Shown piece after piece: positions 1 through 36,121 of a stretch of DNA of 36,121 nucleotides. The translations under genes were made by a program, and so were the position numbers. The stretch is from Catajapyx aquilonaris (Eukaryota). The stretch is from contig JYFJ02003943.1 in NCBI GenBank assembly GCA_000934665.2, positions 1 to 36,121 on the forward strand, in the 5' to 3' direction. The notes under the pieces were generated by a model. It had not been told where the DNA came from and made no database searches. It saw nothing but the letters and a program-made list of their open reading frames with translations. Numbering within the stretch: the first letter of the stretch is position 1; each line of letters opens with the position of its first letter.

Positions 1-315
1 GCACACCAAAAAACTAAAAACCGGAAGTTGCGTCACTTACGCCCCTGGCGGGGACGTAGGATATTAACCCACATGACTCAGATTTTTTACCTGTTAAGAG
101 GATCGCCCAACACAACTTTTTTTCACTAGCGAACTACAACTTTCGAAAAAAAAAGTGTTTTTCGAGCCGCCCTACTGTACAGCCTTTATTCGAACATTTT
201 GCTTGTTCATATTATATAGAGGACACATATAACCGTGTATTTAAATATTGAAGTCTGCGGTTTTGGGACCAAAGTTTCATGTTACAGTTTCCGTGGTTTT
301 GGTTTATTAGATTAA

Positions 316-441
316 GGGCCGGTTTCACCGAGCTCGGTATATGATAAAACCAGGTTTCTTCAGGAAAATACATACAAAACTGTAGGGATTTTCTGAAAGA
401 ACCCTGGTTTTATCATATACCGAGCTCGGTGAAACTGGCCC
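316..441. mobile_element. PIF/Harbinger (Tourist)-like palindromic MITE
   Basis: 126 bp near-palindrome, GGGCCGGTTTCACCGAGCTCGGTATATGATAAAACCAGG ... CCTGGTTTTATCATATACCGAGCTCGGTGAAACTGGCCC. GGGCC termini are flanked by TAA and TTA (TWA-type target sites, though not an exact duplication). Confidence 0.75.
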
Positions 442-1876
442 TTATTGATCTCATATACTGTATAATTGTATATACTATAATACTATTCACGAACATAAAA
501 TGAGGCTGTAATCCGCCACATTCTCACCTAAGGGTTAAAGCACACCCTTTCCATTGGCCAACTCTGCACACACCAATTTAACTGCGTATCAGTTTTATTA
601 ATTCTTGGGTATAGTGCCTGACCCTATATAGGGTGTGCGGCACGGACCTTTATTGTAACTCTTGTAGTGCATAGAACTTTTTTGAATTATAATTATAATC
701 AGTTTTAATTAATAATGTGGAATTCTAAAAATTTGGCGTGATGTACTGTGTATTACCATTGCTGAAAAAATTGCAAACGTATTGCTTTACCTTTTATTTT
801 ATTTTTCCTGGGGCCATTTTAAAGTTGAACAATAATTGTATATGCGAATTTTAAAGCATGATTTTCGCAAAGTCATAAACCCGACAGCCAATAACCGAGC
901 TTCACTTTTGCTTTTGCTAATTATTAGGTACAATCTGCACTAAAATTGTGATGCACAGTGACAAAATCGATCCTGGAAGGGATCTGTTGTATGCTTATGT
1001 AACTCGAACTAATGAACGCGTCAGATTGGGATAACCTGTTGCACCCACCTGTTGTAAACAATTTTTTGGGGCCAAGCGTTACTTTTTTTTCTTTAACGCT
1101 GTAATAGTGTCTGATTAGGTTTCGATGTTATTTTAACTACTGAAGCTGCAGCCTTAATATTTAATAGGCACTGTATGATCCTGCGATACGTATTATTTTA
1201 TTTTATTTTATTTTTTACATGAGGAAGACCTCAGAACTAAAATAATTATTCAGTACATATGGCCTGTAGGACTGAATCGCATTCTTCCAAACCTAGGCAA
1301 TGAACTTCTCTATGATGTCACCCGGAAGATCAATGCTCCATGTTTTAAAGCTCATATCGTCCTTCCGATAGCTACAGTTCACGCCGCACAGAAATAGCTA
1401 CTAGTCTAGATCTTCCCCGGTGACCCTGCCTACCGTGTTACGAGGTCGTGGCTCCGGATATGTAAAAACTCTGACGGGGCTATCTCCAATTTGCGTTTAA
1501 TTAAACCGAGGCTCGAGGACAATACTGGTGTGGCGTATTAGAACTCAGTAATTAGAGTTCATTTGCGGAAACCCTTTGATTCTACGATGAATGTATTTTC
1601 AGAAATTTTTTGTGTGAGGTAGGTCAGAACTGCACTAAATCCAACCAGTGTTGACACTTGCGACAGGAATTTCCGCGGTGATTTTTAGGCCACATAGTGT
1701 AGAAAATTCACGTTGCAAATATTCAACAAGTTCATAGAAAAACAGGATGAAACTTTCATAGAGTGTACGATCGGTTGCATACATCCAGGATATGTCCGAA
1801 ACTTTTATTGGAATACATTACATACCTTTTCTATGAACTCGCATTGCAACGTGAATTTTTCAAGCAATACACTCAC

Positions 1877-2008
1877 CAAATGGAAGCACCGGACCCTGCA
1901 CAGCGCAACAGCCACCGCCTTCAGGTACTCCGTGGACACATGTTCCGAGTCACTCTCCGCCGAATCGGAAGCGATAACGAGGCAAGCCAGAAGAAAAAGA
2001 CGGGTCAT
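1877..2008 (-). CDS. First coding exon of a secreted or type I membrane protein gene that continues leftward
   Basis: ATG at 2008 in CAAG-ATG context, then 44 codons MTRLFLLACLVIASDSAESDSEHVSTEYLKAVAVALCRVRCFHL. These form a signal-peptide-like N-terminus plus a CRxRC motif and end exactly at a consensus phase-0 donor, TTG|GTGAGT. No further exon was recognised inside the window. Confidence 0.65.
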
Positions 2009-2346
2009 CTTGAGGCTTCATTCACTCAACTATACAGAAGATGATGAAGAAGCGTGTCGGTCGCAATAAGGCTCCGTCGCGACTGGTGATCTTTTCGACG
2101 GGTCCTGTTACATATAGTTGTTCAACATTCGCTCCTGTGCTGACTAGATGAGACGCTTTTCAGACATGCGCCGATCTGGCATGATCCCCGCACGTTGTTT
2201 TATACTGAACTCAGACGCACCTAAGTAGGCGAGGAGCAGGTGAAGCAACCTGCTGGCAGCCCCCCTTTTTTTGCCAGGCTCATAATGACGTAACTGCAAT
2301 GCAATAATCATAATGATTTTGATTGCAGGTTGGGCGGAAAAAAATT

Positions 2347-5300
2347 ATGGAGACCGTGGCTGATAAAATGCCGTTTGAGAACCTGAGCAAGCTGTGTGAG
2401 AAGATGAGCACAGGCAGCAAAGAGAAGAGGAAGGAGTACCTACATAAGTACATCAATTACTTTCGAAGTTTTTATGAGGAGATGCACCGAGCACTGTCTG
2501 TCCAGGTACACACGCTTCTACTTGATATTTAAAAAAAATATTCACAGTATATATATTTTTAAATGAACCTGAATATTTTTAAAATGTGTTTACAGGGCGA
2601 CAGTTTCTTTCCGGTATTGCGACTTCTTGTACCACAACTGGACCGTGAACGTGGTGCGTATGGGATCAAGGAGCACACCCTGGCCAAGCTGTACATTCGG
2701 ATTCTGGGATTGGACAAGGAAAGCAGCGACTCCAAGAGACTATTGAATTATAGATGAGTATCGGTGTGTTGTGTTTGTGACGGATTGAGCCAACCGTCTC
2801 ATACATAATTATGAAACTGGTCGTCCTTTTGTTTTTATCTCCCCGACTTTTTCCCTTGTGTGTTGCAGGGCTCCGAAAATGGCCAAAGGACATGCAGGAG
2901 ACTTCGCTGATGTGGCATACCAAGTTTTGAGGGACCGGTGTGAATCAGGAGGGAAATTGACCGTGAAAGATGTCAATGATAAGTTGGACGCATTGTCCGC
3001 CAGCCATGCCAGCAAGGAGCCAGGTATTTGTTGTTAGTGTTGTTGTTGTTGTTTAAATAAAGAAGTGACAAAAATTAAGACAAGTGACAAACCATCTGCA
3101 AATGGACGAAGCGTGCGAAGTCACTTTTGTCGTAGAGAGACTCAATTTATGTTAATTCCTGTGATTATTATTTTCACTAGTCTAAAACTTCTGGAGGAGT
3201 TAGTGATTGTTTAAATAATACAAATTAATGTGGCAAGTAGATATCACTAGTTTGAAACTTTAGCTACTGTATAGGAAAAACTTATGCTTTGCTATTGTTA
3301 CGCAGCGCAGGTGCTGCAAAAAGTGGGTCAAATAATGCCATTTGAAGAGTGGTCTTTAAAATAACATGATTATGCCACAACGAAGCGGAAAGATTGTTCT
3401 ACGTACAATTTCATGCACATTCCATTGAATCTACATCCATTAAATATTTACTGCATATGGAGCGTTTTCATATGAGGAGACAAAATTGCCAGTCACCCTG
3501 ATTGAAATTATCATCGCATCACTTGCTGCTATGACTATTGTTTTCTCTATCACTCCAGAACAATTCTTTTGGTGAATTATCAGCTTTTAAAAACTGTTTC
3601 ATGTTGTTCAGGTGAGGTGGAGCAAAATCTGCAGACTCTGCTAAGGAGCCTCTCTGCTCTGGAGCAGAAATGGCTTATCCGAATAATCCTGAAAGACATG
3701 CGACTGGGAACGGGCCATGGAGCTATTCTTCACGCGTTCCATCCTGATGCAAAGGAGCTCTACGACGTTTGCAACAACCTTGATAGAGTAATTTCGCTAA
3801 GTATACTTATTATTCCCTGTACCACAACACCTTGAGATATAATTACTCGTATAGGAGTGTTAATCAAATTATGCGATTGTAAACTAATGGTTATGATTGT
3901 TGTGTCTACCACCGTGTAGATCATTTGCTTTATGGTCCAAGTTGACGTCAATCTCTTGGGAATAAGACGCCGTTTGCGCACTTGCTTCATTACCTGCTTT
4001 GCATTCAGGTCTGCGTCACTCTCTTCGACCCTTCCGTACGCCTTCACGAGGCCGAAATCAGCCTCTTCACTTCAATGCGCCCAATGCTGGCCGACAGAGG
4101 TGTCTTCAGCCAAGTCGAAAAAATGTCAATAAAACCTTTCTATGTAGAGACGAAATTCGATGGTGAAAGGATGCACCTTCATATGGATAAGACTCAGTTC
4201 AAGTACTTCTCAAGGTTAGTCGTACAGACACATCAGAATGTCATGGTGTCTCGTTTCGCCAAATCTGACATTTCAGGAATGGATTCGACTACACAAATGA
4301 CTTTGGGAGTGGAAACAGTGCCGGTGGGACTCTGACTCCTTATATTCGCGACTTGTTTAGTCCCAAAGTCGAGAGCTGCATTCTTGATGGCGAGATGGTT
4401 GCATGGCACAAGCGCACACACACCATCACTACAAAAGGTGTGTAACCGCACCGCATGTTTGTACTTGAATGTCCCCAAAAACAAACACATCACATTTCGC
4501 AAAACATATAGGCGAAAATATAGACGTCAAGAAGCTGAAATTGGATAGCGCCCACCAGCCATGCTACTACGCATTCGACATACTGTACTACAACGGAAAG
4601 GTTCTGACCAACATGCCGTTAATGAGCCGGCTTAAGTACTTGCAAGACTTATTCAAAATTGAAGAAGGCAGGCTGCAGGTATCAGAGAAGAAGGAAGCCA
4701 ACACAAAGTGAGTTTAACCATAAGCCATCGAGTGGTGCATGAAGCAGTGTTTTGAGTGCGTTTGCATCTTCAGGGAAGACGTAATTAAAGCCCTTAACGA
4801 CGCAATTGACAACCGGGAAGAAGGAATCATGGTGAAGGATCCGGGATCTGTGTACAAGCCTAATGCAAGGAAAGCAGGATGGCTTAAAATTAAGCCAGAG
4901 GTGATTTTGAATGATTTTTATGAGCACTGAGTTCATAATTCCAAGAGCAGGTGAGGTATTGTCCATTCCAGCAACCAGCTGATTGCTGTAATGAATGATC
5001 CGCAACTTCTCTTACCTTTTGGCTTGTTACTGTTCAGTATTCATATCAAGGGTCTCACCTTCTAGTTTTGTTTCTCAGTACACCAACGAGTTGATGGATC
5101 AACTGGATCTGATAATTATGGGAGGATATTATGGGATTGGGCGTAGGCGGGGAGTCGTGAGTCATTTTCTGCTGGGATTGGCAGTGCCAGGTCAATCAGG
5201 GGAACTCCCAAAAGAGTTCCACTCTGTTGGCAGAGTCGGATCAGGATACACAATGAATGAACTGGACGATTTGTTGAGGAAGTTGTCTCCTAATTGGAAT

Positions 5301-7891
5301 GAATTCAGAAAGGGCAGCCCCATGCCTCCAGGATTGGTTTGGACCAGAGAAAAGCCTGATGTTTGGATCGAACCGAAGTACTCCAAAATAGTCCAGGTTC
5401 GTTAGGTTACAGTCACAGACTTATTGACAACCAGACCGAAAAATATGTGATTAACTTTCTTCAGATTAAAGCTGCTGAAATTGTCAGCAGCGATCTATAC
5501 AAGGTTGGATACACGCTGCGTTTTCCACGAGTCGAGAAAGTACGCTATGATAAGTCATGGAACGAGTGCATGACAACTACAGAGTTCATGGACCTGAAAG
5601 AAGTGAGTCGCTGTATATACTCAGATAATAATTCTGTTTGTGCAGACAGCCCCTACTTACGTAGATCCGGACTTACGTAAAAATCCGACATGCTCAAAAC
5701 CATCTGTGGAATTTACGGATTTACTGGGAATATAAACTACAGCATATTGTGTCATTTAAAAAAAAAAAAAAACGCAAAATTCGTCTTAGGTAAAATGTTC
5801 TACTTACGTAAGTCGGGGCTGCTTGTATTTTTTCAAAAAATACCCTTCAATCTCAAGAGATCCCGAGTCCAATCCCGGTGTCGACACTTTCGACATGTTC
5901 TATTCATGGCCGCAATTGCGCATCTTAACGGGATTAATATGATTTCAGCAAGGTGAAGGAAAGTTAGGTACCCGCCATTACACTGATGACTTTGGAGAGC
6001 CGTCATCTAAGAAGCGCAGAGTGACAACGAGGCAGTATAACCAACCAGCAGGGCTTGCTGACCACTTCAAAATGGCAGATTTATCTGATCTAAAGCAGGT
6101 GGGGCTCAAAGAGGGAGGAAAATTTACCATTTATTCTACTCTTATTTTTTAAATTAAAGGAATCGGTGCTTTTAGCGGGTAAATCATTTGTGATATTAAA
6201 TGGACCAGAAACTCATAGCAAGCATGAGCTAGAAAGACTTGTAGTGCAGTACGGAGGGACAGTGGTGCAGAATCCAGGTAGGAGTGTTTTGGCGTCTGTT
6301 TGTGTTTGCCTTGACCCCAGTTCCAACTCGAATTGCAAATTACTTTAGGTCCAAAGACCTATGCTGTTATCGCCGAGAGAACGAATGTGAGAGTGAACAA
6401 TATTATCGGCGTGGGTTTGCACAATGTCGCCAGGGCTTCGTGGCTTTTGAGGTGCATTGAAAGACGGCGCTGGATCGACTGGGCTCCGTCAGATCTTATG
6501 TATGCGACTGAAGAGACGGAAAAAAAATTGTCAGAAAATTATGACGAATATGGGGACAGTTATCACCAACCGGCTACAAAGGAATCGCTGAAATATTCTC
6601 TGGAACTCATGTCCAAAAAGGTTTTAGCAGATTTGCTTAACTGTACATAATTTTTTTGTAATGCACAAATATTTTAGGGGCCTTTTCCTGCACTGACTAC
6701 CTCTGAAAAAATTGCTCTTGAGGAAGAGCTTTTTGGAGGACCCAGCCCATACGGGTTTATGCGACCCTGCTGTATTTACCTGGATTGTTATTCTGAGGTA
6801 AGTTTTTCGCTCAATCCCTAAGTGCATTACAATTGAAGTGTGTTTCGTCTCACAAACAATATCCATTAGTAGTGGAGCAATAATTCAATAGAGTTGAACA
6901 TTAAAATATTCTCTGAAAGGCTACAGGCTATGCCTGAGTGTCCATTAAATTAAATTAATATTAGCAGCAAATATTTTCAATGTCCTAATAAAATGACCGT
7001 GTAAGTAACCATTTCATAATGAGCAACCCACTGCGAAAAATCACTTCCTGAATCAATTGTAACACAACACTGCACACACATGCATGCATGAATAATAATT
7101 GGGCTTTAAATAATGTCAATGGCTTATATTACGCATGCCATTATTTAATTATTCATTCAAATGAGGTGGTTTGAACGACGTAAATTTTGTACATCAAGTA
7201 TTTTTTGGTGGCTGTTTATATGAGCCAAGAGGGTAAATGCAGTGGCAGTGATGGGATGCAGTCAAAAGTAGCTGGGATTTATGTCAAAGTCGCCGTAATT
7301 GAGGACACTAATGGCCGGTAATTTTGTAATAAAGGGTTAGGTCACTTAGAATACGCGATTGTGTTTTTTTTCCTTTTGCCACCCAGTATGACTCCCCTCT
7401 CGATTTTAATGACACACATGGGGAGTTTGTATGAACTCCGCTTTTTAAAGCTATACGCATCATGGGGAAAATATTCCCCCAAATTATGCAACTTATGTGT
7501 ATGAATATACTGTGCAGTAAATTTTGATTCAATTTTACGCGAATTTTGCAGATAGGACAAGTTGACAGCCGGATCGAAAACTGTGTCCTAGATGGCGACG
7601 AACAGTTAGGGAAATTTTATGGGGCTGAAGTAGTAACAGAGATCACTGATCAAGTGACACATGTCGTTGTCAGTATGAGGCAAGTTTTCAAAAATGAGGA
7701 CAATCATTGCATATCCAAAGACGTAATATGTGTTTCCTTACAGGGACACCTCGAGGCTCCATGCACTGAAAGAAATTAATCGTTCCCGAGCAAAGAAATT
7801 TCACCTGGTGACATCTGAGTGGATCGACAGCTGTGTTAACTCGCGTCAAGTATCAGAAGAAGTCAGTTTTTTCCCAACTGAATCAGATTGA
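2347..7891 (+). CDS. LIG4: DNA ligase IV (NHEJ ligase), 16 coding exons, about 909 aa
   Basis: Exons assembled by hand: 2347-2505, 2596-2753, 2869-3023, 3612-3787, 4009-4214, 4277-4437, 4512-4707, 4774-4900, 5079-5396, 5465-5602, 5949-6098, 6160-6277, 6349-6620, 6678-6797, 7552-7679, 7744-7891 (2730 nt, all phases consistent). Motifs: DBD ([16 protein letters not shown]), adenylation motif [26 protein letters not shown]-fold GSGYT and LRFPR, and two C-terminal BRCT-like domains. Intron 2 has an AT donor and intron 15 a GC donor. Confidence 0.97.
5643..5825. mobile_element. pogo/Tigger-like MITE in LIG4 intron 10
   Basis: Imperfect ~22 bp TIRs, CAGACAGCCCCTACTTACGTA ... TACGTAAGTCGGGGCTGCTTG, with TA on the right side. 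The ACTTACG subterminal repeats are typical of Tigger-type ends. Confidence 0.6.
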
Positions 7892-8037
7892 GCCAGGACA
7901 CTTGCTTGCACAGTTTGGTCACCTGGACGTACTGGTGTTCACTTTAAAATGCAATAATAATTCATGCATAATTATTCTGCTTGACTTTGCTGTGTTTTAG
8001 TCTAGGTCAGCATGTATACCAGATAAGCGTCTGAAGA

Positions 8038-8043
8038 AATAAA
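8038..8043 (+). promoter_or_regulatory. Candidate LIG4 polyadenylation signal
   Basis: First AATAAA after the LIG4 stop, about 145 bp downstream, followed by T-rich sequence. Confidence 0.5.
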
Positions 8044-9764
8044 AGTATTATTTTGTCGAACATGGAATCGTATTCCACAGGACGGCATGGCGTTAGAGAA
8101 AGGCAATTTATTTGGGTACTTGTTATTTAACAATTATGTGGAATAATTTTGTTATTCATGAGATAATTGCTAACTTTTCTATGGGAATTAGATAATGTCA
8201 CTACTCATGTGTATTTAGTAGGCTGCTGTTTTAATGACAGTCTGTCGTGGTGAACAGTTTTACCAACATACTGTCTTCACCAAGGAATCACTCTGATTTA
8301 GTAAATTCAAACAATAATATTGGTGGTTTGTTCTGGACCAGAGCAACACAAAGGTAAGCACGGCATAAGGCTGACAAAAAAAAGAGGATATTAAAATAAA
8401 ACCGAAGTGGGGCAAATGAAAACGAGGTCAGAGGTTTCGTTCGTTCACCTTTGAGAGCCATGTATTACGTATAAACTGGAAGATGGAATTATTTTCCAAT
8501 AAAAATAATCCCAGCTCTTTGAATAGTCTCTTAAAAGCTATTTTCGTATCGATTCTGAAAGAGATCCGAGTTCAAAGGCTCTGTCAAAGCCGTGAAAGAG
8601 GCGAAAACGTTCGGTGTCGCAGTATAGGAAATATCCTGAGCAGCAGACAACACATCTAGCAAGCAGCCCTGAATGAAGGGTGCTATGCCTGTAGGATATT
8701 TTTTTTCTATCCTATCAACAGAGTCTCTGCCGCACGCCGTACAGATCTGTGGATCTCGCTACCTGTTGTTATTCCTGGAGTTGCATCTTTCTAACTTTCT
8801 AACCATAAATGCAGCAACCAACAGCACTGGGAATGAGATTCCTAATTTGGCGTAAAAGACTTTTCGAACTCAAAGGTCCCTCGACATACAGTATGATATT
8901 ATAATTTTGCCTCAACACTTCTTTTTCTAAAATAAGTTTTAAGCGATATTGAGTTTCACCTGATGCAATCGGATTGTATTTATAACCTGCTTTGACAGCT
9001 CTGGTGAGTTTACTGTGATGTAAATGAAGATCTGAAATGCAGTCATAGAGTATTATAATTCAGAGAAATTGTATGGTGGTTTGGAACTTTTCCCACCCAC
9101 TCATTTATATGGTTTCAACCCTTTTTCCCCACACAAATTTGCCAGAACCGCTACCGTACCCCCCAATATAGCACAGCTACTTTGATCTGACGGATTAGTA
9201 AATTAGCAATTTCGTCAATTACATTTGTGTAACTCTTCAAGCAAATCTGGAGAACACCTGTCGAATACACTGAATTGATCCTAGTAAAGTACAAGCATCA
9301 AGAAAATTATATATACACAGTGTTACACAATGTATTTCCACGTTAGCCACTCTAAGGAACTCGGTGACAAGACATCGCCAACAGCTACAGGAATATATTT
9401 CATTTTCACCTCACTATAGTGCTTTTTCCTTATATGGATGCAGAACGAAATGTGTGGGTTTCGCGCATGTTATTAGCTTCATTGTCTGGAATTCGCTTTG
9501 ATGCGATGCGTCTCATTTTAGTCAGTGTTTCAGCCTCATGTAGACCCCATAGCTGCGTCCTTGGCCTTCATTCCATAAATGCGAGAATACAAAAACGAGC
9601 TGTCACGGTCTGCTTTGAGGAGCATACTCCTTATTCGCTTCGGGGATGAAAGCCTATCCTTGATGCCATTGAAATGTAATAATATAGCCACGGATGCTGC
9701 TTAGAAGTCCCGGTCTATTATGCGAAGTGATTATATATCACGATCCTTCATCGGGGAAGAGAGC

Positions 9765-9901
9765 GAACCCGTTGAATGTCATTGGCTTGCAGTCTGCTGG
9801 ATATAGAACTAATTCACTGCTTCGGAGATGTATTACGTCTCCGAAGCAGTGAATTAGTTCTACATCCGGCAGACTGTAAGCCAATGACATTCAACGGGTT
9901 C
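9765..9901. repeat. 137 bp near-perfect palindrome (hairpin or MITE-like)
   Basis: GAACCCGTTGAATGTCATTGGCTT...TTCGGAGATGTA-T-TACGTCTCCGAA...AAGCCAATGACATTCAACGGGTTC. Arms are 68 bp with 4 transition mismatches. Confidence 0.92.
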
Positions 9902-10588
9902 TATTTTATCTATTTAGTTAACCGCAGGGATGTATCTGTATAGCCTACTCTTAGGTGATGGGTCAAGGCATATCTCGTTTATGATTGTGTGTGTAGGAGG
10001 AAATTAGCAAGGAAATAACCTTTGACCCTCATTTCTTCATTTGGTTTAGGAGAATCGTCAGCATCTGACGCAAGCAAGAAACATTTGGATCAAAAAGGTC
10101 CTCGATCCTGTTGATTTCCAGGACTGGTAAACCCTATACGCTTATGAGCAGTATGTCAAATGTAACAAGGATTTTATAATGCGTCTAAGCAGATATTTTT
10201 CTAAATATAACTTGTATGGAACAATTTTTAGTTGGTGTTATATTATATGAAACGTCCTGCCGTTAGTGTCGCATTTATACAACAAAAATGTGTAACATTT
10301 TAATATGAAAAGGTGCCTGTGTATACAGTACGGTACACAATTAACCGTCTCTCGTTTCCAGTACAGATTATTTTTACTTACCGGTATATTGTTTATTAGT
10401 ATTTCTGATGTTGGAAATTTAATATACAACGCAATAGGAACAATGATAGGAACTTTCCGAGTCGGACTGCACCCTACAAAAAAAGACGTATTTCCAGTTA
10501 TCTTGGTCGCATGACTTTTGAAATGGCATATTATCTGAACTCTTTCCTTATTGATATTACCTCAAAATGATAGAGCTTTCTATCAGCG

Positions 10589-10661
10589 GTTTCCGTGGTG
10601 TAGTGGTTATCACATCCGCCTAACACGCGGAAGGCCCCCGGTTCGATCCCGGGCGGAAACA
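10589..10661 (+). tRNA. tRNA-Val-AAC: tRNA-Val, anticodon AAC
   Basis: 73 nt cloverleaf with acceptor stem GTTTCCG/CGGAAAC, A box TGGTGTAGTGG, anticodon loop CT-AAC-AC and T loop GGTTCGATCC. A Pol III terminator TTTTT follows at 10663-10667. Confidence 0.98.
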
Positions 10662-11429
10662 CTTTTTAAAAAAAATTTAAACACTCAAAAAAATATGGCC
10701 AACTTTTCGGTATTACGAATCGTCCTTGCTGCAGTACAACTTCCCAGTGTCAAATAATAAATTCAGCTGCGTACAATTTTTATATTCTTGTAGTATAGTC
10801 ACTACAGTGGGCTTGATGATATAACCCGGACTAAACAGAGGATGTGCACTTTCCAAATAGGACCTCCAAGTTGATAAGAGCCGGAAGGTGTAGCGATGTG
10901 TGACCCCCGCAGCATCCAGCAGATGGCGACGAAGCGACCTGACACGTCAAAAGGGGTCAAGTGGCCATCAGTCGCGGAAACCAAGAGACATTCCTGGTCA
11001 CACCGCTGCAGCTTCCGTCTCGTGGGGTGTCTGTGCAGAAGAGTGCGCATCATTGCCGAGGGATGACCCCCCGACAAGAAGAGGCCTCTTTGTGAGGCCA
11101 TTGAGAGGATGTGCCTGGGAGAGGATGACTCTTGAGGATGGGACTGGAGATGTGTGGACCCGTGAAGCGTGACAAAAGTGCCGACAGCATGCGCTTGGAA
11201 CGCCACGTGGTTTCCATCACCCACAATGCACGATCCATGGGGGAGTGTCATACACGGCATGGATTTCATGCACTTCTACTTTACACCGCTCGTGCCAGGT
11301 TGGTTGTTAGGGACGGTTGTCAACAGATCTGGTACAATAATTTTCAAATGAAAATTGCACCAGAAGTAAAAATGTGAAAAGTAAAAATTATTGCCTAAAA
11401 CAATTATTATTTGTTGCCTTATTTTGCGA

Positions 11430-11658
11430 ATACCCCGTGATAAGTGTCCGTGTTGGGCTTTTTAGGGGATCGTCTTTTAATTGACCGACTATAATCATTG
11501 CCTTTGCTGTGATGGATTTTGATAGTGGGAGGAAACGGGAGAACCCCGAGGAAACACACTCGAACACGGAGAGAACCCATCGAAACTCTATCCACATAAG
11601 CATCCTTTGCGATGATCCGGGGATCGAACTTTGGACCGTACCCCTACACCACTGTCCC
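11430..11658 (-). mobile_element. tRNA-derived SINE with V-domain-like core
   Basis: The minus strand begins GGGACAGTGGTGTAGGGG (A-box-like) ... GTTCGATCCCCGG (B box). It continues GTGGATAGAGTTTC...GTTCTCTCCGTGTTCGAGTGTGTTTCCTCGGGGTTCTCCCGTTTCCTCCCAC, which resembles the V-SINE central domain. A related copy lies at 25436-25744. Confidence 0.8.
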
Positions 11659-12336
11659 ATTAATTTACTGATAATTTACTGTAAATTGATGGGATCGACT
11701 GATCCCAGACCTTGTTGCGTACGTAATCAGCACAGCTATTAGCTCCGGGGCTGATTACTGGAAAAGGTCACCCTGGGATCGGAGGAATTGGAAGCAATTT
11801 ACCATTTCAGAGGTTTATACTGGGATGAATGCCCGGGGGTCTCTTATGCATATCTCTTACGCCTTCTGCGCGAATGAAAATAACCCAGCGGATGTGTCAT
11901 GTATAACGATCCAACTGAATAATAGGGTGCTTGATAAATAAAGTTTCCTCAACTTTATTCAGATTTATAAAATGAGCTTGGTGTAATGAGGAGTGGTCAT
12001 TGCATGCTGCAGACTGGAATTGTCAGAATAATATGAGCGTAATCTAACCAGATAGGAGGGAGTTGATCCGTGATGTAATGGACATATTTATACGGTCAGA
12101 GAGCCGACTGATTGAATGTTAACTCATGTCACGCTGGAAGATCAAAGGCACAATATAAAGGACGAAGAGACGGTGCGACTATTAATGCTATTATTATTGA
12201 ATTGCAGGTAGTACAGGCTGTGGAAGTACAAAGACCTATTCAACTTTTAATAAAGGTTGAAAAGAGATTCAAAGTCGTTCAATTCAACGTTGTTCTGACG
12301 TAAGCAGGTGAATTTTTAACTATTGAATATTAGGTA

Positions 12337-12591
12337 CCGGTCTGGAGCCTCATGTAAAAACCATGTATCTCTGATTTGGCCATTTTGAGATATTGCACCT
12401 CAAAGTTCGTGATCTGCCATTAGTTCTTGCATAAATCATACTTGAAAAACTTGAAAAACTTAGCAGGAAAACAAGTTAGAGAGACGAGGTTTGTACCAGT
12501 GGATAGAGCTTGAAAAGACCCGTCCAATTGTGACCTACAGGTAAAAACCCAGTATCTTGAGTTACATGGTTTTTACATGAGGCTACAGTGG
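12337..12591. mobile_element. Non-autonomous TIR element (MITE) flanked by TA
   Basis: ~30 bp TIRs, CTGGAGCCTCATGTAAAAACCATGTATCTC ... GAGTTACATGGTTTTTACATGAGGCTACAG, with TA on both sides and no coding capacity. Confidence 0.75.
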
Positions 12592-12869
12592 TATACTTCA
12601 CAAATATTGCGTACGAAAGTTCAGAATAAAATGCATACCGGCGTACGCTTTAAACGTACTGTACCTATGGAAAGCCATACCAAACGAACATTTTATGGAA
12701 TTACAGTATTTCACTTACCCAATTGCTTTTCAGCGCAATTAGGGTAACGGCAGTGCAGTTCAAGTGTATGTGCACTTTCTGCACTGCTAAAATGCTACTT
12801 TTTAAGTGACTTATTTATTCCTGAAGTGTATAATCTGCTTAGAGTGGCTTAGCTCCGGCCTGCATGTAC

Positions 12870-12970
12870 TATATCGCTCAAAAACATAGAGACGATTTTG
12901 CATTTGATTCAAGTGCAGCTTGCACTTGAGTCAAATGCCAAATCGTCTCTTATATGTTTTGAGCGATATA
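12870..12970. mobile_element. ~100 bp palindromic dispersed repeat, copy 1
   Basis: TATATCGCTCAAAAACATAGAGACGATTTTGCATTTGATTCAAGTGCA-GCT-TGCACTTGAGTCAAATGCCAAATCGTCTCTTATATGTTTTGAGCGATATA. A decayed second copy is at 24567-24637. Confidence 0.75.
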
Positions 12971-15900
12971 AGTACCTTACATGTGCCAGTTTACATTACG
13001 TGAAATACTAGTACAGTACTTCCTGTGCTTTGAAATGCATCTACAGTAATTTCTTCGTTTTTTTCTTATTTTTTATTTTGTTATTTTTTTAAATACTCAG
13101 TAGACTAAGTGCTTTTCAAAATTCAGGAGCCATCAAACTTGCAAAACTTGTTTGCTTGGTTTGATCTCTCTCGGTCTCCTATACTTTTTCAAGAATTCGT
13201 TTAAAGAGCCCCATAATGAACCTAACGACTTGACTCCGTTCCTGCTAACTGTAAGAGCTAAGATTTTGTCTGTATTTTTTTTTATTTGTTTAGAAGCCCT
13301 GTGGCCTGTGTGGTGCAATATGGCAGGAAAGCCCGTCTCTCCGCAGGGCAAGGCATCATCACCAGATCCCCATGGCGGCGAAAAAAGCCCTCCTTTTGAC
13401 ACTCACTACAAGCTAGTTTGTCAGGTGAAAGTCATTAGGAGCCTGCTTTGGGAAGCGCCCACTTGATGAATGGCCCACAGCATTTATTATCAGTCCCGTC
13501 ACTTGTCTTTCTCGCCCTTTTTTTCCAAACTAAAAAAAAATAGCCGCCGCAGAAACATAGCATCCAATTGTCACTAGAAGGATGTATGGTGGGTGTGTGG
13601 TAGAAGTGTGTGTATTTTTGTTAAAGCAAATGGACACTAGGGGAGTATAGTAGTAGGAAACCGGTATTCAAACTCCCCCTACTTGTGCGAGAATGTCATT
13701 CATAACTCTTACTTAATTAGGGGGTCGGGAAGGGATATATTTTCTCTCTACTATAAAACCAACGTTACACGTTACGCAATAAGGAGTCGATTGGTGTGGA
13801 TTCCAATTATTCATAATAAAATGGTTTGCACAGTAAGGAATCATCACACCTTTTGAAGAGAAGCGAGACGGTTATGTAAGGCTATATACGTTTGGCGAAA
13901 AGAAATTGTTTTTACTCTCCTGATGTTATGTAACTACTGTATGTGTGATATGATACGCAAGCATTTGCTGCTAGTGGCTGCTATACAGGCACATGGAAAA
14001 AGGCAAGTTAATTTGAGAAGTGTCTGCATCCTAATAAGGTTAAGTGGTTAAGTGTCAATGTACTGCAGGTGAAAGATTCAATTACGATTACAGACGCCAT
14101 GACAGTTTAGGGTCTAATTTTGCGCGACTTAATTGTTGGCAGTAAGTTGGTGCTGAGATAATTATTTATCCAACTACTCTGATGAATGATGCTTATGAAT
14201 TCTTCCCTCATAGGTACATGTGTAAATGGCACTTAAACGTTTGAAAAATGGATGTAACCTTCCCCTCTAAGCAGCTGGGCACACTTTAGGCGCAAAAAAT
14301 ACAAAGAAGCCTAACTCTATAGGGGGACAGTGAGACACGTGGTGGTGATGGATGTTACATGCACTCCTCTGGGATGCTGCTGGTGGGAAACAAGAAAAGG
14401 CGGCAAGGAAAAGAGTCCCATTGCGAAAATAACCGCCTTGCAAATGCACCCCCGCACTTCTATATTTGTAGCATCTCTCGTGTAGTCCCAGTGGGTGTCC
14501 TTCTGGTAACTGCTGAGAGACCTCCCCTTGAGACCTGTTTGAAACATCAAAAAAGAGCCTGAGCACTGCCAAACCGACCCCACCCACCGACATCTAGTTT
14601 GCACCACATTCATCCGAACTATGCAGTTGTTGCACAATGTACTCAAATTGCTGCATGAAAGTTACGGTATGTCATCAAAATGACACTATTGGATAGACAT
14701 CCAGCTTTACTATCTGATGTGGAGAAATTGGGATTGGACATGGTACAGTAGAAGGTGATGATGGCTGGCGGCACCTGCACACTGGAAAATCTTTTGGAGT
14801 CTAAATGCCTCCGAAGCATCGGGCTGTCAGCGACGACGCGCATGACGGATATGTTTGTCAAGAACCGGCTCTCAGAGGAGAGAATTAGGACTAACAAACA
14901 GGAAGTTTAACAGGACGAGTCTTCATCGACTTGGGGGACTTTGCTCCAATTGCATGAACTGCAATTGGAGACAATCGGACCTTAAATAAACTCTCCCCTT
15001 CTTATGTTTGGGACCACCTAAAATTCACACCCGAAACAGAAGACGGGGAGGGCAAAACCCGAGCCCAACTTCCTGTCGTGGTTGCCATGCTGTGCGGATC
15101 TCAAAACAACAAAAGTGCATGCCCCAGGCATGCCCTGAGTACAGCAATGTTGAGTGACCCCTCATGTCTCTTTTCATCACGTTTCATCCTCCGCATCATA
15201 TTTCATTTTGCATGCCACATGCCCCTGAAAGCAAATCCAACCTCCCTCTCAACTTGTAACTCTTTTTCCATATAATGTATCCTGACAGTCCAGCAGTTTA
15301 GTCCACGCTGAAGTTGCGGGTACTGTAATCATAATTCGGGTAATAACTGTCTGGTCAACCTGCTTCTTGTCATCTGTCCCTCTAAAAGGCGAAGGTCGAA
15401 GAAGCTGGTGGTTGGGGCCAAGCTGTCTGGCATTTGGGATGTGGGAGGAGGAGGAGGAAGGGGAAAAAAGAGGAAAAACCCTGAGGGCCAAGTGAGGGGG
15501 TTGGGAAAAAGGAGAAGAAGAAGATGAGAAACACCAGGCTGCAGGAGGAGGGACTCCATCGGGGGACACCACAAAATACGGTCACTTCTTCTGGTTGTGA
15601 CATGGCTGCCGGTAAGTCAATTTCGACCTTAGAATTTCGACAATTGTTGGCAAGAAATGAACAACGGAGAAAGTTAGGCTAAGGAGGTGCAACCAGTGTT
15701 TAACCAACAAGCAGGTTTATTTTAGCGAGGGTCAAAATTTGGAACGCAGACCAGACTTTTATAAAAGCAATCGGTCATAATTATGACTGTATGTAGCTCG
15801 TATTCATTGCTGTCATATCTCTCGTCTAATATAGCGCAGGACCAAATACAGACTGGCAGATCTATTAGGCGCTGCCTAAGTCTGGCTATAGAAACTGATT

Positions 15901-16180
15901 TAATAACAGATAATTTTTATTGAAGTGATGAGACTGCGGGTTGTTTTGATGAACTTGGATAATTTTTGATGTTTCACGTATGACCTTTCAGTTCGTTTGA
16001 TGTGAGGGGGCAGTAGCACTGTATACGTTTAATACCATGTGATATATATAGTTCTGCTTTTATAGTTGAGGTACACAGTCGATGTACACTGATTAATGTC
16101 CGGTCTGAAAATTTCGAAGGATATTAATAAAATCTGAAGCAATTTTTTTACTGTTGATTTCACATAACCATTTAGTAATA

Positions 16181-16527
16181 CCGGTAGTCCCCGGCCAACG
16201 AATGGGGTTACGTTCTTCAAAATGTCCATACGTTGGATTTGTACAGTGTAACTCGGATCCCTGAGGAACAGCGCATATTTACAGCGACAAAAAACCGCTG
16301 CTCCAAAAAACCGCTTACGTCTCATGTGTCTGTTTACATGCGCAAAGTACGTAGTTTCCCATTATTAATTATTCAGTATTTATGTTGACCGTTGTGTCGG
16401 TTAACGTACGAAGAAGTTATTGAAAGTGGAGGAATAATTATAAATTTTCCTTCCCGGGAGCCTTGGGAGCACGTTCGTAAGTACGGATAGCCGTAAGTCG
16501 GGTCGTTCGTAAACCGGGGACTATACG
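16181..16527. mobile_element. pogo/Tigger-like MITE
   Basis: TA|CCGGTAGTCCCCGGCCAACGAATGGGGTTACGTTC ... CGTAAGTCGGGTCGTTCGTAAACCGGGGACTATACG|TA: imperfect TIRs, TA flanks and CGTAAGT subterminal repeats. Confidence 0.65.
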
Positions 16528-16882
16528 TACATGATACTGGACACTGAAGTGTGCTGTATGGTACGCTTATATTGGATTTTATCATGTGCGTCAGTGGCCT
16601 GGAGTTTTGCGCAGAAAGCAGGACATTGAACACTGGATAATTTGTTTTCGTGATGGCCATTATACTGTATAGCAACAAATCTACCTAGAAATCCCATCGC
16701 TTATGATACCGTAATTCGCGAGATATTACTGCTCGTCGCATCTATATACGTGCCTTGAAAATTAATAACGAATTATGCCGTATCAACTCAAGGTTTGTCG
16801 GAAATTCAGCGCAATATTTCTAAGAATAGCATAATGATCTTGCGAATATTAATATTTGCACGTCTTTTTTCAATTTTTGTGA

Positions 16883-16939
16883 TGAGGTATAGGCTATGTC
16901 AATATTTCTATAAAATCTTGACATAGCCTATACACCTCA
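16883..16939. repeat. Short inverted repeat upstream of the Dmrt coding region
   Basis: GTATAGGCTATGTCAA ... TTGACATAGCCTATAC forms a perfect 16 bp stem, extended by TGAG/CTCA. Confidence 0.8.
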
Positions 16940-17363
16940 GTGCTAATTAAATGCTTGGAATCCAGTTCTGACGACTCTATAAGTGAAAGCAACCTGAGGC
17001 AATATTCCGCTGTTTGTTTTCAATGTGTCGTGTATGATTGCCAAGAGATGAGTTGGGGTGCTTAAAATTTTTACGCAAAAAAAGGGGGTACACTGAAGGT
17101 ACAGCAAAAAGAAGCAAGAGGAGGAGTCATATGAGACTAGGGATAGCAGATGGTTCAACAGAAAGCCCGCTTCTATTTTCGGGGGTCCCTCCTCTCTACT
17201 TGCCATTGGACCAATCGGAGAGAGATTTTTGTTCCACGTGGGTGGCGAAACTCGCATGTTACCTCATGTATTGTTATGGCTCTTCTTCAGTGTGTGCTCA
17301 TGCTTTGAGTGATTCGAGTGTTCCTTGCCCGAAATATATTTTGGCCAACTTATAGGATACCAA

Positions 17364-20300
17364 ATGAGTGACTCGACTCATGATGACCTGCCCAAAAGCA
17401 AACCGGAGAAGAAGATGGGTTCCGGTCCCAAAAGCCCCAGACGACTCCTGAGGACCCCTAAATGTGCCCGGTGTCGCAACCACGGGGTCATTTCTTGTCT
17501 GAAGGGTCACAAGAAGCTGTGCAGGTGGAGGGAATGCCAGTGTCCCAACTGCCTTTTGGTGGTGGAGAGGCAGAGGGTCATGGCGGCTCAGGTGGCCCTT
17601 AGAAGGTCAGTTTTTGGTCAGGTTTTTGGGGTTGTTGAAGGATTTGACCGTTGGTTTGTTTTTGTAGGCAACAGTCGTCTGAGGATAATAGCAAGGATGG
17701 ATCGGCTAAGCAGAAGACGGCTGAAGCGTTGTTGGCACAGAAGAAGTTGTACCAGAAGCACTTGAGGACATTACAGCAGAGCTCGCTAGCTAGAGAGATC
17801 CTTCAAAGTAAGTGGAATTTGCTCATAATATGTTAATGCGATGGCGGGTAATTAATTATTTTGAGCTTTGACTCTTCCATATGAAATGTGACGCTTTGAT
17901 GAGTGACATTAATAAGTGTTAAAATTATCCGATCAATTAGAGTGCGACGTAATAGGCGGAAAATGTTCAGAATTGATTAGTTGAGTCAAATACAGGATAT
18001 AATGTAGATGGCTTCTATTTACTTGGTCCGTAATATTTTTGGCGGATGGCCACTGACAGTGTCTACTAGAAAAGTGAAATCTCATGTAAAATATTATGTT
18101 CTTAGCTGAGAGACAGGGGTCGAAGTGTAGCGGATTTACAATTTTCTCAGTTTCAAATATCTGCAGAGGGAACCGGAAATAATATTTTAATTGCAATTTT
18201 GTGGCATTGATATAATTATGATGTTGAATTTTTGAGTCCATATTGTTTACTTAATAACTTACTGACATTAATGAACTTCATGAGTAATTATTTTCGCACA
18301 AACGAAGTGTTATAAAGGGATCACACCATAAAGCTCATTAAATGTCAGTTTAACAAGTGTTACTCAAATATTTGACTTCATCCGTCAGTGTCATAAAGAG
18401 CGATATTACAGTACATGATTTTAGGGCTCTACAGGCTTGCATTGACATTAAAACCGGAAAATTACAAAGTATACCCTGAACCTTGCATTTCCGATGCTAA
18501 GAAGTAATATTAACCTATACAAATATCAATAGCTACAAATTAAGCTACACATGCTGCATCCAGAGAGTGTCGGGACAAGGTCGAAATTCGAAAAAACGAA
18601 TTACTTTCGCTAGTTAAACACGTGACTTTCACTAGCGTGAAATTCACTACGCTATAGTGTTCACTTTCCCGTGATTGTTTGAAATCCATAATGCGTCTGA
18701 GAATACGATGTTCGCTAATGAACTGTTGATTTGTGACATTTATGCTTTGCTTGAAAAAGTGGGCTAAGGTCACTGTTGCTGTGATTAAATGACTATCTGC
18801 TAAGTTCTCAGTAATGATCAAAGGGTTTAATTTTCTAAGCGACCACAGAAGCACAAAATCCGATTTTTAATGCTTCAAACGAACTCTCTTTATCTAAAAG
18901 GGGAAATCTTCAGGTTTGTTAAATCAAAGGATGTCGCGTGCCTGCTGAGCCTGGAAAACGCGCACAATTATTCCGGTCAGTTGCACATAAACGCTTCATG
19001 TCAAATACAGTAAATTATCACGTAATCCGAAGCGACCATTTCAGCGAGATTCAGATCAAATAAGAGCAGGATTTTCAATGCCAGTAATGTCCATGAACCT
19101 TACTTTAGGTAAATCTTACACTAAGAGAGTAGCATATGTTATTAATTATTGAATCGCCTAATCGAACAAATATAAATCATTTTGCAAATTACTTGCATGG
19201 AATACTAGGCGTCATAATTATTAAATTATATACATTGTTAGGATTCCTTGTTAGTAATTTTTTCTAGTGTTGGATAGAGTAAGATATTTAGTTTTCTTGC
19301 AAGAAACTTCTTCCTTTCAAAATGTTGACAACCCAATGCGGCCTGCGACAAATTGTAGAAAAATCACGCCTCATCTGTACACAGTGTTTTGGTGCGGAAG
19401 TGCGTATATCTGGTGGTGTTCCTATGCTGAAGTTTGGGGGGAAGGGTCTCTTGGAAACCCGATGCTGGGTCGTAAGAAAGATGCCGAAATCTGTCCCAGG
19501 AGTCGTCTTCCTCGCTTGACCCCCAGGGCTCGTAAAAAGTCCCCCTCCCCTGCACCAAGGCCTCTTCCTTTTGCCTGCCCATATCTTCCTTCTTCTTTCC
19601 CTTCCCTTGCGTTACTTCCTTAGACTAAAGGCATCTGGACTGCAAATGACCATTAACAGCTTCCCCAGTTTTCGGAGTGATGGATGCCTGGAAGTAAGGG
19701 ATTCATATCTGGTTCCTCTTCGATGAGAGACTCTTGCTTCCCGGACATGTTACCACACATTGGATTCTTCTCCGTCTCTCTTTGGGTGGCAAGGCGCCTA
19801 TGCTGGACTAGTCAGCACCTCGCTCTTGATGGGCTTTCCACCGAATAGTTTAGGCAGGAATTCAGAGAGGTTGTCTACTAAGTAAACGCGCCGTTTATGC
19901 TATTGTGGAATGGCACCCAATTACAATTTTAAACTATTCATAGGCAGTGTTTAACATTGCTTTAAGCAAATCCATAAATAGGATCATAAATCATGCACTT
20001 GCGGACAGAGTTTTGAATATGTGTAGACTATTTTTTTGAAGCTTCATTTGAATGTAATGCAAACAATTGATAAGCAAGATAAGTAGGGTCGTCATAACCT
20101 ACCGGCATTTTATACCCCGTCTTATTCTGTGTGTATAACCGTAGTGACCTACTTTTATTATAATGTACGGTACTTGTATAAATACCAGTCAGAGAATTCA
20201 TATTTGATTCTATACCGTATTACTCCTTTTGCAAATAATGCAAATAATAGATAAGTAGGGTCGTAATCAGATTAATTTTATATACCATGTCTGTGCTATT

Positions 20301-21334
20301 GTGTATTCTGTACGAAAGCACAGACCTTTACTACAGTCTACTGTATATAGATGTAAGCCTACCTGCGTGGGAGTATTGATACTTCACTCTTACTGCTTTG
20401 ATAACTTTGTACTTTAGAAACTCCGAAAGTAGGGCATCTTATTTTTTGTACCCTTTCTTTTTAGCATCTTCTCTCTTCCGGGCTTATATACTGAGTGCAA
20501 CACAAAATGGGAATAACGATACTTTGCCAATTGGATTATAAACTTTGCCAATTGGATTATAAACTTCAAACTTGGAATTAGATTGGCAATGTGAACTGGA
20601 TGGATTCGGCAAATGTACTTACAACGAGGCAAACAAAAGCAATCTCTGTTTCTCTGTAAAAGGGGTATAGTTAGCTCTATGAGTTACCATAGGCCTATAC
20701 GCGCTATACGTAGTAGTGTACATGTAATTAAATGTCATACATTTTGATGTGTCATTTTCGATCATGTAGCGGTAGATCATGATGTGCACATTTCCTCTCT
20801 TTTCCATTGAAACAATGGCATGTTTGTGTATTTTCAGGTTATCGTCAGCGTTCCCTCCGCCTCCCGACGCACGAGACTCTCCGCGGGGCCATGCCTTACA
20901 TGAGCGAGCGTATGCGGAAAAGACGCGCGTTCGCCGACAAGGAGCTGGACGTGGTGATGATGCATCGGGAGTGGGAGGCCCAGCTCCACCGCCTGTCCGT
21001 GGCCCGGAGGCCAACCATGTTCTCGCCCGTGTGTCTGCCCCAGCACCAGGTGGCCCCGGAGATGCCCGCCAGACCGCATCCTTACCACCCTTTGGAGGCG
21101 TCCTGGGGAAGGACTGTGGAGAGGATGGTGGCCGGACTCACCCTGGCCCCGACCTACGCCCCGGGCCCGACCCAGCCCCAGCCCGTTCCCCAGTTGACCG
21201 CCCCTTTGTGGAGTTACTATGTGGCCCAGCCGGAGGTCAAAGGTCAGTCAACGCCAGTGGCTAAAGTGGAGGAAAAGGCGGACAAGAAGCCCAGGCTGTC
21301 CTTCTCGGTCGAGGCCATCATTGGGAAAGTGTGA
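17364..21334 (+). CDS. dmrt11E: DM-domain transcription factor of the Dmrt2/Dmrt11E class, 3 coding exons, about 292 aa
   Basis: Exons 17364-17605, 17668-17807 and 20838-21334 with canonical GT-AG introns and consistent phases. DM domain [60 protein letters not shown], Dmrt2-class motif [15 protein letters not shown], and C-terminal eh1 motif [15 protein letters not shown] at 21424. The start may lie in an upstream exon (acceptor at 17355). Confidence 0.93.
20055..20310. repeat. Degenerate two-unit tandem duplication (period about 172 bp) in the long Dmrt intron
   Basis: AGATAAGTAGGGTCGT occurs at 20077 and 20249. Each copy is preceded by TAATGCAAA and followed by TATACC...TGTGTAT. Confidence 0.65.
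20521..20566. repeat. Perfect 21 bp tandem duplication
   Basis: ACTTTGCCAATTGGATTATAA repeated twice. Confidence 0.9.
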
Positions 21335-24300
21335 TCAGTGCGGGATTTTGTGAGCTTATTATTTATGCGGAGTTGACTCTTGAGTAGATATCAAATTAAC
21401 CTGTAAAGGTGGGACTTTGGGGCAATAAATCCTGTATTGTGCACAGATATGATGGACAAACGCTATACTGTTATGTACAAGACTGGATGGCAGTGTATCC
21501 GGAAATCAAACGCAATGTACAGGCGATTGAAAAATATTGTAACATATATGCAAAATAAATTTAGTCAGTGCAACAGAGTTTTATAAGTGTACAGTATAAT
21601 GCTTGCTTAACTTGTCCCAAACGCGGAAACTAGTGGAATAAACTGTGTCGCTAAAACCGCACACGTACAGTACATATGCTGCTATGCAGTACAGTTGCCA
21701 CGACTGGAGAGCGGTCTGGACCAAATGCACTCGGGAATTTTCCAGATGTCATTTAGCAGGTTTGACCACTTCTAACAATGTGGATGTTGCACATGACAAA
21801 TGTGGCTGGCTGTGCACAGTGTACTGTGTATAATAGTGTAAAATTTAATATTATAGAAAGGCAACGCAGCTGCAGTGTTTTAGATTGGTGGATATTCATT
21901 CACTACAGCAGGCATATGTATAGAAGACTCAGTGCTGTTACTTTTCTTTCAGTTCTTCAATATGACAATAATGACATTGTTACATCAACCACATCGTAAC
22001 TTTCTGGAACGACTGTTCAAGTCCGTACAAAGTGCGACGCCCTGCGGCGCAAGCAAGGGTGCAAGTTCCTTGAACTTTCAGGGAAATTTTACAAACTGTC
22101 ACAGGCTACATTATACGGGTCAAAATGTGAAAATGTTTTGTCGGCCAGTCTGTTACGCAGGTTTTCGATAATTTATTACTCGCACATTTTAGACTTGCGA
22201 ATAGCCTACTCTGGCGGACGTTTGACCTGGAGGTCTGATTCACTTTGTGTATATTTGCATACATTTATGCACAGCCTCTCTATTTGCATTGTACAAAGAC
22301 AGACTTTTCCTAAAATGACAATATTATGAGTCAGCGTTCTGGCTACAATCATCAAGCAATTATGAAAATAATATCAAGGCACCGTCTTATTTGTATAAAG
22401 TTTATTGACCTCAGCTCAAGATATTTCCCTACATCCGATCATCGCCCACGATTCTAGAAAGTAGGCTAATCACTTTCCTCACTGAATAATAACGAACCTC
22501 CGGCGATGCAAATAGGGTAGATACCGCATATAAGCTACATCAATATTATAATTGCGTGGTGCCAAAATAGCCACCCAATATCTGCAAATATAATTAGACC
22601 TCTCCGAATAACAATAGCCGTCTTATTTCTCGACCCCAAAAAGAAACGGCTGCGGTCACCCCCTGAAAACATGTCTTCCATAAACGAGTGGACATGAGAC
22701 CCATTCGTTAAGGGGGCCTGTTGAGGAATCTCTTTCCGGATGCCTCCCAAATATACAGGGGGTTCTCAAAGTTACTCCCATCTCAGCTTCTGCTAATTGC
22801 AGTTTGTTCCTCTCTCGAGCCCCGTCTTTTTTCCTCTTGAAGCCAGCTGTGACCTTGACCCTTCAGAGCTGGCAGACAGCATGGGACCATTTCCCTCTCC
22901 AATGAAAATAATCAGAGTTACGGTTCAATTACACTGACTGTACATTGCCTGAGGATATGTGCTGCTTGTAACTGATCCCCACTCTAGAGCAAGTCTATAT
23001 ATTGTGTGACTTTTGTCTGTAGAGACAGTGTTGGGTGTTTTCGGCTGCAGAATTAATGGATGTGCCCATGACAGATGTTTCTGTAGTTTTGGCAGCCCAG
23101 TGACAAATGTCCCTTTAAGAAACCTCTAACCGGGAGAAGTGTTAAGCACAGTTTTAGATTCCCTTGTGATGTTGCGGAGACGTCTACTCGGTGTCGCTCA
23201 CTGAACCTGCGGAATTTGTTTTATGCGGCGTTGTGTACTGTACAATAATGCCCTTCAATCACACTGAAAGAGTCAACAAGGAGCGTCGGATCAAATCGAT
23301 GCATGTCCATCACTTGTCTGATTTCAACTAATGGCACGATCTTACTTGGTACAGTACTGTACATCTCTATTGACATGAAGTTTTATCCAAGTGAAAGGTT
23401 CGACCTTCACATGAGGCACGGAAAGTGAGCGACCTGAATGACTCTAGAAGAGGAAAAGTCAAGATAATTATTGGAGAGATGGGAACCTGTCCCAATATAA
23501 ACGTATAAGCGTATGACGGATGATAGTGTTGATCTGCGCATTTTTTTTCGACCTGAAATCTCCTTCCAGAACTTCACTAACAAGGCAACACGCTGACAAC
23601 ATACCCAATTATAATTGATAAGCACAACATTATCCGGTCAGATACTCTTCTACCCCTATATTTATTACAGCCCCAACATCTTTTTGTACGCTTTCCTTTT
23701 GAAGCCATTTCTTTTTGTCTGCGAACCAAAGCAGCTAAGGTTATATTACGTAAAGACATATCGCACTGTAACTTATAGCGTAAGTTTTGCGGCTTTTCTT
23801 TGCAACTTGGATTGCATTATAATTTTCAGTGTCAGTTAACGCAGGCACAGCAAAAGTTCTCAGGAGGAAATAACGCGAAGGTTGCTAGTAAAACTTTTTT
23901 TTGTAGACAGTATAAAATACTATTCATATAGCAGTATTGCATTCTACAGTATACAGTAGGCCTATATTGCATTTGCGCCGAGATTGTGAATCTTAATTAT
24001 CAAGGGAACGAGTTTGTAGGCTGCTTTTTCTTACGCAATATATACTGCATAGTCTACTTGTACAGAATGCAGTTATACTAACGCTATGTAAAAGAAATTG
24101 CTGCTTCAAGTTATGCCAGGCTGCTCTATTTTGCGCAGTACTTATTTTTAGCAAATAGAAGAGAACTGAGCTCAATACGGTAATTGGATGAGCTAAGCTA
24201 TCAAATCTGCGCATCACCTCGTCAAAAATTTCTCATAACTCTGTAACAATCCAAATGGTATTCTGTGAAATATCATTATCCAAATTTTAACGATATCATT

Positions 24301-24566
24301 ATTCAGTATATTATTACAATGCTGCATACTCCTCAGTTCCACTTGCTCTGAATTATTTATATCCATCATTACAATATTTAACGAGGTAGAGTAATTAATT
24401 GTGTAATAAAATCGGTAATTACAAGATCATTCTGCACAGTGTCAATGTTCCTGCACTAACATCTCTCGAGTAATGCAATACCATTGGTAACATGAAACAA
24501 TCGACCTTGGGCAAGGACAGTGCTGCTTGCTCTACAATGCGTTTACTCACACAACAAAATGTTACT

Positions 24567-24637
24567 TATGTCACTCAAAAAGATGGAGAAGTTTTCCCAT
24601 TTGGTTTCAATGCAAAATCGTCTCTTTGAGCGATATA
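24567..24637. mobile_element. Decayed, centrally deleted copy of the 12870-12970 palindromic repeat
   Basis: TATGTCACTCAAAAAGATGGAGAAGTTTTCCCATTTGGTTTCAA aligns with the left arm of copy 1, and TGCAAAATCGTCTCTTTGAGCGATATA with the right arm. Confidence 0.7.
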
Positions 24638-25432
24638 CTGTTGTTGTAATACATCAGTCGATCTTAAAATCTGGCCTACGTGGTGCGGGTTGGAATCTCC
24701 TTGGTGCAACAGTCGCCATTATTTGTCGGTGTTGGAAGTCCCATTGGGTGGGTGGGGATGGTTGGCACGCAACATCACTTCCTGTCAAGCAGTTAGCGAA
24801 TGGTGTCTGAGTGTGTCTGTGGCCCTCCCAGAAAATGTTTTTCCTGCTCTGATTTATGCAGAGGATAATGTGGGTTCTTTTGTTTGCTGCTGGCGGCGAG
24901 CGACGCCTCGCAGTAATGCGAGTGTTTATTTATTTCCACGTGCCTACTTCCCTCTTCTAACGTTTCGAAAGGGCTCCTCCGGGAGCCCTTTTGTTCTCTT
25001 TGGGAATCGAGCCGAATAGTTCCCGAGTGGCCCTCTCGCTCCCGGTCGCGGTCGCGACGCTCTCGTGCCGAAGGCGTCCCCTTGAGAGACTCCACGGGAC
25101 TCCCCTATAGCCCACAGGATTCTGCGTTTCTGGAATTGCAGATACCGATGGTTCTTCACAAGAAACATCGAAATGTCAGGGCCGCGTGTCGGATGCTTTT
25201 AGCTTGCTTGGAAAATTCCGGATGTTTCAGAATTGAACTCACACATCCGTGTCTTTATAGGTTTCCCCCAAAACTTCGACGCCTATTGCTTTCAGAGATT
25301 TAAAATGAAAATAAATATAATGAAATAAGTTATGTGAGTAATGAGATAAAACGCAAACATACACGACATAAATCGGTGATCTCGAGAAAAAATTAATATG
25401 AAGGGCCAAATCCCAAAAGTATCACTTATACT

Positions 25433-25435
<3 letters not shown>

Positions 25436-25497
<62 letters not shown>

Positions 25498-25744
25498 GGA
25501 TACCCGTGATAGGCCTACTTGGGCCTTTTTACGGGATCATTATTTATATTTAGCCTATCGACTAGAATCATCATTGACCGGATATGCCCCTTTGATGGAT
25601 TTTGATTGCGGGAGGAAACGGGAGAGCCCCGAGAAACCCCAAAGACTACTTTAATCATTGCTTGTCCTTTGATGGATTTTTATTGTGGGAGGAAACGAGA
25701 GAGCAACGAGAAACCCACACGAACACGGAGATTACTTATGGAAG
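25436..25744 (-). mobile_element. 5'-truncated V-domain-like SINE with (TTA)n tail and 15 bp target-site duplication
   Basis: Homologous to 11430-11658 (TACCCGTGATA...TTGGGC.TTTT.GGGATC; GATGGATTTT...GGGAGGAAACG). (TAA)21 at 25434-25496 forms the 3' tail. The direct repeat ATCACTTATACTGTA lies at 25421-25435 and 25745-25759. Confidence 0.85.
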
Positions 25745-26186
25745 ATCACTTATACTGTACAATATTGCATGATTACGATAGTCTCCTGTATTCATTTTTA
25801 TACTTTAATCTTTTATACTTTTATCTTTATACTGTACCTGGATGCGTGCACTCTATAGTGTAGTCGTCTGCCATATCCCTAGAAGTTTAGAATTACTGAG
25901 ATAATGACAACGCTGCAATCCATTTGCTGAATTATGAGCTACATATTTGGAAAATTCAAGTGGTACGTTACTAAAGGTTATATCTTAGAATCAATAATAT
26001 TGTGATAATTATGAAGAGTACCTGCACAATGGCCAGGCTTTCTTGCCTCTGTCATCTATCAGAGATTATGCAATGTCAATATCAGGCCTCTATTTCTATC
26101 CCGCAGTAGTATAATAATTATGTAGGAATAAATTTGTGAGATAACTACTGTCTTGCTTTGAAAGGAGGCACGTGTGGGAGTGAGCG

Positions 26187-26253
26187 CCACAGGAATGTTT
26201 GAACGCAGGTGTCCTCATAATATAGGACACCTGCGTTGCAAACATTCCCGTGG
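26187..26253. repeat. 67 nt hairpin-forming inverted repeat
   Basis: CCACAGGAATGTTTGAACGCAGGTGTCCT-CATAATAT-AGGACACCTGCGTTGCAAACATTCCCGTGG, with one bulge and one mismatch. Confidence 0.85.
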
Positions 26254-26600
26254 GCCGGAAGCGGAAGATAACTTAGGTAGACGATTGCTTCATCCTGTCA
26301 TATGCTACAGTATTTCATATCCTCTGGACAAATAAATTGCTATAATACTATTCATTTATTATTACTTATTATATACATATTGGCATGCATTCGGACAAGG
26401 ATTTAGCAATTATTTCCTTACCAAGTTACGTTCCGCACAATTGGTGGTATATTAGCAATATTTCTAATGGAATTACTGTATAACTTGCGTCTCCTCCTTC
26501 ATCTGTGACTATATACCCATTATACCCAGGGAAAACGTCGCGATGAAGTGTAATGATTAAAATCAATCTGGCCTCCACTTTAGTTTTGGTCATTTACCCA

Positions 26601-26647
26601 GACTGAAAGTGAAGGCAAGTCGGTTCGACTTGCCTTCACTTTCAGTC
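26601..26647. repeat. Perfect 22 bp-arm palindrome with a 3 nt loop
   Basis: GACTGAAAGTGAAGGCAAGTCG-GTT-CGACTTGCCTTCACTTTCAGTC. Confidence 0.92.
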
Positions 26648-29600
26648 CGCCATTAATCAAGCTGCTAAGGGACGTGATAAGTGGAGCGACCTTTATGTGA
26701 TGACGCCAGTCGGGGAATGCCCAGCTCTAAATTATTTGACGCCCCGCTTAGTTAATCAGCGTCGAAAACAAGTCTCGCCATGCCCTGATCTATACCTTGC
26801 AAGTTTAATGCAAACACTTTCGTCTCCAGTCAGTGTGTTAATCGACATAATTAATTCGGTCCCTGACCTCACCCAGGAGAAGTTGTTTTTCAATCTTCAT
26901 TAATTTTCAAGCTCATATAATTATAGACTATATAATTATACCGCAGACTATGATTTGAATATACTTTGAACAAACTAAATTTCGGCAGAAAGATTTGGTG
27001 TAATTAACTTAATACGTGTAGGGTAGATCAATCGTAGATATGTAACAGCACATACCTTAGTAGAATGACTACAAGACTATGTTATGCAATTTCATAGATT
27101 TTTGCAACATTTTCGCATTGCACCACTATAGGAAAGTGGGAGCAATGTTGAGCTGTACATGTTGAACGTCGCGCCGAGTCACTGGAAATACCAAGCAGCA
27201 ATAAAGGCGTCTCCTCTGTTTATCTCCTTCTCTGTTTCAAAGACGATATCTTTGGGGAAACACAGTAATCCTTTGTCGAAATAAACCGCGAGTAAAACTA
27301 GCACGCTATGAAACAACAGCCAGTAACGGCTTCTCGGTCAAGAGAAACAATTCCTCTGCAAAGTTGCGCAAAGATTTATTTCAGGAGCACCCTTCTCTCT
27401 TTCTCTATAGCTATATGGTTGTCGTGGGTGGCAACATCCATGCTTGTGAGAGTGTGAATAATAATCGTGTCTGAAGGAGCGGCAACAGGCCCTCAAATCG
27501 TAGGCACCATGCGCGCCGCCATTTTTATGAGCGTTTAATCGCATGCGGCCATCTCATCAAAACAGTGGCCGCAGTTGGGAAGTGGTCGCCGCCGCCTTTA
27601 AGAATCCGGTTCGTGTTTATTTTGATTGGACCCGAGCCACTCTCAGGCCCTGTTATACCATCTTATAACTCCTCTCTCAACCAGACAGGGTGATGTGATG
27701 GGGGGAGAAAATGTTCTTTTTTTCTTTTGAAAAGAGAGAGCAGGAGAGCTGTCGCCATTTTGTTGACTCGGGTTCACATTTGGCAAACGCCATTGGACGC
27801 ACCTGGCTTTATCTTAATTTATCTTCCGAAGTTTTCGGATAGGTGTGGAGGCCTAGTCTCACTTTGGGGTTATGTTGCTGCCGGTACACTCGATCGCTCA
27901 AGTTCTCATTAAGTACGTGGCGAAATCGTTTTTAATCAACTTATTTAAGTGTCAGATGATTTCACTCTAGAGAGTTAAGAAGCAACTCATTTTCTATATA
28001 ATTCGCATTTTCCACTTAAAATCGTGCACGTTTGGTATAATTTACTTCAATTATTTTTTATGATTATAGATTATGAACTGCGATTGTCACCCTTTCGATG
28101 TGTTTCAATTCACCATTCAACTTGATTAAGTGCCACTAAACGAAGCTATATACTCGAGCTTTTCCACCAACTCACATTAAGCAGAAAATATAAACCAGCA
28201 TGCACCTACATATTGATCGTGTATAACCTTTTCTAATTAATGAAATAGATGTTAATATAATTAAAACATATCGGGTTCAATCTTCCCTATAATTTAATAA
28301 AACTGGTCCTAAGTGCAAAAGTGCCATAAAGTGAACTGCTGTATATTTTATGTGAAAAATATGTACTCCTTACAATGCTGCATTTCGTCAACTTTATAAA
28401 AGTGTAAATTGACCGAGTGTGTACTACCATGCTGGCTGGTGTCAACATCCACGCAGGGACAATGTCCTGCGGGCCTGTCAGGATAACCTTACATAAACCT
28501 AGCCACCTTTTCCTCTGGGTGTGGGCGTGCAAGGGTAGTCCACTTCCGCAGTGCTTTTAGGGTCTGGCAGTATTATAAAGAGAAGGGCTGGAGACACCTG
28601 CCACTGGTTTGGAAGAGACCACCAGCAGGGCCGAAGAGGCCCTTAAAACCATACTCTCTCCTAGGGGGGATGACTGCCATTTGGTCCGTGCCAATCCCCA
28701 AATATTTTTTCTATCCATCCGCCTGCCTCCCAACCACATATCAACCAACTGGAGCCACTGCATATACACTTAAAATTTCCTGGACTTCCGACGACCTCCA
28801 GACAGTTTATTATTAATTATTAAGGATGTGTCCAGCCAAGCAAAAGTGTTGTGGCGGCTGCGGGGGAAGTGGAAACTGCCTTTTTCCTGAATGCAGAAAA
28901 GTTCAGACCTTGCGGAAGTGTATGCTGTCAAGGGTCCCCTGATATGATGGGTATATAACCGGCCGGGTGGGGCTGGAGGAAAAAGCTTTGGTTAATTTAG
29001 CAGTCATTTCATGACATGACATTGGATGTCGCCCCATTTCACTCCCAAGTCAAGGAATGTTGCTTCTTTCAGCTCTGCCAGCATCAAAGTTGGCAAGTTG
29101 AAGAAATACATGGAGCAGTTTATTTCTTCCGGAGGGTGAAGGTATCATCATCATTTACATATTTACACGTGCAGTTTTCGGACTTTTTTCCCCAATCAGC
29201 CTGATAATTCCAACAATCTCAGTAGTCCGGAAGTGGGTTAGGTAGCCCGGACATACGGACAAACTTTCTGCTTTATGTAAGATTTATTATGTGAAAGGAA
29301 TGTCCTGCATGCGACAAAAGGATGGCGTTATATTGAACATTTTATTTCAGGTATCGTTTCGCAGTCTCTGAGCAAATTATCTTTCCTTCAACACGGTCGT
29401 GAACGTAAAAATAATATTGCCTCCCGTGACAACATTTGAGACAGGGAGTAATGTTTTTTCTGGGTTTAAACGCCCGTGTAGGTTGCATAGAGACATGTTG
29501 GAACCGTCTCCAACAGTCGAGGGGGGAAGAGATTTGCTAAAAACGCACGGCAGACCTGCCCCGTCTTTCACATGAGGATTCAGACAAGCGTGAAATGAGG

Positions 29601-31256
29601 GCGTGTAATATTTTCCACCTGTTTGGCTCCTTCCCAATCGGAAATATGAAGACATGGACGCCCTGAAACGGCTCCTTGTCTGTGAAATCATTTTCACCGT
29701 CTGATGCCACCACTAAATGCTTCTGTTGGAGGATCAAGTGATGGACATGTATGCACGTAGATACTATTTTACAGGAGGATGAGCATAACGTGCAGAAATT
29801 TTTTTGCGGTTTAATTTTTCTCGACCTTGATATTTTGATAAGAATTGAGTAATGCATGGATTATCCGCTGCGTTATGCACGTTTGATCTCATTTATAATG
29901 TAATCGAGGGATGTGCGTTAAAAATGCATAGAGGCGTTATTACGTTGTCGTATAGACTATATCGTACATTGACAGGTCGTCATGTTGGAGTGTGCATTGT
30001 TCTGGAATAATTCCTTGGGTGCTATATGCAATTACTAACAATAATGACTTACACGCACTATATACTGTGTGAAGTTTTGATTAATTTATTTATTCGTGTT
30101 ACTCTATTATTGCTACTGAATCAACATTCGCTTTCTTTGGAGTGTATATTCATCGTTACGGCGGTTATGTTTTTTATTATTTAAAAAGCTGCTGTTTGGT
30201 TTCTAGTATAAAGATAGGATGTTCTGCTTTTCATTTTCTGAAACTGTATAGATCTTGGCCTTGTAGAATAAAATAATTATGTACAGTACCAATACTTACA
30301 AACGGATTCCAAAAGAATTGAACTTTTTGGCACCATGTTATGTAAATAGGATTGTATCATCAGTACTATACCTTCTCTACTGTGGAAATGCACGTGAAAA
30401 CCTGCTTGATTCTGGTTTAACGATTTTTCTTTCGCAAAGTTTTTAAATTAAAATCCGCAAGCAACATCAGTTTATTACAGGTTTCCACTCGGGTGTAATA
30501 AATTATTCTGCAGCGCAACTGTATTTGCACTTCCAATGCCATCGAGTTTTTATATTAAACCTAATATTTCACTTTGTATATACAAATTATAGTTGGTAGC
30601 GAAACATTTCCCAATGAACGATTTCTGGCTCATCATTCCCTCCATTTTACGCAAGTATACAACCACAGCAGAGATCTTTACTGCTTTCATTTTTTTAAAC
30701 ACACGTCATACAGCAGGGTTATCTTAATTCCGCCACAATTAATTGAGTAAGTATTCAGGTTGAATTTGCCATGACTCTGGCCCTGCTTATTTATTTCGTA
30801 AAGTATAGAAAGATTTTGCTATACAAGCCACGAAATACAATGTTGTTTTGCTTGCGGTTCGCTGGTTTATTTTACGTAATGGCAGGGTAATGGGGTCAGG
30901 TGACAATGGACGGATAACTTTGAAAATATGAAGAAATATGGCCATAAGATTGATGTTTGCAAAATAAACCACCCAACTTTTGTGTTGAATAAGTCATTGA
31001 ATTTGATCCAGATTTGATCTCTCTTGGCCCAGCTTGTCAGGTAAAGAAGTCGAAAAAAAAAGGCGGGAGCAGGGTGCACATGAGCCTGAGTTACCAGCAG
31101 AAGGAGCAGGAGCTATATTTTTGGATCACTGCCTGGAATGCGGTAGTTTTTTTTTTTAAATTAGTAAACATGAGGTTTAAATATTCTGAACCACGGGCGG
31201 AGTGAGGATTTAAATGAGAGAGTTAATTTAATTTTGGCCTGTCAATGCTGTTTCCC

Positions 31257-31347
31257 GTCACGTGATTAGCAAGATGGCGGATTTTTTTAGAACGTTTTAG
31301 AACGTGCGACACACAGAAGAAGCGAAGGAGCCTGATGGTCGCTGAAG
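31257..31347 (+). promoter_or_regulatory. Probable promoter and first non-coding exon of the LRR gene
   Basis: E-box GTCACGTGA (31257-31265) and YY1-type AAGATGGCGG (31271-31280), followed by a donor AAG|GTACAC after 31347. Further candidate UTR splice sites: acceptor 31855, GC donor CAG|GCAAGT after 31954, acceptor 32053. Confidence 0.5.
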
Positions 31348-32056
31348 GTACACATCTTCTTTCCAATCTGTTATAATTATCCGGATTAACTGTAATAATA
31401 AGAATAATAATAAATGCTACACTGACTTTGGCAACAAGCCAACAAGCTAATTTAGTTCCCTTTGTTCCTAGGGATAAATTATGTATTTTATTGTACTGTA
31501 CAATGTTGAGCAATGTTTTCACAACCAAAAGGTAGAGACCTGATGGTAATGCAGTACACAGTAAGTGTAGTAACCAAGCACAGCAATGACATTATAAGTG
31601 TGCTTTAGAGAAACCCGGAGAAACCTATCCCATGTACCAGTTTCTGTGATTTGACTCTTCGTCTCTGTTGCAGGTAACTCAATTTCAAATTTGGCTTGAA
31701 TCAGGTGCGGCACTAGTGTGTATCCTCGAGGGACAGATGGTGGGAGGGTAGAGAAGCACCTGTACCAAGGGAGACAACGGCTGGAATACTTCTCGTTCTG
31801 TTCCTTCGTCTCTTCGCCTTTGCTATTATCATGTCTCCACACCATCTGCACACAGGGGGAGGATCCTCTGACCTCTCACCAGGCCCTGTGACCTGCAGCA
31901 ACAACATTTGGAAGTGACTGGGTGGACACAAAAGCACGTATCTCCAAGTCTCAGGCAAGTCAATCCGGGCATAGACTCTGTCAGATCCACCTTGGCCAGT
32001 CGCATGTAGTTATTTTCAAAAAAGCATTCTGAATCATGTCATTCATCTTGCAGATC

Positions 32057-33544
32057 ATGCCAAGGAGAAGGCAACCTCCCACTCTCCGTGCCTCAAGCCT
32101 GCACGCTTTGGCCAACTTCATACTGGACTGGTGCAAAGAAACTGATGGAGAACAAGAAGAGGAGATCCATCAGTATGTTCAGGAGATCCCATATACATTT
32201 GCAAACGAATATGTCAATGAGGTCATTCAGCTGTATTCGAGAAGGAGGTATTACTTTGACATTACTAGTGCTTTTCATTCCAAGTGTACCATGATTAACG
32301 AAAGGGATGAATGGGACTTTTCCGGTTCGTCTGTGGAGATCGCGGAGGAGATCTTGTGGGGTCTTCATGTCATGAGAGATTTGATCAAAATTGGGATTGA
32401 GCTATGGCTAAGTGAGGAATGGAAAGATTATAACTTCCCCAAAATGACCAACCTGCTCTCAGTTAAGGTTTCATTAGGTGCCAATCCACAGGTCTTGGAA
32501 CAATTTATTGAAAACTGTCCAATCTTGGAAGATATTGAAATAGATGGTATCGGTATTGATGATGGAATGCAATCCACATTAGCACCTCTCTCGAACTGCA
32601 AGAATCTGAAGAGAATTTTTGTTTATGGCATGACTCCTGAAGTAGCAATATACCTGCTTGACCATCTTCCCAATTTGGAGGTATTGCACATGAAGACTGA
32701 TTGTATCGGGAAAGTTCTTCCACTGTGCACACGTGCTTATCGGTTGAAGGATTTTACAGATGAGCTGCATGTATGCGACATTGGTTCTGTGCAAAAGGTT
32801 GTGACCCATTTTCCATACCTTGAGAAGCTGACCCTTCTGGAAGAAAATGTGCATGTAAATTGGATTGGTGAACTAGTCTACCTGAAGAGCTTAACAATAT
32901 GTGACATGACATCTTTAAACCTTCTTTACCTGATGGACAAATGCATGTTTGGTCTGCAGCATTTAGAATTGTACCATGTTACTGGCCTTGATTATCTCTT
33001 CAGACAAAACATGAATGTGGCATACCCAAATCTCGAGTGTCTGACCCTAACTGTGTGCACTGGCATTAATGTGGCAGGAATCAGGCAGATTTTTCCAAAT
33101 CTAAAGTCTCTTTATCTATCTGGTGGTGAATACATTGCACATTCTCTTCCATTTAAAATGCCACATGCTGGATCTGAAGCACTAGAACAGTTGCATATTC
33201 GCGATGTGCCATTGCCACAAGTGAGGTGTCTCATTCCCTTCTGTAGCCAATTGAAGAGTCTTCATGTGTCAAACACATCTGTCGAATCCTGTGTTTACGA
33301 ACTTCTCTGTAATGCCAATCTGAAGGAGTTGCGTAAACTGCAGGTGCATGACGACAGAATGAAAAGGGAAGTGATTCCAATCATTTTGGATTCATGTGGA
33401 GAGTATTTGAAAAGGGTTCACTTGCGTGGTAGTGAGCTGATTCTTTCACCTGACCATATCCATGAATTGTCTAATCAGCTTCAGAAATATGATATGCATT
33501 TCTTTATCAATGATTCAAATGTATATGATCCTCACTTTATTTAA
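32057..33544 (+). CDS. Leucine-rich-repeat protein (RNI/FBXL-like repeats) with N-terminal BC-box/Cul2-box-like motif, about 495 aa, intronless CDS
   Basis: Longest ORF in the window, with repeated LxxLxL units (CPILEDIEI, CKNLKRIFV, LPNLEVLHM, FPYLEKLTL, YPNLECLTL, FPNLKSLYL, CSQLKSLHV). An acceptor TCTTGCAG| ending at 32053 makes ATG 32057 (MPRRRQPPTL) a more likely start than ATG 32036. Confidence 0.85.
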   Translation: MPRRRQPPTLRASSLHALANFILDWCKETDGEQEEEIHQYVQEIPYTFANEYVNEVIQLYSRRRYYFDITSAFHSKCTMINERDEWDFSGSSVEIAEEILWGLHVMRDLIKIGIELWLSEEWKDYNFPKMTNLLSVKVSLGANPQVLEQFIENCPILEDIEIDGIGIDDGMQSTLAPLSNCKNLKRIFVYGMTPEVAIYLLDHLPNLEVLHMKTDCIGKVLPLCTRAYRLKDFTDELHVCDIGSVQKVVTHFPYLEKLTLLEENVHVNWIGELVYLKSLTICDMTSLNLLYLMDKCMFGLQHLELYHVTGLDYLFRQNMNVAYPNLECLTLTVCTGINVAGIRQIFPNLKSLYLSGGEYIAHSLPFKMPHAGSEALEQLHIRDVPLPQVRCLIPFCSQLKSLHVSNTSVESCVYELLCNANLKELRKLQVHDDRMKREVIPIILDSCGEYLKRVHLRGSELILSPDHIHELSNQLQKYDMHFFINDSNVYDPHFI

Positions 33545-33651
33545 CTGGATTTAAATGATGGGAACCTGAGATATAATAATTGCAGTGTCAGTGAACTTCA
33601 ACAATACAAATGCAGCTGTACAGTGTATTCCAGGTATTGGGGTCCTTTTTG

Positions 33652-34617
33652 CAGGGTTGTGAACCGAACCGAACCCTTGCTCCATGAACCCGATAACATC
33701 GGAGCCACTCCGGAGAAGTAGAGCCGGGTCCGGAGCGAGCGTCGGAACTTGGTTCGGGGGAGAGTGGAGCCAAGGTCGCAGTGGGTCCGGACTTCGGCTG
33801 GGAGCCTGCCAGCTTGCTCTGGAGCATGGTTTGGGCCAACGCCTCCGCAGTTGAACCAGGTTCCGGAGGGGGGTTCGGAGTGGTTCAGAGCTTGGTTAGG
33901 TCCAACATACCAACGCAACGAGGGGAAAGGCTGAAAAACTGCTGGATTTACTCCAGCATATGCATCATGTTTTCATGGTGCCAGAATGACATTTCCAAGC
34001 ACCTGCGATACAGAGTGTACCGCAAAATAATGTCGCATTTTTATGTCATCTGCATTTGTTGTATGTCACATTTTCATGTCATACCCATTTTTTGGATGTC
34101 ACATTTTCATGTCATACAGATTTGTTGTATGTCACGTTTTATGTCATACGCATTTTTTGTATGCTACAAAATGATATTGTAACATACAAAAAATCCATAT
34201 GCCATGAAAATGTGACATACAAAAAATGGGTATGACATATAATAACATACAAAAATGCGTATGACATAAAAATGTGACATTTGCGGTACACCCTGTATCG
34301 CGGGTGCTTGGAAATGTCATTCTGGCACCATGAAAACATGACATATGCTGGAGTAAATCCAGCGGTTTTTCTGCTTTCTCCCCCGTTGTGTTGGTATGTT
34401 GGACCTAACCAAGCTCTGAACCGCTCCGAACCCCTCTCCGGAACTGGGTTCAACTCCAGAGGCGTTGGGCTGAACCATGCTCCGGAGCAAGCTGGCAAGC
34501 TCCCAGCCAAACTCCAGACTCGCTCCGACCTTGGCTGCGCTCGGTCCGGACCCGGCTCTACTGCTCCGGAGTGGTTCCGATGGTATCGGGTTCACGGAGC
34601 AAGGGTTCGGTAACAAC
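33652..34617. mobile_element. Foldback-like long inverted-repeat element (~960 bp) with internal ~33 bp tandem repeats
   Basis: 33656 to ~34165 is the imperfect reverse complement of ~34180-34617, with almost no spacer. The inner parts are arrays of ATGTCACATTTTCATGTCATACxCATTTTTTGT-like units (4 forward, about 3 reverse). The left end reads CAGGGTTGTGAACCGAACCGAACC (hAT-like). Confidence 0.85.
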
Positions 34618-34657
34618 TAAAGCAACCTCTATAAACATGATATGGAGGTTGCTTTAG
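34617..34657. repeat. Small palindrome abutting the right end of the foldback element
   Basis: CTAAAGCAACCTCTATA-AACATGA-TATGGAGGTTGCTTTAG. Confidence 0.8.
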
Positions 34658-36121
34658 CGGTTAGGAACCTATGCAGATGCCCTATAACAACATTTTGTTC
34701 ATGCAAGTACAGAGAAATAAATACAGGGTGTCCTGCAAGTCAGGACCCATAGCAGTTCAACACTGTGTAATAGGAAAATACTATGGATCCAGACGTGCGG
34801 GACACCCAACCCAGAGCTACGTCATGAATGTGACAAAAATGTCTGAAGGTGGAGCTTCACTTGATTTGTAATAGATTCTTATCCTCTTCTAGGTTAAGTC
34901 TTGAAAGGATGGTTTTGTCGAATTTTGTACCATTTTGTGTGTTTTCTACTTTGGGCATATTAAAGTGAACCATTTGGACTATATACTGTATTTGAGTAAC
35001 GGTTGTGTGTGGTTGACCAATGCTATGAAGAAATGAATGAATGAATGAACGAACGAACCTATACCATGCCTGACAAGGTCAAGATCAGGCAATAATGATG
35101 GGGTCATCTCAGAGTCACACAAGTAAACAACACAAATGAACACACCTGCAACAAAAATGAAGGAAACGACAATCCACAACCTTTTCCCCTAATCTCCAAG
35201 CTAATCTCCAGCCTTGCCATCTTGGAATCGCCAGACGAGGTTCAGTTAATAATTCACTTTTTAATTGCATCGCATATTATTTTGGATTAAACTAAATTAT
35301 TATCTGCAAATATAATCGTTCTAAATCTCTTTGAATAATTCAGTAGTCATCTCCCGGATGTTCAACTAGAACCGGACCAGCATAGATCCCCAATGTGTAA
35401 AGAAGATCTCTGGTACCAGTCTGCCATCAGTCCACTTCTGGTGACTTGTGGTTTGATTTTCCAAACACTTTGAGGCTTCTCTGAGACCAGATCAGCCCCA
35501 GGTTTGCTGCCGAGATTGTGCTGCATCCTCAGGGCCAAGAGGAGTCAACAATGGACTCAGCACGACCCCACATTATGAGGCTGGGTTGATGTTGGCCTGT
35601 TCCAGTCACAGTGTAGTGTCAGGTTACATCTGGAGAATTAAATACATGTAATTGGGGCTTAAGGAATTTAACAAGGTGCATGTTCGCTCCTCTGACTAAT
35701 TGGAGCAATGGGAACATGGCTTGTACTGGGTTTGTACTGTACAATTCAGTTTTTTTTACAGGTTTTGTTGTGTTCTACAGTGTTTTGTTGGGTGCTGCAT
35801 ATTAGTATTACTTCAGAAAGGGTCGATGGTAGAAAATGTCTATGGTAAGCAGCAAGGGAGTAGGCATCCCTTATCTGCTGCTGAAGAATACTTCCTCTTA
35901 CTAATCTGTCTATTCCAGCCGTTTCAAGGATACTTGTTGCCACTAGTTTTACAAGCACCTCAAGCACTGCAGCTGTCTCTTATCAGATGACATCATCATG
36001 TGAGGCTCTTGTAACATTAACATTAAAAGTGATAAATGTTAAGTGGCCATTGAAGTAATTGATTAGTTTTCACTTATTACTGGTACGAAGCAACTGAAAC
36101 TTGTCAACGCCGGAAGACTTG

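Follow-up and report, generated by a model that had tools for sequence, protein, structure and literature searches.

The window, a stretch of 36,121 nucleotides from Catajapyx aquilonaris, is the whole of one contig (C2105) in an assembly of 285.6 Mb and 20,583 contigs. It carries a LIG4 gene on the forward strand (2347..7892), which we delineated with an exon model, PDB matches and Pfam. The model has 16 exons and 909 codons without internal stops, and its product (909 aa) aligns end to end with P0001, a protein named LIG4, at 48% identity over 910 columns. Full-length similarity, the ligase motifs, a Pfam DNA_ligase_IV match in the frame of exon 13, and the LIG4-specific C-terminal part identify the gene as LIG4. 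It is the sole copy in the assembly, which holds no backup paralogue. The original prediction had described the rest of the reading frame as intact and the gene as free of decay, and the complete model bears this out.

Among the 15 introns of the model, 13 have GT-AG ends, one has GC-AG ends and one has AT-AG ends. The two non-GT donors belong to introns 2 and 15. Intron 15 (7680..7743, forward strand) has the donor GAG|GCAAGT and ends in AG. A spliced joint at 7677^7742 in the sequencing run X5 slides to these ends, and the donor has strong U1 flanks (7 Watson-Crick pairs). Five runs cover the stretch, of which four are DNA runs from one sample and the fifth, X5, comes from another (S2); we examined X1, X3, X4, and X5. 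No run is recorded as RNA, but X5 behaves like RNA: it contains eight spliced LIG4 joints from intron 4 onward, the GC-AG intron included. Hence, LIG4 is transcribed and spliced downstream of intron 2 in sample S2. The cover of X5 begins in the 3' part of exon 3 (2869..3023, forward strand, matching human LIG4 from about residue 114) and is nil in 2200-2802, a range that includes position 2754. Genes with Ku domains are open in the assembly. A Pfam search of the assembly for XRCC4 gave no match, and its control was also blank.

Several other elements lie in the window. Upstream of LIG4, at 299-435, there is an inverted repeat with arms of about 50 nt each, MITE-like by eye. Within intron 10 of LIG4, at 5641-5830, a repeated element has inverted ends, and contigs from other loci align on 5641-5684. 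A tRNA-Val(AAC) is located at 10589-10662. Two open reading frames (17313-17765 and 20783-21334) make up a DM-domain (Dmrt) gene, the second being probably its last exon; the Pfam DM match is in the first only. At 32033-33544, on the forward strand, a single ORF of 503 aa has weak LRR matches. It is followed at 33551-34657 by a repeat of several hundred bases in direct and inverted copies, visible as recurring ORF text.

Splice joins available to intron 2

Exon 2 (2596..2753, 158 nt, forward strand) matches residues 62-112 of human LIG4 and ends in phase 2 of an Arg codon. Its last bases, TAT AG, are followed by ATGAGTAT, in which A is position 2754, an in-frame TGA occupies 2755..2757 and the next GT lies at 2758. 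Intron 2 (2754..2868, 115 nt, forward strand) thus has AT..AG ends, where orthologous introns start with GT, and its acceptor, TGCAG, ends at 2868. If the intron is retained or the GT at +5 is used, translation would stop at about 106 residues. The TGA at 2755, being in frame, deprives the GT at 2758 of any use as a donor, as the original prediction had pointed out from the sequence.

We enumerated the joins from all GT, GC, GA, GG, and AT donors between 2620 and 2860. A single join keeps the length of the protein, from the AT at 2754 to the AG at 2868, and no GT or GC donor in this range gives a join that is in frame, free of stops and of the same length. The nearest GT-AG join to this acceptor (2691 to 2868) would cost the protein 21 conserved residues, and a transcript without exon 2, which measures 158 nt, would be out of frame. 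A GA donor at 2753 keeps the frame solely when joined to sites within exon 3 (for example 2888), which lack a pyrimidine tract. The junction 2753^2869 can also be slid to the left, to GA..CA or AG..GC, neither of which is better than AT..AG. Since exon 2 aligns with human residues 62-112 and the third residue of exon 3 aligns with residue 116, the join requires no indel against human LIG4, and the collinearity with LIG4 that the original prediction had proposed is confirmed. The distance from the tyrosine to the GDF motif is 11 with this join, the commonest value among homologues (20 of 35). Ten protein fragments include a single residue beyond the conserved aromatic and then end, the pattern that an intron at this place would produce whether it began with A or G. 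Exon-2 protein searches (5/20 candidates; 2/2) returned no spliced product of this organism, which is a weak test.

The original prediction had also noted a second acceptor, an AC at 2846-2847 that is in frame and would add seven residues. Such an acceptor does exist, and would make intron 2 a U2-type AT-AC (AT-AC II) intron. It lies ahead of the AG, after 25 pyrimidine-rich bases, C being a known partner of A at +1 in the published catalogues (PMC1557818, PMC8283771), and loops of such length occur in a few fungal-type homologues. However, this join fits the homologue pattern worse than the join to 2868. It would place S after the conserved aromatic, a position occupied by R or K in 134 of 143 homologues, and would bring the distance to GDF to 18, against 9-13 in 33 of the 35 Y/F-type homologues. 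The G at -3 is also a poor acceptor context. The AC belongs to the motif CCGAC (2843..2847, forward strand), whose A, at 2846 and 23 nt before the intron end, is one of the two candidate branch adenosines that the last 47 nt contain and may serve as the branch point; other candidates are at 2837 and near 2808. We thus regard the AC acceptor as an unlikely alternative and retain 2753^2869 as the candidate join.

The base at 2754 and the age of the intron

The peculiarity of the intron depends on one letter, and a G at 2754 would make a near-perfect donor. The contigs of the three DNA runs examined (X1, X3, and X4; 20-33x, one sample) all have A at this position and show no other letter. The same runs differ from the window at 2476 (E44K), 3424 (intronic), 5309 (R523R), and 7610 (G838V), so that variable sites do show. 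A base-call error, which had been proposed as one explanation, is therefore very unlikely, and we give a true G at 2754 hardly any weight. The assembly may have been built from the same DNA runs, but they were assembled separately and all three have A. The claim that intron 2 begins with AT is thereby borne out.

The zygosity of the site is less firmly settled. Contigs of runs drop minor alleles, and if the sample was a pool, a G at low frequency could escape notice at 2754. In a simulation where the site is heterozygous and the assembly represents the pooled majority, the three runs match with a chance of about 0.24. Homozygosity of A2754 is thus favoured by about 4:1, no more. If the site is homozygous, A2754 sits on two distinguishable haplotypes, since the variable sites 2476 and 3424 flank the donor.

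These data bear on the possibility that a recent G-to-A mutation of the donor, be it heterozygous, common in the pool or homozygous, has left the allele with no useful full-length LIG4, because retention or use of the +5 GT stops at the TGA. The DNA comes from one sample, in which a heterozygous site would produce the pattern of the three runs with the chance given above. The RNA-like run X5 comes from another sample and does not cover 2754. Missense changes account for two of the three coding variants seen, but both (E44K and G838V) affect positions that also differ in P0001, and no decay is visible across the 909 codons. The variant at 7610 is also carried by X5. A dead LIG4 allele could persist, since Lig4-null flies are reported to be viable (PMC8755683).

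To trace the history of the intron, we compared 20 related loci from metagenomes, of which 11 have the intron, four read through the site and five could not be evaluated. The 11 intron-bearing loci consist of eight near-identical ones, representing one lineage, and of L033, L034, and L035, hence about four lineages. In all 11 the intron interrupts the corresponding codon at the same place, after its second base, starts with GT and has U2-type sequence, with donors such as GTGGG, GTAAAG, and GTAAGA. The acceptor is in the same register in six of the seven orthologous introns where it was examined. Judging from these sequences, the intron is old and its AT is derived from GT, since all 11 recovered orthologues start with GT. 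The same fact is what a recent inactivating mutation would also leave behind.

The orthologous donors are equally informative about the minor spliceosome. In the published catalogue, AT-AG introns mostly belong to the U12 type (PMC1557818, Table 2), and the assembly contains two U11 genes, a sign of the minor spliceosome. Yet the donor, ATGAGTAT, has neither the ATATCC nor the RTATCCT signature, in agreement with the original prediction, no U12 branch motif with its A was seen by eye in intron 2, and the orthologous donors are U2-like. Intron 2 shows no sign of U12 ancestry in these sequences, and its removal as a U12-type AT-AG intron is highly improbable.

Donor strength and the possible removal of an AT-AG intron

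The non-canonical donor (TAG|ATGAGTAT, 2751..2761, forward strand) has A2754 as its sole position that does not pair with U1. The nine flanking positions measured all pair (seven Watson-Crick pairs and two G-U), the best result among the 15 LIG4 donors, and the predicted fit to the U1 consensus apart from +1 is thus upheld. With a G imposed at +1, the duplex would reach -12.5 kcal/mol, compared with -3.6 to -10.8 for the other LIG4 donors. At the other end, the pyrimidine tract (2819..2865, forward strand), measured as the last 47 nt and ranked over the LIG4 introns, is the richest of the 15 (0.77, with two A), and no AG occurs between 2790 and 2866. Both measures, flanks and tract, were selected with the site already known and compared with only 14 controls. 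The GC donor of intron 15 is also among the best-pairing donors of the gene and exhibits the same compensation; a strong U1 match has been described for GC donors in general (PMC1557818). From the sequence, the surroundings of intron 2 look reinforced for U1 pairing. In its features, the intron agrees with the U2-type AT-AG class: genomic A at +1, AG at the 3' end, an intron position defined by homology, a U1-type consensus outside +1, a pyrimidine tract and YAG.

Chance would rarely place an inactivating mutation on the one donor of 15 that has the best U1 flanks and the richest tract, whereas a mutation that the gene tolerates would be expected there, and this weighs against a null allele. 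The GT version of the donor context (YAGGTRAGTAT) occurs at most 442 times genome-wide, counting both strands and including background. If the genome is assumed to have more than 50,000 introns, this is less than 1% of donors, although other donors of equal quality make up a wider class.

AT donors are not visibly a trait of this lineage, nor are they common here. The AT context (YAGATRAGTAT) occurs 502 times (control 401) and its GT version 442 times (control 499), both at background. We sampled the first 80 listed of the 502 AT sites and 40 of the first 44 listed of the 442 GT sites, leaving out four that lie on U1 genes, and scanned with Pfam all 119 upstream frames open for at least 22 codons, a procedure of low sensitivity. 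Three of the 80 AT sites had Pfam hits, all reading on through the site, compared with five of the 40 GT sites, of which three have a stop within 13 codons, L144 stays open and L153 is the fifth. Hence, in this insensitive test, none of the 80 sampled AT sites was a recognisable exon end, against three to five of the 40 GT sites. Seven of the 80 (L067, L084, L095, L106, L110, L117, and L120) belong to a dispersed repeat family with a U1-complementary look-alike of the AT donor.

Compensation by a variant U1 with a changed position 8 is ruled out among the U1 genes found. We scored 42 candidates, and the ten full-length matches all have the canonical 5' end; three further matches are divergent or lack the 5' end. 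One divergent U1-like sequence below the Rfam cut-off (C8311:1341-1501, minus strand) has a U1-like 5' end about 17 nt upstream of the match, with a changed position 9; it may represent an snRNA variant or else a pseudogene.

We put at about even the chances that intron 2 is a leaky AT-AG intron of the major spliceosome, and consider it likely that the AT donor works in some form. What we observe is the A at 2754, an intact gene, orthologues with GT, reinforced flanks and a canonical U1; the join itself, its spliceosome and its frequency are inferences. In this scenario, the first base of an old GT-AG intron of LIG4 would have mutated from G to A within this lineage, and the major (U2) spliceosome would still remove the intron at 2753^2869, probably inefficiently; such a donor might then limit the output of the NHEJ ligase, as the original prediction suggested. 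Ordinary U1 would bind via the other ten of the eleven donor positions, the 3' end of this short intron would be set by the CAG and the long pyrimidine tract, and the unfavourable A..G combination of its ends would be tolerated part of the time. Correct joins would yield full-length LIG4, and transcripts with an unspliced intron 2 or a join from the +5 GT would run into the TGA and be unproductive. The single-copy gene with its intact frame of 909 aa, the open Ku-domain genes and the splicing of the downstream exons in S2 are consistent with a working donor. Of the outcomes raised by the original prediction, a functional donor is favoured over a null allele by the compensation and by an intact, expressed, single-copy gene; the null allele nevertheless keeps a sizeable minority share of our belief.

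Published experiments give reasons both for and against efficient use. In human reporters, an AT donor fully complementary to U1 was spliced at +1 when an enhancer was present, with +5 as a side product, but almost no splicing occurred without enhancers (PMC6280755). In the human RNA-seq clusters of the same report, AT donors were secondary sites only, and secondary sites averaged 4-11% use (PMC6280755). A-G termini account for 0.003% of human U2 introns (PMC8283771), and a G-to-A change at +1 normally blocks splicing unless the last base of the intron becomes C (PMC1557818, PMC8283771).

A different rescue, absent from the three readings of the original prediction, has a published precedent (PMC4176328): ADAR would convert A2754 to inosine in a hairpin of the pre-mRNA, and the resulting IU donor would be spliced like GU. 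Three human AT-AG donors show A>G, one of them U2-like (PMC4176328), and inosine is reported to support the pair of intron termini (PMC8283771). Genes with an adenosine-deaminase domain, some of which may be ADARs, are present at four loci; one (C3271:19704-21020) is intronless, with an open frame of 617 aa, and the three other family members bear introns. The donor lies at the base of a predicted imperfect intronic hairpin (2753..2822, forward strand), where A2754 pairs with U2821. The z of this hairpin, about -3.1 to -3.2 in a hand-picked window, lends it weak support, as two of 14 control donors nearly equal it (-3.0 and -2.7) and the folding of the whole intron has a z of -1.0. A2754 is in a terminal stem of 3 bp and paired at about 0.6, and the best distant duplex of this donor is the weakest of the 15. 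G is the least favoured 5' neighbour for editing. The base before A2754 is G, and the 5' neighbour is described as the one that matters most (PMC3113232). Editing of the donor is therefore improbable, to about the same degree as the AC acceptor. Slightly less probable still is a regulatory version in which LIG4 is gated at its donor, by editing of A2754 or by an enhancer that licenses the AU donor, before full-length mRNA can be made; editing would then tune the choice of double-strand break repair by tissue or condition.

Relation to known non-canonical introns

Should intron 2 be spliced, it would be an obligatory member of the U2-type AT-AG class, occurring naturally in a repair gene that has one copy. 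It would then show how far a long tract and strong U1 pairing bring the major spliceosome past a poor termini pair, at a junction broken by standard annotation. Should the allele be null, the animal carries a dead NHEJ ligase allele. Spliced or null, the knowledge of splicing would be unchanged, and only the editing-gated version would surprise a specialist. We found no account of an AT-AG intron in LIG4 in the literature, with limited coverage of subscription papers. The class, rare U2-type AT-AG introns, is already known, and the LIG4 case is new to it.

The closest relatives are the human U2-like AT-AG, or hybrid, introns, such as that of C14orf37 (PMC4176328; PMC8283771, Table 1B), which share the A at +1, the AG end, the U1-type consensus and the derivation from GT. 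However, the human cases are reported to be mostly alternative or secondary, whereas the predicted AT join of LIG4 is the sole gap-free route to the protein of a single-copy invertebrate gene. The AT-AG intron of ACTR10 (PMC4176328, PMC1557818) resembles it in a lineage-specific G-to-A change at +1, being GT-AG in other species, but is listed as U12-type, a class that tolerates A..G ends, while intron 2 of LIG4 has U2 signals. The AT-AC II introns of SCN4A, SCN5A, and TAF2 (15 in human and 3 in fly; PMC1557818) likewise have a +1A donor of the major spliceosome with a strong match elsewhere. These introns, however, terminate in AC and are shared by different species (PMC1557818), in contrast with LIG4, where AG fits the protein best and the orthologues are GT-AG.

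Editing-dependent sites, in which AT-AG becomes IT-AG (PMC4176328, Table 2), are alike in their genomic AT donor, predicted duplex and deaminase genes, but the duplex of LIG4 is weak and not above controls. Finally, the GA donors of Eurytemora affinis, associated with a C8U variant of U1 (PMC7072748), are a likeness in that they are non-canonical donors of an arthropod. They are genome-wide in that species and a variant U1 has been proposed (PMC7072748), whereas in the genome studied here all ten full-length U1 are canonical and none of the 80 sampled AT sites is a recognisable donor, which sets intron 2 of LIG4 apart from such a system.
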